Shown here one piece after another: positions 1 through 64,000 of a stretch of 64,000 nucleotides of DNA. Position numbers and translations under genes: made by a program. A model generated the notes under the pieces. The model saw only the letters and a list, made by a program, of their open reading frames with translations. It did no database searches and was not told the origin of the DNA. Each line of letters begins with the position of its first letter. Positions within the stretch are counted from its first letter, which is position 1. This DNA comes from Promethearchaeati archaeon SRVP18_Atabeyarchaeia-1 (GTDB taxonomy: Archaea > Asgardarchaeota > Atabeyarchaeia > Atabeyarchaeales > Atabeyarchaeaceae), in contig CP147779.1 in NCBI GenBank assembly GCA_037308085.1, positions 2,112,001-2,176,000 on the forward strand, written 5' to 3'.

Positions 1-708
1 GAGAACGCTGCTCCCTTCGCTTGGTCCACGCTCTTTGCCACTATCGCCCCAACTTCCTCCGGTCCGCAATGTGTCCACGTTGCTTTCACTTGATAGATCG
101 TCCGCGCCCCGAGCGGAAGCATCTACCTTAGTTGAGAGATCCCCCGGCAGTCTGGGAATCGCCAGAACAATGGCGGTGGATGCAAGATAGAGGATGAATG
201 CGATGAAGAATATGGTGGTGAATCCGTACGCATCGTAGACCAGCCCGCCGATCAATGGAGATGCAATTAGACCTATTGACCCGGACGAGACTAGTATACC
301 AAATGAGAGACCACGCTTTCCGGCGGGTGCGGCTTCGCTGGTGTATGACTGGACCGCTGCGACGCCTATCCAGCTTGAGCCAAACAGCGCAACACCTGGA
401 AGCGCGTATAACCATGAGTTAGAAAGCTCGGCCAGAATAAAGAAGAAAGGAGCGAAAACGGGTAGTAACCATGAAGCTATTACGAGTGTCCTTCTGTGAC
501 CGGCATCACTAAGAACTCCACCTGGCAGAAGGGTGAGGGCCATCGATGCAGACAGCAATGTCGCTACTAGGCCAATCTGAGGTGGGTTTGCATTCACGGT
601 TGCCAGGAAGTTCGGAAAGATGTACCCGTAAATTCCATAGCCTAGCGTGAACACCACGTTGGACACGGCGAGTATATAGACAGCCCTCATCCGGCCTTCT
701 CGCTTCAT
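1..708 (-). CDS. MFS transporter (partial, 3' end runs off the window start)
   Basis: Not in the ORF track. Manual translation from ATG at 708 gives MKREGRMRAVYILAVSNVVFTLGYGIYGYIFPNFL...LPGGVLSDAGHRRTLVI..., with an MFS motif-A-like GxLSDxGxRR and successive TM helices; the frame is open to base 1. Confidence 0.8.
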   Translation of the reverse strand, partial: MKREGRMRAVYILAVSNVVFTLGYGIYGYIFPNFLATVNANPPQIGLVATLLSASMALTLLPGGVLSDAGHRRTLVIASWLLPVFAPFFFILAELSNSWLYALPGVALFGSSWIGVAAVQSYTSEAAPAGKRGLSFGILVSSGSIGLIASPLIGGLVYDAYGFTTIFFIAFILYLASTAIVLAIPRLPGDLSTKVDASARGADDLSSESNVDTLRTGGSWGDSGKERGPSEGSSVL

Positions 709-1086
709 CCCGGTCAACCCCAGTGTCACATGCGTGCCAAACGCGCGCCCAGAGCCACGATCACTTCGGAAAGGCAGATTAAGCTTATCCTGCCAAAACC
801 AAGCTGGGAAATAGGTCTCAAAGGAAACAGTTACACGAATCCGCTTAGTATTAGAAGGAGCCCCCAAATATACCGGCGGCTTCGAGCGCTGATGGCTAGT
901 TCTTTCTCAGAGATCTCCGGGGAATCATTTTCCTGTAGGCTGTCCTCCCTGACGAACCATCTCACCCCAGAATCGATTGTCTATTCTACCAGCCACGTGT
1001 AGGAAGATGACAATCCTGCCAAGCATAATCCAAGAAGACACGCTGAGAAGTAGATGCCAGGCAACTCAGAGTATCCAGTGTTCCCT

Positions 1087-1620
1087 CTAGTTGTGCTGCG
1101 CCCTTTCGGTCATCTTGTTGGCAAGAGCCTTGAAGGCTTCATCTACGCCTGAATCAATTTTCGCAGATGTCTCAACATATGTTGAATCGTATTCTGTCGC
1201 AAATTGAGTGCCTTCTTCGACTGGAACTCCGACTATTCCCTCACCTGGGTTTCTCAAATCCACCTTGTTGCCAACGACTATCATGGGTATCTTGCCGAGT
1301 ATCGCCTGGACTCTCTCGATCCAGTCAACTAGTCGATCCATGGAAGCCTTCCTGGTCACGTCGAAGACGGCCAGCATCCCCTTCGCACCCCTGAAATATA
1401 TGTCTGCAACTTCTTTGAAGTGGGGTTGTCCTCCCAGATCCCAGATCTGGAGGATCATGTCTCCAGCCCCATTTGATATCTTTTTGACTGAGAGGTCGAC
1501 TCCAATGGTCATCTTCATGTCTTGCGCGAAGGCGTCATCCACGTACTGCCTCACAAGGGACGTTTTGCCAACGCCGCCTTCTCCAATGACGATGATCTTG
1601 AAGACATTCCTTCTTATCAT
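1087..1620 (-). CDS. Rab-like small GTPase (Ras superfamily)
   Basis: G1 GEGGVGKT, G2 TIGVD, G3 WDLGGQ, G4 NKVD and G5 ETSAK are all present; there is no C-terminal CAAX/CC prenylation motif. Confidence 0.95.
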   Translation of the reverse strand: MIRRNVFKIIVIGEGGVGKTSLVRQYVDDAFAQDMKMTIGVDLSVKKISNGAGDMILQIWDLGGQPHFKEVADIYFRGAKGMLAVFDVTRKASMDRLVDWIERVQAILGKIPMIVVGNKVDLRNPGEGIVGVPVEEGTQFATEYDSTYVETSAKIDSGVDEAFKALANKMTERAQHN

Positions 1621-1623
1621 TGC

Positions 1624-3138
1624 CTACCGTTTCCTCCGCTCATAGAACCATCTGTCGAACCTTCCAGAGACACCCAAGAAGAAAATCAGCGCGCCAAGGA
1701 GAGCAAAGACGGCCCCCAATAGGCCAAGCAGCGAGCCCACGTACGCTATCGGGTCAGGGGTAAAGGCACTTATGACCTCAAGGGGAGAGGCGAATATTAG
1801 GAAAAGGAACCCTATGAAGATTCCCAGAACTCTTCCCCTTCCTCTCTCTTTTGCCTTGCTCATCCTCCGCAACAAGACACCGAACATTGCCCCTGGGGTC
1901 ACCGTTATCGCCAGACCCGCAGCTGCCATAATAATCAGAAACCACACAGGCATTGGATACAACATGATCGATATTATGACAAGTGGCGCAATGACTAGGG
2001 CAGGAGCCAAAATCAGGGATTTGCGGTCCAGAGCATACATGGCCGCAACAAATAGGAACCCACCAGTCAACATTCCAACTGGCAAGGCGATCATGTCGAA
2101 CCAAGGATAACGCGCCCCTGACAAGGCATAGATATCCTGACCCACGACAGACAACAAGAAGTCTAACCCAGCGAAAAATGAGAACAGCGAAAGCGCCAAG
2201 GTTTGTTTCGAACGACTCTCCCTGTATCGCCCATAGACGTACGAGCCACCCAGAATGAATATCATCGCCGCAATAGTCGTCAAGACCAAGCTGGCGACAT
2301 ATAGGAACGGAAACGCTCCAAGAAACAGAAGCAGGATGTAGATCTCCAGGCTCACCACCGGCATGGTAATCGTGTACCCGATGATCTCCCCGCCGATTTT
2401 TCTCTCGGAGTACTGGAAGAACCAGTAGATCAACGACAGCGAGGCGACCCCTATGAAGATCATCATCGGCATAAGTGAGATGAGATCCTGATACAGCGCG
2501 ACGTGACGGAAGTATTCTGGCGGAACTAGGTAGAAGCCAAGATATCCGATGTATTCGGACACCGTACGTGTATAGTAAAAGAAATAGGCATAGTATATGA
2601 TCAGCCCCAAAAACATGCCGAGAGCGGTTTTACGCTTAGTTCTCCTCCAGAGATATCCGAAGAGAACCATCGGTATCAGAAGCAGTAGTGAAACCGTGGC
2701 CACCCATATTGACAGATACGGGTCATCCAGAGGATGTTTTGGTGAGAGTAGTGACAAGGCGTAGGCGATTGCTAGCAGGCCCACAGGCAGCGCGTAGAAC
2801 CGGGGTCTTCTAAGAGAACCAACTACAGCTACAAGAAGAGCGAAGCCAAACAGCGGCATTGCTAACTCGGAGATCAGGTTCCACGGATACAGCGCGTCAA
2901 TAGAAGAAGGAGGAAGGATCGCAGGGGGGGATGGAAGAGCCAGAAATGAGTAGAAGGTAACCAAACTTGAGATCAACCCAAGCAAGAAGGAAAGTGAAAT
3001 AACAAGTGTAGGCGTGAGCGCCGATCTTTGGTCAACCGGGGTCTTACCTACTCTACCCCTATAGAAATTCAGTACAGATACGAAGCTGAATGCAAAGTTG
3101 AATCCCATGATAACTGCAGCAGCAGAAAGCGCATCCAT
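1624..3138 (-). CDS. Polytopic membrane protein, about 15 TM, internal 7TM tandem duplication
   Basis: ORF 1624..3186 with likely start ATG 3138 after AGGAG. About 15 hydrophobic segments; TM1-7 align by eye with TM9-15 (e.g. IPMVLFGYLWRR / TPGAMFGVLLRR; ALGMFLGLII / VLGIFIGFLF). Confidence 0.85.
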   Translation of the reverse strand: MDALSAAAVIMGFNFAFSFVSVLNFYRGRVGKTPVDQRSALTPTLVISLSFLLGLISSLVTFYSFLALPSPPAILPPSSIDALYPWNLISELAMPLFGFALLVAVVGSLRRPRFYALPVGLLAIAYALSLLSPKHPLDDPYLSIWVATVSLLLLIPMVLFGYLWRRTKRKTALGMFLGLIIYYAYFFYYTRTVSEYIGYLGFYLVPPEYFRHVALYQDLISLMPMMIFIGVASLSLIYWFFQYSERKIGGEIIGYTITMPVVSLEIYILLLFLGAFPFLYVASLVLTTIAAMIFILGGSYVYGRYRESRSKQTLALSLFSFFAGLDFLLSVVGQDIYALSGARYPWFDMIALPVGMLTGGFLFVAAMYALDRKSLILAPALVIAPLVIISIMLYPMPVWFLIIMAAAGLAITVTPGAMFGVLLRRMSKAKERGRGRVLGIFIGFLFLIFASPLEVISAFTPDPIAYVGSLLGLLGAVFALLGALIFFLGVSGRFDRWFYERRKR

Positions 3139-3164
3139 TTTCTTGCAGACTCTCCTTTTATGCC

Positions 3165-3557
3165 CTATAGACCCACTTCTGCCCAACTAGCCACCCTATC
3201 TCTTAGGCTGATCTTCTTCGTCACGGCATCCCTGATCTCCATCTCGACTAGTTTGTCCGCGAAGCTATTCTGATGATCCTCTATAATCTTGCAGACCTCA
3301 TGCAGCCGCCACTTGGCATCCTGGTCGCCTTTGTCAGCCACGAGGGCGACATATACGTGCCCATTTGCCTTGATGTGGAACTTGAAGTCCTTTACGTTGA
3401 TCTCCTCGATATCACCCTGTGCGATCTTCTTAGAGAATGACTCCATTGCAGAAAGGAATCCAGTGAGAAGGGTGCTGTCGGCCTCAATGCTTCCGAGTTT
3501 CATGGTTACGAGAGGCTCTCCGTTCTCGCTGAATACATACACATTATGGACTGTCAT
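3165..3557 (-). CDS. Longin-like domain protein
   Basis: VHNVYVFSENGEPLV...DSTLLTGFLSAMESFS...IEEI...FKFHI...VYVALVAD fits the beta-beta-alpha-beta-beta-beta-alpha longin (sedlin/AP-sigma-like) pattern common in Asgard archaea. Confidence 0.75.
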   Translation of the reverse strand: MTVHNVYVFSENGEPLVTMKLGSIEADSTLLTGFLSAMESFSKKIAQGDIEEINVKDFKFHIKANGHVYVALVADKGDQDAKWRLHEVCKIIEDHQNSFADKLVEMEIRDAVTKKISLRDRVASWAEVGL

Positions 3558-3605
3558 TCTCTCATCTCCACCCTCGTTGCCTTTCCGTGCAGGTGGGATT
3601 CTCGC

Positions 3606-3857
3606 TCATAGTTCCGCGATCCATTTTCTGGCTTTGTCAAGTCCACCCTCTGTCTTCGGATCAACCAGCGGCTCTGCATCCCTTATCTTGAACTGTCTGT
3701 CAACATAGAGTGCAACATCGTGCTTGCTTGGGCATCTTGCGGGCACAAGTGCCGGAGTGCGCTTAGAATCAAGTATATCTTCCTCCTTGATTATTATCCC
3801 CGTGATCATCGTCTTGCAGACCGGGCAGGGGTACCCAGCAAGTTTTCTTTCAGGCAT
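3606..3857 (-). CDS. Small Zn-binding protein (CxxC...CxxxH)
   Basis: 83 aa with CPVC...CPSKH...LYVD..F.IR; first gene of the co-oriented cluster that contains the longin and GTPase genes. Confidence 0.7.
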   Translation of the reverse strand: MPERKLAGYPCPVCKTMITGIIIKEEDILDSKRTPALVPARCPSKHDVALYVDRQFKIRDAEPLVDPKTEGGLDKARKWIAEL

Positions 3858-4382
3858 AGCCCAAACAGACCTCTAGCTTCGATGTCTCCCTTTGTAAGAC
3901 GTGTTGATCTTGGAGTTCTGGGTTAGTTTCCTAAGGCAGTTTACTCCTATTACTCACTTATAGGGGATGGTATTTTTAAGATGTTCTGGCTGTGCTCGAT
4001 CCGTGAGCCCTTCTGTTGCGGAGGTCGCATTATTAGAATAAAAATTCGCTGTTGCGACAAGCTGCACTTCAAAGAAAGAAGAGATTCTGCATCCACTTCT
4101 CAGAATTCCCGTACTGCCGATTTCCAGTTCCGCGCAAAAATCGCCGACTGCCCTTCCGCGCGCGTGTTTCCTCCGACATGCGCCCCACGCACCCAGAGTC
4201 AAGCATTCGAACGAACCTAGTTCCGCCTTCATTCTGAACCCAGGACAAAGACCACACACTTATATTCACATGCCTTCACTCAGAGAAGGGAAGTGAGCGA
4301 CTCGCTGCGTATGACCGTCAATGCGAGAAGAGGCATGCCAGAGGAGCATTGCGCTTGAGCCCTTGCCGGAGGAAAGCAGGAA

Positions 4383-5798
4383 TTGGAGAGCCCGCCGAGC
4401 CTTAGAAGAACTGCGCTACTAATCGCTTCGCTGAGTTCCTTTCTTACGCCCTTCATGGGTTCTGCGATAAGCCTAGCGGTCCCACCCATCGCCGCGGAGT
4501 TCAACATGGATGCGGTCTCGCAGGGCTGGATCGTAACAGCCTATCTTCTGGCGGCCGCCATGTTTCTCGTTCCACTAGGAAAAGCAGCAGATATCCACGG
4601 AAGAAAGAAGGTTTACCAATACGGCATAATCCTTGATGCACTTGCAACTATTTTGTGCGCGATATCGTTCTCCTCGCCCTGGCTCATTTCCTTCAGGGTT
4701 CTACAAGGTTTCGGAGACGCAATGATATTCGGCACCAGCTTGGCAATTCTGATCGCCGTCTACCCATTCAGAGACAGGGGGAAAGTTCTTGGCATATCCA
4801 CGGCGGCAACTTACATCGGACTATCCTCTGGACCCTTCATAGGAGGATTCCTCACGCAGAACTTCGGGTGGAGAAGTATCTTCATCTTCATTCTCATTCT
4901 AGACGTAATCATAATCGTTCTACTGTTCTCTTGGCTCAAAGGAGAATGGAGCGGCTCGAAGGGTGACACGTTTGACTGGGGTGGAGCAGCAGTCTATGCC
5001 CTGATGCTTTTCCTGGCAATCTACGGTTTCACGCTCCTGCCACTCGTTCAAGCGTACTGGGTAATCGCAGGAAGCCTCTTGTTTCTCCTATTCTTCGCGC
5101 TTATAGAATCCAAGGTGAAATCTCCCGTATTGGAGCTGAAGCTCTTCAGGCACAACCCGGTATTCGCCTTCTCGAACCTCGCCGCACTCATTAACTACAG
5201 CGCGACATTCGCGGTGACCTTCCTCATGAGCCTCTATCTGGAAGATGTAAGGGGCTTCTCCCCGCAATATGCGGGAGTGATACTCGTGTCGCAGCCAATC
5301 ATCCAAGCGATCTTCTCGCCGATAACGGGTCGCCTATCGGACAGGGTTGAGCCGCGAATTGTCTCCTCCATCGGCATGGCAGTGCTGGTTTTCGGCCTCT
5401 ACCTATTTGTGCCCATAGACAGCTCAACAGATCTACAATTCATCATCGGGAATCTGATGATCCTTGGCTTCGGCTTCGCACTCTTTTCATCCCCAAACAT
5501 GAACGCGATCATGAGCTCGGTTGAAGGAAGATATTATGGGGTCGCCTCTGCAACGGCAGGAACGATGAGGCTTGTCGGCCAGTCGCTAAGCTTGGGGATC
5601 GCAATGCTCTTCTTCGCGCTAATCATCGGTAGAATACTCCCTTCCAACCCGCTCTATCCGGCCCTTCTTGTTAGCAGCATGAGGGCGCTATTCGCCATCT
5701 TCGCCGTGCTATGCTTCATCGGAATATTCGCGTCGCTGGCAAGAGGCAGAGTGAGAAGAGAGAACCAACGCGAAGGCAAAATGAAGGCGCATGATTAA
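4383..5798 (+). CDS. MFS drug/metabolite transporter (DHA2/EmrB-QacA-like)
   Basis: About 14 TM; motif A GKAADIHGRKK and GRLSDRVEPR; GPFIGGFL...GWRSIF motif. Confidence 0.92.
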   Translation: MESPPSLRRTALLIASLSSFLTPFMGSAISLAVPPIAAEFNMDAVSQGWIVTAYLLAAAMFLVPLGKAADIHGRKKVYQYGIILDALATILCAISFSSPWLISFRVLQGFGDAMIFGTSLAILIAVYPFRDRGKVLGISTAATYIGLSSGPFIGGFLTQNFGWRSIFIFILILDVIIIVLLFSWLKGEWSGSKGDTFDWGGAAVYALMLFLAIYGFTLLPLVQAYWVIAGSLLFLLFFALIESKVKSPVLELKLFRHNPVFAFSNLAALINYSATFAVTFLMSLYLEDVRGFSPQYAGVILVSQPIIQAIFSPITGRLSDRVEPRIVSSIGMAVLVFGLYLFVPIDSSTDLQFIIGNLMILGFGFALFSSPNMNAIMSSVEGRYYGVASATAGTMRLVGQSLSLGIAMLFFALIIGRILPSNPLYPALLVSSMRALFAIFAVLCFIGIFASLARGRVRRENQREGKMKAHD

Positions 5799-5903
5799 CA
5801 GGAACACGCCGACACTCGCGGCGGACTCTCTCCTTCACAGGCACAGTAACCCGAGCATCATTCGAAGAAATCTTATATAGCCAGTCTAACCTAAGAGGAA
5901 ACC

Positions 5904-6311
5904 ATGGCAGTATATCTTGCATCTACTCTGGACCTGATACTCCAATCAGCCGTTCTCGTGATCCTAATCGCTGGCATAGGATTGGAAAAGCGGAATCGCA
6001 AGCTAGGAATGACGCTGCATCACAACTTGATGGCCACTGCGATCCTTCTGAACATTATCGGTTTCATATTAGCAATGCTGCCCTCCATGATCTATTTCCT
6101 CTCAGAGCTTGCAGCGCTTGACGGTACGACACTCTTGCTCGCCATGGTCCATGCAATCTTCGGAGCACTGGGGATAATCTTCGGCGTCGCCTTCGTCGTC
6201 AAGCTCTTGCCAAAGAAACTCCAACTCTGGATGCGTCTTACCGCGCTCTTCTGGTTCGTCGCACTCGCCTTTGGATTCCTGCAGTACTTCCATTTGGCGG
6301 GGGTATTCTGA
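5904..6311 (+). CDS. Small 4-TM membrane protein (DUF420/cytochrome b561-like His pattern)
   Basis: Four hydrophobic helices with His residues (LHHNLM, VHAIFG). Confidence 0.6.
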   Translation: MAVYLASTLDLILQSAVLVILIAGIGLEKRNRKLGMTLHHNLMATAILLNIIGFILAMLPSMIYFLSELAALDGTTLLLAMVHAIFGALGIIFGVAFVVKLLPKKLQLWMRLTALFWFVALAFGFLQYFHLAGVF

Positions 6312-6535
6312 GCACCCGGGGCGTCGTCCAGCGGTGGTGCACCTGAAGCACCCACTATTACCTAAGCGAATCAACGTCAGAACTGCCAAGAGAGTTCCGT
6401 ACTCTTCGCACCCTGCAAACTTATCGCCTATATGCCATGCTCGTGAGCCCACGCAAATCCCTAAGGATAGATAAGACTTAATTACGGAATATGTAACATC
6501 TATTCAACGCAAAACCAATATCAAAAACGTGAAAG

Positions 6536-6877
6536 ATGAAGAGGGTGATACTAGTAGTGGCAAAGTCAGATGACAAACCCGCAGCAGATTCTTCAAGGAG
6601 ATTGAGACCAGGAGACCTAGTACAGAGAGTGCCCTGGTCAGAGCTCCGGAAGCAAATGGTAACCTCAATAGGGACGGCTTTCGGCGTACTCATCGGTTTC
6701 GTCTGGACTGGGGTCGTTACACAGGCCTTTACAGCAGCCGGACTGATAGTCGCTGGAAGCGTTACCGGCTGGGGCAGCTGGATTGGAGTTGCATTTGGTG
6801 CTGTCCTTGTGACCATCATCAGTGTTTTCGCCTTGGTAATAATCGCAAGGTACCAGGCAAAGCAACCGCAGAAGTAG
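6536..6877 (+). CDS. Small membrane protein (DUF5654-like)
   Basis: TSIGTAFGVLIGFVW..V...F followed by a second TM; the start may be GTG 6557. Confidence 0.6.
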   Translation: MKRVILVVAKSDDKPAADSSRRLRPGDLVQRVPWSELRKQMVTSIGTAFGVLIGFVWTGVVTQAFTAAGLIVAGSVTGWGSWIGVAFGAVLVTIISVFALVIIARYQAKQPQK

Positions 6878-7114
6878 TTCTGGCGAATCCTGAAGCGTTG
6901 GTTGGCCGTAAGGCTAAATGGATTTAAGTCCTTGGCAGAGCGCACTGCATCCATCCCGCCAGCACTTCTTTTTCTTTTTGATCTCATCGTGACGTGAGTT
7001 GTTGCACAATACATAACATCGGTAGCTGACGCGGTTCTGATTGGAGGCAAGTATTTATCCCTTGTAGGCGAACAATCTCTGTTGTGACTAGGTGTGATCA
7101 GGTGATGGAGTGTC

Positions 7115-9676
7115 ATGAGTTCGAAAAATGTTGGTGGCACCTGCTATTTTCTGGGTCATAGTCACATTGATGCCGCGTGGCTTTGGACCTTCCCGGATAC
7201 GATGAATGTTATTCATGATACCTTTGAAACTGTCCTCGCCCTCATGGACAAGTATGCTGGGTTCATCTTCTGCCAGAGTAGCGCCCAGTACTACAAGTGG
7301 CTGGAGGAGAAGCACCCAGAAACCTTCGACAAAGTCAGGAAGAGGGTGAAGGATGGTCGCTGGGAAATCGTCGGGGGCTCGTGGGTGGAGCCAGATGGAA
7401 ACCTTCCTTCAGGAGAATCGTATGTGAGGCAGTATCTCTATGGAAAACGGTACTTCAAGGAGAAGTTTGGTGTCGAAGTCAAAGTTGCATGGATGCCTGA
7501 CTCATTCGGATATGCTTGGACCCTACCCCAGATAATGAAGAAGGCTGGAATGCTTTACTTCCTTACCCAAAAAATGAGTTGGAACGACACAACAGTTTTC
7601 CCCCACCACTTCTTCAAGTGGGTGGCCCCCGACGGCTCCTGGCTCTACGCTCACCAGAATGTGGGCTCATATAGTGAGACCGTTGCTGAGCAGGACATGG
7701 TCAGGCAGATGAAGGATTTGCGGTCTAGTCAGCAACTGGACGATCTGTTGGTCCTCTTCGGGGTTGGAGATCATGGAGGAGGAGTCACAGAAGATATGAT
7801 CAAGAATGCGACAGAATTCGTCGATGGGAAGAAGCAACTGAAAGGTGTCTTCACAACGGCTCACGATTTCTTCAACACGATAATCAAGAAAACTCAGGGG
7901 AAGATCCCAGAACTCAACGACGAGATGTATCTCGAATTCCATCGTGGGACTTACACGACGCAGTCAAGGACAAAGAAGAACAATAGAAGGGCTGAATGCC
8001 TCCTAGAAACTGCTGAGAAATTCTCAACTCTTGCAACGATGTATGGTTATAGGTATCCAATCGCGGAATTCAGAGACTGTTGGGAGAAGCTTCTGCTGAA
8101 CCAGTTCCATGATGTCCTGCCTGGGTCGGCAATATCGGATGTCTATAGGGATTCCGAAGAGTACTTCAAATCAATCTTCGGGACGCTGGACTCGGTAACC
8201 TCAAGATCTCTGAAGGCGATTGCATCCAAGATTGACACATCTGGGGAAGGCAGATCGCTACTTGTATTCAATCCTCTGTCGTGGGAGAGAACTGATGTGG
8301 CCGAGTTTTCTCTGAAGGATACCGGGGACATATCCGAGATCTACGACGAAAACGGGCAGTTGATCCCATCGCAAATAATCGAGGAGGAAAGAAAGCTCAT
8401 TTTCGTAGCAAAAGGCGTGCCATCGATTGGCTACAAGGAGTACAAGGCCAAACGTACGGGTCAAGTGAGGAAGAAGCTAACGACCGACATATCCGCAAAG
8501 GAGACAGACAGAGAAATCAAAATGGAGAACGATTTCCTTATACTCAAGATTGACAAGGAGACCGGACTAATAAGCAGCGTTTTTGACAAGACGACGCAGA
8601 AGGAAATCGTTCGAGGTGAAGCAAACCTAGTCCAGATCTTCGACGACACCCCTGTTAGTGGAAGAACCAGCGTTGCCTACCCTATCGATGCATCGATGTT
8701 CGACGCTTGGGAAACCTTCATCCACCAACAAAAGGGCGGATCAAAGTGTACCGAATTGAGCCATCCAGTCATAGTAAGACTGGCAGAGAATGGACCAGTG
8801 AGAGCGCGGATCCAGGCTAAACACCAGTACAGCCAACAAGGCAGACAGGACTCGGCATTTGTCCAGGAGATAATTCTACATCATGGGATTCCGTTGGTGC
8901 AGTTCAAGATAAGCGTAGACTGGCACGCGGAGCACAGACTCGCGAAGGTAGCTTTCCCGCTGAGTATCCGCAGCGATCATACGACCTACGAAATCCCCTA
9001 CGGTTTCATTACCCGCCTCGACCCCACCTCACCCAAAGCAACGAAAGCTGAAAAAGCCAAGTACGAGGCCTCAGGTCAGAAATGGATCGACCACACTAGC
9101 GAAGATAACAGCTACGGCGTCAGTCTCCTCAACGACTGCAAATATGGCTTCGATGTGGCCAGTGACGTGATCAGAATGACGCTCCTAAGAAGCGCCTCCT
9201 ATCCCTTTGGATTGCGCCGGCTCTTCGGTCTTCCAGTAGATGATGCCACGCTATCGCAGCTAACCGACCAGGGAGCACATACGGTCTCATACGCACTCTA
9301 CCCACATGGATCGAGCTTCAAGGAAGCTCTGACAGCCAGAAAGGCCTATGAATTCAACTACCCACTGGTTGCCGTTCCGGAGCCAAGCCACAAAGGGGAT
9401 CTGCCTAAATCACACTCCTTCATCACAGCTGAACCAGACAACGTAATTATCACGGTCTTCAAGAAGGCAGAAGACTCAGAAAACACAATCCTAAGATGCT
9501 ACGAAACCAATGGAAAAAATGCGAAACTCACCATACGGACGCCCGAAGCATTCAAGAAGGCCTCCGAGACCGACCTCATGGAAAACCAAACATCCACCCC
9601 CGTCGCCAATGAGAAAATAGTCAACCTACCGATATCCAAGCACGAGATAAAGACACTAGAGCTCAGCAAGAGCTAG
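7115..9676 (+). CDS. Alpha-mannosidase, glycoside hydrolase family 38
   Basis: GHSHIDAAWLW Zn motif, WMPDSFG nucleophile, GVGDHGGG, LYLEFHRGTYT-like segment and NQFHDVLPGS. Confidence 0.95.
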   Translation: MSSKNVGGTCYFLGHSHIDAAWLWTFPDTMNVIHDTFETVLALMDKYAGFIFCQSSAQYYKWLEEKHPETFDKVRKRVKDGRWEIVGGSWVEPDGNLPSGESYVRQYLYGKRYFKEKFGVEVKVAWMPDSFGYAWTLPQIMKKAGMLYFLTQKMSWNDTTVFPHHFFKWVAPDGSWLYAHQNVGSYSETVAEQDMVRQMKDLRSSQQLDDLLVLFGVGDHGGGVTEDMIKNATEFVDGKKQLKGVFTTAHDFFNTIIKKTQGKIPELNDEMYLEFHRGTYTTQSRTKKNNRRAECLLETAEKFSTLATMYGYRYPIAEFRDCWEKLLLNQFHDVLPGSAISDVYRDSEEYFKSIFGTLDSVTSRSLKAIASKIDTSGEGRSLLVFNPLSWERTDVAEFSLKDTGDISEIYDENGQLIPSQIIEEERKLIFVAKGVPSIGYKEYKAKRTGQVRKKLTTDISAKETDREIKMENDFLILKIDKETGLISSVFDKTTQKEIVRGEANLVQIFDDTPVSGRTSVAYPIDASMFDAWETFIHQQKGGSKCTELSHPVIVRLAENGPVRARIQAKHQYSQQGRQDSAFVQEIILHHGIPLVQFKISVDWHAEHRLAKVAFPLSIRSDHTTYEIPYGFITRLDPTSPKATKAEKAKYEASGQKWIDHTSEDNSYGVSLLNDCKYGFDVASDVIRMTLLRSASYPFGLRRLFGLPVDDATLSQLTDQGAHTVSYALYPHGSSFKEALTARKAYEFNYPLVAVPEPSHKGDLPKSHSFITAEPDNVIITVFKKAEDSENTILRCYETNGKNAKLTIRTPEAFKKASETDLMENQTSTPVANEKIVNLPISKHEIKTLELSKS

Positions 9677-9887
9677 CATATGGCGATAATTCCACTTTTG
9701 ACCTGACCTTCTGCGAGTATCGCATGCGAATACTCAGCCTTTTAAGACTATAGCGCGTCCTAGCATCCGAGCTTCACGTAAGGAATGTGGATGGTCGGGT
9801 TTCCAAGAAAAGATACAGCAACCGCCTCGCAGGGAAAACCTGACTTACACTCTCGGTGACCGAGGCAAACTGGAGGATCAGTGCACG

Positions 9888-10274
9888 ATGAGTGAAAAAA
9901 AGAGTCTAAAAAAAGAACTGGAAACCGTTTTGAAAGACATGGAGCAGGCAATTGGAGACGTCGAAGGAGCGGCGGTCGTAAGAACCGATGGCTTGATCGT
10001 AGCTTTCGCAATGCCTAGAGAAACAGACGAATCCCTTGTCGCCGCAATGTCAGCTGCCCTCCTGAACATTGGCTCCAGAACTGTCAAGGAGCTGGCCCGA
10101 GGGGACCTCGAAAAAGTCATAGTTAGCGGAACCAAGGGCGACGTCGTACTCATGGGAGCTGGCCAGGACGCAGTACTGTCTGGCATTACGAAGCAGAGCG
10201 CAAATATCGGTCTCGTGCTGGTAGAGATGAAGAGAACCAGCGCAAAACTAGGACAGCTAATGAGAGGAAGTTAG
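9888..10274 (+). CDS. Roadblock/LC7 domain protein
   Basis: GAAVVRTDGLIVA...VAAMSAALL..G...ELARG.LE.VIV.G..G...ANIGLVL is the roadblock signature. Confidence 0.93.
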   Translation: MSEKKSLKKELETVLKDMEQAIGDVEGAAVVRTDGLIVAFAMPRETDESLVAAMSAALLNIGSRTVKELARGDLEKVIVSGTKGDVVLMGAGQDAVLSGITKQSANIGLVLVEMKRTSAKLGQLMRGS

Positions 10275-10327
10275 ACTGTAACTCGACCTTCCTAAGCGTC
10301 CTTCCCTATTTTTGTATTTAACCGGCA

Positions 10328-10606
10328 TCATCCATATTCCCAGACGACCCCCGTCCCCCCGTCTGGATAGGAGAAGTCGATGGCGTCAGACCTACAGACG
10401 ACCCAGCAACTTCCACACTCAACGCACTTCTTGCGATAATCCGGCGACAAGACTGCCTTGCCTTTTCTCAGTCCCCATATGTTCATGGGGCAGACCTTGA
10501 CGCATCTTGCGCACCCTGTGCATCGAGACTCACTGTAAGCTATGAATTCTCCTGTCTCCCCTACTCTTCTGACAAGCTTTCTAAGGTCAACTTCTTTTGT
10601 AACCAT
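10328..10606 (-). CDS. Ferredoxin (2x[4Fe-4S], FixX-like)
   Basis: CTGCARCVKVCP and CVECGSCWVVC, with the FixX-type tail YPDGGTGV. Confidence 0.9.
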   Translation of the reverse strand: MVTKEVDLRKLVRRVGETGEFIAYSESRCTGCARCVKVCPMNIWGLRKGKAVLSPDYRKKCVECGSCWVVCRSDAIDFSYPDGGTGVVWEYG

Positions 10607-10609
10607 GGT

Positions 10610-12004
10610 TCATACCTCGAATGATGGTGTTACGCCTCTTCTCTTTCTAGTTCTTAGCCACTGTGCCCCCAACTTCACCAGTGTCCTCATCATGGGGACT
10701 TTGGCCTTGTGCAGCAAGGGGAACAAGAAGCTCTTGGTGAATTCCAGGATGAACGGCAGATCCTTGGAGTACTGACGTAGTTCGTCCTTGAGATTCTCTA
10801 TGTGTGGATTCGACCAGCTGGCCCAGAACATCAGGTTATTTGCCATCGGGGTGATCTTCCTCCATTGGGGTGGATCGAAGAAGATCCCAGCCCACAGGTC
10901 AGCCCATTCTCTTGCGGCCGAGAACTCTTCTCCAATAGTGGAATTCTTCCATCTATTCTCGTAGGTGCTAAGGCTCTCGCTCGACGTGTCCCCTCGAGAG
11001 ATGGCTTCCGCAGCGCATTCCGCAGCGATCTTTCCCGATAGCATGGCATAGTGTACTCCCTCAGCTTCAAGCGGGCATGGAAAACCCGCTGCATCGCCGA
11101 TCAGCATTATCCCGTTTCCGGAGGTATTGGTCGGCATTCTCGGCATCCACGGGAGAAGATGGGAATGGAATTCACGAGGCTTCGCTTGGAGTCTACTTAG
11201 GAACCCCTGTAATGGCTTGGAGCGAATGACCCGCCTCAGATATTCGTATGGCCTCGAAGCGGACTTTGAGGTGAGTTTCCCGAGCCACTGCCCAAAGCCT
11301 ACGTGCAGCCCTCCTGGCATCATGGCAACATAGGTGGCGGGGTAAAGCGGTGAAACATATACGTGGTTACCGTACTCCTCTGGACCAACTACCTCATCGA
11401 TTCTATGCATCGGCGCCTCAAAGTCACAGTCAACGACCAGTGTTATCTCGTCAGGTGCCCACTTTTTCCGCAGACCAGCCTTGTTGGCGACGAGCGATAT
11501 CGCTCCATCTGCAGCAATAGTTATGGAGCCCTCTATTCTTTCACCTTTGTCCGTAACAACTCCAGTTACCTTTCCACCAGGATCCTTGATGACGTCCTTG
11601 ACTAGTGTCGAGGTTCTTAGTTCGGCGCCTGCATCAGTCGCCAGCCCAGCGAGGAACTGGTCCAAGTCACGTCTATAGACGTTCAGCTGGAAGAAGTCTC
11701 TTGCCTCAGGATACCGGGCCAGATCGCTGGGCGACCAGCGCATCGTGAACCTCTCATCCAGGTTATCGTCCAGCATGTGAAGAGACTGGTACCTGATCTT
11801 TAGGCTAGGTATCCTCATTTCTCTGATGAATTTGAAGTCTCTCCAAACCCTTGGAGCGAGTCCGCACCCAGACGAGGCTTTCTCGCCTGGTCTCCTCCCA
11901 CGCTCGATCAGAACCGTCTTTAATCCGCTCTCACATGCGGTCTTAGCGGCCAATGATCCGCCTGGGCCTGCACCTACTACGATGAGGTCATATTTCTTAA
12001 CCAT
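10610..12004 (-). CDS. Geranylgeranyl reductase / FixC-family flavoprotein
   Basis: GAGPGG FAD motif, RRDLDQFLA, AADG and IGDAAG..P...EG..YAM.SG; translationally close to the ferredoxin gene. Confidence 0.9.
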   Translation of the reverse strand: MVKKYDLIVVGAGPGGSLAAKTACESGLKTVLIERGRRPGEKASSGCGLAPRVWRDFKFIREMRIPSLKIRYQSLHMLDDNLDERFTMRWSPSDLARYPEARDFFQLNVYRRDLDQFLAGLATDAGAELRTSTLVKDVIKDPGGKVTGVVTDKGERIEGSITIAADGAISLVANKAGLRKKWAPDEITLVVDCDFEAPMHRIDEVVGPEEYGNHVYVSPLYPATYVAMMPGGLHVGFGQWLGKLTSKSASRPYEYLRRVIRSKPLQGFLSRLQAKPREFHSHLLPWMPRMPTNTSGNGIMLIGDAAGFPCPLEAEGVHYAMLSGKIAAECAAEAISRGDTSSESLSTYENRWKNSTIGEEFSAAREWADLWAGIFFDPPQWRKITPMANNLMFWASWSNPHIENLKDELRQYSKDLPFILEFTKSFLFPLLHKAKVPMMRTLVKLGAQWLRTRKRRGVTPSFEV

Positions 12005-12327
12005 TTGCTTTCCCCCGCCTCAGCTCACGGCAAACGTCTTCAATGGTCATGGTGGGTTCGCGCCCTTGGGACCTACGTGACGATAGGGAATCGAGTCGCG
12101 ACCTCGACATTGCCCTAAGAAGAAGTGCACGTGTTAATAAAGCAGTATTATTCGTCCGAGGCTAGGTGCCTGGGGTAATGCTCATCATTGAACTCAAGTA
12201 AGAGACAACTCAAGTCTTTTCGTAGAACTATTGCTCTTCAACTATCATGGAATGAGAGATCGCCACCCAGTGGTACGCCGATGCAGAGAAGCTCAGTCAG
12301 ATAGGAACGCGAATGCGGACAGAGGAA

Positions 12328-12361
12328 GTCAGCTACCCACCCCTGAAAGGCGTGGGGTTCC
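12328..12361 (-). repeat. IS200/IS605-type end-like hairpin (right-end-like)
   Basis: The minus strand reads GGAACCCCACGCCTTTCAGGGGTGGGTAGCTGAC, resembling IS605-group right ends (GAAGCCCC..CTTCAGGG.GGGTAGTTGAC); stem CCCACCCCT/AGGCGTGGG. Confidence 0.5.
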
Positions 12362-12556
12362 CCACAGTAAGCGCCGTGAAGCATTAAGGTGGAAATCTCC
12401 AAGGGGGGAATCATGCCCTGAGTCCTTGCTGGCAGAGCTATTCCCAGGCGTCTTTAGACCGTAATCACAGGCAAGTCTTCATCGTTGAGTTCTGAAAAAA
12501 GAAGGCTGAGGCTCGAAGAGCCGAATCTTGACGCTCGGCGTCTCCCATCTGCTTTG

Positions 12557-13210
12557 CTACTTTCTGCGCCGCCGGAGTAAGAGCATGATAAGCAAGACAA
12601 CTATGATCGCTGCTTCGCCTAGGATAATAAGGTTAGGCAGTGTGAAGAAGTTCGACGCGCTCCAAGCTGTTGTGGATGTCATGGTGAAGTTAAACCAAGC
12701 AATGAGCCAGAACTCCATCTCTGTTATCAGACCAGTCTCCTGATCCCAGTACCAGTCAACTCTCCAGCCCAAGCCCCAGTAGTTGGTGAGTGCCACATGG
12801 TTCTGAGGTCTGCTTGAACCCGCAACTCCTCTTGTGACCGTGTCGTTGATCGTGATTGCCGCTCCGCTGTAGATCGGGTCGTGAGGTTGCAGGTTCGCTG
12901 CTATCACGTAGTTGATGAGAAGCATCCCGATGAGAACGTCGTCCTGAAGCACTTCCGTGAGATTAACCGAGCCACCCGGATTGTAGAGCGTTCTGTTGAG
13001 TGTGACTATGGATCCTACTACTCCATAGACGTATAGATGCATTTTGTTGACGGCGCTCCACGTCTGGCTATATGTATAATTCGCTGTGGCGCCGAGGTTT
13101 ACTCCGACCTTAGTGTAATCTGCTGCCCTCGCAGGATTCGAGCCAAGAGTCGCCGATAAAACCAGCAGAACAGAGAGCAAAGCAAAGGAACATATTAGCT
13201 TCCTTCTCAC
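12557..13210 (-). CDS. Secreted / C-terminally anchored surface protein
   Basis: N-terminal signal peptide, GV..G....Y.Y motif, YWDQETGL, C-terminal TM plus RRRRK; start probably GTG 13210. Confidence 0.8.
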   Translation of the reverse strand: MRRKLICSFALLSVLLVLSATLGSNPARAADYTKVGVNLGATANYTYSQTWSAVNKMHLYVYGVVGSIVTLNRTLYNPGGSVNLTEVLQDDVLIGMLLINYVIAANLQPHDPIYSGAAITINDTVTRGVAGSSRPQNHVALTNYWGLGWRVDWYWDQETGLITEMEFWLIAWFNFTMTSTTAWSASNFFTLPNLIILGEAAIIVVLLIMLLLRRRRK

Positions 13211-13488
13211 AAAGAATCCTCCATCTCTGCCCACAGTATCGCGTTAATTTCACTTAGTGCTGAGGATCCTAATTAGGATTGCTTCCTCCGTCATTCACCA
13301 TGCCGCGGCCGTTCTGAAGCACTGCTAATTTTGAGGCCGTTGGAAAAGGATGGAAGGGCGCTTGAACACTCTCCTCCTTGCCTCCGTGGGTTAGAGGAAG
13401 TTGAGAGGCAGGCAATTTCTCACAGTATCTCCAAAGGATTTAAGCAGGCGCTGGCTCTAAGCGTCCATTCTGGAGTCTCACTGCGGGT

Positions 13489-13535
13489 CCTGCCACCCCC
13501 AAGGGGGCGTGGGCTTCCTCGCGGCGCTGAGGTGA
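13489..13535 (-). repeat. IS200/IS605-type end-like hairpin (left-end-like)
   Basis: The minus strand reads TCAC-CTCAGCGCCGCGAGGAAGCCCACGCCCCCTTGGGGGTGGCAGG, similar to the hairpin at 12328-12361 and in the same orientation. Confidence 0.4.
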
Positions 13536-13542
13536 AGGAGCA

Positions 13543-14115
13543 ATGGTTAAAGTGGAGCGAAAACGCTGTGGATGGGGAACGGCGAATTCCTGGGAGACTA
13601 GATACCATGATGAAGAGTGGGGCGTACCATCACACGACGATAGTAAGCTCTACGAACTTCTCACACTTGAGGGCGCGCAGGCTGGGCTTAGCTGGCTCAC
13701 GATCCTTAAGAAACGGGAAAACTACCGCAAAGCCTTCGCCAACTTCGATCCAGCTAAGGTCGCTGAGTTCAAAGAAGGAGATATCAAGAGGCTTCTCCAA
13801 GACGAAGGAATAGTCCGGAATCGCCTCAAAATAGAATCTGCCTTAGGAAATGCCAGAAAGATCATTGGAATTCAAAGAGGGTACGGGTCCTTTGACAAGT
13901 ATATCTGGCAGTTTATAGGGGGCAAACCCATCAAGAATAGATTCAAGTCGGGCAGAGAGGTCCCTGCAACAAGCATGGAATCGGATGCCATGAGCAAAGA
14001 CCTGAAAAAGCGGGGATTCAGATTCGTCGGTTCCACAATTTGTTACTCTTTCATGCAGGCTGTTGGAATGGTGAACGACCATCTAGTAGACTGTTTTCGA
14101 TACGATGAAGTATAG
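13543..14115 (+). CDS. tag: DNA-3-methyladenine glycosylase I
   Basis: RCGW...YHDEEWG, LEGAQAGLSW, GIVRNRLKI, FVGSTICYSFMQAVGMVNDH..C. Confidence 0.96.
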   Translation: MVKVERKRCGWGTANSWETRYHDEEWGVPSHDDSKLYELLTLEGAQAGLSWLTILKKRENYRKAFANFDPAKVAEFKEGDIKRLLQDEGIVRNRLKIESALGNARKIIGIQRGYGSFDKYIWQFIGGKPIKNRFKSGREVPATSMESDAMSKDLKKRGFRFVGSTICYSFMQAVGMVNDHLVDCFRYDEV

Positions 14116-14347
14116 AGCACACTCAGGTTGGCGAGCTACGGAAATGCAGGCCGTGTCATACAGTACCGGCCGCAGCTCGGGTGAAGACAAATCGCTGATA
14201 TTCCAAGATAGGGAAGGAGCGCCGACTTGAGACCTAACCTCACAGAATAGGTCGGATGAGCTTGCTTTTCCCTAGGCAACTCTACAGTCGTCCTTCTCAG
14301 TTCGTCGTGTGTGTCTTCTCGTTGAGTAGATGGAACCAAAGCTTTTT

Positions 14348-14833
14348 TCAGCGGGGCTTTTTGGCGATGTCGATTTCAAAGAGCCTGCGTTCTGGCGCGG
14401 ATGCGATCACTTCAGCCAGGGCCTCGTTACGCGTCCCTTTTGATATTCCCTCTGTCACTTCTTTAACTACTTCGGGGTTGACAGTTATGGTTACGGCGTT
14501 TTCTGAGGATGCCGTCACGAATCTCGCAGCTATTCTTCGCCGCGATTCCTTCACTTTCAATCTCTGGTTTCCAATGGTACACTGCGTAGTCAATTGTATG
14601 CCGTCAAGGGTGCATGAGAACGGCGTCCGAAGGTGCACTTGGACATACGCAAGCAGCTCCATGTCTGGCTGATTTCCAGGGTTCAGGAGCTGCTTGGCGG
14701 CTCTTCCCATCCTGACGCCGATAACGAGAAACGGCCCCAAATGGCCGTGCAGCTCCACAGCGTCTTCAATTTGCGATTCTAGTTCCTTCATCTCTTCAGT
14801 CACCCTTGATCTTTCTAACGTCTGCCCTCTCAA
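14348..14833 (-). CDS. FmdE-family protein
   Basis: LHGHLGP...GVRMG, C..DGIQ..TQCT.GN. Confidence 0.88.
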   Translation of the reverse strand: MRGQTLERSRVTEEMKELESQIEDAVELHGHLGPFLVIGVRMGRAAKQLLNPGNQPDMELLAYVQVHLRTPFSCTLDGIQLTTQCTIGNQRLKVKESRRRIAARFVTASSENAVTITVNPEVVKEVTEGISKGTRNEALAEVIASAPERRLFEIDIAKKPR

Positions 14834-15335
14834 GCAACCCTATGACAGGAAACGTTATGACAATTGCAATAGCCCCTCCCACCGCATGCCACACTCCCCA
14901 GAATACCAGGGCCAATTCCAGCCCCATCCCCATGAAGAAAAGGCCGATGACTACACCGGCAACGTAGGCTGATAGTAGGACCGCAATGGCGGTTATAGTC
15001 AAGCTGAACACAGAGAGGCGGATTCTGTGATGGTTTGCAATCAGCACGAGATCAAAGATTATTGCCGCAGGTAGGAAACCGATCATAAGAGTCATGCCAG
15101 ATATGAGCATGGCGAGCGTTGAGCCTATGATTCCCGTCATTGAGCTAGTGCCGAATCGCCCCGTTATCCATGCTACCAGCAGAAGTGTGAAGAAAACCCC
15201 GAAATCGTGAATTATCGGGAGGCCGGTCAGCATGAAACTCAGGGGTCCAAGCGTCAGGTTTAGGATCACCCAGATGGCGCAGAAGATTCCTGTTAGCGCG
15301 ATATCCTTTGTAGTGAGATAGGGATCGTCACCCAT
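14796..15335 (-). CDS. ECF transporter S-component-like membrane protein
   Basis: TTKDIAL.GIF.A N-terminus and about 6 TM, typical of ECF S-components. Confidence 0.7.
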   Translation of the reverse strand: MGDDPYLTTKDIALTGIFCAIWVILNLTLGPLSFMLTGLPIIHDFGVFFTLLLVAWITGRFGTSSMTGIIGSTLAMLISGMTLMIGFLPAAIIFDLVLIANHHRIRLSVFSLTITAIAVLLSAYVAGVVIGLFFMGMGLELALVFWGVWHAVGGAIAIVITFPVIGLLERADVRKIKGD

Positions 15336-15394
15336 TCTTTCACCTCAGGAACGTTCTCTTTGGCAAGTGGTTACAGGTGATCCCGCGCTTCTTG

Positions 15395-15422
15395 GTAATA
15401 AATTTTTGCCACATAGTAATAC
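15395..15422. promoter_or_regulatory. Putative NikR-type operator
   Basis: GTAATA-N16-TAATAC overlapping an AT-rich TATA-like tract, 60 bp upstream of the ECF-S/FmdE genes; the E. coli NikR consensus is GTATGA-N16-TCATAC. Confidence 0.45.
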
Positions 15423-15731
15423 TAATCGAGCGAATTCTGTCAAAATAGTAGTACTCGCCCTCGCGCACGGCGAGCGCATGCCTTGGACCTTTCGGCGAAG
15501 CGCGAACATCCTACGCGCAACGCGCTCGACTCTGAGCCAGACCGCACTTCGGCGGAGAGGATAAGCGACGAGTTCCAACGAAGTCAAAAAAAAAGTAAGT
15601 GCAGCGCATATGCGGACTATCGAGAGCCGATCTCCAGCATACCCTCAGAGTAAAGGCACGACCCTATATGCCAACAAGAGGCAAGGAATAAGGCCGATTT
15701 GCCCCGGGAAACGGGGAGAGAAACCTAGAAC

Positions 15732-16361
15732 CTACGGCATATACCAGCTTGGGGTTGAGTTGACCTTGTAGAACTGCGTGGCAAAGGTGGCTTTAGCTGA
15801 CGGCGTAAAGACGTTGTAGGGGCATATCGCGTTGCTATTTGAGAGAACACCGAAGTGAACGTGGGCGCCATTACCAAACACAAGTAGATTGCCGACCGTC
15901 TGGTTCGCCACAACGAGTTGACCCAAAACAACCGAAACTGCATCTGCCTCCAGGTTCCCATATGTTTCATTCAAAGCCCAAGATTCGAAGATGATCTCGA
16001 TTGCCCACTGCGAGTTGATCCAGAGCCGGACATTCGTCTGCCAATGTCCGCCCTTGTCATTGAACCACGTCCTGACCTCGTCAACGTAGGCGCTGAAAGG
16101 GCAAACGAAATTCGTCGTTCCATTCACGGAGAAGTCGATGCCGTTGTGATAGTAGGTTGTATTATCTAGGCGGTGAATGTTTCCGAACCCGCCGATCATG
16201 TTGTTATGAGAGAAATCATATAGTGGGAGACCTATGGCTGGAGTCTCTCCAAGAGGTAGGGTACCCGGATGCCTGAATAAGAAGAGCCAAGCCAACCCGC
16301 TGCCGACGCAGAGAAGGGAAACTATCACGGCGCTAGCAGCGATCTTGACCTTCCTAGACAT
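15732..16361 (-). CDS. Membrane-anchored M23-family metallopeptidase-like protein
   Basis: N-terminal TM; HNGID (HxxxD) and AHVHF (HxH) Zn motifs; V..GQ.V...Q.VG segment. Confidence 0.75.
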   Translation of the reverse strand: MSRKVKIAASAVIVSLLCVGSGLAWLFLFRHPGTLPLGETPAIGLPLYDFSHNNMIGGFGNIHRLDNTTYYHNGIDFSVNGTTNFVCPFSAYVDEVRTWFNDKGGHWQTNVRLWINSQWAIEIIFESWALNETYGNLEADAVSVVLGQLVVANQTVGNLLVFGNGAHVHFGVLSNSNAICPYNVFTPSAKATFATQFYKVNSTPSWYMP

Positions 16362-16544
16362 ATTGACTCCCCGCATATTCACATAGCGGAGGTTTAGTTG
16401 ACCAACTATTTAACCTTTCCAACATCAACCCAACTTGATCTAGGGAAGTGGCGATCATGCGGATGGCAGCTTAAATACTTCTGTACCGCACTGACTTCTG
16501 CGGAAAACCTGAGATGGTTGCGCAATTGGTGGCTTGGGGTAGCA

Positions 16545-17657
16545 ATGCCTAATCGCCGACCCTCGTACGACAGGAGAGTATCTAGAAAGACGGCCTTTGA
16601 GGCCTTATTTGGCGCCTTCAGGTCCCTGACCGAGGGTGGATCCCTCAGGCAAAGAATCGAATGGCTGGGCGAGTATCCCCTTCTAGCCATCGCTTCCCCA
16701 AGAGAAACACTTCATGCATTTCAGTCTCTGTGCAGTCCCTCGTTGGAAGACGGAGACGTATCTGGCGCTCCGGATCCAATGCTGTCTGCGATAATCGGGC
16801 GAGACCATGACTCAATTAGGCGATTACTTGAGGGGGAGCACTTCGTCGCATTCAGTTATCTGGAATCGAAGACGGGATCGCTGACAAAGAGATGCGAGAC
16901 TCTATCGGAACAGCAGCAAGCGATCAGAGAGCTTTTCAGAGAGAAGTATGGTTCAGGGCTTGCCACAGTCGTTAGAAGTGACAATCTGCACTCGAACGGA
17001 TATAACTCAATTAGAGAAAGTGTAACTAACCTAATTTCAGCCGATTTCTTCATGTCAAAAGGCTACATGACGCAAGGCGACACTGGGTCTGGGCCAGACG
17101 TAATAGTATTCAAGACTAGCCTAGTCAATGAACTTAGGGAACGGAGATTCATAGGAACAGGAGCAAGCATACTAGAGCTTGCAGCGATAAGAGCACTGGG
17201 CAAAGTGCATGAGACCTTCAAGGATGGTGCTGCAGAAGATGAGGTTATTGCAGTCGAGTCCGAATCCGTTAGTCCCCTGAAAGGAATAGGCCAGCTAGGG
17301 GGAGGATATGGCAGCAGGGCATTCGCTTACATGGGATTCTTTGATCGGAGAGTCCTTGCCGCGCCCTTCCTCAGCCAAGGCGCCGCGAATCTTGATATAC
17401 TGACCTATGGCCCACACGGCATAGAATATCGAGCAAGCGGCAAGACAAACCCTGCGTCCGATTTCTGGAAGAGCAAGAAAAGCGCATTCATAAGAGCCCT
17501 GCACGATTCGATGAAAGCGACGCTGCTGCTGAACCTCGACTTCGAGGAGATCTCCAGCATGATCTCTCGCCGACCGCCAACGGCGCGCCAAGTTCTCCGA
17601 GAGATGCCAACGTTGAAGCTGGAAAAGATCCTAGACAAGATTGAAAGCGCGATCTAG
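16545..17657 (+). CDS. Hypothetical protein, possible PD-(D/E)xK nuclease fold
   Basis: Long ORF with likely start ATG 16545; GPDVIVF ... VIAVESE pattern. Confidence 0.55.
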   Translation: MPNRRPSYDRRVSRKTAFEALFGAFRSLTEGGSLRQRIEWLGEYPLLAIASPRETLHAFQSLCSPSLEDGDVSGAPDPMLSAIIGRDHDSIRRLLEGEHFVAFSYLESKTGSLTKRCETLSEQQQAIRELFREKYGSGLATVVRSDNLHSNGYNSIRESVTNLISADFFMSKGYMTQGDTGSGPDVIVFKTSLVNELRERRFIGTGASILELAAIRALGKVHETFKDGAAEDEVIAVESESVSPLKGIGQLGGGYGSRAFAYMGFFDRRVLAAPFLSQGAANLDILTYGPHGIEYRASGKTNPASDFWKSKKSAFIRALHDSMKATLLLNLDFEEISSMISRRPPTARQVLREMPTLKLEKILDKIESAI

Positions 17658-17740
17658 ACAACAACTGAAATCCCAAACTCGTTTGAGACTTCTGACATCA
17701 AGAAGCAGCAGCATAGATGCGCTTTCGTAACCAGTGGGGG

Positions 17741-18223
17741 CTACTTCTTCTTTTCGGGCTGTTTCCCACTCATGTACTCTATGTCTATTCTGCCTATGAG
17801 CGCATCCTTTAGCTTCTCCGCGCTGAGCTTTGCTATCTGGGATTCAGGGTCCTTCTCGAGTTGCCTCATCATGCACCTCATAGCCATGACTTTCTCTTCT
17901 GGTTTGGAGATGAAGGATACCTTACCTGAGAAATGCACCGACGAGAAAAGGTGATTGCATTGCCCCTCGTCGTAGCCGTGGTCTATGAAGGACTGACCCC
18001 ATACCCTGTTGTTCGAATTAAGGTAGTCGATCTTCTTACCCTCCGCCGCACAGTGGAAGTAGATGCAGTTGTGTTTATCATCGTACCCGTGGCTCAGGGT
18101 CACAAGATACGGTTGATTATTTTTTGAGAGCGCGATGGTGATATATTTCGTGGACTTCAGTATTCTTCTCAGCTCACTCGCGTCCGTTATCTCCTTGTCT
18201 TTTCGCCTCATATGATATGTCAT
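17741..18223 (-). CDS. Pyridoxamine 5'-phosphate oxidase family (NimA-like) flavin-binding protein
   Basis: MRRKDKEI, QPY.V.LS.GY, IYFHCA.EGKK.D, SV.F.G. Confidence 0.9.
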   Translation of the reverse strand: MTYHMRRKDKEITDASELRRILKSTKYITIALSKNNQPYLVTLSHGYDDKHNCIYFHCAAEGKKIDYLNSNNRVWGQSFIDHGYDEGQCNHLFSSVHFSGKVSFISKPEEKVMAMRCMMRQLEKDPESQIAKLSAEKLKDALIGRIDIEYMSGKQPEKKK

Positions 18224-18555
18224 TACTCTTCAACTCCAGGCAAAACCCACTGACTTGAGGCTCTGCCACTCATCTCATTCTTCTCACGGTGAGCATTCAA
18301 ACGCAAAGATGCCAGCACCGACGAATCGTCAGGATGCGTTTTGCATGACAAACGTGAGACGGTGTCTCAACTAATTGAAGTTCTACTGGGCACAAACTTA
18401 TAAGCGCATCCTGCAAACGCCAGCAAATGCGATAATACTCAGATCGCATGCTACGTGGGCCCATGCCCGATTCTCGACTTATGGTAAGTGTTAAATCTCC
18501 AAACCCAGCATCATAAACCCATCTCAACTGTGGGAAACCTGAGGGTGAGGAGAGA

Positions 18556-21234
18556 GTGAAAAAGGAACTGGCAGGACTGGTTATTGCCGGTGTTTTCGTA
18601 GTAGCCTTCTTGGCGCCGATACCAAGTCTCTATAGCCCTTCGTCACTTCTGGGCTTGTCCAATCCAATGACTGGTGTCTGGGGGAGCATAGACACAGCCA
18701 GATACCCAGAGCACGATACGATAATGATTCCAGGGATGCAGCAAAACGCAACTGTCCTAATCGACAATTACGGAGTTCCGCACATATTCACACAATCGGA
18801 GAAGGACTTGGCATATGTCATGGGGTACCTGCACGCGCACGACAGGCTCTTCCAGATGGATATCCAGAGGAGATTGGTTGAAGGCAGGCTTTCTGAGGTA
18901 CTCGGCTCGATCACGTACGACATCGACGCTCTCTACAGGACTCTGGGACTCTACAGGGGCGCTGAAAAGATCATAGATGTCTTAGAGAACATTTCTCGAG
19001 GGATACCAGTCACCTATTACCCACAGATGGACGTTTCGCTTATTAGGAGCGACGCCGCGAAAGTCCTTGGCCTTGCCCAAGCGTACTGCGTGGGAGTGAA
19101 CTATGCGATCCAATGGATGGAAAGTAGAGGCGCTCTGCCGATCGAGTTCAAGCTGCTGAAGTATTCGCCAGAGCTTTGGACAGTGCAGAACATCTTTGAA
19201 ATGGATAGGCTAATGACCTGGGGCCTCACTGGCGGATTCTATGATCTTAGCTTGTACATGATCCAGCAGGGTCTCGTTGGAAGATATGGAGTGCTAAATG
19301 GAACGAAGTACCTCCTTGAGTACTTCCCGATCGATAGGAAGATTGACCACTTCATAGTCCCAGATGGCGTGAATTGCTCATACAGTGTAAGTCCGAGTGA
19401 CCCTCCAGCTGCTCTGAGTTCTGCAGCATTATCGGCCAATGTTGACTTCAAGGGTCTAAGTGAGATTATCGCTTGGGCTAGAAGCGCGGATCCGATGATG
19501 GCGCCGATAAAATCCATGATTGGATCGAATGACTGGGTCGTTGGCGGCAACCTAACCAACACTGGGAAACCAATCTTGTGCGATGATCCGCACCTGGGAT
19601 TGTCAAGCCCTCCAGTCTGGTACGAGATTCAGTACGTCACGCAGTCACCTGACATCGGTACTATCAACGCAAGAGGCGTCTCATTGCCGGGCATCGGATT
19701 CATAGTTATTGGTTCAAACCAGTACGTCGGATGGGGGTTCACCAACGTGATGGCTGACCACATTGACTTCTACGGCTACAACTGGAACGGTGCAGGCCAA
19801 TACCTGTACAAGGGCGTTTGGAGAGACGTTGAACAGGCCCCGATGCAGATTCTCGTAAAGACTGATGGCGGAGTTGTAAGTCGCACATTCCTGCTGAACT
19901 TCACCGTTCATGGACCCGTTGTTGAGCAGGGAGGGCAGAAGTTCGCGATGTGCTGGATGGGTGAGAGATACGGCTCGACAGAAGGCATCGCGATGATGAA
20001 GTACATCCACTCAAAGAATGCGCATGACTTCTTGAAGGCAACCTACTACTTCCAGATGCCTCCACAGAACCATGTCTTCGCGGACATATACGGCGACTTC
20101 GGTTGGCGTGCAGTCGGATGGTACCCGAATAGGACCCACCCTAACGGCTTGATGGCGATTAACGCGTCTAACCCCATGACGGCATTGACGAACAGGCTAC
20201 CTCTCAATGGAAGCGCCGCCGACGTAGTAGAGTGGAACGTAAGTCACTGGATTGACGCAAACCAAGCGCCTACCCTATGGGACCCGACTCAGGGCTACGT
20301 CGTTACCGCGAACAATAGACCCGTCAATAGCTCGTACCCGCTAATCTACGACATTGCCTGGGGGTTCGCAGACTATTACAGGTCATACAGAATAGACCAG
20401 CTCATTAACCAGACGGTAAAGAATAAGGGAAGCGTTTCGGTCGATGACATGAAGAAAATCCAGAACGATGTCCTTCTCGTGCCTGCATCGACTCTAGTTC
20501 CCAAGATACTTGATGCGTATTCAGGCGGTGCCAGCGGAGACATTCAAACTGCGCTCAACTACCTCAGCACTTGGAACTACACGATGCTTCCTGATCTCGT
20601 TGCTCCAACGATCTTCGCCGAGTGGCTTCCGATCTTCAAGGACATGACCTTCGCCGACGAGTTTATAGACATAAACCAGACGGTTCCTGGCTTCTTCATC
20701 ACTAGAAGCGACCTCGACAACATTGTAGACTCGCTCCCTACAAGCAGCATAGAAGCGCTCACGCTATTTGATCCCAACAACCACTGGTTCAACAATGCGC
20801 TAACACACTCGACGCAGAATTCTACATTAGTCATACGCGCCAGCTTAGACAAGACCATTCAAGTCATGAAAGGCAAATACGGGAACGACATGAGCCAATG
20901 GAAATTCTCAACCAAACACACGCTGCAGATCAAGCACCAACTGCTGAGCATGTTCGACTACCCGTACTGGAGCGCTCGAGGTTGGAGTGACTGTGTGGAC
21001 AATATAGCGAGCACTGGTGCACACGGACCGTCTTGGAGAGAGATACTAAACTACGCGAATCTCAACCAGAGCTTCTGCGTACTCCCAGGTGGCCAGTCAG
21101 GCAGCCCCTTCAGCCTGCATTACTATGACCAGCTCCATATGTGGGTCAATGGGCAATACAAGCCGATGGCCTTCCCGGCGACTCGTGATGGCGTGGCGAA
21201 CGTGGAAAGCGTACTCGACTTCGTTGCGAGGTGA
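18556..21234 (+). CDS. Penicillin acylase family Ntn-hydrolase (secreted)
   Basis: D.YGVPHI, GY.HA.DRLFQMD.RR, beta-chain start GSNDWVV, DPHL, TANN, PGGQSG.P.S.HY.DQ. Confidence 0.95.
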   Translation: MKKELAGLVIAGVFVVAFLAPIPSLYSPSSLLGLSNPMTGVWGSIDTARYPEHDTIMIPGMQQNATVLIDNYGVPHIFTQSEKDLAYVMGYLHAHDRLFQMDIQRRLVEGRLSEVLGSITYDIDALYRTLGLYRGAEKIIDVLENISRGIPVTYYPQMDVSLIRSDAAKVLGLAQAYCVGVNYAIQWMESRGALPIEFKLLKYSPELWTVQNIFEMDRLMTWGLTGGFYDLSLYMIQQGLVGRYGVLNGTKYLLEYFPIDRKIDHFIVPDGVNCSYSVSPSDPPAALSSAALSANVDFKGLSEIIAWARSADPMMAPIKSMIGSNDWVVGGNLTNTGKPILCDDPHLGLSSPPVWYEIQYVTQSPDIGTINARGVSLPGIGFIVIGSNQYVGWGFTNVMADHIDFYGYNWNGAGQYLYKGVWRDVEQAPMQILVKTDGGVVSRTFLLNFTVHGPVVEQGGQKFAMCWMGERYGSTEGIAMMKYIHSKNAHDFLKATYYFQMPPQNHVFADIYGDFGWRAVGWYPNRTHPNGLMAINASNPMTALTNRLPLNGSAADVVEWNVSHWIDANQAPTLWDPTQGYVVTANNRPVNSSYPLIYDIAWGFADYYRSYRIDQLINQTVKNKGSVSVDDMKKIQNDVLLVPASTLVPKILDAYSGGASGDIQTALNYLSTWNYTMLPDLVAPTIFAEWLPIFKDMTFADEFIDINQTVPGFFITRSDLDNIVDSLPTSSIEALTLFDPNNHWFNNALTHSTQNSTLVIRASLDKTIQVMKGKYGNDMSQWKFSTKHTLQIKHQLLSMFDYPYWSARGWSDCVDNIASTGAHGPSWREILNYANLNQSFCVLPGGQSGSPFSLHYYDQLHMWVNGQYKPMAFPATRDGVANVESVLDFVAR

Positions 21235-21238
21235 TCAA

Positions 21239-21607
21239 GTGAAAATCGAACAGCTTAATCTCCCGCCATGCTTACTAATAACTTTCCTCGGGGCGACGCT
21301 GGTTCAGGCAACAATGATATGGCAATTGATAGTGGTTGCTGGCGTCGTCGGTGGAATGCTAGCGAAAGACTTCAAAACCGCCATTCTGTCAGGGGTTCTA
21401 GGATTCATTTCAACTTGGTTGTTGTTTCTTGGGCTCATTGATTTATCAGCGCCCGGCAGTTTTGGGTTGGCTTTCTCTTTCTTCTCAATGTTCTTCGTCA
21501 TCGGGGTCGTCCTCATAGCAATCTTTGGGGCCGCAAGTGCGTCGTTAGGCTACTTCTTGATGAGAGTAATAGGTGAAGCGAGGTCGACGAACAAGAGGAA
21601 AAGGTGA
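21239..21607 (+). CDS. Small membrane protein
   Basis: GTG start 4 bp after the acylase stop; about 4 TM and a basic C-terminus. Confidence 0.7.
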   Translation: MKIEQLNLPPCLLITFLGATLVQATMIWQLIVVAGVVGGMLAKDFKTAILSGVLGFISTWLLFLGLIDLSAPGSFGLAFSFFSMFFVIGVVLIAIFGAASASLGYFLMRVIGEARSTNKRKR

Positions 21608-21705
21608 AACACGACCTCCCTCTCTTTTGTTAATGAGGCGTTACCGAGTCGTGTTCGCATCTTCACCACGGAACCCTTACTGGCAAAGGCTGGCAGCATC
21701 CGTCA

Positions 21706-22551
21706 CTATATCGCGCTGATCCCGAGTAATATCGAAGCAGTAACAGCAATCGATATTATGGCAATGGTCTCCAGAAGAGTCACTTTCCAGTGAACCTTTG
21801 TTATCCTGGAGCGATAGCGGACCAAGAAAATGCCCACCACAGCTCCGACTATGCAAAGGGATGCAAAGAGACGGTAAGGATCCGGCAGCGTCAAATAAAC
21901 GACTATGGGCATGAAGCCAGCAACAAAGGTCGTCGTGCCGCACAGTACGGCTGCCAGAAGGTTCGAACGGCTTATCTCCTTGTGTAAGAGATCAAATAGC
22001 TCTTTGACCAACCTGAGCGACCGATCCCGCTTGTCAATGTCAGGAATTCCGTGCAGGCTATAGTTAACCAGATTTCGTAGAGTTATCATATCAGCTATGT
22101 CCTCGGTTATTCCGCCAAGCAGAAAGCTGGAAAAGTTCGTTATAGCAACAGAGGCGAGAGTCAGAAATGCAGCAAAAACAGCAACACCGGTATGTAGGTT
22201 TGCGATGAAAGCAGATAGAATAACAACCAGCCCTGTAATTGAGCCATCAGTCAGACCTGCAACGACTTCTATGATGGGTTGCTTCTTTAATAGAAGGCTT
22301 CGCCAGTCACTACCCAGCTTGGCGCCCTTTTCGGTCAGCCTACTAATTCCGTCATGGTGGCGGATTAATCCCTCATGTTCCATGGAATCAAGAGCCCTGT
22401 CGACATCCCTCGTCTCAACACACACGTGATTCGCGCAGATTCTGTCGACTCTCTGCTTCAGCTGGGTTGTCTGGATCTTCTCATCCTTGCCTATGTTAAT
22501 CAACGTTATTATCTTGATGACATCTATCAGATCACGGATCGCAATCGACAT
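21706..22551 (-). CDS. VIT1/CCC1-like membrane protein with N-terminal winged-helix domain
   Basis: N-terminus has L..MEHEGLI......RLTEKG (wHTH wing); C-terminus has EVVAGLTDG.ITGL and 5 TM (VIT1-like). Confidence 0.75.
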   Translation of the reverse strand: MSIAIRDLIDVIKIITLINIGKDEKIQTTQLKQRVDRICANHVCVETRDVDRALDSMEHEGLIRHHDGISRLTEKGAKLGSDWRSLLLKKQPIIEVVAGLTDGSITGLVVILSAFIANLHTGVAVFAAFLTLASVAITNFSSFLLGGITEDIADMITLRNLVNYSLHGIPDIDKRDRSLRLVKELFDLLHKEISRSNLLAAVLCGTTTFVAGFMPIVVYLTLPDPYRLFASLCIVGAVVGIFLVRYRSRITKVHWKVTLLETIAIISIAVTASILLGISAI

Positions 22552-22654
22552 GACAGAGCGGCACCTATTTAGCTCACACAGACAGATCGGGACTAATAAA
22601 TATTGTCAACCAGAATGTGATTTCTCGGTTTCTGAAAGCGCTCTTTCTCGAGAG

Positions 22655-23065
22655 TCATTTCTTAAAGTATTCCCTCAGCGGTTTCCAATAGAAATCCGTC
22701 CAACCCTGCTTGTAGTCATCAGCCTGCTCCGCTGGGACATTCGAATGAACCATCGAGAGTTGCGTTCCGCCCTTGACTTTCTTGAGGGTCAGCTCTAGCT
22801 TCGAAGCCGGATACCCCTCTGGCCATTCAGTAGTCATCCACTCCTGCACTATCCGCTTTCCCGTCTCCAACACCAAGTTCTTTCCAAATATGTATCCATC
22901 CCAAGCAGTGAACTCTCCTCCAACCTTGCCGCTACCGGTCGCCTTGCTACCAGTGAATGCGCTGTGCTTCTTGGGATCCACGTAAGCGTCGTAGATCTCT
23001 TCAGGTTCCGCTGGAATAATCACCTCATCACGTATTGTCGTCAACTCCAAGCCTAAACCCTCCAT
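22655..23065 (-). CDS. SRPBCC / AHA1-like domain protein
   Basis: PEEIY.A..D...HSAFTG, GGEFTAWDGYI.G, RIVQ.W, GW..FYW.PL. Confidence 0.9.
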   Translation of the reverse strand: MEGLGLELTTIRDEVIIPAEPEEIYDAYVDPKKHSAFTGSKATGSGKVGGEFTAWDGYIFGKNLVLETGKRIVQEWMTTEWPEGYPASKLELTLKKVKGGTQLSMVHSNVPAEQADDYKQGWTDFYWKPLREYFKK

Positions 23066-23114
23066 TCAACGGGGATATATGTCCAGTACCTTTCTTTTCT
23101 TCTCTAGACTAACT

Positions 23115-23847
23115 GGATCTGTTACCTCTGCGGTTGGTGAGTTTAAATGGGATTTTTGGCTTATTTAGTTTTATGCAGGCAGTTAAAGCGGTGCAGGTAC
23201 CATACGAGCCTACAAGTGGTGTTCTCAGCCTCCTTGAAACCTTCAGAACCATGGTTAACCACTGCATCCGCGTCGGCCTGGAGAGGAATGCAACTTCCAG
23301 GCTCAGGCTGCAGAGCGAGACGTACCACCAGCTAAGCGGCTTCGGTCTCCACACCTGGTAAAGCCTCTCAGCCATCGAGGCTGCCACCGCCATCCTGAAG
23401 AACTACCGGAAAGCGAAAAGAAGGCGGCAGAACATTCGAGTGCCGAGGGCCAAGAAACTCACGGCCAAACTGGGAAACCAAGGCTAAAAAGTCGTTGATG
23501 GCAGACTGGGAATTCCGATCAAGCCCAGAGAGTACTTCTACGTTCCCCTGCATAAGAGGGCTGCGCAGTTCCTATCGGATGCCGCGCCCAAGTTGGGCTC
23601 AGTGACCTTGACTGCCTGCACGGTTTCAGTGGTTTTCTCAAAGACCCGAAAGCAAGAACCCTGGAATGCTGCGGGATAGGCCGCCACGTAAATGCCTGCT
23701 TGAACATGCTGAAAGCCCAAGATGAAAGCCTGCGGTTCAGGCTGGATCGCTCCGCACATGTAGCCGTGATTAGTCCCCTAAGCAAGGCTATGAGCCAAAG
23801 CGGAGAAGTTAACCAAACCGGTTATCAACCGCAGAGGTAACAGAACC
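23115..23847 (+). mobile_element. tnpB: Non-autonomous TIR element carrying an internally deleted tnpB pseudogene (copy A)
   Basis: Ends GGATCTGTTACCTCTGCGGTTG...CAACCGCAGAGGTAACAGAACC (19-bp perfect core inverted repeat). tnpB starts at ATG 23173, has stops at 23359 and 23485, and has a 559-bp deletion relative to copy B at an AAGACC microhomology (23641-23646). Confidence 0.9.
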
Positions 23848-24062
23848 TCAAAGCCATTCGAGTTAGCCTAAGGTTTTGGTAGAGATCGCTGGAGATCTAC
23901 CTGATATTAATGGCTGGTGGGAGGCTAGTAGAGAACCAACTGAGAGGAACAGGCAGGTCTGAGGCGGGAGATTGATTGCAGGTGGTACAACAGGATCGGT
24001 ACCCTCATCGTCCCCGACCCAACTCTAAGTGGGAACATGGGAAGGAGAGATATCAATGGTTC

Positions 24063-25235
24063 TCAGAGTTCAGACTCTGGGAACTGTATTCGCTGGAAGT
24101 ACTTCTTCATGTGCTCCCTATCCAGTTCGAATTCCTTTGTCTTGATGAATTGCCTTTCAAGGTGCTCGAGTGCCAAGTGGAAGGCTTCGTCCAAGTTGTA
24201 GCTGTCGCTTGCGCTATAGAAGTTGCCGTTCTTCGCCCTGAGCTGAAGCTTGACGTGGATGAGTTGATCGCCTTTGTGGGTCTTCCCATGCGTCTTGATG
24301 TACACGAAGAGAGTCCCGGATTCGAGTAGAGGCTGGTATCTCTCTGAGAAGGTCTTGAAGTCCCTCACCAAGTACTCCCTTTGGAAGTCATCCAGCTGAA
24401 CTTCCTTTGCAGCGAATTGCACGTTGACCGTTTTTTCCGCCATTTCCCTCTGCGCGAGCGGTTCAAGAAAGTCCCGTTTCGTAACAATTCCAATCGGATA
24501 GTCATCAACTACGACAACCAGCGAGTGCACATTGTTCTTGTGCATGAGTTGCTCTGCGTCCTTCAAGGTTGCCTGGGGGGACACTGTGATTACGGGGGAA
24601 GACATTATCTCCTTTGCTGATCCGCCTAGGGTCTTAGACCGTTCAGCGCTGACACCGCTCTTCCTCGGGCGCTCCAAAGGCTTAAAGATATGCTCAATAA
24701 AGTCCGCGACACTTACCATCCCAACGAGTCTTCCTTTGTTCATCACGAGTGCATGTGAGATGTCATGATCCCTGAAGAGCGTCAAGATGGATGCGACAGA
24801 GTCATCCTCATCGACGAAATAGGGCTTCCTAGTCATTATATACTGGACGTCACTGTTGCCCCATTCGTCCATGACGGCAGAGTGAATAACCTGCTCATCA
24901 CTAACGAATCCCAAGAGCTTCTCGCCCTTGAAAACCGGAAGTTGCCTTATGTTACTCTCGATCATCATCTTCGCTGCTTTGCTTATAGGGTCTCGAGGCT
25001 CAAGAGTCGGGGCTGACCGCATGAGTACCTGAACCTTCGCCGTCGAGAGGTCAAGCCCAGACCTTCTTACCCAGCGCTCAGCCAGTACGCCCTTATACTT
25101 CCCTTCCTTGTCTAGGACGGCAAGTACTGGTGACTTTTCCTTCTCTAGAAGCTCGAGACACTTTGAAAGCATATCATTCTCATGGACGCTTGCGTAGGTC
25201 TTCGAATATATCTCTTCAACTGTCTTTGGCGCCAT
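24063..25235 (-). CDS. Four-CBS-domain protein with C-terminal HPF/RaiA-like domain (putative ribosome hibernation factor)
   Basis: Two CBS pairs (IRQLPV, IMTR.P, IMSSPVITV); the C-terminal ...DSYNLDEAFHLALEHLERQF resembles the HPF/RaiA terminal helix. Confidence 0.8.
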   Translation of the reverse strand: MAPKTVEEIYSKTYASVHENDMLSKCLELLEKEKSPVLAVLDKEGKYKGVLAERWVRRSGLDLSTAKVQVLMRSAPTLEPRDPISKAAKMMIESNIRQLPVFKGEKLLGFVSDEQVIHSAVMDEWGNSDVQYIMTRKPYFVDEDDSVASILTLFRDHDISHALVMNKGRLVGMVSVADFIEHIFKPLERPRKSGVSAERSKTLGGSAKEIMSSPVITVSPQATLKDAEQLMHKNNVHSLVVVVDDYPIGIVTKRDFLEPLAQREMAEKTVNVQFAAKEVQLDDFQREYLVRDFKTFSERYQPLLESGTLFVYIKTHGKTHKGDQLIHVKLQLRAKNGNFYSASDSYNLDEAFHLALEHLERQFIKTKEFELDREHMKKYFQRIQFPESEL

Positions 25236-25372
25236 TGTTCCATCTCCTTTCCTCCTCCATACTCACGATCTGATTTAAGGATTTTCATCAAGCCGTATGC
25301 ACATGACAGTACGGGCAGAAAGTCTTTATCCCAAACGAACTATTCAATACTTGGCTTGAGGAGGCACCGCAG

Positions 25373-26509
25373 ATGAGCTCCCAGATCGCTGAGTCAATCG
25401 TCAATACGCTGAGAGCAGCTAACATAAGCTTCTTCGCCATGTTTCCATGCGAAAAAGTGAGGCGCCTATATGACCTAGTAGGAAAGCAGTTCAGGCATGT
25501 TGCGGTCTCCAGAGAGGAGGAAGGGGTTGGGATGTGTGCTGGCGCGTATCTCGCTGGCGCGAAACCAGCCATGCTTGTCCAGAGTTCTGGCATAGGCAAC
25601 ATGATTAATGCCCTCTGCTCCCTGACGATGGTCTACAAGTTGCCCCTCTTGATCCTGGTCAGCTGGAGAGGAGTCTACAAGGAGAGAATACCAGCCCAGA
25701 TTCCGCTGGGAAGAAGCCTCCCAAAGCTTCTAGAGGCGTTGGGCATCAAGTACACTGCTGTAAGAAGGAAGGGGGACATCGCCCCGATATCAAAGTCTGT
25801 TGCCGAAACCTATTCGAGAAGCAGGATCCATGCGCTCCTACTCAGCCCCTCAATATGGGAAGAGGAGGCCAGCGCCTCTCAGAGCGTAGCCGACACAGAG
25901 ACTCATCCAGACTTTAAGCGTTCAAAGCCCGATGGAAATGATACTACTTATGGTGCGCTTACCCGATTCGAGGTGCTCAAGACTATCGCACCTTACCTCG
26001 AGAACAAAGTAGTAGTCTGCAACCTCGGCATCCCAAGCAAGGAACTCTACTCGATAAAACATCAGAAATCCAATTTCTACATGCTTGGAAGCATGGGACT
26101 AGCATCATCAATAGGACTCGGAATCTCGTTGTTCACATCAAAACAGGTTGTCGTCATCGAGGGAGATGGAAGCCTACTAATGAACTTGGGTGCGCTCTCG
26201 ACAATAGCGACTGCTCGGCCGCCGAATCTAACAATTCTCGCGATAGATAACGGCGTACATGGATCGACCGGGAACCAGCCAACCGCTACAAGCCTTTGCG
26301 TCGATCTGGAAGTCGCTGCCAAGGGGCTTGGCATAGAGAAGACTTCAAAGGCTGCAAGTCGGGAGCAAATACTCTCGGCAATTCAGAGCCTAGATGAAGG
26401 ACCAAACTTTGTGCATATACTTGCCAGACCCGGGAACTCCAATGTAAGTGATATCCCGCTCTCTCCCCTCGATATAAAGAAGAACATAATGGAATCGTTG
26501 AGGAGATAG
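25373..26509 (+). CDS. comDE: Sulfopyruvate decarboxylase, fused alpha/beta (ComDE)
   Basis: REEEGVG.CAGAYLAG.KP.ML.QSSG.GN, NFYMLGSMGLASSIGLG, GDGS...N TPP motif, GSTGNQPT. Confidence 0.9.
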   Translation: MSSQIAESIVNTLRAANISFFAMFPCEKVRRLYDLVGKQFRHVAVSREEEGVGMCAGAYLAGAKPAMLVQSSGIGNMINALCSLTMVYKLPLLILVSWRGVYKERIPAQIPLGRSLPKLLEALGIKYTAVRRKGDIAPISKSVAETYSRSRIHALLLSPSIWEEEASASQSVADTETHPDFKRSKPDGNDTTYGALTRFEVLKTIAPYLENKVVVCNLGIPSKELYSIKHQKSNFYMLGSMGLASSIGLGISLFTSKQVVVIEGDGSLLMNLGALSTIATARPPNLTILAIDNGVHGSTGNQPTATSLCVDLEVAAKGLGIEKTSKAASREQILSAIQSLDEGPNFVHILARPGNSNVSDIPLSPLDIKKNIMESLRR

Positions 26510-26549
26510 GGTCCTGGACTCCTTGGGAAGCGCAAAAACAGAGACATAA

Positions 26550-29135
26550 TCACGCTCGTGCCGAATGAAAAGGTTTCGATACTGACGTCTGCTCCATCCT
26601 GTACGCATACCGCTTGTAGAACAATCTCTTCACGAGTTCAACTATCGCGAGGTAGCTGACGATCATAATTGCGAGAAAAACGAAGAACGCCTTGGGTAGC
26701 ACCACGAAGTGGAACAGTTCATCGCCGACACCTGTGAATGGAAGCAAGATAGCGAATGTCACGATACCAATGCTGCTAGCGGCAAGCGCCTTGCTGGGTC
26801 GACTCCGATAGAACGGCGTCTTCCTCGTCCTTATGACGAAGATGACGAGCGTCTGCGTGGAAATGGATTCAACGAACCAGGCTGTCTGGAACAAGAACTC
26901 ATTCTGTGAAGCGTTGAACACGAATAGCATGATGAAGAAAGTTAGAAAATCAAAGATGGAACTTATGGGGCCCAGGAATATCATGAATTTCCTCACTCCT
27001 GCAACATCTAGCCTCTTCGGAGACTCAAGGTACTCTTTGTCAACATTGTCAGTTGGAATAGTCGTCTCAGACACATCGTAGAGGAGGTTATTCAGAAGTA
27101 TTTGCGTTGCCGTCATTGGCAGAAATGGCAGGAATATCGATCCACCTGCGACGCTGAACATGTTGCCGAAATTGGAGCTCGTACCCATCCTGATGTATTT
27201 CATCGTATTTCCGAAGGTCTTCCGACCTTCAAGCACACCTTCATGAAGAACCATGAGGCTCTTATTGAGCAGGATTATGTCAGCGGACTCCTTTGCCACA
27301 TCGACCGCGTTATTGACGGATATGCTTACATCAGCTGTCTTGAGCGACGGCGCATCGTTTATTCCATCTCCGAGAAACCCGACCACATGCCCATGAGATT
27401 TAAGTGCGTTCATTATTCTGTCTTTCTGAGCAGGGGTGACCCTAGCGAAGATATTTACCCGGTCAGCGACTCTTCCGAGAGCGTCGTCGTTAAGCTCATA
27501 GATCTCGCTGCCGGTGACAACACCCTTTATCTTGAAACCCAGCTCCTCGCACACTTTCCTGGTGACCAACTCGTTGTCGCCTGTTAGGATTTTGACTTCC
27601 ACGCCAGCCTTAGCTAGTTGCCGCAGGGCTTTCTTGGCAGTGTGTTTTGGTGGGTCCAGGAACCCGATCATCCCCATGAGCGTCATGTCACGCTCATCGC
27701 CCACAGAGCATGTCTTTTCCTCTTTCATATTCTTGTAAGAGACTCCGAGTACCCTGAATCCTTGTGCGCTCAGGCGGCTGTACTGCTTCTCAATCTTCTG
27801 ATGCAGCTCTGGTGTCAAGTCTAAAATCTTGCCTTTGACTTCAACCTTCGTACAGATTTTGAGAACATCCTCAGGAGCGCCCTTCGTTATGAGAAGTTGA
27901 TCCTCTGCCTTCTCAACGACAACCGAGACACGTCTTCTCGTGAAATCGAATGGGACTTCATCTATCTTTCTGTACGCAGTAACGTCAACCTCCTTGGCGT
28001 GCTTGAGCAGCGCATCGTCGAGAGGGTTCTTCACCCACGACTCGAAGTAGCTGTTCAGGTACGAGTAGGTGAGGACCCTGTAGTCATCCTCACCATCGGT
28101 GTTGACATGGAGAACCAGTGAGATCTCGTTCTCCGTGAGTGTCCCTGTCTTGTCAGTACACAAGACATCCATGCTACCTAGATTCTGTATTGACGCCAAA
28201 CGCTTCACGATAACGCCTCTATGCGACATCGAAAGAGCGCCCTTTGAGAGGTTTATGGAGACGATCATAGGCAAGAGCTCAGGGGTCAAGCCAACGGCGA
28301 GGGCTACTGAGAAAAGAAATGAATCAAGTATTCTACCCTTAAGTAGCGCATTCATGAAGAAGACGAAGATCACAAGAAGAAAGGTGACCTCCATCATCAA
28401 GTAGCCGAATCTTCTAAGGCCCCGCTCAAACTCGGTCTCAGGCTCTCTCGCGACGAGCGTCTTCGCGATTCTGCCATACTCGGTCTCCCCCCCAGTATTA
28501 ACGGCCACAGCCACTGCCGTCCCGCCCGTCACGGATGTTCCCATAAAGAGGAAGTTATTCCAATCAGTTATCATTCTACTCTTGGCCTTTATCGGTTTGT
28601 CTATTTTCTCTACGGGGAAGGATTCTCCTGTCAGCGCAGACTGGTCAACAAAAAGGTCCTTCTCGTTGAGAATTCTTGCATCGGCCGGAACTATGTCACC
28701 TGCTGACAGATGTACCACGTCGCCGGGCACTATCTCGGATAGCTTCACCTCCTCCTTGACGCCGCTACGCACGACTGTCGCGGTTGTGGTCACTTTCTCC
28801 TTCAAACTGTCGGCTGCCTTGACGGCCTTGGATTCCTGGTAAGTGTCGAGAGCCGCACTGGCAAACACGATCCCCAGTATAATGGTGGCATCAATAAGGT
28901 CACCCAGATAAATCGATAAGAAGGAGGCAAAAATTAGTATCACGAGGAGAGGACTTCTGAAGCGAAGAGCGAACTTTACTGCCCCAGTCCTCCTCTTTCT
29001 TCTTGCAAGCTCATTGTAACCGAACTTCTCTATGCGCCTGCTTACTTCGTCATGTGTGAGACCTGAAATGGACGTGTCCAGACGTCCGAGAACCTTCTCG
29101 CCAGTCAGACCCAAGAATTCCTCCGCACTGGCCAT
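26550..29135 (-). CDS. mgtA: Magnesium-translocating P-type ATPase
   Basis: LTGES, GLTPELLP, DKTGTLT, DEVPFDF.RRR, GDGINDAP, SSNFGN.FS, FQT.WF.ES. Confidence 0.95.
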   Translation of the reverse strand: MASAEEFLGLTGEKVLGRLDTSISGLTHDEVSRRIEKFGYNELARRKRRTGAVKFALRFRSPLLVILIFASFLSIYLGDLIDATIILGIVFASAALDTYQESKAVKAADSLKEKVTTTATVVRSGVKEEVKLSEIVPGDVVHLSAGDIVPADARILNEKDLFVDQSALTGESFPVEKIDKPIKAKSRMITDWNNFLFMGTSVTGGTAVAVAVNTGGETEYGRIAKTLVAREPETEFERGLRRFGYLMMEVTFLLVIFVFFMNALLKGRILDSFLFSVALAVGLTPELLPMIVSINLSKGALSMSHRGVIVKRLASIQNLGSMDVLCTDKTGTLTENEISLVLHVNTDGEDDYRVLTYSYLNSYFESWVKNPLDDALLKHAKEVDVTAYRKIDEVPFDFTRRRVSVVVEKAEDQLLITKGAPEDVLKICTKVEVKGKILDLTPELHQKIEKQYSRLSAQGFRVLGVSYKNMKEEKTCSVGDERDMTLMGMIGFLDPPKHTAKKALRQLAKAGVEVKILTGDNELVTRKVCEELGFKIKGVVTGSEIYELNDDALGRVADRVNIFARVTPAQKDRIMNALKSHGHVVGFLGDGINDAPSLKTADVSISVNNAVDVAKESADIILLNKSLMVLHEGVLEGRKTFGNTMKYIRMGTSSNFGNMFSVAGGSIFLPFLPMTATQILLNNLLYDVSETTIPTDNVDKEYLESPKRLDVAGVRKFMIFLGPISSIFDFLTFFIMLFVFNASQNEFLFQTAWFVESISTQTLVIFVIRTRKTPFYRSRPSKALAASSIGIVTFAILLPFTGVGDELFHFVVLPKAFFVFLAIMIVSYLAIVELVKRLFYKRYAYRMEQTSVSKPFHSARA

Positions 29136-29432
29136 TGAACGCGCCCCGCAAAGTCTCGCCTGCACCTAAACTTCCCTAAAGTTGCCGTCTTCATTTATAA
29201 GTGTTATCGTGCGATAACAGGCTACTTTTCTCATAGAGGATCCTTTGTCGACAGAGAGGCCCATGATCATGCTGGCTCGAGGTGAGAATGCAGGGAAAAG
29301 AGTTGAGCAAATGCTTTGTAGAGCAGGCATGGCGCGCCTGCACAGGATGTTTGCGCGCGCGTATTATCGGAAGGCTTATTATATCGTGTCAATCAACGCG
29401 TGCCAGACATATCTCTGGAGGAGCTTCCACTT

Positions 29433-29951
29433 ATGCAAGTATGGAAAATTGTTCTGCTAAATCCTACGAACGACTGGGGTAGGTTTGTCAAAGAGAAAGC
29501 GGTATTTGTAGGCAAGTTCGGACCCGAGGACCTTAATGAATTAGACAAGTTCTCCTGTAAGGAGGACATCGAAGAGTTTCTCTCGGAAGGGGCCGCCGCC
29601 GAATTGTGGAAATTCTCGCACGATGTCATGATAGGCGACGCGGTTATTGCTGCAACCGACAAGGAAATCCTTGGAGTGGGAAAGATCACTAGCGGGTATT
29701 CATACGACTCCATATTCGACCCCACGGATAAGTGCTACAATAAGGCTCACACGAGGCGCACAGAATGGGCGGAGCTGAAACCCCACTTGGCTAGGGAAAC
29801 AGGGGATCCACTTTTCAAGCCGCTCCCCAAGGAATTCGAGTCGCTCAACAACCAAATCAAAATAGCAGAGCTCTCCCTAAGGGAATGGGAAGCTATCGGC
29901 AAGAGATACCCCAAGGTCAAGGAAGCATCGCAGAAGTTGGGCATCAAGTGA
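29433..29951 (+). CDS. Hypothetical protein with EVE/PUA-like (Mrr/McrB N-terminal type) domain
   Basis: GGAGG RBS then ATG 29433; F...V.IGD.VIA....ILGVG.ITSGY.YD...H.RR.EW pattern. Confidence 0.6.
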   Translation: MQVWKIVLLNPTNDWGRFVKEKAVFVGKFGPEDLNELDKFSCKEDIEEFLSEGAAAELWKFSHDVMIGDAVIAATDKEILGVGKITSGYSYDSIFDPTDKCYNKAHTRRTEWAELKPHLARETGDPLFKPLPKEFESLNNQIKIAELSLREWEAIGKRYPKVKEASQKLGIK

Positions 29952-30212
29952 GAATTACAGCAACCATGTCACCGCTCGGCATACTCACCTGTTTCTATTT
30001 CTTGTCCCAGAGGAAATGGTAGGTTAGAAGCGCTGACGAATGAGAGTTTCGTATCGGGGCTTCGACGGATTTCACCCTACAGGTGAGAGTCTCGACCCCA
30101 GAACTGTAAGATTTAAGTGTTTCACCAGCTCCTCCCTACGTGAACTCGATTAAGTAGATCTCACTCTGTTTCTCGCAAAGATGCGGCGCGGCTCAGACTA
30201 GTCCAAGTAAGC

Positions 30213-31172
30213 ATGAGGGAAAACTTAATGGCGCCAATGAGAATAGGGCATCTCTCGACAGCGTACCACACAGCCTTCGTACTCATGGGAGCTGAGCTGC
30301 TAGAAAGAAAGGCCCGAATTGAGGCCAGCTGGCGATTGTTTCCCACAGGACCCGAGATGATAAAAGCATTCCAGAGAGAAGAGCTGGACATAGGGTACAT
30401 AGGTCTACCTCCGGCCATGATAGGTATTGAGAAGGGCCTTAAGATTAAGTGCATCGCCGGAGGACACGTCGAAGGAACCATGATGGTGTCAGCCCGCAGA
30501 TTCATAGACCTGAACGCGTTGAACGACGTGAAAGCGACTCTCATGCAGTTTAAGGGAAAAACTATCGGGACTCCGGCTAAGGGCTCAATCCACGATGTCA
30601 TAATCCGCCATCTCGTAGAGGCGGCTGGTCTCCAAGATGAAATAGCCGTCAGGAACTTTCAATGGGCGGATTTCATTCTAGAGGCCATGGAGGAGAAACT
30701 GGTTGACGCGGGCTGTGGAACTCCGCCATTAGCGGTGCTTGCCTCGAGGTTCCTCGACTCGAAGATAATACTACCTCCGCACGCAATGTGGGCGTACAGC
30801 CCAAGTTACGGCATCGTTGCCGCGGAGCACGTGATCCACGATTCACCCGACACATTAGATCTCTTCCTAAGGTTGCATGAAGACGCCTGCAACCTGATAA
30901 GGCTCAAGCCCCTTGAAGCGGCAAAGATGGGCGCGCATGCAATAGGACTAGTGAAAAAGGACTTCTTGTTGGACGTGTTTAAGGTCTCACCCAAGTACTG
31001 TGCAAGCGTTCCGAAGGAATTCGTAGAATCCACCCTAGCCTTTATCCCAGTTCTTAAGAAGATGGGGTACATATCAAGGCCGTTGAAGCGAGTCGATATC
31101 TTCGACACAAAGCTTGTCGAAAGCACCCACAAGGAGAAGCCACACTACGACGACCCCGGAAAACTCATCTAA
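30213..31172 (+). CDS. ABC substrate-binding protein, NMT1/SsuA/TauA family
   Basis: F.TGP.MI.AF...ELDIGYIG.PP, GKTIG.P..GSIHD. Confidence 0.88.
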   Translation: MRENLMAPMRIGHLSTAYHTAFVLMGAELLERKARIEASWRLFPTGPEMIKAFQREELDIGYIGLPPAMIGIEKGLKIKCIAGGHVEGTMMVSARRFIDLNALNDVKATLMQFKGKTIGTPAKGSIHDVIIRHLVEAAGLQDEIAVRNFQWADFILEAMEEKLVDAGCGTPPLAVLASRFLDSKIILPPHAMWAYSPSYGIVAAEHVIHDSPDTLDLFLRLHEDACNLIRLKPLEAAKMGAHAIGLVKKDFLLDVFKVSPKYCASVPKEFVESTLAFIPVLKKMGYISRPLKRVDIFDTKLVESTHKEKPHYDDPGKLI

Positions 31173-31177
31173 AGCGA

Positions 31178-31471
31178 TCATCCACCAGCCACAGGAGGCA
31201 TCATTGCGAGGACACCTCCAGCGCGAAGCTTTGTCTTCAAGCCATCCAGCTCCTCGATGTTCTGGCTATCCAGAAAAAATAGTACTCTGAGACCTCTACG
31301 ATCTCTTCCGGAGAGGACGTAGTTCTCAAATTCCTTTCCATATTCTCTGCTCAAAGCAGAAAGTACATCTTCTATGGTCGAGTCTTCCTCCACCGAGAGT
31401 TTCTCTTCGTGCCTGCCCGTTATATTGCGCAGCAATGTAAAGTAGCGGATGGTGACTTCCATAGCGCGCAT
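31178..31471 (-). CDS. MoaD/ThiS/SAMP ubiquitin-like sulfur carrier
   Basis: V.IRYF..LR..TG, GL.TKL..G..LA..PPVAGG with C-terminal Gly-Gly. Confidence 0.92.
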   Translation of the reverse strand: MRAMEVTIRYFTLLRNITGRHEEKLSVEEDSTIEDVLSALSREYGKEFENYVLSGRDRRGLRVLFFLDSQNIEELDGLKTKLRAGGVLAMMPPVAGG

Positions 31472-31841
31472 CTCCTCCTCAGAGACTAAATGCAGCGATA
31501 TATAAGGATGATGAGGAGTCGTTCCTCGCACCGAGATGAGGAAAGTCAATTACCTGCGGAAAAATGTGAGCTGCCAAAAAGCCTCAACCCTTTCTGGTTC
31601 GTAACCAATGCTTCGCCCCCTCGCGCGGACACAAGTACCACAGCTCTTATTGGAGGCTTCATTGCATGCGTTCTTCCTCGCTAGCTTCTTAGCCCCCAAG
31701 GAATACGGTGGCTGCAACCTTGTTTCCCAGAAATCGAAACCCAGAAGGGAATTGACAGAATGCGTAGAGCGAGACCAACCATGCCGATCAGCCACCCGAT
31801 AGGTTCGGGGCCTGCCTAGCGCGCTTGGAAGCCAACACCCT

Positions 31842-33773
31842 TCAAGCACTTGGCAGCTTACTTTTTGTGAGTTGCTTTCGTCCTAACCCTTTCTTGGTTC
31901 GTTCGAGTTCTGGCGGACTAGCATGCCTTCTCCACTTATTTATCAAGTTCTCGGGCCAACCAATGCGGGCTAGTCGATTGAGTTTGTCTTCGGTGATCTT
32001 ATTGTTCGTCATTTCTTCGACGAGCCCTGGTGGGATATGGAACGGTTTATTGCCACTCCAGTCCCATCCAATGAACAACTCCGCGTTCTTGCTCTCGCCA
32101 TCGATATACAGGCAGGCCGCTCGCAGTTCCTGGCTGTGGATCCCTCCGCTGGTTCTGTCCTTTAGCCATGAAGGAACATTAAGGGCCCTAACATTAAGGG
32201 CGCTTAGAGTCCCCGCGGATCTCGTTTTCTTCTTGCTCTCGCGACTGTCGCTGCCAGTCTTTCCAATGTCATTGAACACTTGCAAACGATGAGTGTGCCC
32301 GAAGACTAACGTTAGATTGTCAAGTGGACGCCACTTGTCGTGGCCGCTATGATTATTGGTTTTGCCGTCTGTGACGTTACTATCATACCACTGATCTATG
32401 CCTCGAAGCACACTCGACTTAGGATCACTTATGCTGGCGTATCTTGTGCTGAAAGCGCGCCAAATGTTGATACCAGAATAGTAGAGTATGAATGGGAGCC
32501 CTAGGATCAACCAGACTACTGCAAGTGCATCGACCATCAAAATAGCTAGTATATCGTGGAGAAGTGGGATCGCGAGAAATCCGTTCACAAGAAGAATACG
32601 AAAACCAAGAAAATAGGCCGCCAAGGAAGTAAGGACTGCAGCTGAAATTGATGCCAGAAGGGACAAGGGCAAGAATATGCTATAGAGTCCGGGCTTTGTC
32701 TCCCTAAGCAAGCAGAGAACGACAAGAACCACAACAATATTGGTGAGAGCGTCAGACACTACCGGGGGACCGAGTTGGCCAAGCAGGCCGAGATTCGCCC
32801 CAACTTGCAGCACGATGGCGGATATGAGTAATACGATCAGAATCCAAAAGGTGGCTATTATTTCTCTCTTAGAGCCATTGAATGAGACTGCTAGGAAAAG
32901 TGTAATTAGCCCTCCCAAGAAGATGCCGTCAGGCCCCGGAAGTCGTGTGAGAATGATCAGGAAGGATAGCGCCATAAAGATGTATCCATAGTCACCGAAT
33001 GCAAGTGCCCCCGACCTAAGGGTGCTGAAGTTATTCCAAGGTACTATGCGCGTTGTGAAACCCTTGCTGAATTGCTGGCCGTGGAGGAACAGGTAGTTTC
33101 GTTTGCCTTTCTTCACATGAGGAACCTGGTTCTCGTCTTCTTCCTGTCTAGGTTCCTCCTCTTTGCCTTTCCGAGCTGGTTTTGAGGCTTTGTCTCCATC
33201 AACTTGAGGCTGGTTGTTTTCAAGTGGGTAATGGTCTTCATAGACTGTGATCGGTTCCCTGCCAGATGGGTAAATCTGAGTGCGCGCACGCTCGAAGCCA
33301 TGGCTTGTTTCCTCGTGCGACGTTGCTTTCTCCGTATCTCTCCCTTTTTTAGTATCTTTCTTCTTCTGTTTCTCCGTATCCTTCTCGGTGAAAAGTCGAT
33401 GTGCTTCGTAGTCGTGGTTCCCCAAAACATAGATCTTCTCGCAATCAAGTTTCTCGAGCGCACTAAAGAGCGGTCTACTGGAAAACTCGACTTTGGCTTC
33501 TGTGCTGTCCCATAAGTCAACGATATCGCCCAGCAGAATGAGCATGCTGGGGGGCTCCAGCTTCTTGCTAGCATCGCCTCCCTCGTCATAAAGCTCTAAC
33601 TCGTTCTCAACTTTCTTGTTCTTGAGATCGACAAGCCAGTTGATGAACCCCACCAATGCTGCTGGATCACAGGTTTCGGCTTCTGCCAGCTTACCCGGAT
33701 CTGGCACCAGCCCAAGATGCGTATCTGCTATGACGATGCAGCTACCCTGATCCTTCTCTCTTCTCCCGTCCAC
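31842..33773 (-). CDS. Calcineurin-like metallophosphoesterase with inserted multi-TM block
   Basis: ADTHLG, LGDIVD, GNHD, LHG and FGHTH motifs; about 6 TM between the HG and GHTH motifs. Confidence 0.85.
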   Translation of the reverse strand: MDGRREKDQGSCIVIADTHLGLVPDPGKLAEAETCDPAALVGFINWLVDLKNKKVENELELYDEGGDASKKLEPPSMLILLGDIVDLWDSTEAKVEFSSRPLFSALEKLDCEKIYVLGNHDYEAHRLFTEKDTEKQKKKDTKKGRDTEKATSHEETSHGFERARTQIYPSGREPITVYEDHYPLENNQPQVDGDKASKPARKGKEEEPRQEEDENQVPHVKKGKRNYLFLHGQQFSKGFTTRIVPWNNFSTLRSGALAFGDYGYIFMALSFLIILTRLPGPDGIFLGGLITLFLAVSFNGSKREIIATFWILIVLLISAIVLQVGANLGLLGQLGPPVVSDALTNIVVVLVVLCLLRETKPGLYSIFLPLSLLASISAAVLTSLAAYFLGFRILLVNGFLAIPLLHDILAILMVDALAVVWLILGLPFILYYSGINIWRAFSTRYASISDPKSSVLRGIDQWYDSNVTDGKTNNHSGHDKWRPLDNLTLVFGHTHRLQVFNDIGKTGSDSRESKKKTRSAGTLSALNVRALNVPSWLKDRTSGGIHSQELRAACLYIDGESKNAELFIGWDWSGNKPFHIPPGLVEEMTNNKITEDKLNRLARIGWPENLINKWRRHASPPELERTKKGLGRKQLTKSKLPSA

Positions 33774-34144
33774 TCCAAACCGCTCCTTTCATCCAAGCCG
33801 CACATCTGGGGATAATGGTTGTGGGAACGCTTACTACTATCATCGTTACAAGTAGCAGTAGTATTGGCACTATTTGTGCTGTCGTGTTTTGCCTCTTATT
33901 GATTCATTCCTGGAGATAGTATGAGTTTATGACCTATTCCTTCCTATTCCGCCTTATTCCTCTAAGGAACGCGCGCACTTACTCGGCGCGTCTGAACATC
34001 GCATGGTGCCAAGTTACTCTTATAGTCTTCCATCGTGCGCTATGGGAGCCGTTGTCGTGAGCCATGTCATTAGCTGGAGTGCGTCTCCGCCTGCTTTCCT
34101 TCTCCCCTTCAAGAGGAGGCACCGAGAACACGGTTCATGACATA

Positions 34145-34366
34145 GTTAAGTACGTCAAGAGTAGATGCGACAGTTTGGAACCTAAACACCTAGTAGCTCG
34201 CAAATGCGATTATGGATATATCCGAGATCAAGTCTCTAGCCAGGGCGGTAGTCGGGGAGCTGAAGCACCAAAGGCTTCTTGGCAGTCAACAAAAAATCAA
34301 TGAGAAAAGTTAATTCGATGCGCGGAAACGTCAACAGCAAAAAAAAGCCAACCACCCCTCTTTTTT
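34145..34366 (+). repeat. Degenerate ~220-bp direct repeat, copy R1
   Basis: Aligns with 36675-36925 and 40665-40890 (ATATCCGA...GAAGC...GGCTT...AAGTTAATT...GCGCGGAAA.GTCAACAG.AAAAA). Confidence 0.75.
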
Positions 34367-34663
34367 GAGAAAGGTGCGACACTTGAGTCGTTTCAAACAA
34401 AGCATTCTCAGGTGGACAGAAAGGCAAAAGAAGGCGTTAAATGGGAGATAGGGAAGAATCGCCATAGACTACTCAGAACCATGAGTTCACCAACCTCACA
34501 CGCAATTGAGGGCGTCCCTTCCATCTCCAAAGACCTCATCATGTCTCTTGCATCTCTGAAACATAAGGCTTACACATGGTGTAACCGGTCCCATATTGCG
34601 TGATATGCGCGATTGCCTTCCATTACCAGGTTACAAAGGGAAATGTGACTCGCTCTTCTAGCT

Positions 34664-35254
34664 TCACTTTTCCTTTTCCCTGTCGTGTGCTCCATAGTAG
34701 ATATCCTTGTAGAACCCTGCTTCAGCTGCGTCAAGAATCGGCTTGAGAGATCGGTACTTGGCGTGCGTGTAAAGTGAGATCGACTCAGGGATGAGCGTCA
34801 ACGGAAGGGCGTAGACGAATAGAGTATACACGAGGAACGCTGCTCTGTTCGGTAAGATTTGGGCGATCGATGGTTCGAATTGATATGTAAAGAGAGAACT
34901 GAGGATCGCGTAGATCGTTATAGCTGCAAAGATCAACATGTTATGCAACCTGCTCATCTGCCTAAGCCCCACCTCCTCCTCTGGAAGCACCTTGAGAAAG
35001 CCTTCACTCTCCGCTTTCCTAATTACTAGGTCAACGTCCGCTGTGGAGAACAGAATTAGAGCGACCCCATCAATCATGAGCATCAACGAGGAAAGGATCA
35101 CCAGTAGGTGACTAGACAACAACTCAGGGAATGCAGCGAAGAAGATGATTATCAGCGAAGGCCCGGCGACTAGATACGCTAGGCCCGCGGCAACCATGAG
35201 TCGATGCCTATATTTGATGGGTCTGACCCTGCTCAAAGCCAGCACCTTCAACAA
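34664..35254 (-). CDS. 4-TM membrane protein (possible immunity protein)
   Basis: 196 aa with four hydrophobic helices; starts 26 bp after the upstream gene's stop. Confidence 0.7.
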   Translation of the reverse strand: MLKVLALSRVRPIKYRHRLMVAAGLAYLVAGPSLIIIFFAAFPELLSSHLLVILSSLMLMIDGVALILFSTADVDLVIRKAESEGFLKVLPEEEVGLRQMSRLHNMLIFAAITIYAILSSLFTYQFEPSIAQILPNRAAFLVYTLFVYALPLTLIPESISLYTHAKYRSLKPILDAAEAGFYKDIYYGAHDREKEK

Positions 35255-35280
35255 AAAAGGGGGAGAGTTCCTGAGGAATG

Positions 35281-36338
35281 CTAGATCGTCGGGCTATCAT
35301 CAACGTCGTTCCAATCTACATAGAGATTGTGTACGATCAACACGATGTTCAAGACGAGCCAAGGAATGTAGACTGGCGCACCCACAGAGAATTCTACTGC
35401 AAGTTCACAGACTATTGCGATGGCAGTTAAGGGATCAAGAAGAGTAGTTATCACATCATAGCAGAGATTCATGAGCCACTGGAAGATCCCGATTAGGAAG
35501 CCGCCCACATCTCCTTGAGTCAATAGATAGAGCCAACAGAGGATCCCGCTAGGGACGCTCATTAAGAATGCTCCCTCTATAACTTGTTCTGTGCTAGTAT
35601 AGAGCGGCCTGTTAAGCGCGGGCATTATGCTGAAGACGACGAAGAACACTACCGCTGCAATGAAGAAAAAGAACTCTAAAGTGCCAAGATGTGCGATGAC
35701 ATACGTTATACTGCTACCGCCACTGCCACCGCCACCACCGATGTCGCCGCCGTCACTAATCCTTAGGGTTGTGATTTTCTCTTTTCCACTGATTATGCCT
35801 CGGGCTTGTTGCATGAACTCTTGGATGACCGCCTCGCTGCCTGTCAGCGCGTATGAGACTACTAGGGCGCCGAGTTTTGCATCATCCCGTTGAATGTCAC
35901 TGGAACTTGGGCTTTAGGCGCGTAGTTGAGTATTTCTGCAGAGTAGCATGCTAGGATGATGTCTTTCGACGGAGCAACCTCGACCTTAGCAGCAAGGGCT
36001 TGCCATGTCTCCATTCCTTGCTGAGTCTGCACGCCTTCCTGCGAGCCGTGGCCGACCCAGACTACCCCGCCATATGCTCTGCCTATGATAAAGAGGTATG
36101 CCAGCGAATTGTAGTCTACAACCACTGAATTTGGATTGTTTTCTTTCACAGTATCCACGGATATGTTGACGCCAGGACTGTTGTCCATCTTGACTACTAC
36201 CGGCACCAATACTGGAGAACTCAGTCCGCCCTGCACTGTACCTAGGAACACTAGTACGCCGATGATCGCCACTGACGCAAGAAGAATCTTTCTACTTCTA
36301 TAATCCAATTGTTTCCCTCTCTCCTCCAACTTTTTCAC
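35281..36338 (-). pseudogene. Frameshifted secreted protein: caspase/CHAT-like domain + Gly linker + hydrophobic C-terminal domain
   Basis: ORFs 35862..36338 and 35281..35814 join through a frameshift near 35885 (…FNGM / DAKLGALVVSY…). Motifs VWVGHGS and ILACYS; GGDIGGGGGSGG linker; about 4 C-terminal hydrophobic helices. Confidence 0.65.
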
Positions 36339-36674
36339 TGATGTGTAGACTTGTCGGATCTCTCATATTTAAGCTTCTCCACCTTGAGCTGAATTCGGGC
36401 AAGAAGACACCGGCGCCAACTGAGCCAATATACGCGTCAAGTCGGAAGCCTAGGTTGCCCGGGCCCCAAGCTAAGAGGAGTCCATCACTGCTTGACCGTT
36501 ACCTTGCAGCTTCGTTCTCGCCTTGGACATTCGTGACATTCTTTGACCCGCTCCCTGTCATTAGTGTGCTGAATAGTTCAATGGGGACATTGGCGAACTC
36601 GGGGTTTGCGTTCCTATTGTCGTGGATAATAACCAAGATAAAAAGGGCACTTGTGGGCGGCATGAGTGTGGCCA

Positions 36675-36925
36675 GTTGAGTACGCGCATAGCAGGGGCCA
36701 CAGCCTAGACCCCAAGGACCTTAAAGTTATTCATGGCATGAATAACTTCGGGGATATCCGACCTGATCAGGGCCCTGGCTCAAACGGCCCTGGAGGAGTT
36801 GAAGCGTGAAGGGCTTTTTACTGTTGACAAAAGGCGAAGGTAGAAGTTAATTTGGCGCGCGGAAATGTCAACAGTAAAAAACCCAGTTTCTTCTTTTTAT
36901 TCGGTTCTACTAGCACCCGCTAGGT
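36675..36925 (+). repeat. Degenerate direct repeat, copy R2, with perfect 15-bp inverted repeat
   Basis: TTTTTACTGTTGACA (36815-36829), 36-nt spacer, TGTCAACAGTAAAAA (36866-36880); also a perfect 12-bp palindrome at 36724-36748. Confidence 0.8.
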
Positions 36926-36973
36926 GTACTGTGGGGCTTTGGTTGTTCACGTTTCTGTGGGCCTAATGGTCGT

Positions 36974-37918
36974 CTATTCGCGGATTCTTCTTTTGATCTC
37001 TTCGAGGCTGAGAGAGTTCTTCACCGTCTCAAGCAGGTTCGCCCTCCCCATTCCCGCCCTCGCCTTCTCCCCGAGCACGGTTCTCGCCAGCTTGAGGAGC
37101 TTCTCGTCGCTGAGCCTGCCCAGGATCTCCTCCTTCCTGTGCCGCCTGACCCTGCTCCTGCTCCTCGACGCGTATATCAGCACCGCCGCCAAGCCCAGGA
37201 TCGGCGGGAACACGACGTACCAGTACTGGGAAAGCAGGGCAAGCACCGGAGATGATGAGATGTGGGCCTCAACAAGAGACATGACGACTGACTCCACTTG
37301 TCCGTTGGCTTCCCTCGAGTACTCGAGTCTGGTCGCAACGCCAGTGCCTGCGTCAATCAATATCCTCGTAAATTCATAGTAGTAGTACTCGAACAAGCCG
37401 TCGCCCTCCACGGTCCAGTGGAGGAAGTTCTCGTGGACCAAGATGATCTGGTTGCCTGAGACAATGGCTTGCAGCTTCGGGAAGCAATCCTCCAGAGCCT
37501 TCCAAAGCCTTCCTGGACCTACAGGATAGAAGAAGGGACCCGGAGCGACCGTGGGAAAAACGTCCGTCAGCCTGAAGATGATCTGAAAGTCAATGCTCGG
37601 CAAGAATGGCGAGTCGTTGGCATACATTAGATAGAACGGCACTTCGTATCCGAGGATCTCGTTGCCCGCCTTGTCGATTAGCCTGATCACTAACTCGTGG
37701 TCTAGATAGACAGTTATTCTATCTCCCTGCCGAAAGTTTAGCCCCCACGTTGTGTTCTGCTGGTCGACGTTGTATACGACCCAGTCACCCGCGCTGACTC
37801 CGAGGTTGTAGGTCGGAGACGCTAGGGCGGAGGCGGTGGACACAGTAGCCGCTAGGCACCCGCAGCCGATTCCCAGCAATAGCAGAGCAACAACCAGATT
37901 CCTCTTTACTGACACCAT
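36974..37918 (-). CDS. Single-pass surface protein with cytoplasmic helical tail
   Basis: Signal peptide, YNLGVSAGDWVVY, IDAGTGV, C-terminal TM, then a basic helical domain; related in motif to 12557..13210. Confidence 0.8.
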   Translation of the reverse strand: MVSVKRNLVVALLLLGIGCGCLAATVSTASALASPTYNLGVSAGDWVVYNVDQQNTTWGLNFRQGDRITVYLDHELVIRLIDKAGNEILGYEVPFYLMYANDSPFLPSIDFQIIFRLTDVFPTVAPGPFFYPVGPGRLWKALEDCFPKLQAIVSGNQIILVHENFLHWTVEGDGLFEYYYYEFTRILIDAGTGVATRLEYSREANGQVESVVMSLVEAHISSSPVLALLSQYWYVVFPPILGLAAVLIYASRSRSRVRRHRKEEILGRLSDEKLLKLARTVLGEKARAGMGRANLLETVKNSLSLEEIKRRIRE

Positions 37919-38218
37919 GTTTCTCGCACCTTCCTGACATCATGATAACCAGAAACGAGAACGACCTGTGATTTAACGATTTCTTGTGGCGGAGAGCCCC
38001 CCGCATCCGATTGAGTTTACCCCGGATCGTGGAACTCAGTAACCCTTTTAGGTCGCCCTTCTCGGATCGGTAACTGTCTGAAGTAGCAGCCATCCGAAGA
38101 TCCGAGTGCACAGAGAACTCGGCGGACAGTCCAATACTCTGCTTCAAGCATGAGGGGGGACTGGTACATGTTGCTGCACGCAGCCGATCTTGTCTATACT
38201 TAACTATCTCCATAGAGG

Positions 38219-40486
38219 CTATAACGTGGTGTACTTGTCAATCTCATAACCCGAAGAGGGATATCTCTGCGGATTGTCACCGCTTTTATCGTTCAACTTT
38301 GCATTCTCGAAGGCGTACCATAATGTGATGGTTCCCGGCGCTTTCCCGTATAGAGTGTTCGCAAAGTAGTACAGGAACGCGTCGTACTTGAAGTCGGGAC
38401 CAAGCCTCCAAGATTGGTTGGCTGGTCCGCAAGCCGTGTATATTACTCTCTTGCTGTTGCTGATCCAGTCTATGAATCCCCCGCTGAAGCACTGCCCCAT
38501 GACGATCAGCTCCAGGCTGTACGACGTGATCTTGCCGAGGTAGTTCGACCCGTTGAAATCCTGGTCGCTGATATCCGCGCCCCATGCACAGTAGTAGGAG
38601 TGGGGATCACTACGGTCGCCATGCCCTGCCGCGAAGACGTAGATGAAGGTCTCGCTGTCAGATGCGCCTGCTATGCTGGTAAAAACTGTCGACAGGTTGG
38701 CCGGGGTCGCGCTGTAGTCTATCACATTCGAATGGCTGACGATGCGACCATACTCCCCTTCCGCGAGGTTGCTGGGGCTCGGCTGGTTGCCATCCGCATA
38801 CAAGACGTAGATCTGCGAATCCGTGTAGCCGTAGTTGACCTTCAGCGTGTCGTACATAAACATGATGTCGTTGTAATAGCAGGCGTAGTTATTTACCCTG
38901 TCCCCGCCTGAGGCGGCGAGGACGGCGAAGGCCTTAAGCGTGTAAGTCACCTGGAGGTACGGGTGCAACGTCGCATTAGAGCCGGTCGCCTCCTTGCTGT
39001 AGAAGATCTTGCGGATGTTGCTGGGGGCCGTCGGCACGCCGCTCGTCTCGTACTCGTCCTTGAAGCACTCGCTAAAGACCCTCTTCTGGTTGCTGAGGAA
39101 CCCCTGCCTGGCGTCCGCCTTGACGCTCCAGGAGAACCAGCCAGCACCGGTCGAAACCCAAGTCACAGCCGTAGCAGATGCGGCAAAACCCGGTCCTGAA
39201 TTCCACGTTATGTCCTCCTCAGTCCAGCTGTTGTCGGCGGCGTAGTGGGCGCCGATGTACCTCCACTGGCTTGAAGACAAGTATAGGTATAGGTAGATCT
39301 TCGCTGAGGATATTGATGCGCCGGCGGGCAGGCTTACAAGGGAGAACTTGACGTAGAACCGCCACCTGTAGATGGTGCCATTCTCCTCCTTGTAGAGCAT
39401 CATCCGGATGGTTTCCGACGAGCCGAAGTTAGCATTTTTGTCTTCTTCCGTCACGCCAGCGTCATCCAAGTCATCCTTGGTTGTGACCGTAGGGTCTATG
39501 CGTACGCTTCTTGATCTGTTCAGCGTGAAGTTTCCGAAGGTGAGCGTTAAGGCCTTGCATACTGGATCCAGTGCCGCCCTTGCCACAGCCAGCCCCGCGT
39601 CTTCCCAATCCACCTTCATAGCCAAGCTGTCCGAACAGCTTGCGGTACACCCCTCGAGCGTTGTCTCTTCGCCGAGGCGGTAGAAACTGATCGAGGTCAC
39701 GGCTGCTTTGTCCGCTGATGATTGTAGAAGCCTCTCGGCGCTGGACCCGTTGGACGGCATCTGCATTAGTGCGCCGGCATAGCTATAGTAGTCTCCGCTG
39801 ATGCTGGAGATCCTCCAGGTGAGCTGAGCATCCTCCGCAGTCTCGCCGCCCAACCACTCCACCAGGAATCCGACTTTGAGCGGCGATCCGGGGAGGAAGC
39901 TATAAGTGACGCTGACCTTCATTTCGGGGGCGTCTGAGGGTTCGAAGACTTGCGTTACAAAGGCGCCTGTGGAGTTCTCCTCCAAAAGGGGGCGGGCACC
40001 TCCAAGATGTGGACATGAGGGCATCCCTACTTCAGCTCTTCCGACTTGCAGCGCAAAATCTTGTGAGTAGAAGGTTGCGCCGTAGTCGTCTATGCATGCC
40101 CAAACCCTTGATGTCGCCGCGAAGCAGCCACTGCTGTTACGCGTGAAGAGCCAGTCACACCATGAGCTGTTCCATGTGCTGAAGACGTAGCGCCCAGCCG
40201 GTTATATGTTCCTCAAGCGGGTTCCATTGCCGTAGCTCCATTCTTCCCAGTCACTGCTGCGAGCGTACCCGACGCAGCCGGATGAATGCTGGCTCACGCG
40301 GCCAGTATTTGAATCAGTGTTTGGTGGTGTGCCGCGTTGGCCGAATCCTGCCCCCGTAAGAGCTGGTTGAAGAGCCGATGGTGCCACGAAGATGAAGATG
40401 ACTGCTAGGCAGACGGCATCGACCCATGTGATGTGATCTTCTCTCTTTCGCGCCCGAGCGCGTGCAAGCTTAGTCCTTGGCGTCAA
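38219..40486 (-). pseudogene. Secreted DNRLRE-like domain + C13/caspase-fold (clan CD) peptidase with one in-frame TAA
   Basis: ORFs 40202..40672 and 38219..40024 are in the same frame and separated only by TAA at 40202-40204. Motifs RFYVKFSL.SLP.GA.ISSA, WTE..ITWN, FYSKE...P.L.V (DNRLRE-like), then FAAGHG and GQCFSGGF (His/Cys dyad). The start (TTG 40486) is uncertain. Confidence 0.75.
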
Positions 40487-40664
40487 GCCAAGTGTTGCCC
40501 TCCTTCGTTCCTCCTCCTGTAAGCTGCACTGGTTCAGGGCTATCAAGAAGGTTGTACTTAAGGCTCTCGACAAATGGTTCAGCAGGAAGGCACGGCAAAC
40601 ACTCGACCATAAGTGAAACTGAATGCGTAAAGACACCGCTATCCCAAAAGCAGGGAACATCAAA

Positions 40665-40890
40665 ACGCGCAAAGCAGAGGGTACAGCTTAGATCCCAAAT
40701 ACCTGACGCCCTCTGTGCCGAATGCTACAGAGAGAATAGGGAATATCCGAGCTGATCAAGACCCTAGCTCAAACAATCCTGGAAGAGTCGAAGCATGAAA
40801 GGCTTTTTACTGTTCACAAAAAGCGCAACTAAATGCTTTTTTGGTACGCTAAAATGTCAACAGCAAAAGAAACCACCCACCATCTTTTTT
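40665..40890 (+). repeat. Degenerate direct repeat, copy R3
   Basis: TTTTTACTGTTCACA (40804-40818), 36-nt spacer, TGTCAACAGCAAAAG (40855-40869); the upstream part aligns with R1 and R2. Confidence 0.8.
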
Positions 40891-41110
40891 CTGGTGGAAG
40901 TACGTTTAGCGCGCGCGACACAAAAATGATTACCTAAAAACCTCCCTCTTTTTATTTGGCGTACTAGAAACCGCGCGCTAAAGACCAAACCCGTTTCACT
41001 GCTTCCGGGAAAAAGGAAGTGTATTAGAAAAAAACGAGCCGCATCATTTGCGCGCGCGCTGACATATTAATTAGGCGAAATAGCAAGGTGTTATTTGAGG
41101 TAAATGTGAA

Positions 41111-41314
41111 ATGCCAATAGTTCAAGTCTCTGTTTGGGAGGGCATCAGCCCTGAGAACAAGAAGAAAACAGTCGAAGGGATAACTAAAGTTTTTGAAGAT
41201 TTAGGAGTTCCCAAGGAAGCAGTCGAGATCGTCATTTATGAAGCGCCAAAGAGCAATTGGGCAACGGGTGGACAATTGCATTCAGAAAGACACGCGCACA
41301 CGCGCTCGCTATAA
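41111..41314 (+). CDS. 4-oxalocrotonate tautomerase family protein
   Basis: Catalytic Pro1 (MPIVQV), 67 aa, V.IVIYE.P..NWA.GG. Confidence 0.93.
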   Translation: MPIVQVSVWEGISPENKKKTVEGITKVFEDLGVPKEAVEIVIYEAPKSNWATGGQLHSERHAHTRSL

Positions 41315-41520
41315 GCAGCGCCACTCCCCCAGCCATAAAACCAGTGTTAGAACCACATACATACTCATATCCACAGACCAACCACATGTCCCAAAGCCCC
41401 CAGTTTCTCTTTTTTGTCTGTTTTTTCTAAGAATCTGGAACATATTCACACAAAGGCTTTTTTTGGTTGACCCGCAAAGTAGCAGTATGTCTTCTACTGC
41501 TTTCACCGGAGCGAACTAAA

Positions 41521-42249
41521 GTGATAGACCAGTCCTATAGGCAAATACTGGAGAAGGACACTCAGGACTACAAGAGCTGCCCACTCAAGTGGGATTGCGA
41601 AAACTGCGACAAGTCACTATGCCTACGGATCGTGGCACTCGCTGATTTCCCAACAAAGCATGGCCACTTTAACATAATCGGGTTCCTCAATAATAAGGAT
41701 AAGAAGGACCACCTCATGGTGGTCAAAGGAAACGTTGCCCATGAAGAGGATGTCCTTACTCGACTGCACTCTTCATGCGTGACGGGCGACGCGCTCGGCT
41801 CTCTCAGGTGTGACTGTGGTCCCCAGCTTGCCAAGTCCTTAGACAAGATGGAGAGAGAAGGCCGCGGCATCCTGCTGTACATGCAGCAAGAGGGGAGGGG
41901 AATAGGGCTAACCAACAAGATCGTAACGTATATGTTGCAGGATCTCGGCGCTGACACGTATGAAGCAAATGTAGATCTAGGATTCAAACCGGATGAGAGA
42001 GACTACGAGTTGGCTGCAGCTATGCTGCGGAGCTTGGACGTGAAAAGCATTAGGCTGCTCACCAACAACCCCGAGAAGATCGTAGAGCTTCGGCGCTATG
42101 GAATAAAGATCAGTGAAAGGATCCCTCTCCAGATCCGCCCCAACAAGTACAATCGATCATACTTAGAGACGAAGAAGGCCCGTTTCGGTCACCTTCTTTC
42201 CCTCGAGTCTGCTTCCAGGCAATCAAAGCGCCCCACCAAGCATTCATAG
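41521..42249 (+). CDS. ribA: GTP cyclohydrolase II
   Basis: RLHSSCVTGDALGSLRCDCG.QL, QEGRGIGL.NK, D.RDY, LLTNNP.K. Confidence 0.95.
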   Translation: MIDQSYRQILEKDTQDYKSCPLKWDCENCDKSLCLRIVALADFPTKHGHFNIIGFLNNKDKKDHLMVVKGNVAHEEDVLTRLHSSCVTGDALGSLRCDCGPQLAKSLDKMEREGRGILLYMQQEGRGIGLTNKIVTYMLQDLGADTYEANVDLGFKPDERDYELAAAMLRSLDVKSIRLLTNNPEKIVELRRYGIKISERIPLQIRPNKYNRSYLETKKARFGHLLSLESASRQSKRPTKHS

Positions 42250-42390
42250 CAATCCTCATCTTCTTTAGGGATCGAGTGCGCCACCCATAGCCCCCTTTCC
42301 TAGAGTTCTTCTTTTGGAAGTCCGATACCTGACGCTGAGGCATCCAACCCGGTCTGACGGAACCAGCGGGTTGGGAAAAGGCAAAGCCGA

Positions 42391-42984
42391 TCACACGTAG
42401 TCTTCAACATTCAGGTATTGACTGCACAGCGGGCAAGCCTTCTTTTTTCTGAGCCACGCGACGAGATGGCCTCTGTGCGCCAGCCTCCCGCAGTGTAGGC
42501 ACCAAGCTACGTCATCCTTCTGGTTGAGCTCAAGGTTGCAGACAATACATTTTTCTTCCTGTGGCACGGTGGGAACCACGCGTTTCGACGTCCTTGACTT
42601 GGTCATGCCTCTCGCCTTATTCATGGTAGAGGCTTCTGCCTGTTGCCTGAGGGCTGCGCCGCACCTGGGGCAAAAATCTGGGTTGGCAATACTAATGCCA
42701 GTTTGGCAGATGGCACAGCGTGCAACTGGCGAGTAATACTGCGGGTGCTCACGCCTCCATCTCTCCTCTGCATCAGCTTCCGCAAGAGCGACTTCCCCAA
42801 GTTCTGTGGTGGACGGTGGTGATACGTCTACGTGTCCGACGACATGGAGGTACCCTCTGTAGAAGGTGTTACCTTCCTTGATCTCCTTTTGACGGACGAT
42901 GGCTCCACATTTAGAGCAGGTCTTCGATTTTCCGAGGGGCGGAGCTCCCCACATCCACGCCCCGCACCTTGGACACCTAGGCAT
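42391..42984 (-). CDS. Zn-ribbon + double zinc ribbon + RING-finger protein
   Basis: CPRC..CSKC; CAIC..CPRC; CIVC-x12-CLHC-x4-HxxH-x3-W-x6-CPLC. Confidence 0.85.
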   Translation of the reverse strand: MPRCPRCGAWMWGAPPLGKSKTCSKCGAIVRQKEIKEGNTFYRGYLHVVGHVDVSPPSTTELGEVALAEADAEERWRREHPQYYSPVARCAICQTGISIANPDFCPRCGAALRQQAEASTMNKARGMTKSRTSKRVVPTVPQEEKCIVCNLELNQKDDVAWCLHCGRLAHRGHLVAWLRKKKACPLCSQYLNVEDYV

Positions 42985-43190
42985 TCGCTTCCACCCTTGC
43001 CTGTTTATTACTTGCCCACCACAATGGAATCCTCATCTATTCTATTGAGGCTTCGATCCTTTATCACTGTTGCCAAAAACCAGCCTGCAAAAGCTGAATT
43101 TGGACGTAGATACCGTGGCTACAAAACACAAAGGAGGATGAAAGTCGGGGAGGCGCTCATACGATCAAGGCAAGGCGTATTCCCACTCGC

Positions 43191-44123
43191 TCACGAGCCA
43201 ATCTCCTTCGGTTTAAGGTGCTGACCACATATGGGACATGTTCCTTTTACGTGAAGCCATTCAAGCATGTGCGTTTTGTGAGCGGGGTTGCCACAGAGCG
43301 GGCAGTAAACAATTTGGTCTGAAGGTTGCAGACCTATCTTGCAGACCATACATATCCCAGTGTCCTCCTTGGATGACCTAGTGTTTTCTTCGGTGATGCT
43401 GCTGGCCGCGGCAGGCTGTCTTGATAGGCTCGCTCCGCACGTTGAGCAGAACTTCCAGTCCGGCATGGTGATGGCGGCGCCACAGCTACTGCAGTACCTG
43501 AGAACGTTCTCGCTCTCAAGAGGCCTGCTTTGAATAGGCGACGAGACTCTTTCGTTGCCTGGCACGGGAGGAGCAGGCTGAACAGTTTCAGGACCTTGAT
43601 TAGTACCCTGTGTGGATGGCGCGCTTTGGCGAGGTCGACGCCTCGGGCGTGCGTCATAGATTTTGGAGAATATGGAAACCGAGGCTACAGATACTATGAA
43701 AATGATGAGTAGACTCACGGCGACATTCGGGGTCGTGACGATCTTGACCAACGCAGTCAGCGGGTTGGAACCCTGGTTCTGGATGACAAAGTGGTAGTTG
43801 GAATCTAATGGAATATTAACGCTGGTGCTGCCTGGCTGTGAATTTAGAAAGACGTAGCCAGAGTACGAAGACCCAAGCGTAAAGAGTTGATAGTTCACCT
43901 CATCGACCACGATAATAGTAACAAGGTAAGGCAACGTTGACCCGCTCACGCTGATAGTGACGGTGGCACCCCCTTCCAGGAACCGAGAGTACTCGCATTG
44001 CCCATGACCGTTGATTAGCACGGTCTCATCGGCAATGGTTGAGGGGGCCGCATAAAGTACCGTAGTTGATGCTATAGATATAGTCAAAACTAGCAGCAGT
44101 AGCGAGATCTTGCGACGCTGCAT
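43191..44123 (-). CDS. Type I membrane protein with cytoplasmic double zinc ribbon + RING finger
   Basis: Signal peptide, beta-rich ectodomain, TM, Pro-rich linker, CSSC..CSTC, CMVC-x12-CPLC-x4-HKTH-x3-W-x6-CPIC. Confidence 0.88.
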   Translation of the reverse strand: MQRRKISLLLLVLTISIASTTVLYAAPSTIADETVLINGHGQCEYSRFLEGGATVTISVSGSTLPYLVTIIVVDEVNYQLFTLGSSYSGYVFLNSQPGSTSVNIPLDSNYHFVIQNQGSNPLTALVKIVTTPNVAVSLLIIFIVSVASVSIFSKIYDARPRRRPRQSAPSTQGTNQGPETVQPAPPVPGNERVSSPIQSRPLESENVLRYCSSCGAAITMPDWKFCSTCGASLSRQPAAASSITEENTRSSKEDTGICMVCKIGLQPSDQIVYCPLCGNPAHKTHMLEWLHVKGTCPICGQHLKPKEIGS

Positions 44124-44452
44124 TTGCCCTCTCCCTCCACAACTTCAAGTCTAGAGTATCCTCATGATCCTCATAAATAGCTTACTTCATCAGTCGGGGC
44201 GCAGAGAAAACGGATTTGCCCGCGCCTAATCTCGACCTGCATACTTCTAGCCAATACTCTGTATGGCTTCTTGGAACCCCTTTCATTGCTAGACCCATCT
44301 AGCAGATAAGCTAATATTTAAGGTAATCGCTTCAATGCGATGCAACTCTTCCAAAATGGGGCTGCGTGCCCGTGGATAGTTGTACGGGCAAAGGGAAGTC
44401 TCCCATTGTTCAGTGTGATGCGAAGAAGGCATCCTCGGATTCCTTACACCGT

Positions 44453-45607
44453 TTACCGTGATCTTTCTTCTCCCATCAACGCGTGCACCTTTGGCATCCA
44501 TTCACTTACCAGTATTTTCTGTGGGCACTTCTCTTCGCATTTCCTGCATTGAAGGCATGCGCCCGCGCGTTCTTTCTCAGCCATAAACCTCGCGTACCTC
44601 ATGCGAGCCGTGTTGGGGTTATCATATATTATCGCGTCATTATACAACTCAAAGTTGACTAGTATGTTCACTCCATTCTCGCACGGCATGCAGTAACCGC
44701 ATCTCGTGCAGGGGATCGCTGTTCTCTCTCTGTATTTATCCTTGACGCGCTCAATCAACTGTAGCTCCTTGGACGCGAATGAATTTACGCTTGACGTGTT
44801 TGCCGATCGAATGTTCTCATAAACCTGTTTCATTGTACTCATACCACTCAACGCAACAGATACCTCTGGTTGGTTCCAGACCCACCGTAACCCCCAGTCA
44901 GCTGAGGATCGCCTCTTTTCGAAGCTGTCGAACACTTCTTGAATTGGTTTTGGCGGATTCGTCAGCCGTCCGCCTCTAAGTGGTTCCATCACGACAACGG
45001 CCAATCCCTTCGACGCGGCATACTTCAGTCCCTTTGTTCCTGCTTGGTTCTCAGTATCCATATAGTTGTACTGTATCTGGCACAAGGTCCAACCGCTGTA
45101 TGCATCAATGATCTCCCTGAAAACTTCATATTTGTCATGGAACGAGAATCCTAGGTTTCTGATTCTGCCGTCCCTGATGGCAGCTTCCGCCTTCTGCAAT
45201 AGATTTAGACCGAGAACGGTCTTCCATCTTTGTTCTTCCAGACCGTGGAAGAGGTAGATATCAACGTGATCCGTCTGCAGTTTCTTGAGCTGTTCATTCA
45301 GGTAGGTATCGAAGTCCTCAGGTCTGCGTAACGCCCACACTGGACACTTTGTGGCGAGCTTGACCTTGTCCCTGTATCCGTCACTCAATGCCTTTCCTAC
45401 GATGACTTCACCGTTCCCTCCGTGATAGGGATATGCCGTATCGATGTAGTTCACCCCTTGGTCAATGGCATAGCGGATCATCGGTATTGCTTCTTGCTCG
45501 TTTACATTTCCACTGGCGCCAACTCCATCGGTTGTGGGTAGACGCATGCAACCGAAACCAAGTGCCGAAACTCTCCAATCGAGCCGACCAAACTTCCTGT
45601 ACTGCAT
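44453..45607 (-). CDS. Aldo/keto reductase with C-terminal 4Fe-4S dicluster
   Basis: LGFGCMRLP, YIDTAYPYH, GFSFH, QIQYNY, MEPLRGG, CTRCGYCMPC, C..C.KCEEKCPQ. Confidence 0.94.
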   Translation of the reverse strand: MQYRKFGRLDWRVSALGFGCMRLPTTDGVGASGNVNEQEAIPMIRYAIDQGVNYIDTAYPYHGGNGEVIVGKALSDGYRDKVKLATKCPVWALRRPEDFDTYLNEQLKKLQTDHVDIYLFHGLEEQRWKTVLGLNLLQKAEAAIRDGRIRNLGFSFHDKYEVFREIIDAYSGWTLCQIQYNYMDTENQAGTKGLKYAASKGLAVVVMEPLRGGRLTNPPKPIQEVFDSFEKRRSSADWGLRWVWNQPEVSVALSGMSTMKQVYENIRSANTSSVNSFASKELQLIERVKDKYRERTAIPCTRCGYCMPCENGVNILVNFELYNDAIIYDNPNTARMRYARFMAEKERAGACLQCRKCEEKCPQKILVSEWMPKVHALMGEERSR

Positions 45608-45878
45608 CCTCTTCTCTCCTCGTGTCCTTGCGTATAATGTGGGATTCAATAGATCTTTTCAAGTGTTGAAGCCGCGAAGCCACGTTTCATGGTCTTCACA
45701 AGACTCTGGTTGTGATAAGTGTTGTCCTCCTCGCTTTTGAAACTACCATTGCCTCAGCAGTTGCGTGCAACTTGGGTTACTTGATTTGCATGGCACGCGA
45801 GGTTTCCCTCTACTACCCGGATCCAGGATGAGGGCCTTGTCTCAAGTCCCGTGAAAACTATATATTTACCGGCTTGGT

Positions 45879-46484
45879 ATGTTGTTTGTGGTGAATTCTA
45901 TGCCAAGGACTCAGGTTAAGATGATTATGGAAATAGGAGGAAATGTTGAGCAATTTGCTGGCGAAGCTGTTAAGAAAAAAGTTATGGAGGGAAGCGAGAA
46001 GATAACTGGCAGCACGAGTGGGACCGAAGTCGCCCACTGGGTCAAGGGTGCAATGGATAGGCTGAACTCCCTCACCGATGAGGAGACGAGGACAAAGATC
46101 ATGGAGAATTGTGGCTTCAACTGCGCACTACATAACAAGGCGCCCCTTGAGAAGGCGAGAATAAGACGGAAGAAGTTCAAGACCCTAGACGACTTTCTTG
46201 ACGCTGAGCAGAAGAAGCCGATGCCAGGAACTAGATTTTCACGCGATGGTGACAGACTCCTCTGGTATTTTACGCCGCAATCGTTCAGGACGCCGATGAG
46301 ATGTTTCTGCGGGCTACTAAGAGCGCTGCCCCAAGATGAGACTGTATCTCGCACATACTGCAATTGCTCAAGGGGTTTTGTGAAGAAGTACTGGGAAGGT
46401 GTCCTAGGCAAGCCAGTTGACGTCGATGTTCTCCAGACAGCCGTGTCTGGCGCAAGGGAATGCAAGTTTGCGATTCACATATAG
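45879..46484 (+). CDS. DUF6144-like Cys-rich protein (V4R/L-2-amino-thiazoline-carboxylate hydrolase-like tail)
   Basis: IME.CG..C, RCFC, TYC.CS.GF....E..LG.PV.V......SGA.ECKF.I. Confidence 0.7.
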   Translation: MLFVVNSMPRTQVKMIMEIGGNVEQFAGEAVKKKVMEGSEKITGSTSGTEVAHWVKGAMDRLNSLTDEETRTKIMENCGFNCALHNKAPLEKARIRRKKFKTLDDFLDAEQKKPMPGTRFSRDGDRLLWYFTPQSFRTPMRCFCGLLRALPQDETVSRTYCNCSRGFVKKYWEGVLGKPVDVDVLQTAVSGARECKFAIHI

Positions 46485-46512
46485 GGCAGCCGCCACTGGA
46501 CTGAAAAAGTCT

Positions 46513-46878
46513 ATGGTGAGTAATATACTGAGATCAACCGAGAAGGCAAGCGTCGATGACGGGATAATAGATAAGGAAATCGAACTGGCTAAGATACATG
46601 TTTTCTCATAGCGAGCCCATACAAGATACACAACAATCGTTACAACCAGCTACGCCATCTTCGTGGGGTTTGCTGTCGTCTTCTATACGCTGTACTTTGA
46701 GAACGTGCTTACTCTTGACAAATTCCTCTTCAGCTTTGCAGTACTTACTGGTGGAACGGCCTACGAGTTATGTCGTGTACGTCGAGGATATCTAAGGGCT
46801 CTCAAGAAGCTTTCTGAAATGATAGAAGCAGTCAAGGAAGGCAAAGAGTTGCCAAAGCTAGAAGAAATGATAAAGTAA
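46513..46878 (+). pseudogene. Small 2-TM protein interrupted by one in-frame TAG
   Basis: The frame from ATG 46513 continues past TAG 46609-46611 into ORF 46663..46878 without a frameshift. Confidence 0.5.
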
Positions 46879-46947
46879 TGAGGTTCAAGCTCCAACCACT
46901 GGCACGACGCATAGGAGCTGAAGACTCTCCTGCTACTTGATCGGCGG

Positions 46948-47628
46948 TCATCCTATTTCCTGTTCATTTAGGTGTCGGGAGCACACAGGGCATTTTCCCC
47001 GAACATGAATCCACTCAAGCAAGTGCACTCTGTGAGCTGCGCTACCGCAGTGCGGACAATGGGCAATTTGGTCAGTGTCGAGTAGGCTGAATCCACAGAC
47101 CATGCATTGACCTGGATGGACTTCCCGAGCTGAAATACTGCTTCTCCCAGTTGGACTACCTGAATCCAGTTCAATTAGGCTCGCCCCGCAGTTTCTGCAG
47201 AATCTCCAATCTGACTTGCCAACGGTCGCGCCGCAGTACTTGCAGTACCCTAAGGCGCCGCGTTCCTGTGGCATGCTGGTCAGCGCGTCTACCCTGCTCT
47301 GCCGCTGGTCAGCGCGAGTGGGCCTTGCCTGCAATCCCCTGCGAGCGGTTTCCTCAGGCGAGGTCGGCGTGGGTCGCCTGACTATCTCCAACTTCCTTGA
47401 AGATCCTAGAATTGCGAAGAAGGATGGGAAGAGAAGCCAGAGGAACAACAATGATGCGTTTATGGCGATGAACACGAAGAGCCCGCAGAATAGGATGGCA
47501 AGGGCAAACGGTGCTGCGCCCCCAGATGCTGAGCATCGGAGTGTGGCGTGACACCTTGAGCAGGAGAAGTCTTCGTAGCGTCTCGCCCTCACAGCTATCC
47601 AGTTGCCGCAGTTTGGGCATCTTGGCAT
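46948..47628 (-). CDS. Zn-ribbon + 2 TM + double zinc ribbon + RING-finger protein
   Basis: CPNC..CSRC; two TM; CKYC..CRNC; CMVC-x12-CPHC-x4-HRVH-x3-W-x6-CPVC. Confidence 0.88.
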   Translation of the reverse strand: MPRCPNCGNWIAVRARRYEDFSCSRCHATLRCSASGGAAPFALAILFCGLFVFIAINASLLFLWLLFPSFFAILGSSRKLEIVRRPTPTSPEETARRGLQARPTRADQRQSRVDALTSMPQERGALGYCKYCGATVGKSDWRFCRNCGASLIELDSGSPTGRSSISAREVHPGQCMVCGFSLLDTDQIAHCPHCGSAAHRVHLLEWIHVRGKCPVCSRHLNEQEIG

Positions 47629-48020
47629 GTTTCTTTCTCACCACCAAAAGACTCCTAGGTGTTCTCGTCTATTTAAGGAAATCGCTTTCATGTTATGGAA
47701 TACACGGTGCCTTGCTCGCTCAGCCAGTTCAGCAGGTACGTTCCTCAGGAGAGTCTATCGTCGTCTTTTCTATGGTGCATTTTGCTTACAATGCCTCCAG
47801 CTCTGTGTGTTCCGTGATACCGCCTTGGCGCTGACGGGCCTTCCGGTTGGAGAAGCGATCACTCCTGCTCTCGATTCACGTTGAGAGTACTTCCTTTCGG
47901 TGAATGCCGATTACTTGCATCTAACTCTCCATATGTCGAAACAGGATGCTTCACGTTGTTGTAAAGTATTTTAGGTCGGAGCGAATGAGCAGACAGCAAC
48001 AAGCTGTTCTGGTGAGGGAA

Positions 48021-50741
48021 ATGCCAAGTAGGGGACTTCTTACTATTAACCTGGGAGAGATCGCGAAGAATGACCTGAAGGACGTCGGCGGAAAAGCGGC
48101 AAATCTTGCCGAACTCGTCAACCGATTCTCAGTGCCCAAAGGATACGTCCTCACGACAAGCGCATACAACCAGTTTCTAGAATACAACAAGCTTCAGAGT
48201 TTTATTGATGAATCTTTGAGCAAAGTTGATTATTCTGACTACTCATCGGTTGAGAGTCGCGCAAGGGTCATTCAAGAGCGTATCCTGAAATCCCAGCTTC
48301 CGCCGAGATTAGCGGATGAGATCAAGAGTAAGTACTTAAGCTTGGGTTTCCGCAGTGTTGCCGTTCGGTCATCTGCGACAGCGGAGGATCTGCCGACTGC
48401 GTCTTTTGCTGGCCAGTACGATTCGTTCCTGAATGTTAAGAGTTCAGAGCAGCTTCTTCAATCTGTAAGGCAGTGTTACGCATCTCTTTGGTCGAGTAGG
48501 GCGATCTCTTACCGGCATAGGGTTGGGATCCCGCACGATAAGGTTCAGCTCGGCGTAATCGTACAGGAGATGGTGCCTGCACGGAGCGCCGGTGTACTCT
48601 TCACGCAGAATCCCGTCTCCTCGGAGCCAGACCAGCTGCTAATCGAATCAAATTTCGGTCTCGGAGAGTCCATCATGTCTGGGCGGAGCAGCCCCGATCA
48701 ATTCATAGTCCGCAGGGAGGGCAAGCCTGGTCGCGAGAAGTTCAGCATCGTTGATAAACGGATAGCCAGGAAGGGTGTGGCCGTCGAAGAGAAGAAACTG
48801 AAAAGCGAAAGCGGCACTGAATACGTTCAACTCTCGGATGACGAGAACGAGGCATCTTCTCTTTCGAATCAACAGATCCTGGATTTGTCACGATTCGGCT
48901 CTCAGATTGAGAGCCATTTCGGAAGCCCACAGGACATAGAATGGGCGTTCGATCAGAAAGACAAGCTCCATATTCTCCAATCTCGCCCAATAACCTCGCG
49001 CAGGAAGCCCGCCCCAGAGGATGATGTGCTTTGGAGCAGGGGATATGCAGACGACTACTGGAACGATCCAGTAACGCCCCTATACTTTGAGCTTCTCGGC
49101 GATCCTCTCACCAAGGTCGTCAACATGGAGCTCAATAGCATCATGGGTTACAAGCGCATGGACGACCAACTACTGAAGCTTTATCATGCCCACGCATATT
49201 TCAACTTGAAGGTTCTGAGGCGCAAAGTTGAGAACGAGATACCGGGCTTCGTCAGAAATGAAGATGTGTTGAACTACTTCCCAGAGGGTTATGGGTTATA
49301 CGGTAAACGAACCGTCAGGAAATTGCCTTTCCATATATTCACCTATCTGATTGCGAATCTGCGAATCATGTTTAATGATCCTAATGGGTCTATGGGGAAA
49401 ACGGCGAAAGCCTACGAGAAGTGGACTAGGGACGTATTCTCCCCCTACTGTGAGAAATTCGACGCAGAGTTGGCTGAACTTACCGGGACTAGCAACTTGA
49501 AGGCGCTGCAGAAGCTGGCTGACGACATAGACAGTAAGATGGTTGCACACTACAGGCTTGTAAGGTATGGGATACCTGTCCACAATATCGGTATGAATCT
49601 GATAGCTCAATACATACTGAAGAGATTCCTTGGAGTAAAGGATCAACAGAGGTACTATCCCATCCTGATTTCTGGACTGGAGCACAAGTTGACTGAGACA
49701 AATGACAGGATCTATTATCTTGTTTCGACTATACAGGAATCTCCTGAGTTGAAGAGAGCAGTCCTAGAGGAGAAATCGGAAGACCTCTACAAATACCTCT
49801 CGAAGAGTGACAGCCCACCCTTGAAGAGCTTCTTCGTTGAATTCAAGAACTTCCTCGATGAATACGGCGACCGCGGTTTCACAAGAGAGGCTTACTATCC
49901 AAGGTGGCGAGAGGCACCCCAATACGTGTTCGATGTGCTGAAATCCTTGGCAAAGGATAGCAACATCGATCCGAAGAGAAGCAAAGAACTGAGTTCCCAG
50001 ACAAGGGAGAGAATTGAGAAGATAGTGGAGAGCAAGCTTAGGCGGCAGCACCTCGGATTCGTCAAGTGGTTCATATTCACCAAGATTCTTGGTGCCGCCC
50101 GCACATACATCATCTTCCGCGAGAACCAGCGGTTCAACCTAGATCGATGGATAACGAGAATCAGGAGCGCCTACTTGGAGATCGGAAGAGAGCTTGCTAA
50201 GAAGGGAATACTGGGAAGCAAGGAGGACATCTTCTTCCTGCGGAAGAAGGAAATCAAGAACCTGATCTACGGTAAGAATGGCGCCGACGATGTCAGGAAG
50301 CTCACTTTCCTGGTGAAGGAGCGTCGTGAGGATTTCCTGAAGTATGAGAACACGATTCCCCCGAAGTTCCTTCACGGCGGTAGCGAATTCAACGACACAC
50401 TGCGATTCACTAGGGATAGTGCGGAGTTTCAAGGGATTCCGGCAAGCCAAGGGGTTATCACAGCTTCCGTCAGAGTGATAGATAGGATCGACTTCATGTC
50501 AACCGTGAAGAAAGGAGAGATCCTCGTAGTTCCAAGAACTGACCCGGGTTGGAGCCCCGTCTTCTCCAAGATAGGTGGCTTGATCACCGAGACCGGCGGC
50601 ATACTTTCCCACGGAGCTGTCATTTCCCGTGAGTATGGTATTCCCGCAGTCACGAATGTGCCTAATGCTTGTAAGGTGTTTAGAACTGGCCAAGTCATCA
50701 CGATCAACGGGTCGAATGGAGTTATTACGCTCTCAGGCTGA
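48021..50741 (+). CDS. PEP-utilising enzyme, rifampicin-phosphotransferase/PigC-type architecture
   Basis: N-terminal ATP-grasp (VGGKAANL, AVRSSA.AED...SFAGQ, PQDIEW, LQSRPIT), helical central domain, C-terminal phospho-His swivel (TDPGW, GG.LSHGAV.SREYGIP). Confidence 0.9.
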   Translation: MPSRGLLTINLGEIAKNDLKDVGGKAANLAELVNRFSVPKGYVLTTSAYNQFLEYNKLQSFIDESLSKVDYSDYSSVESRARVIQERILKSQLPPRLADEIKSKYLSLGFRSVAVRSSATAEDLPTASFAGQYDSFLNVKSSEQLLQSVRQCYASLWSSRAISYRHRVGIPHDKVQLGVIVQEMVPARSAGVLFTQNPVSSEPDQLLIESNFGLGESIMSGRSSPDQFIVRREGKPGREKFSIVDKRIARKGVAVEEKKLKSESGTEYVQLSDDENEASSLSNQQILDLSRFGSQIESHFGSPQDIEWAFDQKDKLHILQSRPITSRRKPAPEDDVLWSRGYADDYWNDPVTPLYFELLGDPLTKVVNMELNSIMGYKRMDDQLLKLYHAHAYFNLKVLRRKVENEIPGFVRNEDVLNYFPEGYGLYGKRTVRKLPFHIFTYLIANLRIMFNDPNGSMGKTAKAYEKWTRDVFSPYCEKFDAELAELTGTSNLKALQKLADDIDSKMVAHYRLVRYGIPVHNIGMNLIAQYILKRFLGVKDQQRYYPILISGLEHKLTETNDRIYYLVSTIQESPELKRAVLEEKSEDLYKYLSKSDSPPLKSFFVEFKNFLDEYGDRGFTREAYYPRWREAPQYVFDVLKSLAKDSNIDPKRSKELSSQTRERIEKIVESKLRRQHLGFVKWFIFTKILGAARTYIIFRENQRFNLDRWITRIRSAYLEIGRELAKKGILGSKEDIFFLRKKEIKNLIYGKNGADDVRKLTFLVKERREDFLKYENTIPPKFLHGGSEFNDTLRFTRDSAEFQGIPASQGVITASVRVIDRIDFMSTVKKGEILVVPRTDPGWSPVFSKIGGLITETGGILSHGAVISREYGIPAVTNVPNACKVFRTGQVITINGSNGVITLSG

Positions 50742-50765
50742 GAGCGACAGTCGAGAGATGCAGCC

Positions 50766-51755
50766 ATGGAGCCTATAATCAACAAGACAACTTCAAAGCA
50801 TCCTGAGTGGAATGAGTCATACTACTTCGCCTTCTACTCCAAAGAGCACAAACTCGGAGGGGTCTCTCGAATAGGCTTCAAGCCAAACAAGCCTGAGAGT
50901 ATGACATTCTTCTTTCTCTTTCTCCCTGACGGATCGGCTGCCGGATATCATCTCACAAACAAGGCAAAGGAATACTCCAGGATCCTGCAGGTTGGCGGCA
51001 TGGCTCACCTTCCCCAGGGCAATGAGGTGTGGAAGTATGAGTTCAAGGGAAACATGATCCTTGTTAAGAACCCTGAAAATCTTCCAAAAGCGCGCGAGCA
51101 GCCAGAAATAATCTCAGGCACACCAAAGGTTGAGATGGAGTTTACCTTCAACCCAATCAACGAGCCGTATGAATACGCCAAGCACATGACGCCTGAATCT
51201 CTGGAGCTCGGAAGGAAGGCTGGAGACAGACACTGGGAGCAGATCGCGAGGGTTAATGGAAAACTCATCGTCGACGAGAAGACCTATGAAGTCAAAGACA
51301 TGATAGGTCAGAGGGACCACACGTACGGGATCCGCGATTGGACAGGGGTTGGCGACTGGCTCTACTATGTGGTCTGGTTCAATGAAGGACTAGCGATTAA
51401 TCCCGCAGCGATCGTGGCGGACGATGGGCGAATGAGCACCGGTGGATTCCTCTTCAAGGACGGAAAGAACATTCCACTTAAGACAATAAAGATCCGCGAT
51501 CAGCGCTTCCGAGAAGATGGGGTGTTTCCTGTCAGCTCCGAGCTGGAAATTGTTGATGAGTCGGGTAAGAAGCATGTTCTGAAGGCTCGCGTCGGACCAA
51601 TCGTCCCAGTTCCTTTCCAAGACAAAGATGGGAAGCAATCCATTCTGATTCAGTCCTTTGGAAACTTTGAGCTAGATGGAATTAAAGGAGGCTATGGGAC
51701 TTTCGAGACGCTGCGAAAGGCCAAAAGAATCTGGGGCGGTAAGGAGGAGGGATAG
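50766..51755 (+). CDS. Hypothetical beta-barrel protein (tocopherol cyclase/CrtC-like superfamily)
   Basis: WNESYYF, HWEQ...V.G, GQRDHTYG.RDW motifs. Confidence 0.65.
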   Translation: MEPIINKTTSKHPEWNESYYFAFYSKEHKLGGVSRIGFKPNKPESMTFFFLFLPDGSAAGYHLTNKAKEYSRILQVGGMAHLPQGNEVWKYEFKGNMILVKNPENLPKAREQPEIISGTPKVEMEFTFNPINEPYEYAKHMTPESLELGRKAGDRHWEQIARVNGKLIVDEKTYEVKDMIGQRDHTYGIRDWTGVGDWLYYVVWFNEGLAINPAAIVADDGRMSTGGFLFKDGKNIPLKTIKIRDQRFREDGVFPVSSELEIVDESGKKHVLKARVGPIVPVPFQDKDGKQSILIQSFGNFELDGIKGGYGTFETLRKAKRIWGGKEEG

Positions 51756-52108
51756 TGACTAGCCGATATGACTGGCTAAAGGAGAACTGCCACTCCTGTG
51801 GAGCTAAGGTGGGAGACCTACACACGTTCGGATGTAGAATGGAGACCTGCCCAACCTGCGGCAGGCAACTGATAACCTGCGGCCACTACGGTGATGTGAA
51901 GAAAGGCAATATGCCCCGAATACCATTCATACCGCGGATTCTTGTATGTGCAGTGTGCGGTCGCCCGTTTCCTCGATTCTTCAAAGTCGAGGAGGATGAC
52001 TGGGTGAAATTCGTCATCCCGCCTCTGCATCACAGGGTTCTATGCCGCAGGTGCTACGACGAGATGAGAGAGCTGTTCCCGGAAGGTTGGAATAAGTCTG
52101 TAGTGTAA
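51755..52108 (+). CDS. Small Cys-rich Zn-binding protein
   Basis: C.SCG...G.LH..GC..E.CP.CG.QL.TC, plus CAVC..CRRC; overlaps the upstream stop codon. Confidence 0.7.
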   Translation: MTSRYDWLKENCHSCGAKVGDLHTFGCRMETCPTCGRQLITCGHYGDVKKGNMPRIPFIPRILVCAVCGRPFPRFFKVEEDDWVKFVIPPLHHRVLCRRCYDEMRELFPEGWNKSVV

Positions 52109-52111
52109 GCT

Positions 52112-53431
52112 CTAGGAGTCGCGGTAGTGTTCCCATTCCCAGTCTGTTACAGCCTCGCTGATGTAATTGCTCCACTCCCTGCGTTGGACATCAACGTACG
52201 TGTCAACCAGTTCCCTCCCCAGAGCCTTCATAAGACATTCGTCATTAGCAAGGTTATCGAGCGCTTCAACAAGTGATATTGGAAGCGGCCTAATTCCCAG
52301 TTGTTCTCTCTGCTCAGCTGTCAGGCGGAAGACATCCTCACTTGTTGGGTCGGGTGGCGCCAATTTTCTGTTTATGCCGTCCATCCCAGCTGCGACTAGG
52401 GCCGAGAATAGTAAGTATGGGTTTGTTGTTGGGTCGGGAGACCTGATCTCTATGGCCGCCTTTTGGCTGGAAGTGAATAGAGGAACTCTCACCAAGACTG
52501 TTCGGTTCACTGGACCCCATGATACGTAGACTGGCGCCTCATGGTTTGGAACTAGCCTTTTATAGGAATTGATGGTTGGATTCGCTACAGCTGTAATGGC
52601 TGGTGCATGCTCCAATAGGCCTGCGGCAAACATCTTCGCAGTGTTAGAGAGCCCGTTTGTGCTCTGGTCACCGAAGAGGTTTTTTCCACCCTCCCAAAGT
52701 TGAAGGTGGCAGTGGAGCCCACTCCCTGCGCCACCCTGAAATGGCTTGGGCATGAAAGTAACACCAAAGCCAGCCTTCCTTGTTATCGCATGGGCGACGC
52801 TCTTGAATAGAACTACATTGTCAGCCATTTTCATGGCATCATCATATTCGATCTCTATCTCATGTTGTGCTGCCCCCGCCTCATGGTGAGCCACGTGTGG
52901 CCTCATCCCCACTTTCTGGATCCCGCTCGCGATTCCCAGTAAGACATCCGCTGCCGGATCTGCTGGGTAGGTTTCAGCGTATCCGCCTTGGTCGAAGGGC
53001 ACGCCATCTTCCGTGATGAAGTAGAATTCAGGCTCGACCTTCGTTCTTAGTGTCGCACCATCGGAAAGATATTCCTTGCATACGCGGTGCAGCACACCCC
53101 GAGTATCTCTTGGATGGTATGTCTGACCTCTGGCCTTTCCCCCCTTCTCGTGGACAAAACACATTGTGGCTGCTCGTCTCTGCGGTGTGTACGGGAGTTC
53201 TACCAGTGAGCTGGGATCGGGGTCAAGCCTAAGGTCGGAATGTTCTACACTCGCAAACCCCAGAACTGAACTGCCGTCGATGCTGGTCCCTTCAGTCATC
53301 GCAGGGTCTAATTGCAGTTCATCAATCGTATCTGCAGGCTTGCAGGGAACGATCATTGCTCTAAGTCGCCCCAAGATGTCGACAGTCCGCATCTCGATAT
53401 ATTCGATCTTTTCGGACATTATGCCGGGCAC
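52112..53431 (-). CDS. Glutamine synthetase type I family protein
   Basis: DGSS, EPEF, HHE...QHE, FMPKP...AGSGLH.H, NSYKRLVP..EAP, E.R.PD...NPYL. It could be a gamma-glutamyl-amine ligase rather than a true GlnA. Confidence 0.9.
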   Translation of the reverse strand: MPGIMSEKIEYIEMRTVDILGRLRAMIVPCKPADTIDELQLDPAMTEGTSIDGSSVLGFASVEHSDLRLDPDPSSLVELPYTPQRRAATMCFVHEKGGKARGQTYHPRDTRGVLHRVCKEYLSDGATLRTKVEPEFYFITEDGVPFDQGGYAETYPADPAADVLLGIASGIQKVGMRPHVAHHEAGAAQHEIEIEYDDAMKMADNVVLFKSVAHAITRKAGFGVTFMPKPFQGGAGSGLHCHLQLWEGGKNLFGDQSTNGLSNTAKMFAAGLLEHAPAITAVANPTINSYKRLVPNHEAPVYVSWGPVNRTVLVRVPLFTSSQKAAIEIRSPDPTTNPYLLFSALVAAGMDGINRKLAPPDPTSEDVFRLTAEQREQLGIRPLPISLVEALDNLANDECLMKALGRELVDTYVDVQRREWSNYISEAVTDWEWEHYRDS

Positions 53432-53679
53432 CAGCCTGGAATTCTAGTTTTCATGGTCACTGATTTCTACAAGATCCTGAGTTTCTCTCTGTGCACAGTT
53501 TGTGGGGTAGAAAACTAATCGCATCATTCCCTTAACTCTTTCGATTGAGAAAAGATAGCTGACCAGAGACGAACATGGATCTATCAGTTCCAACGGATCG
53601 TAGATGCTGGCTTCCTTCTCTCGGTCAGGTTTGTGTGCAATTCTCCGCGGATTGGTGTGCTCCAAGCGGGCCTATTCGC

Positions 53680-54189
53680 CTAACTGATTTGCTTCAACTT
53701 CAGCTCTGTGACTGCCGCCTTTACTGCCTGCTGGATCTTCGCTGCTTCTTCTGGGCTAGCGTAGTTCTGCCGGGGGTAGAAGAATCCTCTGAGTCCATCG
53801 CCAGATCTGCGTGGGACTATGTGCACATGGAGATGAGCTACGCTTTGGCTTATCTTGTTGTTTATGCCTAGGAATGAACCGTCCGCATGCAGACCCTTCT
53901 CAACGGCGATGGCCAGCAGCTTAACGTTTATGAAGAAGGGTCCGACGAGGTCCAGCGGGAGTTCTGAGATGGTCACATAATGCTCGTTGGGCACAAGGAG
54001 GCAGTGACCTGGGAAAAGTGGTCTCTTGTCCAGGAACGCCGTAGAGATTTCATCCTGAAACACGATTAGGCTGTCCGTTTTCTCCTTGGCTATCTGGCAG
54101 AATACGCATTGCTGTCCTAGTTTTCCTCGTCGCGGGTTCTCCTCGACAAGTGAGGTCTGCTTTATTGTCCTCTTTTCAGTCATATCCAT
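53680..54189 (-). CDS. HIT family nucleotide hydrolase
   Basis: CVFCQI, FLD..P.FPGH.L.VP, QSV.HLHVHIVPR. Confidence 0.93.
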   Translation of the reverse strand: MDMTEKRTIKQTSLVEENPRRGKLGQQCVFCQIAKEKTDSLIVFQDEISTAFLDKRPLFPGHCLLVPNEHYVTISELPLDLVGPFFINVKLLAIAVEKGLHADGSFLGINNKISQSVAHLHVHIVPRRSGDGLRGFFYPRQNYASPEEAAKIQQAVKAAVTELKLKQIS

Positions 54190-54293
54190 CCCCGCCTGAA
54201 CGCTGAAACGCGAATCCTGACACAACCCATCGAATCTTCGTCTGGAGCTTGTAGCAGAAAGCTCCCAAGCTTGATCTCTCGCGGAGATTAACG

Positions 54294-55208
54294 TCACTTC
54301 TTGTATTTGATGAAGGTTCCGTTCTCGTACTCTTCGAATGCTATTCTGAGTTCTTCCTGCGTATTCATGACGATGGGGCCATACCAGGCAACCGGCTCAA
54401 GGATGGGTTTTCCCGATACCAAGAGAAACCTCGCCTTGTCACTCATCGTACTGATCTCGAGCTGAACGCCATCGTCGAAGATGATCAAGTTTTCCGGTGC
54501 GATCATGGCTTTGCGCTCCAAGTCGAAGTAGTTGGCACCTTCCACTTCGAAAGTGTACGGATCCCTCCTGTCATCGAAGTACCCCTTTCCTTCAATCACG
54601 TAGGCGAAAACTGTGTGACCGCGCTTGACATCAAGCTTGAGATCTGATTTGGCAGGAACTGTGACATCCAGGTACCTGGGCTCGGTCACAATATCCTGAA
54701 CCGGTCCCTTTGCTCCATTCACTTCGCCGCAGATGATCTTAGCCTTGGAGCCCCCCTTAAGAGTCACTTCCGGTATCTGGTTGGCTTTGACTTCTCGGTA
54801 GCGAGGGTCCATCATCTTGTGTGAGGCTGGGAGATTTGCCCAGAGCTGGAAGCCCCACATCAGTCCATCCTTCTGTCCCTTGGGCATTTCCTGGTGGATG
54901 ATCCCGCTTCCCGCAGTCATCCATTGTACATCCCCTGAACCGATAACACCCTTGTTGCTCATGCTGTCGCCGTGCTCGACTCGTCCGTGCAGAACGTAAG
55001 TGACCGTCTCGATACCTCGGTGTGGGTGCCAAGGAAATCCGCTCAGATAGTCCCTAGGATTGCTGGAGTGGAAGTCATCAAGCAACAAGAAAGGATCGAG
55101 TTGGGGAACGTGGTAGGATCCGAAGGCCCGCTTCAGGTTTACGCCCGCCCCCTCAATTGTGGGCTTGCTTCGCATTACTCTCTTGATTCTTCTCGTGCCG
55201 CTCATCAT
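54294..55208 (-). CDS. Pirin family protein
   Basis: DPFLLLD, GFPWHPHRGIETVTY, QWMTAGSGI.HQE, QLWANLP, GPIVMNT. Confidence 0.96.
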   Translation of the reverse strand: MMSGTRRIKRVMRSKPTIEGAGVNLKRAFGSYHVPQLDPFLLLDDFHSSNPRDYLSGFPWHPHRGIETVTYVLHGRVEHGDSMSNKGVIGSGDVQWMTAGSGIIHQEMPKGQKDGLMWGFQLWANLPASHKMMDPRYREVKANQIPEVTLKGGSKAKIICGEVNGAKGPVQDIVTEPRYLDVTVPAKSDLKLDVKRGHTVFAYVIEGKGYFDDRRDPYTFEVEGANYFDLERKAMIAPENLIIFDDGVQLEISTMSDKARFLLVSGKPILEPVAWYGPIVMNTQEELRIAFEEYENGTFIKYKK

Positions 55209-55416
55209 GAGCCCCCGCTTGGTGGGAGCTCGGATTCTCGTATAAGAATTCCGCTGCCTCATTCAGCATAAGTGTGGTTCACGAGTTTGACTGCCTCTGC
55301 GACAACCGCAACCGCGCCCCATGATTTTTATCTCAGGAGTCCAAAATACATAGAGACGCTCATAGCTGACCGCAGTATCGAGACTGCGGCTTAAGGTCTG
55401 CAGGGTTGCGCTGGAA

Positions 55417-56991
55417 ATGGGGTATTCTGAAATGAGGGAGAAAGTGCTACTTCTAGGTGCGTCTGGCTCTATGGGCTTTGCTGCATTCAAAGAGCTCTGG
55501 AACCGCAGGAACGGAAATGGCGAACGCAAATACGACATCGTCCTTCTGCTGCGTCCCTCCTCGAAAAATAAGGAGCTATTGAGACCATATGAGAAATCCA
55601 GCGGGATCAGACCAATACATGGCGCTGGCATCACGGAGGACGACAAGAAGTCGTTCAGGATTGTATGGGGAGACGCCACGATTTACAGTGACATGCTGGA
55701 AGCTGTGAGAGGGGTTGACTGGATACTCTGTCCAATGGCATTTATCGCGCCAGAGGCGGATCACAAGCCAGACATGGCCAAGGCTGTCAACACCACGGCC
55801 ATCGAATACGTCATCAAGGCAATCTACGAAGTCGGCGGACAGACCCACATCAAGTTCATCTACACTGGATCAGTTGCTGAAACCGGTGACCGGCTCCAGG
55901 CCATTCACCTGGCCAGAGTAGGGGACCCACTCAAACCCTCCGCCTTCGATTTCTATGCGACCACAAAGATAGCTGGAGAACGAGCAGTCATCGAATCAGG
56001 GCTGAAATACTGGGTCTCCCTGCGACAAACCTACATTGCTCTCCCTGACGCGATGTCGCTAATGGATCCCATCATGTTTCACCAGCCCATTGATACTCAT
56101 ATCGAGCTCAACACTAATCATGATGCAGGTCGCGGCCTAGTGAATTGCTTGGATGTGCCAGAAGACTCGGATTTCTGGCGACGAGTGTACAACATGAGTG
56201 GAGGACCTTCTTGCCGCGTTATCTTCCTCGACTACCTTGACACAATGATGAGACTACTGGGAATGGGAGACTACCGCAAGATAATGGATCGTAGGTGGTT
56301 CGCCCTGCGTAACTTCCATTGCCAGTACTTCGAGGACTCCTATATATTGAACAACTACATCCACAACTGGGGAGAAACGCTTGTCGATCACTATCGCCAG
56401 GTGAAAAAGAATGCGCCTCGACGCGTAAAGCTAGCTTCAAAGCTGAGCAAGATACCAGGGCTTCGCCGGATCATACGGCGCACTGCCTACAAGATGATGA
56501 GAAGAATGGTCTCGGGAAAAGACGGAACGCTCTATTGGTTTGAACAGCACAACGACAAGCGGATTGCGGCATTCTACGGGTCATATGCCACCTACGAAGC
56601 CATCCCAGACTGGGACTTGGGCATGCCTGAGAACGGGACCCAGCCGGTCAGACTTGACCACGGGTACGACGAATCAAAGGAGAAGCTGGATGTCGAAGAT
56701 CTTCAAGGCGTCGCAGAATTTAGGGGAGGTAAGCTCCTCGCCAATAGATGGAACGGAGACTTATACGAGAAGCTACGCTGGAAATGTGCTTTGGGCCACG
56801 AGTTTGATGCAAGCCCGTATCTGGTCCTGAAAACCGGGCACTGGTGCCCGATCCCACCGTGTACTCCGCCACCCTGGAACTACGATGAAATCGCGAAGGT
56901 CAATCCATTCTTCGCGCAGGTCTGGTACAAGAATCATAGCAAGAATGAACACAACTACTTCGACGAGAATTGCTATCGGGACATCCTGTAG
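55417..56991 (+). CDS. NAD-dependent epimerase/dehydratase (extended SDR) with C-terminal Zn-ribbon
   Basis: LGASGSMG Rossmann motif, YATTK catalytic YxxxK, C-terminal WKC..GH.F....GHWCP..C. Confidence 0.88.
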   Translation: MGYSEMREKVLLLGASGSMGFAAFKELWNRRNGNGERKYDIVLLLRPSSKNKELLRPYEKSSGIRPIHGAGITEDDKKSFRIVWGDATIYSDMLEAVRGVDWILCPMAFIAPEADHKPDMAKAVNTTAIEYVIKAIYEVGGQTHIKFIYTGSVAETGDRLQAIHLARVGDPLKPSAFDFYATTKIAGERAVIESGLKYWVSLRQTYIALPDAMSLMDPIMFHQPIDTHIELNTNHDAGRGLVNCLDVPEDSDFWRRVYNMSGGPSCRVIFLDYLDTMMRLLGMGDYRKIMDRRWFALRNFHCQYFEDSYILNNYIHNWGETLVDHYRQVKKNAPRRVKLASKLSKIPGLRRIIRRTAYKMMRRMVSGKDGTLYWFEQHNDKRIAAFYGSYATYEAIPDWDLGMPENGTQPVRLDHGYDESKEKLDVEDLQGVAEFRGGKLLANRWNGDLYEKLRWKCALGHEFDASPYLVLKTGHWCPIPPCTPPPWNYDEIAKVNPFFAQVWYKNHSKNEHNYFDENCYRDIL

Positions 56992-57134
56992 CCCAATCGA
57001 CTTGAGCAGGTTTCATCTTCCACCGAGGTCCAGCTCTTGGGCGATGCGGCCAGCAAACATCCGCCAACTATATAACCCAATAGCCAACAAACAGAACAAC
57101 AGCAATCGATTCTGAAGAGCAAAGGTGAATCATA

Positions 57135-57467
57135 ATGTCAGAGACAGCGAAGAATGGTGATACAGTCCGAGTCCACTATGTTGGTAAGTTCCCTGGCGGG
57201 AAAGTATTCGACACGTCCATGGAGAAGGAAGCAGTCCGCGCAAGCATACTGCAGAAGGGGCGCGACTACAAGCCACTTACTGTCACGCTAGGTGCAGGTC
57301 AGGTCATAAAGGGGTTCAACGATGCGATTATCGGCATGAAGAAGGGTGAAGAGAAGACGGTGACGTTACCACCTGAGCTGGCCTATGGCAAAACTGGCAA
57401 GCATCCCATGGCCGGCAAGACGCTTCAATTTCGGATTATCTTGGTTGACTTTGCTGGCAAGGCATAG
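57135..57467 (+). CDS. FKBP-type peptidyl-prolyl isomerase
   Basis: [10 protein letters not shown]...GKVFDTS, G.GQVI.GF...GM..GE.K...PPE.AYG, HP.AGKTL.F. Confidence 0.95.
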
Positions 57468-57534
57468 GCTTGCGCCCAAGGGATGAATCATATTTTAGTA
57501 GAATACACTCAAAAAGAGCCAAGCATAGATCAGG

Positions 57535-58284
57535 TTACGTGTAATACTCCTCGCTGAGTCCTTCTCCGCAGGCTGGGCAACTCTTCCTTTCACGGATCCA
57601 TCCAATAAGATCGGCTCTATGTGCTAGCCTGCCGCAGTGCGGGCACCAAACTACATCATCTCTCTGTTTAAGCTCCAGGCCACACACCATGCATTTCTCC
57701 GTCTCCTGCGTCTGCGCCACGAGTGTTTGCCTTGATTTCCCCTTTTCTTCCATTTGCTGTGGTTCAGCTCGGCCAGCTCCGGCCTGCAGTTTTGACCCGC
57801 AGTGGTAGCAGAACTTCGCGCCTGCTGGGGCTACCGTAGCATGACAGTGTGGGCAGGCTGCTTGTTCGAAGCCATTTCTCACGGAGATCTTTGAAGGCCC
57901 CCTCTGAGTTTAGGTTGGTCCCTCTTGATCCGCTTCTTGTCTCGCAGTTTCCTCAAGGCGATCCGCGTAGAGAGGTCGGTACGAGTCATCCTTTGGCTCC
58001 TCCTCATCCTCGTCCTCATTATCCTCGGTCTCGGGTAGAGTTGCTTCACCCAGCTCTCGGCTCGGTGTCTGCGGCACGATCTCATCGGACCTGTAGGAAG
58101 GATCTCTTACGTAAGTGCTGTGTCGCGACGCGCGCGGGCAGTCAACAACTTCCACCGAATTAAGGAAGAATCCACCCAGGCTCGCCTTCCTCTCCAGTAT
58201 TGCTCCGCAGCCAGGACAAACCACCTCCTGAGAATAACGCGTGGGATGCCAGAGCCAGATCCCACAGTTCGGACACCTAGCCAT
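57535..58284 (-). pseudogene. Zn-ribbon + acidic linker + double zinc ribbon + RING protein with one in-frame TAA
   Basis: ORFs 57910..58284 and 57535..57882 share a frame and are separated only by TAA 57910-57912; the N-terminus MARCPNCG.W matches paralogues at 42984 and 47628; the second RING His is replaced by Asp. Confidence 0.75.
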
Positions 58285-58342
58285 ATGTACCTCTCACCGC
58301 CTCACTTCTGCCAGGATTAGTCAGCAAACCCGGTTCTACGAA

Positions 58343-59143
58343 TTATATTCCTTCAACGTAATGCTCATCAAGATGCTTCTCGCAGACCGGGCAGTAGTCA
58401 TGAGTGTGCAACCATTCCAGCATGTGTTCCCTGTGTGCTGGACTTCCGCAGTGGGGGCAAAACACCACCTCATCCGCCTTGGAGATAGCAAGATTGCATA
58501 CGATGCACTTCCCAGCAGAACCGGAGGCTGCAGATATACTTGTCAGCGATCCCACTTCCACATATTGCTCCAAGTCTCCAACTGAAGTTCCTCGGCCACG
58601 AGCGAATATCGCCACGAAAACAATCATAATGAATATCATAAAAAAGCCAGGAACAATCAGGAGCGGTGCCAGAAACGAAGAGCCCCCCATAAATGACATC
58701 GGGCCGACGAATAAGAATATGACGATGAACCCGAAGAAGATGCAAAAGAATACTGGTATGAGGAGAGCTGCGCCCGAGGCTCCCCTTCCCGAGGGATGTA
58801 TTTCGCCAGTCTCATCGCAAGCTAGCCTCTTAACGTCAACTGATTCAGGTAGATTGCTGCCTGCTTTCCACACTCTCGCTCTGCCCCAGATGGTGACATT
58901 GTTACCGGGCATGATTCCAATGTTTCGGGTCTGCATATCTATAAGGCAGGTTACGGGTTTCCCTCCGATTCTCACAGTTATGGCCCCGACCTGCGATATC
59001 CAGCTAGATACCGATCCCGCGGTGGAGCCGCCTGCATAGCCCCTTACGTGTGTTTCAGGGTTCAGGCGAACTTCAGTTACCTCACCGCTAAACTTCACTA
59101 GCTCAGGCCGAGTAGCAGTATTGCTTCTTGAAGCTGGCGGCAT
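58343..59143 (-). CDS. OB-fold-like N-terminal domain + 2 TM + RING-finger protein
   Basis: F.GEV.EV...I.PG..VTIWG pattern; two TM; CIVC-x12-CPHC-x4-HREH-x3-W-x6-CPVC. Confidence 0.85.
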   Translation of the reverse strand: MPPASRSNTATRPELVKFSGEVTEVRLNPETHVRGYAGGSTAGSVSSWISQVGAITVRIGGKPVTCLIDMQTRNIGIMPGNNVTIWGRARVWKAGSNLPESVDVKRLACDETGEIHPSGRGASGAALLIPVFFCIFFGFIVIFLFVGPMSFMGGSSFLAPLLIVPGFFMIFIMIVFVAIFARGRGTSVGDLEQYVEVGSLTSISAASGSAGKCIVCNLAISKADEVVFCPHCGSPAHREHMLEWLHTHDYCPVCEKHLDEHYVEGI

Positions 59144-59441
59144 TACCGATCTCCTCCATCTTCCTTCTTTTTACCCTTGCGATAGTCTCTCTTGATTTGC
59201 CCAACCATAATATATTTTTCGCTCCAAAAGAACCCCGCGTGATGACAGCCCAGGCGGGCGCTCTACTACGCTCCGACCCAACACTCGGTTGAAGCGACCA
59301 CGCGCACGGGAATAACAATACGGCACCAGAAGACCTTTAGGCAGGAATCCCCCAAAATGGGGAAGTGTATGGCAAAGATTTGGCAGAAGTTTTGACCGCA
59401 ATTCGCCTATAACAAAGGGTGAACCCCCTCGAGGTGATAAC

Positions 59442-59981
59442 TTGACAGCCAGAAGCGCTCTAGAGGGATTATTCCTAAGAAAAGGATTCAACGACTTTAA
59501 GTGGATCGACCCGGCGAAGATCATTGTATCCCAATGGGTCAGGATGAAATGCACCTTCGGATGCCCGGAATATGGCAGGAATGCTTCGTGCCCTCCGAAT
59601 ACGCCGTCAGTCCCGGAGTGCGAGAAGTTCTTCAAGGAATACAAGGAGTCAGTGGTCTTCCACTTCCCGAAGAAAGTCGACAAGCCTGAAGACCGCCACG
59701 CATGGACCAAGAAGGTAAGCCTCAGCCTCCTGGAACTCGAGAGAGAGGTTTTCCTCTCGGGCTACCGAAAAGCGTTCCTCCTCGTCATGGATAGCTGTGG
59801 GCTCTGCGAGGAATGTACTGGGAATAGACAGACATGCAAGCAACCGAGGCTCTCGCGCCCTACTCCTGAAGCGCTGGCCGTCGATGTCTTCGCAACAGTC
59901 AGGCAGATAGGGTACCCTATCGAGGTTCTCAGGGACTACTCCGAGACAATGAATCGCTACGCTATCATGCTGATTGAGTAG
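59442..59981 (+). CDS. DUF2284 predicted metal-binding protein
   Basis: WVR.KC.FGC..YG...CPP..P, LE.E.FL.GY, C.LC..C.....C..P...RP..EA...DVF.T. Confidence 0.88.
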   Translation: MTARSALEGLFLRKGFNDFKWIDPAKIIVSQWVRMKCTFGCPEYGRNASCPPNTPSVPECEKFFKEYKESVVFHFPKKVDKPEDRHAWTKKVSLSLLELEREVFLSGYRKAFLLVMDSCGLCEECTGNRQTCKQPRLSRPTPEALAVDVFATVRQIGYPIEVLRDYSETMNRYAIMLIE

Positions 59982-60056
59982 GAGCAGTCACTCAGATACT
60001 GCCAGCGATCTGAAAATGCAGTGGAAAACTAGTAGTTCGCCGCACGCGATTGGGTT

Positions 60057-61163
60057 CTACCCCATGGTCATCTCTTCTACTTGAATGCCTCTCCTCTGGA
60101 GTTCTCGGAGGACCAGTTTGGAAACCTTGTCGTCCATGCCAAGAACCTCAAGTGGTAGGACACCCCTCCGTTGTATCTGCTTCCGGGCTACAAGTAGCGA
60201 CATGATGGCTATTGGATAACCCGTCGTGCGAGACATGGAGGATATCTTGTTCCTATCGTCGTACCTGTCGAGCATGCGATACCTTACAGACTCTGCTTCT
60301 CCTTTTACTTCTACTTCTAGTATTGTGATGTCTCTTTCTCCCTTTTCCAGTGCCAGCGTCGAGGAGATGAAGGCCTCCATGAAGTCTCTTGGTCTTATTC
60401 CAAGGATCTTTGGCTCCTTCGCGAAGAGACCCATGTGAACCATAGTCTTGATTTTCTCCACATGCCCGGGGTACCTGATCGTCTTCTCGTCCATTTCCTT
60501 GAGCTTCAGGGTATCCACCAGAGTTCTGAGGCCATCCGTGTAGAAGCACTCGAGTTTTCCGATGCCCGGGAAGTCGAAGGTTTCAAGACCCGTTAGGGCA
60601 TCGACCTCGACCGTCACTCCGTTCTTCACTATCCGCGCCTTGCGGGTGTACTCATCAACCAGCGCTTCCGCTGAGAAGACAAGTCTGTAGTTCAGAGGGG
60701 GTGTAGGTTTCTCTGGCAGGCCGCCAACCTTTATGTGGGCTTCAGTTGGATTCTTCACCTTGGTCATTCCCAGTCCAACCAGGAAGTTGCTGAATCCAGG
60801 GGCGACCCCACAATCTGGCACGATGATAACCCCTGCGCCTTTTGCCTTCTCGTCGAGAGTCAGGGGATTCTCTTCTCCGAAGGAGACATCAACAAGATCC
60901 ACTCCCGCCCTGATCGCCGTCTCCATCACCCCGAACCCCAAGTTACCCGGAACTGCTGACGCCACAACGTTGTACCCACTCTCCATGACCTTCAACAGCG
61001 TCTTTTGGTCCTTGAAGTCCATCTTCACCACTCGGCAACCTGGGATAGTCTTCGCTTCTCGGTCTCCAACTATCACCTCTGCGCCGCTCCTCGCCAACTC
61101 TCGTGCCAAGACGCCACCTATCATTCCCGCACCAAGCACCAGTATCTTCGGATGTTGGCTCAT
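60057..61163 (-). CDS. Saccharopine dehydrogenase family / lysine 6-dehydrogenase
   Basis: LGAGMIG, D.SF, DCGVAPG.SN, VGGLP..P.PPL.Y, TDGLRTL, KTIRYPGH, SM.RTTG. Confidence 0.9.
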   Translation of the reverse strand: MSQHPKILVLGAGMIGGVLARELARSGAEVIVGDREAKTIPGCRVVKMDFKDQKTLLKVMESGYNVVASAVPGNLGFGVMETAIRAGVDLVDVSFGEENPLTLDEKAKGAGVIIVPDCGVAPGFSNFLVGLGMTKVKNPTEAHIKVGGLPEKPTPPLNYRLVFSAEALVDEYTRKARIVKNGVTVEVDALTGLETFDFPGIGKLECFYTDGLRTLVDTLKLKEMDEKTIRYPGHVEKIKTMVHMGLFAKEPKILGIRPRDFMEAFISSTLALEKGERDITILEVEVKGEAESVRYRMLDRYDDRNKISSMSRTTGYPIAIMSLLVARKQIQRRGVLPLEVLGMDDKVSKLVLRELQRRGIQVEEMTMG

Positions 61164-61231
61164 GAGAAACCACCGTGATACCCTCTTGAATGAATAGCGA
61201 CTTACCCCGAGGGTAATATATTACTTCCTCT

Positions 61232-62523
61232 GGTTCTGTTATCTCTGCGGTTGATAACCGTTTGGGTTAACTTCTCCGCTCTGGCTCACCGCCTTATTTA
61301 GGGGTCGGATCACGGCTACATGTGCGGGGCGATCCAGCCTGAACCGCAGGCTTTCATCTTGGGTTTTGAGCAGGTTTAAGCAGGCGTTTACATGTCGATC
61401 TGTTCCGCACCATCCTAGGGTTTTCGCTTTCGGGTCTTGCATGATGCACCCACACACCGCGCAAATCCTAGAAGTGTTCCACGGACTGACTTTGACGGTT
61501 TGGACTCCCGCCCAGAGAGCCTTGTACTCGATGAAGCCCTGCAGCTTGCGGAAGCTCCACGAGTTCAACCTCCGCTTCAGTTTCCTGGAGTGTTTGCTTA
61601 TCTTCTGAATCCTCCCGTTGAAGCTGTTGACGCCCAAGACCTTCCTGTTAATCGCCCTGCGGATATGTCTAAGATCCTCGAGGATAATGCCTTGCTCCCT
61701 GGCTTTTGCTTGTCTAACTATCGCTGAACTCACCTGGTGCAGGACTGTGTTGACCTTGTTGTTCTGGTTGGTGAACCATCTTCTCTGAATCTTCTTGGCT
61801 ACCCGCTTGTCCTTAGCGTACTTGGCTTGAACCTTTCGTACACGCTCGAAGTATCCGTGCCTCGCCTCTGAAACCCTCTACAGATCGTGGCTTTCAATAG
61901 TTAGCTGTCCATCTTCTTTTGCGCTTGCTCCGTCCAACGAGCGTTCATTCGTGTCGTACGCGATGTAACCCTTTGGTTCGGCGACCTCAGCGGTCTTCGA
62001 GAAAACCAGCGAAACCGTGCAGGCAGCCAAGGACACTGAACCCAACTTGAGCGCGGCATCCGATAGGAACTGCGCAGCCCTCTTATGCAGGGGAACGTAG
62101 AAGTACTCTCTGGGCTTGATCGGTATTCTCAGTTTGCCGTCAACGAATCTGTAGGCCTGGTTTCCCAGTTTGGCCGTGAGTTTCTTGGCCCTCGGCGCTC
62201 TAACAATCCGGCGCCTTCTTTTCGCTTTCCGGTAGTTCTTCAGGATGGCGGTGGCAGCCTCGATGGCTGAGAGGCTTTACCAGGTGTGGAGACCGAAGCC
62301 GCTTAGCTGGTCGTACGTCTCGCTCTGCAGGCTGAGCCTGGAAGTTGCATTCCTCTCCAGGCCGACGCGGATGCAGTGGTTAACCATGGTTCTGAAGGTT
62401 TCAAGGAGGCTGAGAACACCACTTGTAGGCTCGTATGGTACCTGCACCGCTTTAACTGCCTGCATAAAACTAAATAAGCCAAAAATCCCATTTAAACTCA
62501 CCAACCGCAGAGGTAACAGATCC
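61232..62523 (-). mobile_element. 1292-bp tnpB-only element with IS6-like TIRs and 8-bp near-perfect TSD (copy B)
   Basis: Ends GGTTCTGTTATCTCTGCGGTTGATAA (61232-61257) and TCACCAACCGCAGAGGTAACAGATCC (62498-62523); flanks CTTCCTCT (61224-61231) and CTTGCTCT (62524-62531). Confidence 0.9.
61239..62465 (-). pseudogene. tnpB: TnpB RNA-guided nuclease, full length (408 codons) with two in-frame stops
   Basis: RuvC-I IAYDTN, RuvC-II IILEDL, W.F.KL..FIEYKA, V.P.NTS..C..CG, RuvC-III DRHVNA..N; stops at 62277-62279 (TAA) and 61878-61880 (TAG). Confidence 0.92.
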
Positions 62524-62717
62524 CTTGCTCTGAAAAGAACGCTTTCTGAGACAGAGAAAGCTGGACATTCCGCACATATAGGCACGGACGCAATACGGAC
62601 TGCGATAGCGAAGGAAGAGTTGACGGATCCTTCTTGTTCACCTCGTTTCCTAGCCCCGCATTTGGATTGATTAATACGCACCTGAGGCGAGCCTCAAGCC
62701 AAGTTGGACCCCAGTAC

Positions 62718-63248
62718 TCATTTCGATCGCAGGGTGTGTCTATATGCCTTCCAAGTCCCTCTCGAAGGTACAGAATCATACCACATATTCCAATAGTCGT
62801 CTAGGTAGGGTCGCACCGCCCCGTAGAGCATATCTGTGCCAATCTTGATGCGCTTTTCGCTCCTCCACCACTTGATGCCAAGCTTGTCGAGGACTGAGTG
62901 AAGCGTCTCGTGCAACTCTATCTCAAGTAGCCGGCGGATGAAGTTGCTCTTCGGCGAGTTCTTCGTGTATATGCTTTCAATGTAGATTGTGACCTTCTCA
63001 TAGCTAGCCACCCCGAGTGTCCTCTTGCAGTTCCGCAGGGAGAAGTCGTACTTCGTCTCGGCGTCCACTTTCTCCGGTCTATTGCGCCACATCATCTCCT
63101 GTTTACGGTAACACTGGTCGGAGCGAATGTATCCTCTGCGCATTGCCTCTTGTCTTCTCGGGCAGGAGCGAGCGGAGCCATACTGGCAACCAATGCAGAC
63201 ACTTGGATCCTCAGGTTCGATGAGTACCATGTCTGTCGCGACCAACAA
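62718..63248 (-). CDS. Hypothetical protein with Cys cluster and HExxH motif
   Basis: CxxC...C...C at the N-terminus; ELHETLH followed by a downstream Glu (zincin-like). Confidence 0.55.
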   Translation of the reverse strand: MLVATDMVLIEPEDPSVCIGCQYGSARSCPRRQEAMRRGYIRSDQCYRKQEMMWRNRPEKVDAETKYDFSLRNCKRTLGVASYEKVTIYIESIYTKNSPKSNFIRRLLEIELHETLHSVLDKLGIKWWRSEKRIKIGTDMLYGAVRPYLDDYWNMWYDSVPSRGTWKAYRHTLRSK

Positions 63249-63387
63249 TCGGATAGGTACAATGATGATTCGATGAGAAATTTCTGTGCCGCACTTCCCC
63301 TCTGTATTTCATCTTATGTAATAAAACTCTTGTGGCTCCGCGCCGCCGTCGAGCATCCTAATGCGGGACTCCAAGATTCAGGTGCTG

Positions 63388-64000
63388 CTAAGTATTCTTT
63401 TTCGATGCAGTTCGGGTATTGGCTGAGTGCATCTCGCTCAGTTCAAAGATCATGTCGGCGTATTCCTGAATGAGCCGGCTTCTGTAGATTCTCTGTAACC
63501 ATTTCCTGGGTATATCTTCCAAGCCGTAGAATGCACCCGCTAGTTGCCCGTATACGGCGCCAGTCGTGTCCGCGTCGTCACCGAGGTTCACAGCAAGTAG
63601 GCAACCCTCTTGGAAGGAACTGCTCTTGTGGAAAGCCCAGAGTGCCGCCTCAAGAGACTCGACTACGTACCCACTGCCCTTGATCTCTGGTGGCTCCTTT
63701 CGCTTGAAGCTTCCTCTGGCAACAGCGCTTATCCTTGGACAGAGCTCGTTCCTCTCCCAGTAGCGGGGCGATGGGGAGTAGCATGCTGAAAGTAGTGCCT
63801 CCTTCTGGACGCCACTCGCTGCGCCACAGATGAGTCCTCCGAAATACCTGCAGGCATCGATAGCTTCCCTCACCTGGTGGGTCGTTCGTGAGCTTTCGCC
63901 AGACTTCTCGATTGCTTCAACGGGGTCTTGCGCGTAAAAGAGGGGGACGGGTGCGAGTCGCATGAGGGAGCCATTGCCCGCGCTTTGCTCATCGTCTGGT
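63388..64000 (-). CDS. ADP-ribosylglycohydrolase (ARH/DraG family), 5'-partial
   Basis: [43 protein letters not shown]; the frame runs off the window end. Confidence 0.95.

Follow-up and report, generated by a model that had tools for sequence, protein, structure and literature searches.

The window analysed here, a stretch of 64,000 nucleotides from an Atabeyarchaeia-like Asgard archaeon, contains four minus-strand genes at positions 1087-3857 which encode, in order of transcription, a Zn-ribbon protein, a longin-fold protein, a membrane protein with 15 transmembrane (TM) helices and a Rab-like small GTPase (Table 1). The open reading frames (ORFs) confirm the initial annotation of four co-oriented genes separated by gaps of 48, 26 and 3 bp. 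For the membrane protein, the ATG at 3138 agrees with the N-termini of its homologues, and the longest ORF would begin with a TTG at 3186. No clear T-run terminator was seen after the GTPase gene; AT-rich boxes precede the Zn-ribbon start by approximately 115-190 nt. In the window, as in close relatives, the operon is bordered by MFS transporter genes; these neighbours are not conserved at Thorarchaeota loci, and no fifth gene family was found to be universal in the operon flanks. A search of the literature, incomplete in its coverage, found no description of the operon.

Table 1. Genes and protein features of the four-gene cassette, in order of transcription.
Feature	Position	Strand	Basis
Zn-ribbon protein, 83 aa	3606..3857	(-)	ORF; no Pfam/NCBIfam match
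Longin-fold protein, 130 aa	3165..3557	(-)	AF2 model, VIA-align, Foldseek; Pfam sub-threshold
15-TM membrane protein, 504 aa	1624..3138	(-)	AF2 model, HHalign; no Pfam family
N-terminal 7TM unit, residues 1-242, TM1-TM7	2413..3138	(-)	AF2 helices; homology to C-terminal unit
Linker helix TM8, residues 252-271	2326..2385	(-)	AF2 model and topology
C-terminal 7TM unit, residues 278-492, TM9-TM15	1663..2307	(-)	VIA-align: GPCR-like predicted fold
C-terminal cytoplasmic amphipathic helix, residues 493-504	1627..1662	(-)	AF2 model, family conservation
Rab-like small GTPase, 177 aa	1087..1620	(-)	PF00071 Ras, E 3.8e-45

Proteins encoded by the cassette

The metal site of the Zn-ribbon protein (CPxC...C...H) comprises C11, C14, C42 and H46; across 18-23 cassette orthologues the three cysteines are invariant and the histidine is at least 90% conserved. 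F56, R59 and E62 make up a further motif, also invariant, and the protein closes with a tail ending in DKAxKW-x3-[LF]. In the sampled cassettes its gene precedes that of the longin, and the Zn-ribbon core recurs beside Ras-like GTPase genes elsewhere in Asgard archaea, once more within the same genome.

Longin and roadblock domains are recurrent partners of small GTPases, acting as GEFs, GAPs or platforms (TRAPP, Mon1-Ccz1, GATOR1, FLCN, SRX-SRbeta, MglB). On its AF2 model (pLDDT 72), the second protein of the cassette has the longin fold and topology, which bears out the identity first proposed for it. DSSP assigns E3-10, E15-20, H28-44, E51-55, E58-65, E68-75, H81-94 and H102-113, plus H118-128, that is, a beta-beta-alpha-beta-beta-beta-alpha-alpha order with no N-terminal helix, which separates longin from roadblock domains. 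The best structural match by VIA-align is synbindin/TRAPPC4 (2zmv; Z 13.7, rmsd 2.3 A over 113 residues), and AP-3 sigma (Z 12.4), VAMP7 (11.7), sedlin (11.6) and Sec22 (11.4) also match, whereas roadblock proteins reach Z scores of about 8-9 only. Foldseek returned 48 matches at E<=1e-3, to longin-fold and roadblock/Ragulator proteins. The sequence itself falls below the Pfam cut-offs for both Fuz_longin_1 (15.4 bits against 26.1) and Robl_LC7 (13.3 against 23), and its profile matches Bet5/TRAPPC1 weakly (E about 0.7). G13, G33 and W125 are invariant. No Arg or Lys is conserved among the longin orthologues, which makes an arginine-finger GAP of the GATOR1/FLCN type unlikely. A search for longer homologues found no fused longin forms, which is weak evidence.

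The longin protein ends in [KR]AxxWA-x3-L, a Trp-containing tail similar to that of the Zn-ribbon protein. A joint motif, [KRDE][KR][AVT]xxW[AMIVLG]x(2-4)[LFMI]-COOH, occurs in two of the 10,342 ORFs of the genome, namely the cassette longin and the cassette Zn-ribbon, a rarity that is partly circular as the motif was composed with both families in view. It is present in 21 of 23 Zn-ribbon and 15 of 23 longin orthologues. An 80-aa ORF elsewhere in the genome that loosely matched the tail was dropped, being contained within a longer ORF of a different frame.

By its AF2 model (pLDDT 81, pTM 0.78) and profile comparison, the membrane protein consists of two homologous 7TM units that are covalently joined in tandem and share one orientation. 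The model has 15 TM helices followed by a C-terminal amphipathic helix; like the other structural models, it was built on a shallow alignment (15-23 sequences). The initial annotation had aligned the two halves through short motifs, and all eight of the strings it quoted are present, at residues 44-54/313-324, 110-118/371-379, 156-166/415-425 and 172-178/437-443. When it was checked by HHalign, the internal repeat stood well above chance and shuffled controls scored far lower. Among close homologues the N-half and C-half match with a probability of 92.5% (E 4.9e-7, score 51.6), against a mean of 16.3 (sd 3.3, maximum 26) for 40 local column shuffles and scores of 19.7 and 16.9 for reversed profiles. 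Across the broad family the probability rises to 97.3% (E 2.1e-11, score 80.1 over 175 columns, aligning residues 37-250 with 306-492; controls mean 14.4, maximum 18.8), and the repeat is found in the subset comprising only Thorarchaeota and family f12 sequences (E 2.9e-10). The N-terminal unit is the more diverged copy. Its 7TM nature rests on the full AF2 model, on homology to the C-terminal unit and on an ESM Atlas model of residues 1-246, which resembles 7TM bundles of the PAQR/TrhA type (TM-scores 0.62/0.68).

Lys and Arg residues in the loops number 33 inside and 3 outside. By the positive-inside rule both units are predicted to be N-out/C-in, with TM8 as the sole linker, in agreement with the earlier suggestion that a single helix keeps them in the same orientation: TM8 restores N-out for the second unit, and carries the family-invariant E251 and Y255 at its cytoplasmic end. 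The C-terminal helix is basic and amphipathic, occupies the position of GPCR helix 8 and bears a G-R-x-D-[RK] motif conserved family-wide. Among 1.84 billion proteins only 21 representative clusters matched the membrane protein, and no fused forms occur among these representatives.

Conservation of the membrane protein is asymmetric. Mean values are 0.55 for inner loops and 0.58 for inner TM halves, against 0.40 for outer TM halves and 0.24 for outer loops, and the cytoplasmic side holds 38 of the 40 positions with the highest conservation (permutation test, p<1e-4). As outward loops are less conserved in many membrane proteins, this bias is no more than suggestive. Residues invariant throughout the family are E251, Y255, R304, T313, L316, P379, P415 and G492, and the first four of these sit where TM8 to TM10 meet the cytoplasm; the cytoplasmic loops TM5-6 and TM13-14 are conserved and basic, and the membrane core has few conserved polar residues. 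No outward-facing residue was found to be conserved across the family. A candidate outward-facing ligand or metal site, formed by an H135/D138 loop motif and H212, was rejected as a property of close relatives only and not of the broad family.

Comparison of the C-terminal half with known folds, as had been recommended at the outset, predicts a GPCR-like 7TM bundle: its VIA-align match to ADGRL3 (8jmt) has Z 18.5 and rmsd 3.5 A over 209 residues, and the best 50 chains are nearly all GPCRs, drawn from several classes, or designed folds of GPCR type, with ACER3 and LYCHOS/GPR155 as exceptions. On the predicted model, the seven N-out/C-in helices have the GPCR helix arrangement. Identity to the structural matches is 6-14%, and no GPCR family (7tm_1, 7tm_2, 7tm_3, Frizzled and others) matched by sequence in Pfam/NCBIfam at E<=1. 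Foldseek with the whole 504-residue model found nothing in the PDB at E<=1e-3; domain-wise VIA-align was informative. No known transporter fold was found, such a fold having been named beforehand as contrary to the proposed receptor-GTPase module. The idea of an MFS transporter came from the flanking genes and a weak NCBIfam match; it was rejected, as that match (TIGR00900) reaches 25.8 bits where 319.6 are required, Pfam gives no MFS match, MFS/MATE chains have Foldseek probabilities of at most 0.2, and the repeat unit has 7 helices against the 6+6 of MFS proteins. Microbial rhodopsin was rejected for lack of a retinal-binding Lys in TM7 (213-242) or TM15 (470-492). A PAQR/alkaline ceramidase (CREST) hydrolase was also rejected: structural likeness to CREST-type proteins exists (ACER3 Z 12.7, besides the TrhA scores above), but the invariants do not include the His and Asp residues of the His/Asp/Ser metal site that defines these hydrolases, and the topology is N-out rather than N-in.

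The GTPase is, as first annotated, Rab-like, with Rabs as its closest solved relatives: a Thorarchaeota Rab (7ezb, 2.7e-32), followed by Rab18, Rab1A, Rab2A and Rab8A. Motifs G1-G5 are intact (GxxxxGKT, switch I T38, DxxGQ65, NKxD, SAK), including the catalytic Gln65, and are conserved in 23 orthologues. The absence of a lipidation motif, also remarked initially, holds at both termini: there is no Gly2, and no terminal Cys prenylation motif (CC, CXC or CAAX), nor do the 23 orthologues have a consistent one. In a tree restricted to Asgard paralogues, the 26 GTPases linked to cassettes all group in a single clade (UFboot/SH-aLRT 100/99, stem length 1.04), which follows the host lineages and excludes the 14 other Ras-like paralogues of the genome in the tree.

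Conservation across Asgard archaea

Gene order, upon which the initial annotation had made its proposal depend, is conserved across distant lineages. At each of the 20 loci sampled from Thorarchaeota and f12, the Zn-ribbon, longin and membrane protein genes occur together, although identity of the membrane protein is only 19-27% there; the GTPase gene is in the cluster at 19 of 19 assessable loci, and the order is identical at 17 of these 19. In other genomes the orthologues of the cassette genes often overlap one another. Among the Asgard families sampled, the complete four-gene operon turned up in just three (that of the window, f12 and Thorarchaeota) and was found in none of the remaining 28. 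The suggestion that the module predates eukaryotes must be narrowed accordingly; given this restriction, the tie to eukaryotic receptor-G-protein systems is one of analogy, not of demonstrated ancestry.

Stand-alone 7TM relatives occur in other Asgard families and align to the C-terminal unit (HHalign E 1.4e-12; controls, maximum score 23.8). In families f19 and f20, the gene immediately preceding a single-7TM gene is, in 8 of 11 sampled cases, a longin gene with a match to the profile of the cassette longin, and these longin-7TM pairs have neither GTPase nor Zn-ribbon. Cassettes may also be incomplete: one (L028) retains the Zn-ribbon, longin and GTPase with no membrane gene, and another (L004) is without the GTPase. 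Hence, the parts can work in other combinations.

A putative membrane-anchored GTPase switch

The operon structure, gene set, folds, GTPase clade, cytoplasmic bias, motifs and longin-7TM pairing described here were all obtained by computation only. On balance we infer complex formation and contacts among the partners, such that the products of the four genes would probably, if by no means surely, make up a single small-GTPase switch anchored at the membrane. In it, the double-7TM protein would reside in the cytoplasmic membrane with both units N-out/C-in, and its conserved cytoplasmic face would be a docking platform for the longin and Zn-ribbon proteins, possibly one per 7TM unit through their similar Trp tails. 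Together, these would bind the cassette's dedicated Rab-like GTPase, which lacks an anchor, and determine its nucleotide state, and the GTPase would thereby be active only at that membrane site. Products of genes with preserved order and spacing and a dedicated partner usually interact physically. Complex prediction for the membrane protein with the longin, run without controls, gave ipSAE values of 0.17 and 0.31 (mark 0.32), which carry no weight either way.

Receptor-type signalling, in which the double-7TM protein would bind a ligand from outside and, by way of the longin, promote exchange on the GTPase under ligand control, as a functional counterpart of GPCR-G-protein coupling, is in our estimate unlikely. 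It is consistent with the GPCR-like fold and N-out/C-in topology, the basic helix-8-like C-terminal helix, the basic and conserved TM5-6 and TM13-14 loops, a GTPase gene within the operon and an outer face that varies, as expected if ligand specificity diversifies; but outward residues are not conserved family-wide, H135, D138 and H212 being confined to close relatives, there is no extracellular domain, and nothing points to ligand binding. We hold it equally doubtful that such an archaeal receptor would pass a signal, sensed within or across the membrane, to its cytoplasmic face by a change there, and thence directly through the tail-docked longin and Zn-ribbon to exchange on the Rab-like GTPase. 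On the receptor reading, the longin-7TM pair would be the older core, because single 7TM-longin pairs exist in other Asgard families.

Less probable again, the membrane protein could be the working part, whether transporter, channel, lipid scramblase or transceptor, with the GTPase, longin and Zn-ribbon regulating it or reporting its state, much as Rag-Ragulator/GATOR1 works with SLC38A9 or LYCHOS on lysosomes. LYCHOS/GPR155 is among the weak whole-model matches, MFS genes flank the operon in the window and in close relatives, and some 7TM folds, such as rhodopsins, do transport. The failure to match any transporter fold by Foldseek or NCBIfam argues against this, as do the scarcity of conserved polar core residues, the clustering of invariants at the cytoplasmic surface, the absence of the MFS neighbours in Thorarchaeota and the lack of a retinal Lys in TM7/TM15. 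The least probable reading is one co-regulated pathway with no stable complex, where the 7TM protein might, for example, be cargo or client of a primitive Rab/longin sorting system, which suits the cassettes missing one component and the lack of fusions among the homologues found, but not the order and tight spacing kept at such low identity, the GTPase clade dedicated to the cassette or the concentration of conservation on the cytoplasmic surface.

If the switch complex does form, it would offer a simple model of the membrane-localised GTPase switching that underlies eukaryotic trafficking and nutrient sensing, and would test 7TM-small GTPase coupling prior to heterotrimeric G proteins; the four proteins are small enough for expression and reconstitution. 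Were the receptor reading true, a 7TM-receptor-to-G-protein relay would exist in the closest archaeal relatives of eukaryotes. Even if there is no complex, the conserved four-gene set defines a new Asgard module.

Comparison with known GTPase systems

Asgard archaea possess Ras-superfamily GTPases by the dozen, together with numerous longin and roadblock proteins. At issue in these organisms are the pairing of regulators with GTPases and the route of anchor-less GTPases to the membrane. Genome layout rarely helps to pair Asgard GTPases with regulators, and MK-D1 GTPases are generally outside operons with roadblock, longin and TRAPPC3 genes (Tran et al. 2024, PMC10933270), which makes the GTPase-longin pairing here unusual. 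For one case the operon provides an answer readable from the genome: a dedicated GTPase clade, a longin, a zinc protein and a receptor-like polytopic partner. New here are the stand-alone 7TM relatives that usually stand behind a longin gene and the Trp tail common to Zn-ribbon and longin.

Several eukaryotic systems are comparable in part. The longin Rab regulators (TRAPPC4/synbindin, TRAPPC1/Bet5, Mon1-Ccz1 and DENN) also pair a longin with a Rab-like GTPase, synbindin being the best structural match; the cassette, however, has just one longin, a small one, its operon encodes no Bet3/TRAPPC3 partner, and membrane attachment would use a polytopic protein rather than a prenylated Rab or lipid binding. 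GPCRs, closest in adhesion class B2 (ADGRL3), resemble the predicted 7TM fold and topology, whereas the cassette has no sequence-detectable GPCR family, two bundles per chain, and a monomeric Rab-like GTPase in place of a heterotrimeric G protein. LYCHOS/GPR155 with GATOR1-Rag likewise associates a GPCR-like bundle with longin-containing GTPase regulators, but its whole-model match is poor (rmsd 12.5 A).

Among prokaryotic systems, Myxococcus MglA-MglB and other bacterial or archaeal roadblock-GTPase pairs place a Ras-like GTPase gene beside a roadblock/longin-superfamily regulator, but MglB is a roadblock-fold GAP dimer, without 7TM partner or Zn-ribbon. An Asgard operon encoding a LAMTOR1-like roadblock, a Rab-like GTPase and a DENN-domain protein (Liu et al., bioRxiv 10.1101/2020.10.19.343400) shares with the cassette its host group and the combination of Rab-like GTPase and roadblock/longin-superfamily protein; it has no membrane protein or Zn-ribbon, and the cassette has no DENN protein. 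The actinobacterial conservon, or actinobacterial G protein system (CvnA-CvnB-CvnC-CvnD), which couples a membrane sensor, a roadblock protein, a DUF742 protein and a Ras-like GTPase (PMC13343842), is likewise a four-gene prokaryotic operon with a membrane protein taken as input, a roadblock/longin-superfamily protein, a small protein and, as CvnD, a small Ras-like GTPase, which the cassette also has. Unlike CvnA, the cassette membrane protein is a kinase-less double 7TM with no HisKA, HATPase or soluble domain; the counterpart of CvnB has longin topology and matches MglB-type roadblock proteins more weakly; the Zn-ribbon, unlike CvnC, has no DUF742 match; and the GTPase is Rab-like, the gene order different and the host archaeal. 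One Thorarchaeota relative of the Zn-ribbon core is fused, beside a GTPase gene, to a borderline DUF742-like (CvnC-like) winged helix (PF05331, E 5.9e-6, 26.5 bits against a cut-off of 27).

A four-gene operon conserved in three families of Asgard archaea

Four co-oriented genes, encoding a Zn-ribbon protein (P0001), a longin-fold protein (P0002), a membrane protein with 15 transmembrane (TM) helices (P0003) and a GTPase (P0004), had been noted with gaps of 48, 26 and 3 bp, and the ORF coordinates at 1087-3857 of the window, in a complete genome of 2.81 Mb, bear this arrangement out. The membrane protein starts at the ATG at 3138, with which the N-termini of 14 homologues agree. Among 400 Asgard genomes the full-length double-7TM gene occurs in three families, namely in all three genomes of the present family, 3 of 19 in family f12 and 44 of 89 in the Thorarchaeota. 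Profile searches recovered the Zn-ribbon, longin and membrane genes together at 20 of 20 loci from f12 and the Thorarchaeota; the GTPase lies within the cluster at all 19 assessable loci, and the order Zn-ribbon, longin, membrane protein, GTPase holds at 17 of these, so that gene order is conserved between distant lineages of Asgard archaea. The same gene set is conserved in metagenomic relatives, and clustering of flanking ORFs returned the four cassette families as the only universal ones. In a maximum-likelihood tree that took in 14 other Ras-like paralogues of the same genome, all 26 cassette-linked GTPases form a single clade (support 100/99; stem 1.04) with all 14 paralogues outside it. 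Hence, the shared gene set and the single GTPase clade mark the operon as an ancient unit, inherited as a whole and equipped with a GTPase of its own.

This conserved Asgard module is real and apparently undescribed; an incomplete literature search found no published account of the four-gene operon. Liu et al. (bioRxiv 10.1101/2020.10.19.343400) reported a different Asgard operon, comprising roadblock, Rab-like GTPase and DENN, and the GTPases of MK-D1 generally lie outside operons with their regulators (Tran et al., PMC10933270). Among the variant layouts (see table), the second cassette of one Thorarchaeota locus probably arose by recent duplication, as its GTPase hardly differs from that of the full cassette.

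Pfam assigns the counterparts of the flanking transporter-like genes to MFS at the syntenic loci L001 and L003, and MFS-type flanking genes are absent from the Thorarchaeota loci. L003 also has a GH38 alpha-mannosidase-family gene at the position of an 853-aa ORF.

Coordinates of the operon, its variants and related genes (positions are those of the window unless a locus, L, or a genome and contig, G and C, is named)
Feature	Location	Strand	Description
P0001, Zn-ribbon	3606-3857	-	ORF, 83 aa
P0002, longin	3165-3557	-	ORF, 130 aa
P0003, membrane protein	1624-3138	-	ORF, 504 aa
P0004, GTPase	1087-1620	-	ORF, 177 aa
Flanking gene	1-867	-	transporter-like, multi-TM
Flanking gene	4383-5798	+	transporter-like, multi-TM
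Neighbouring ORF	7115-9676	+	853 aa
Variant, close metagenomic relative	L003:8264-11357		tandem duplicate double-7TM gene (504 + 497 aa) between longin and GTPase
Variant, Thorarchaeota	L028:1775-3230		second cassette (Zn-ribbon, longin, GTPase) without membrane gene, just upstream of full cassette
Variant	L004		cassette without GTPase
Variants	L039, L040		GTPase first in order
Longin-7TM pair (f19, f20)	L058:1536-2552; L063-L071		longin of about 140 aa ending ...KLKGMW, then 7TM of about 196 aa
Second stand-alone 7TM group	L061:3855-5624 (f17); L059, L060, L062 (f15)		238-261 aa
GTPase operon, Thorarchaeota G335, contig 6	L056:4151-7218		LRR protein, Ras-like GTPase, Zn-ribbon-DUF742-like fusion, V4R-domain protein
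Second GTPase + Zn-ribbon pair, own genome (2.39 Mb, outside the window)	G000:C1:2391614-2392765 (= L057:2614-3765)		178-aa Zn-ribbon-domain protein directly downstream of Ras-like GTPase
Zn-ribbon matches, f12	G093:C24:51722-51970; G099:C23:21132-21377; G108:C118:4215-4451		in-frame TGA or TAG

Predicted structures of the encoded proteins

The membrane protein matches no Pfam family and belongs to a small family of its own (a search of 1.84 billion proteins gave 21 representative clusters). Its nearest named relatives, at 54% identity in Candidatus Atabeyarchaeum deiterrae and 50% in Njordarchaeota, mark the host as an Atabeyarchaeia-like Asgard archaeon. An AF2 model (pLDDT 81, pTM 0.78) contains 15 TM helices and a C-terminal amphipathic helix. 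The internal 7TM duplication recognized from the sequence was confirmed by HHalign comparison of the two halves, first in close homologues (E 4.9e-7, score 51.6, against 16.3 +/- 3.3 and a maximum of 26 in 40 local shuffles) and more strongly across the broad family (E 2.1e-11, score 80.1, 175 columns, 37-250 versus 306-492), far above controls of at most 18.8. Since a subset restricted to Thorarchaeota and f12 sequences also gives E 2.9e-10, the duplication is ancestral to the membrane-protein family. Loop Lys and Arg residues (33 versus 3) place the N-terminus of both units outside and the C-terminus inside, and TM8 is the sole helix connecting them, which upholds the earlier view that a linker helix keeps both units in one orientation.

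In exhaustive structural comparison, residues 276-496 superimpose on the adhesion-GPCR 7TM domain of ADGRL3 (rmsd 3.5 A, 209/234 residues) with Z 18.5, a value that exceeds the helical-bundle background of about Z 13-14, though not widely. Apart from ACER3 (a ceramidase) and LYCHOS/GPR155, the other top-50 matches are nearly all either GPCRs, of several classes, or designed folds of GPCR type. The 7TM unit is similar to GPCRs in predicted structure but not in sequence. An independent ESM Atlas model of residues 1-246 matches 7TM bundles of the PAQR/TrhA type (TM-scores 0.62/0.68). Rhodopsin was rejected because TM7 and TM15 are without Lys, and a PAQR or ceramidase enzyme because the conserved His/Asp set is absent.

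Longin and roadblock Pfam models score only below threshold against P0002, the assignment of which as a longin is sustained by its predicted fold. The AF2 model (pLDDT 72) has the secondary-structure order of a longin and resembles TRAPP longins; its best matches are to longin domains, synbindin first (Z 13.7, rmsd 2.3 A, 113 residues), followed by AP-3 sigma (12.4), VAMP7 (11.7) and Sec22 (11.4), whereas roadblock proteins reach only about 8-9; Foldseek agrees. No Arg or Lys is conserved in the orthologue alignment, and an arginine-finger GAP of the GATOR1/FLCN type is therefore unlikely; the protein more probably acts as a platform or in a GEF-like manner.

The GTPase belongs to the Ras family (PF00071, E 3.8e-45), its best solved relatives being a Thorarchaeota Rab, 7ezb (2.7e-32), and eukaryotic Rab18, Rab1, Rab2 and Rab8. 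Motifs G1-G5 are kept in 23 orthologues, as are the Thr of switch I and the catalytic Gln65. Neither a terminal Cys motif nor Gly2 was found in the sequence, in agreement with the reported lack of a lipidation motif.

A candidate membrane-anchored GTPase switch

The most likely reading, to which we give somewhat better than even credence, is that the four gene products act as a GTPase switch anchored in the membrane. In it, the double-7TM protein would provide a conserved cytoplasmic platform on which the longin and Zn-ribbon proteins would dock, jointly binding the dedicated, anchor-less GTPase and controlling its nucleotide state. Across the broad family, conservation of the membrane protein is 0.55 in inner loops and 0.58 in inner TM halves, falling to 0.40 in outer TM halves and 0.24 in outer loops; 38 of the 40 most conserved positions are cytoplasmic, and no outward-facing residue is conserved family-wide. 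Signal sensing by the 7TM part is rather unlikely. Of the initial annotation, the observations stand and the interpretation of a 7TM sensor recruiting a longin regulator and an unprenylated GTPase is only partly supported. A transporter or transceptor role for the membrane protein itself is also rather unlikely: a known transporter fold had been named in advance as evidence against the signalling interpretation, and none was found with NCBIfam or Foldseek.

A partnership of the longin with the 7TM protein is indirectly suggested from outside the operon. A broad profile search detected stand-alone 7TM proteins (195-261 aa) in other Asgard families, and for two such groups the alignment with the C-terminal unit of P0003 spans each of the seven helices (E 1.4e-12; control scores no higher than 23.8). 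Eleven single-7TM genes were sampled in f19 and f20, and 8 of them immediately follow, or overlap, a longin gene matching the cassette longin profile, and no GTPase or Zn-ribbon gene was found near these pairs; pairing of longin and 7TM genes therefore extends beyond the four-gene operon and is the best indirect sign that the longin acts on the 7TM protein. Least probable is a shared pathway in which the four products form no complex. Next to the stand-alone 7TM genes of f15 and f17, neither a longin nor a GTPase was detected; the two tandem copies at L061 could represent the pre-fusion state of the double-7TM gene.

Docking of the Zn-ribbon and longin proteins on the platform may involve their C-termini, which are similar amphipathic tails containing Trp. 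The motif occurs in 2 of 10,342 ORFs of the genome, the cassette Zn-ribbon and longin themselves, a rarity that is partly circular because the pattern was written after both families had been seen. As there are two like tails and two 7TM units, each unit may take up one tail.

The operon, the function of which is putative, is classed as a variant of prokaryotic small-GTPase signalling operons. In its logic it comes closest to the actinobacterial conservon (PMC13343842), but it lacks three of the four components that define that system and so is not a member.

The Zn-ribbon domain beyond the operon

P0001 has no family match in Pfam or NCBIfam. Its putative metal site (C-P-x-C ... C ... H) is invariant or nearly so among orthologues, and F56, R59, E62 and W79 are invariant; R59 may be catalytic or make contacts. 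The core is an Asgard domain wider than the operon: in the 400 genomes, strong full-length matches are confined to the three operon-carrying families, and weaker, core-only matches occur inside larger proteins in 255. Half of eight sampled core-only proteins have an adjoining Ras-like GTPase gene, and in one the core is joined to a winged helix with a borderline likeness to DUF742, the CvnC domain of the conservon; the V4R match in the Thorarchaeota operon that encodes this fusion (L056) is below the cut-off (25.3 bits against 31). The second GTPase of the present genome paired with a Zn-ribbon groups in the clade sister to the cassette GTPases, and the remainder of its partner is without a Pfam match. 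Three f12 Zn-ribbon matches are interrupted by in-frame stops and may be pseudogenes, sequencing errors or cases of recoding.

Follow-up and report, generated by a model that had tools for sequence, protein, structure and literature searches.

The window analysed here is a stretch of 64,000 nucleotides from the chromosome of Promethearchaeati archaeon SRVP18_Atabeyarchaeia-1 (contig CP147779.1, positions 2,112,001 to 2,176,000), an Asgard archaeon of the Atabeyarchaeia whose genome of 2.81 Mb is a single contig. It carries a unit of 1292 bp (61232-62523) in which tnpB is the sole gene. The unit is bracketed by terminal inverted repeats (TIRs) of 22 nt whose arms, 61232-61253 and 62502-62523, pair at 20 of 22 positions and read GGTTCTGTTA(Y)CTCTGCGGTTG. 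An equally good inverted pair is estimated to occur by chance within 2 kb with a probability of ~4e-4. Immediately outside the arms lie the 8-bp direct repeats CTTCCTCT (61224-61231) and CTTGCTCT (62524-62531), identical at 7 of 8 positions, as left by a target duplication (TSD). The features of the locus, preceded by those of a shortened family member, are the following.

23115-23847, plus strand: family member with an internal deletion, 733 bp, retaining the TIRs on either side, ~158 codons from the start of tnpB and the omegaRNA-like module (covariance model R1, 200 bits at 23688-23847)
61212-61231, minus strand: predicted omegaRNA guide region, made of the downstream TSD copy and flank, AGAGGAAGTAATATATTACC on the tnpB strand (from TnpB biology)
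61224-61231, no strand: TSD copy on the tnpB 3' side, CTTCCTCT (7/8 against 62524-62531)
61232-61253, no strand: TIR at the tnpB 3' end, GGTTCTGTTATCTCTGCGGTTG, whose positions 8-10 are the TAA stop of tnpB (repeat pairing, copy comparison)
61232-61391, minus strand: omegaRNA-like structured module over the last ~150 nt of tnpB, ending at the TIR tip (covariation; R1, 193.9 bits)
61239-62465, minus strand: tnpB pseudogene of 408 codons with in-frame TAA (62277-62279) and TAG (61878-61880) and terminal TAA (61239-61241) (Pfam, sister copies)
62490-62496, minus strand: TATA-like box TTTAAAT on the tnpB strand, ~28 nt 5' of the ATG (sequence and copy alignment)
62502-62523, no strand: TIR at the tnpB 5' end, reverse complement GGATCTGTTACCTCTGCGGTTG (repeat pairing, copy comparison)
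62524-62531, no strand: TSD copy on the tnpB 5' side, CTTGCTCT (7/8 against 61224-61231)
62532-62535, minus strand: TAM-like (Y)TTR position, TTTC on the tnpB strand in the window copy (flank comparison)

The presence of a TIR- and TSD-bounded tnpB unit in the window is confirmed. Its edges are backed by ~10 other genomic copies, whose BLASTN similarity to the window copy ends a few bases from the TIR tips (query positions 29-34 and 1312-1330, the true tips being 33 and 1324). A first-pass annotation, made from the sequence of the window, had described a 1292-bp tnpB unit bounded by TIRs, flanked by 8-bp repeats with one mismatch and free of an internal transposase. All of this is borne out by repeat pairing and by the other copies, and a search for further ORFs of any size inside the unit found none, hence no transposase. 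The same annotation had envisaged that copies elsewhere might reach past the TIRs; all of them stop at the tips. The repeats that it gave as ~26 bp are inverted repeats, but of 22 nt, positions 23-26 adding only 2 of 4 matches. The stop codon of tnpB does lie within a TIR, as it had noted, though this TIR is the right one only in the orientation of the gene and the left one in window coordinates.

The product of the window tnpB matches the Pfam model Cas12f1-like_TNB (4e-12). Its reading frame ends at the TAA (61239-61241) found within the TIR at the gene 3' end. It is interrupted by the internal TAA and TAG at positions where intact sister copies code for Tyr and Ser, showing that the window copy is a pseudogene. 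The gene had thus been correctly spotted in the first reading of the sequence while its two in-frame stops were overlooked; the copy is dead and TnpB activity at the locus would depend on some intact copy. The TATA-like box TTTAAAT is kept among aligned family copies and, judging from archaeal promoter geometry, implies that the gene has its own promoter and a near-leaderless mRNA.

Copies in the host genome and relatives in other archaea

BLASTN searches of the host genome revealed ~10 further copies with 79-86% identity, giving ~11 copies in total. The frame of 408 amino acids is intact in 5 of the 11 copies of this first family (family A) and broken in the other 6; the copy at genome positions 1251822-1253116 is one of the intact ones. 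No TSD was found flanking the 733-bp deletion derivative at 23115-23847. Scans for TIRs identified three end variants: type A, GGTTCTGTTACCTCTGCGGTTG; type B, GGTTCTGTCAAGTCTTCGGTTG; and type C, GGTTCTGTTAACTCTTCGGGTG. Type C ends enclose a second TnpB family (family C) with 36-39% protein identity to the first, which features the same MQAVKAV start and likewise terminates at a TAA borne by the TIR. One family-A copy has type-B ends and the change in its TIR converts the stop to TGA. TSDs matching at 7 or more of 8 positions flank 11 of the 15 elements in the host genome, the random chance of such a match being 3.8e-4 per element. A comparison with the Atabeya-2 genome provided no empty allele of the window insertion: the flanks map 150 kb apart there, without synteny.

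The catalytic residues D171 and E263 of TnpB are invariant in the family alignment. The RuvC-III Asp is found in 4 of 6 family-A and in 3 of 3 family-C sequences, and its loss from two intact family-A copies counts against the preferred explanation given below. The zinc finger CxxC...CxxC is present in family C and reduced in family A. TIGR01766 scores the proteins at 62-69 bits (cut-off 32), while the NCBIfam model guided_TnpB (cut-off 100) places family C above its threshold (109.1 bits) and family A below (89.7 bits). Profile matches to PDB entries are to TnpB and Cas12f chains and cover the C-terminal third only. The family has the RuvC D-E-D residues and the C-terminal zinc-finger/TNB domain by which TnpB is recognised, the window copy being broken.

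The nearest named relative is found in Candidatus Atabeyarchaeum deiterrae group 2, with a TnpB 77% identical and TIRs matching at 22 of 22 positions. Relatives spanning 31-77% protein identity are present in Bathyarchaeia, Nitrososphaeria and other Asgard MAGs. A strict detector found GGTTCTG-type TIR pairs at 34 of 80 relative loci. Of the 33 loci in other genomes that could be scored, 18 show 8-bp TSDs without a mismatch and 5 show them at 7/8 (23/33 together), and in metagenome contigs 22 of 52 elements have a TSD of at least 7/8. The 3' tips of the metagenome elements were anchored with the RNA model described below; a fixed scan for the GGTTCTG core gave 8 usable elements only. GGTTCTG ends and 8-bp duplications are thus common to relatives in Bathyarchaeia, Nitrososphaeria and metagenomes, and the early concern that copies elsewhere might lack 8-bp TSDs is answered by the counts for host (11/15), other genomes (23/33) and metagenomes (22/52). 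In 151 sampled Asgard genomes close matches are limited to the Atabeyarchaeia family, a distribution that suggests exchange with co-resident archaea.

TnpB between IS6-like ends is an old architecture, as the TIR-borne stop of the distant family C indicates, that is widespread in archaea and not a one-off capture. The first-pass annotation had proposed that a TnpB was captured by a non-autonomous DDE-type element and mobilised by an IS6 transposase; the architecture and the mobilisation in trans are supported, the single capture event is not.

IS6-like transposases with matching ends

Ends of the IS6/IS26 group have the consensus GGTTCTGTTGCAAA (PMC6807381), and 8-bp TSDs are a property of the IS6 family (PMC7986276). 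The first 9 nt of the element TIR are identical to this consensus. The unit resembles IS26, IS257 and IS1216 in its ends, which start GGTTCTGTT against the consensus GGTTCTGTTGCAAA with G1, G2 and G7 conserved, in its 8-bp TSDs, in the DDE_Tnp_IS240 domain of its partner elements and in having MITE derivatives. The TIR has the features demanded of IS6 ends (at least 14 bp, a GG start and G at position 7) and the TSD has the length of 8 bp. The internal DDE transposase of IS6 is lacking from the TnpB unit and found in the partner elements, so that the unit is a non-autonomous derivative and not an IS6 member proper. It was argued by Harmer and Hall that archaeal 'IS6' elements form a separate family (PMC6807381).

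The host genome has two DDE_Tnp_IS240 matches. Each is located within a larger TIR-bounded cargo element, and both carriers are bounded by TIRs starting GGTTCTGT as in the TnpB elements. The carrier at 614149-618567 (4.4 kb) has arms of 65 nt, whose outer 24 nt are the TnpB element end, and a TSD of 7/8, while the carrier at 549276-555829 (6.55 kb) has type-C-like ends and a TSD of 8/8. In the sister genome Atabeya-2 the single IS240 match is likewise found inside an element, of 6.16 kb, with type-B ends and a TSD of 8/8. The three carriers have in common the transposase gene (70-80% nucleotide identity) and the TIRs only, their cargo being different. The lineage thus has DDE transposases with matching ends, in the host and in its sister, whose lack would have spoken against the initial proposal.

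DDE residues are kept in all three carrier transposases. Two of them feature a SWIM/zinc-ribbon extension at the amino terminus, among them a SWIM-bearing protein of 383 aa encoded at genome positions 549896-551047, and the third is N-terminally shorter. The N-terminal zinc-finger domain is missing from the transposase whose TIR matches best (type A), and this enzyme may be inactive. The Pfam model DDE_Tnp_IS240 scores the carrier transposases at 64-65 bits (cut-off 27).

Within 3 kb of tnpB no transposase was found among 80 relatives, indicating that the TnpB units are always non-autonomous. Nor did any single pair of TIRs prove to enclose tnpB together with an IS6-like transposase; what ties the two together is thus the sharing of ends and the length of the TSD, and not an observed transposition. 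A search within +/-1.5 kb of the IS6-like genes of four other genomes gave no convincing TIRs, but these loci are probably too short since the Atabeyarchaeia carriers measure 4-6.6 kb. Carriers with near-identical ends and 8-bp duplications make it well supported that the TnpB elements would be mobilised in trans by an IS6-like transposase.

The RNA module and the motif beside the duplication

In their final 160 nt the 11 copies have a fold in common, with compensatory changes that occur within the coding region. A covariance model built from this 11-copy structure locates the 3' ends of diverged elements, its matches terminating, in diverged genomes, at TIR tips that were determined independently; it matches 68 of 80 metagenome relatives. 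In 34 diverged elements 89.9% of cells are paired, compared to 64% after shuffling and 30-45% after sliding the partners, and 29 of 34 pairs vary on both sides, figures that are somewhat inflated by an alignment fitted to the model. TIR positions 7-10 form a covarying helix with a GUUA that lies upstream, which puts the TIR under a double constraint. A structured, covarying RNA that ends exactly at the TIR tip is as expected for an omegaRNA, an assignment that the sequence comparisons support. The predicted structure has the position typical of TnpB systems, at the gene 3' end and the transposon end, and the early suggestion of an omegaRNA over the tnpB 3' end and the TIR gains support from covariation in the 11 copies and in the 34 diverged elements. 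The guide is predicted at 61212-61231, by reference to TnpB biology, as the flank begins where the structured RNA and the TIR stop. Eight mini-elements of 257-381 bp (seven of them 257-269 bp) consist of the TIRs and the RNA module only.

An oriented (Y)TTR motif is found directly outside the upstream TSD when elements are aligned in tnpB orientation: after a Y come T (26/31), T (23/31) and R (22/31). Past the downstream TSD copy the mirror positions read Y 24/31, A 17/31 and A 11/31. The motif was found post hoc and hence retested on metagenome contigs, with 3' tips placed by means of the RNA model. It recurs in 21 dereplicated independent elements as T 16/21, T 21/21 and R 15/21 against mirror A at 7/21 and 9/21, the oriented TT yielding Fisher p values of 0.012 and 5e-5. 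Mini-elements, oriented by their RNA module, have TTG or TTA at the motif site in 6 of 8 cases. The window copy has TTTC there, with both T kept and R replaced by C. In an empty site TTR directly 5' of the TSD and flank is the sequence that a flank-derived guide would match, whereas in occupied sites this match is broken by the TIR after 8 nt. The flank motif is also partly palindromic (R-N8-Y), and TTR (TTA or TTG) adjoins one TSD copy in 2 of 3 cargo elements without TnpB. On both counts a target preference of the transposase may contribute part of the TTR signal.

Alternatives, homing model and known systems

Several other explanations have to be weighed against a trans-mobilised TnpB family. 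That the internal stops of the window tnpB are translated as sense codons under an altered genetic code, leaving this copy functional, draws on a frame otherwise open across 408 codons without frameshift; it is nevertheless very improbable and was rejected because the stops are a mixture of TAA and TAG, intact copies have the sense codons for Tyr and Ser there and a TAA as genuine stop, and neighbouring genes are ordinary table-11 ORFs. An ordinary tnpB-only element of the IS200/IS605 (IS1341) type, with inverted and direct repeats by coincidence, would be commonplace, the host genome itself having ~16 other TnpB homologues. There is practically no chance that it accounts for TIRs and 8-bp TSDs at equal positions in dozens of elements across genomes. 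These recurrent repeats, together with a control in which neither TIR nor TSD was found at any of the 16 other homologues of the host genome (~25% identity), rule it out. It is improbable, if less decidedly so, that the mover is a non-IS6 DDE transposase using GG..CTG ends and 8-bp duplications, with the IS6-like genes as bystanders. The disputed family membership of archaeal IS6-like elements leaves room for such a mover, as do the NCBIfam IS6 scores of the carrier transposases, 116-121 bits and just below the cut-off of 125, and the matches of the long transposase form to IS1-type zinc-binding N-terminal models. IS6 is however by far the best-scoring family, all others reaching 47 bits at most, the sole DDE_Tnp_IS240 genes of two complete genomes lie within these very TIRs and 8-bp TSDs, and IS240-type genes are present in 5 of 5 other TIR-TnpB genomes tested.

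More weight has to be given to the possibility that, the architecture being as described, TnpB and its RNA are passive cargo, or cargo employed otherwise as a regulator or relic, with TTR reflecting an insertion preference of the transposase and not a TAM. The palindromic component of the motif (R 22/31 against Y 24/31), the TTA or TTG next to the TSD of two of the three TnpB-less carriers, the RuvC-III Asp missing from two intact copies and the 6 of 11 broken family-A copies all fit this explanation. Yet two independent sets show TT to have an orientation with respect to tnpB and omegaRNA, which is unexpected of a transposase acting on symmetric TIRs, and the motif is placed precisely as TAM geometry demands. 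Conservation across phyla extends to the catalytic D and E as well as to the RNA structure, and omegaRNA-only mini-elements are oriented alike in 6 of 8 cases. Passive cargo is judged unlikely, though far from negligible.

The preferred explanation, with a probability of roughly 0.8, is that the window unit is a decayed member of a non-autonomous family which has TnpB and a 3' omegaRNA-like module inside IS6-like TIRs, is probably moved in trans and would follow a homing model. Confidence is high for the architecture and the trans-mobilisation and moderate for the homing function. An IS6-like transposase would bind the common TIRs and move both TnpB elements and omegaRNA-only mini-elements. 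Transcription from the internal TATA-box promoter would continue across the TIR into the flank, giving an omegaRNA whose guide is the TSD followed by the downstream flank. The TnpB-omegaRNA complex would then recognise and cut the allele that has no insertion, in which TTR is followed by the TSD and the flank, sparing occupied sites where the TIR interrupts the guide match. Recombinational repair off the occupied chromosome copy would spread or retain the insertion. The TSD would thereby provide the first 8 nt of the guide and the TTR would act as a TAM outside it, so that empty alleles alone are cut. Bacterial IS6 elements form replicative cointegrates without excision, a behaviour that counts against the cutting of empty sites by TnpB. 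A wider proposal is that TnpB-omegaRNA serves as homing or retention module of an IS6-like family with three tiers (cargo-bearing transposase carriers, TnpB with omegaRNA, and omegaRNA alone) that complement each other in trans across Asgard, Bathyarchaeia and Nitrososphaeria; it is tentative, at slightly under even odds.

Solo TnpBs with DDE-type inverted ends moved in trans are already known. Altae-Tran et al. (2023, PNAS; PMC10691335) described six TnpB branches with DDE transposases (DDE-1 to DDE-6), all with inverted ends, together with solo TnpBs that have matching ends and are presumed to be mobilised in trans. IS630 is the sole family named in the main text of that paper, while a 2026 review lists ISL2, IS630 and IS1031. 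A search for literature linking TnpB with IS6 found no relevant paper, and IS6 is not named in the main texts. The present family is like DDE-1 to DDE-6 in having TnpB within inverted repeats and the tnpB 3' end near the transposon end, and it displays the features used in PMC10691335, namely inverted ends, a tnpB 3' end less than 250 bp from the end and solo copies sharing the ends. It differs from these branches in that tnpB and the transposase never occur linked, the TIR supplies both the tnpB stop codon and the 3' helix of the omegaRNA, an oriented TTR motif directly adjoins the 8-bp TSD, and there are mini-elements reduced to the omegaRNA. New here are a partner of IS6-like type, a TIR that doubles as stop codon and as part of an RNA helix, an oriented motif next to the TSD and the RNA-only derivatives. 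The study of mobile elements in Atabeyarchaeia (PMC11529989) reports five IS-like transposons, without mention of TnpB, IS6 or inverted repeats.

Classical IS6 elements are ~800 bp long with one transposase ORF, one passenger-carrying member and two MITEs being on record (PMC7986276). Here, in contrast, TIR-bounded units hold tnpB, the RNA module alone or 4-6 kb of cargo, and the transposases fall just below the NCBIfam IS6 cut-off, two having SWIM/zinc-ribbon N-terminal extensions. With the IS1341 group of IS200/IS605 the unit shares a length of ~1.3 kb, tnpB as sole gene and, as predicted for it, a 3' omegaRNA with a flank-derived guide and a TAM adjoining the insertion site; IS200/IS605 elements however have neither TIRs nor TSDs but subterminal hairpins and a Y1 TnpA, whereas the window element has TIRs and 8-bp TSDs. 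The parallel drawn in the first-pass annotation to eukaryotic Fanzors riding TIR transposons holds for the layout. Both place an RNA-guided nuclease, a putative one here, in a DDE-type transposon with TIRs and TSD, and in both the TAM, here a candidate, is tied to the target or TSD region. The hosts are here prokaryotic (Asgard, Bathyarchaeia, Nitrososphaeria) and the RuvC-II Glu has its canonical place, ~60-70 residues ahead of the zinc finger, and is not rearranged. The Glu of GIILED precedes the first Cys by ~70 residues in family A and ~58 in family C, and the proteins lack the features that define Fanzors, namely a host that is a eukaryote or giant virus and a RuvC-II glutamate relocated near the zinc finger.

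The persistence of TnpB is commonly ascribed to its making good the copies that IS605 and IS607 elements lose when they excise without a scar. What TnpB would bring to a DDE transposon that duplicates its target is a question under discussion (PMC13565253). The family offers a clean prokaryotic test case for it, having defined TIRs, an 8-bp TSD as would-be guide start and a candidate 3-nt TAM. The same complete Atabeyarchaeia genome provides intact copies and candidate transposases, and natural omegaRNA-only derivatives exist. The carriers show that archaeal IS6-like ends are able to carry kilobases of cargo, which is exceptional according to the IS6 literature. As a pointer to applications, the family contains compact archaeal TnpBs with a candidate short T-rich TAM. 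Found in Asgard archaea among others, the TIR-TnpB family is a prokaryotic counterpart of the Fanzors in their TIR transposons.

Transposase-bearing units with cargo

The partner elements that share ends with the TnpB elements include three units with an IS6-like transposase gene, all bounded by terminal inverted repeats (TIRs) and flanked by target site duplications (TSDs):

genome 614149-618567 (extracted locus L003, 1149-5569): IS6-like transposase unit
genome 549276-555829 (L018, 501-7054): IS6-like transposase unit
sister genome Atabeya-2, L111, 501-6659: IS6-like transposase unit

They measure 4.4-6.6 kb and each carries a different cargo, which includes among them an HxlR-like HTH protein, a DUF5678 protein, an aspartyl-protease-like ORF and a 995-aa ORF. 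In contrast, IS6 elements usually have ~800 bp, and a 2021 review names only one member carrying passenger genes (PMC7986276).

Deleted and minimal elements

The window contains a second, shorter family member, and eight mini-elements (L116-L123) have a size of 257-381 bp, seven of them 257-269 bp:

window 23115-23847: internal-deletion derivative of 733 bp, both TIRs kept
genome 868840-869096, 1260433-1260701 and 2205592-2205851: examples of mini-elements

The derivative retains ~158 amino-terminal codons of tnpB and an intact omegaRNA-like module (200 bits with covariance model R1), while no TSD was found around it. Compared with the 61232-62523 copy, one half shows 86% and the other 95% identity, which suggests recombination between copies. 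The mini-elements comprise hardly more than the omegaRNA-like module between TIRs mostly of type B. Several have perfect 8-bp TSDs with TTG or TTA adjoining the upstream copy.

Variation and surroundings of the family-A copies

One family-A tnpB is found between TIRs of type B, which suggests that subfamilies exchanged ends:

genome 655232-656518 (L009): family-A tnpB with type-B TIRs

The type-B change turns the TIR-borne stop TAA into TGA and the frame still ends within the TIR. In L009 and L011, two family-A copies otherwise intact, the RuvC-III aspartate is replaced by Asn or Gly (TnpB alignment A1); these may be nuclease-dead variants or copies in early decay. Family-A coding sequences contain a recurrent TIR-like 22-mer (GGTTCGGTAATCTCAGCGGTCT and variants) at ~545 nt from the 5' end, seen at window 61975-61996 and at equivalent sites of other copies (e.g., genome 54552-54573 and 1252565-1252586). 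Its presence there may be due to chance.

Downstream of the 61232-62523 copy, a 368-aa ORF (60057-61163) is encoded on the same strand as tnpB, its ATG 69 nt from the element. The predicted guide region overlies an AT-rich, TATA-like stretch (TAATATATTA) upstream of this ORF (interval 61164-61231).

The genome codes for ~16 further TnpB homologues, with ~25% identity, at which neither TIRs nor TSDs are present. Presumably, these homologues belong to ordinary elements of the IS200/IS605 type and share the genome with the TIR-bounded families.
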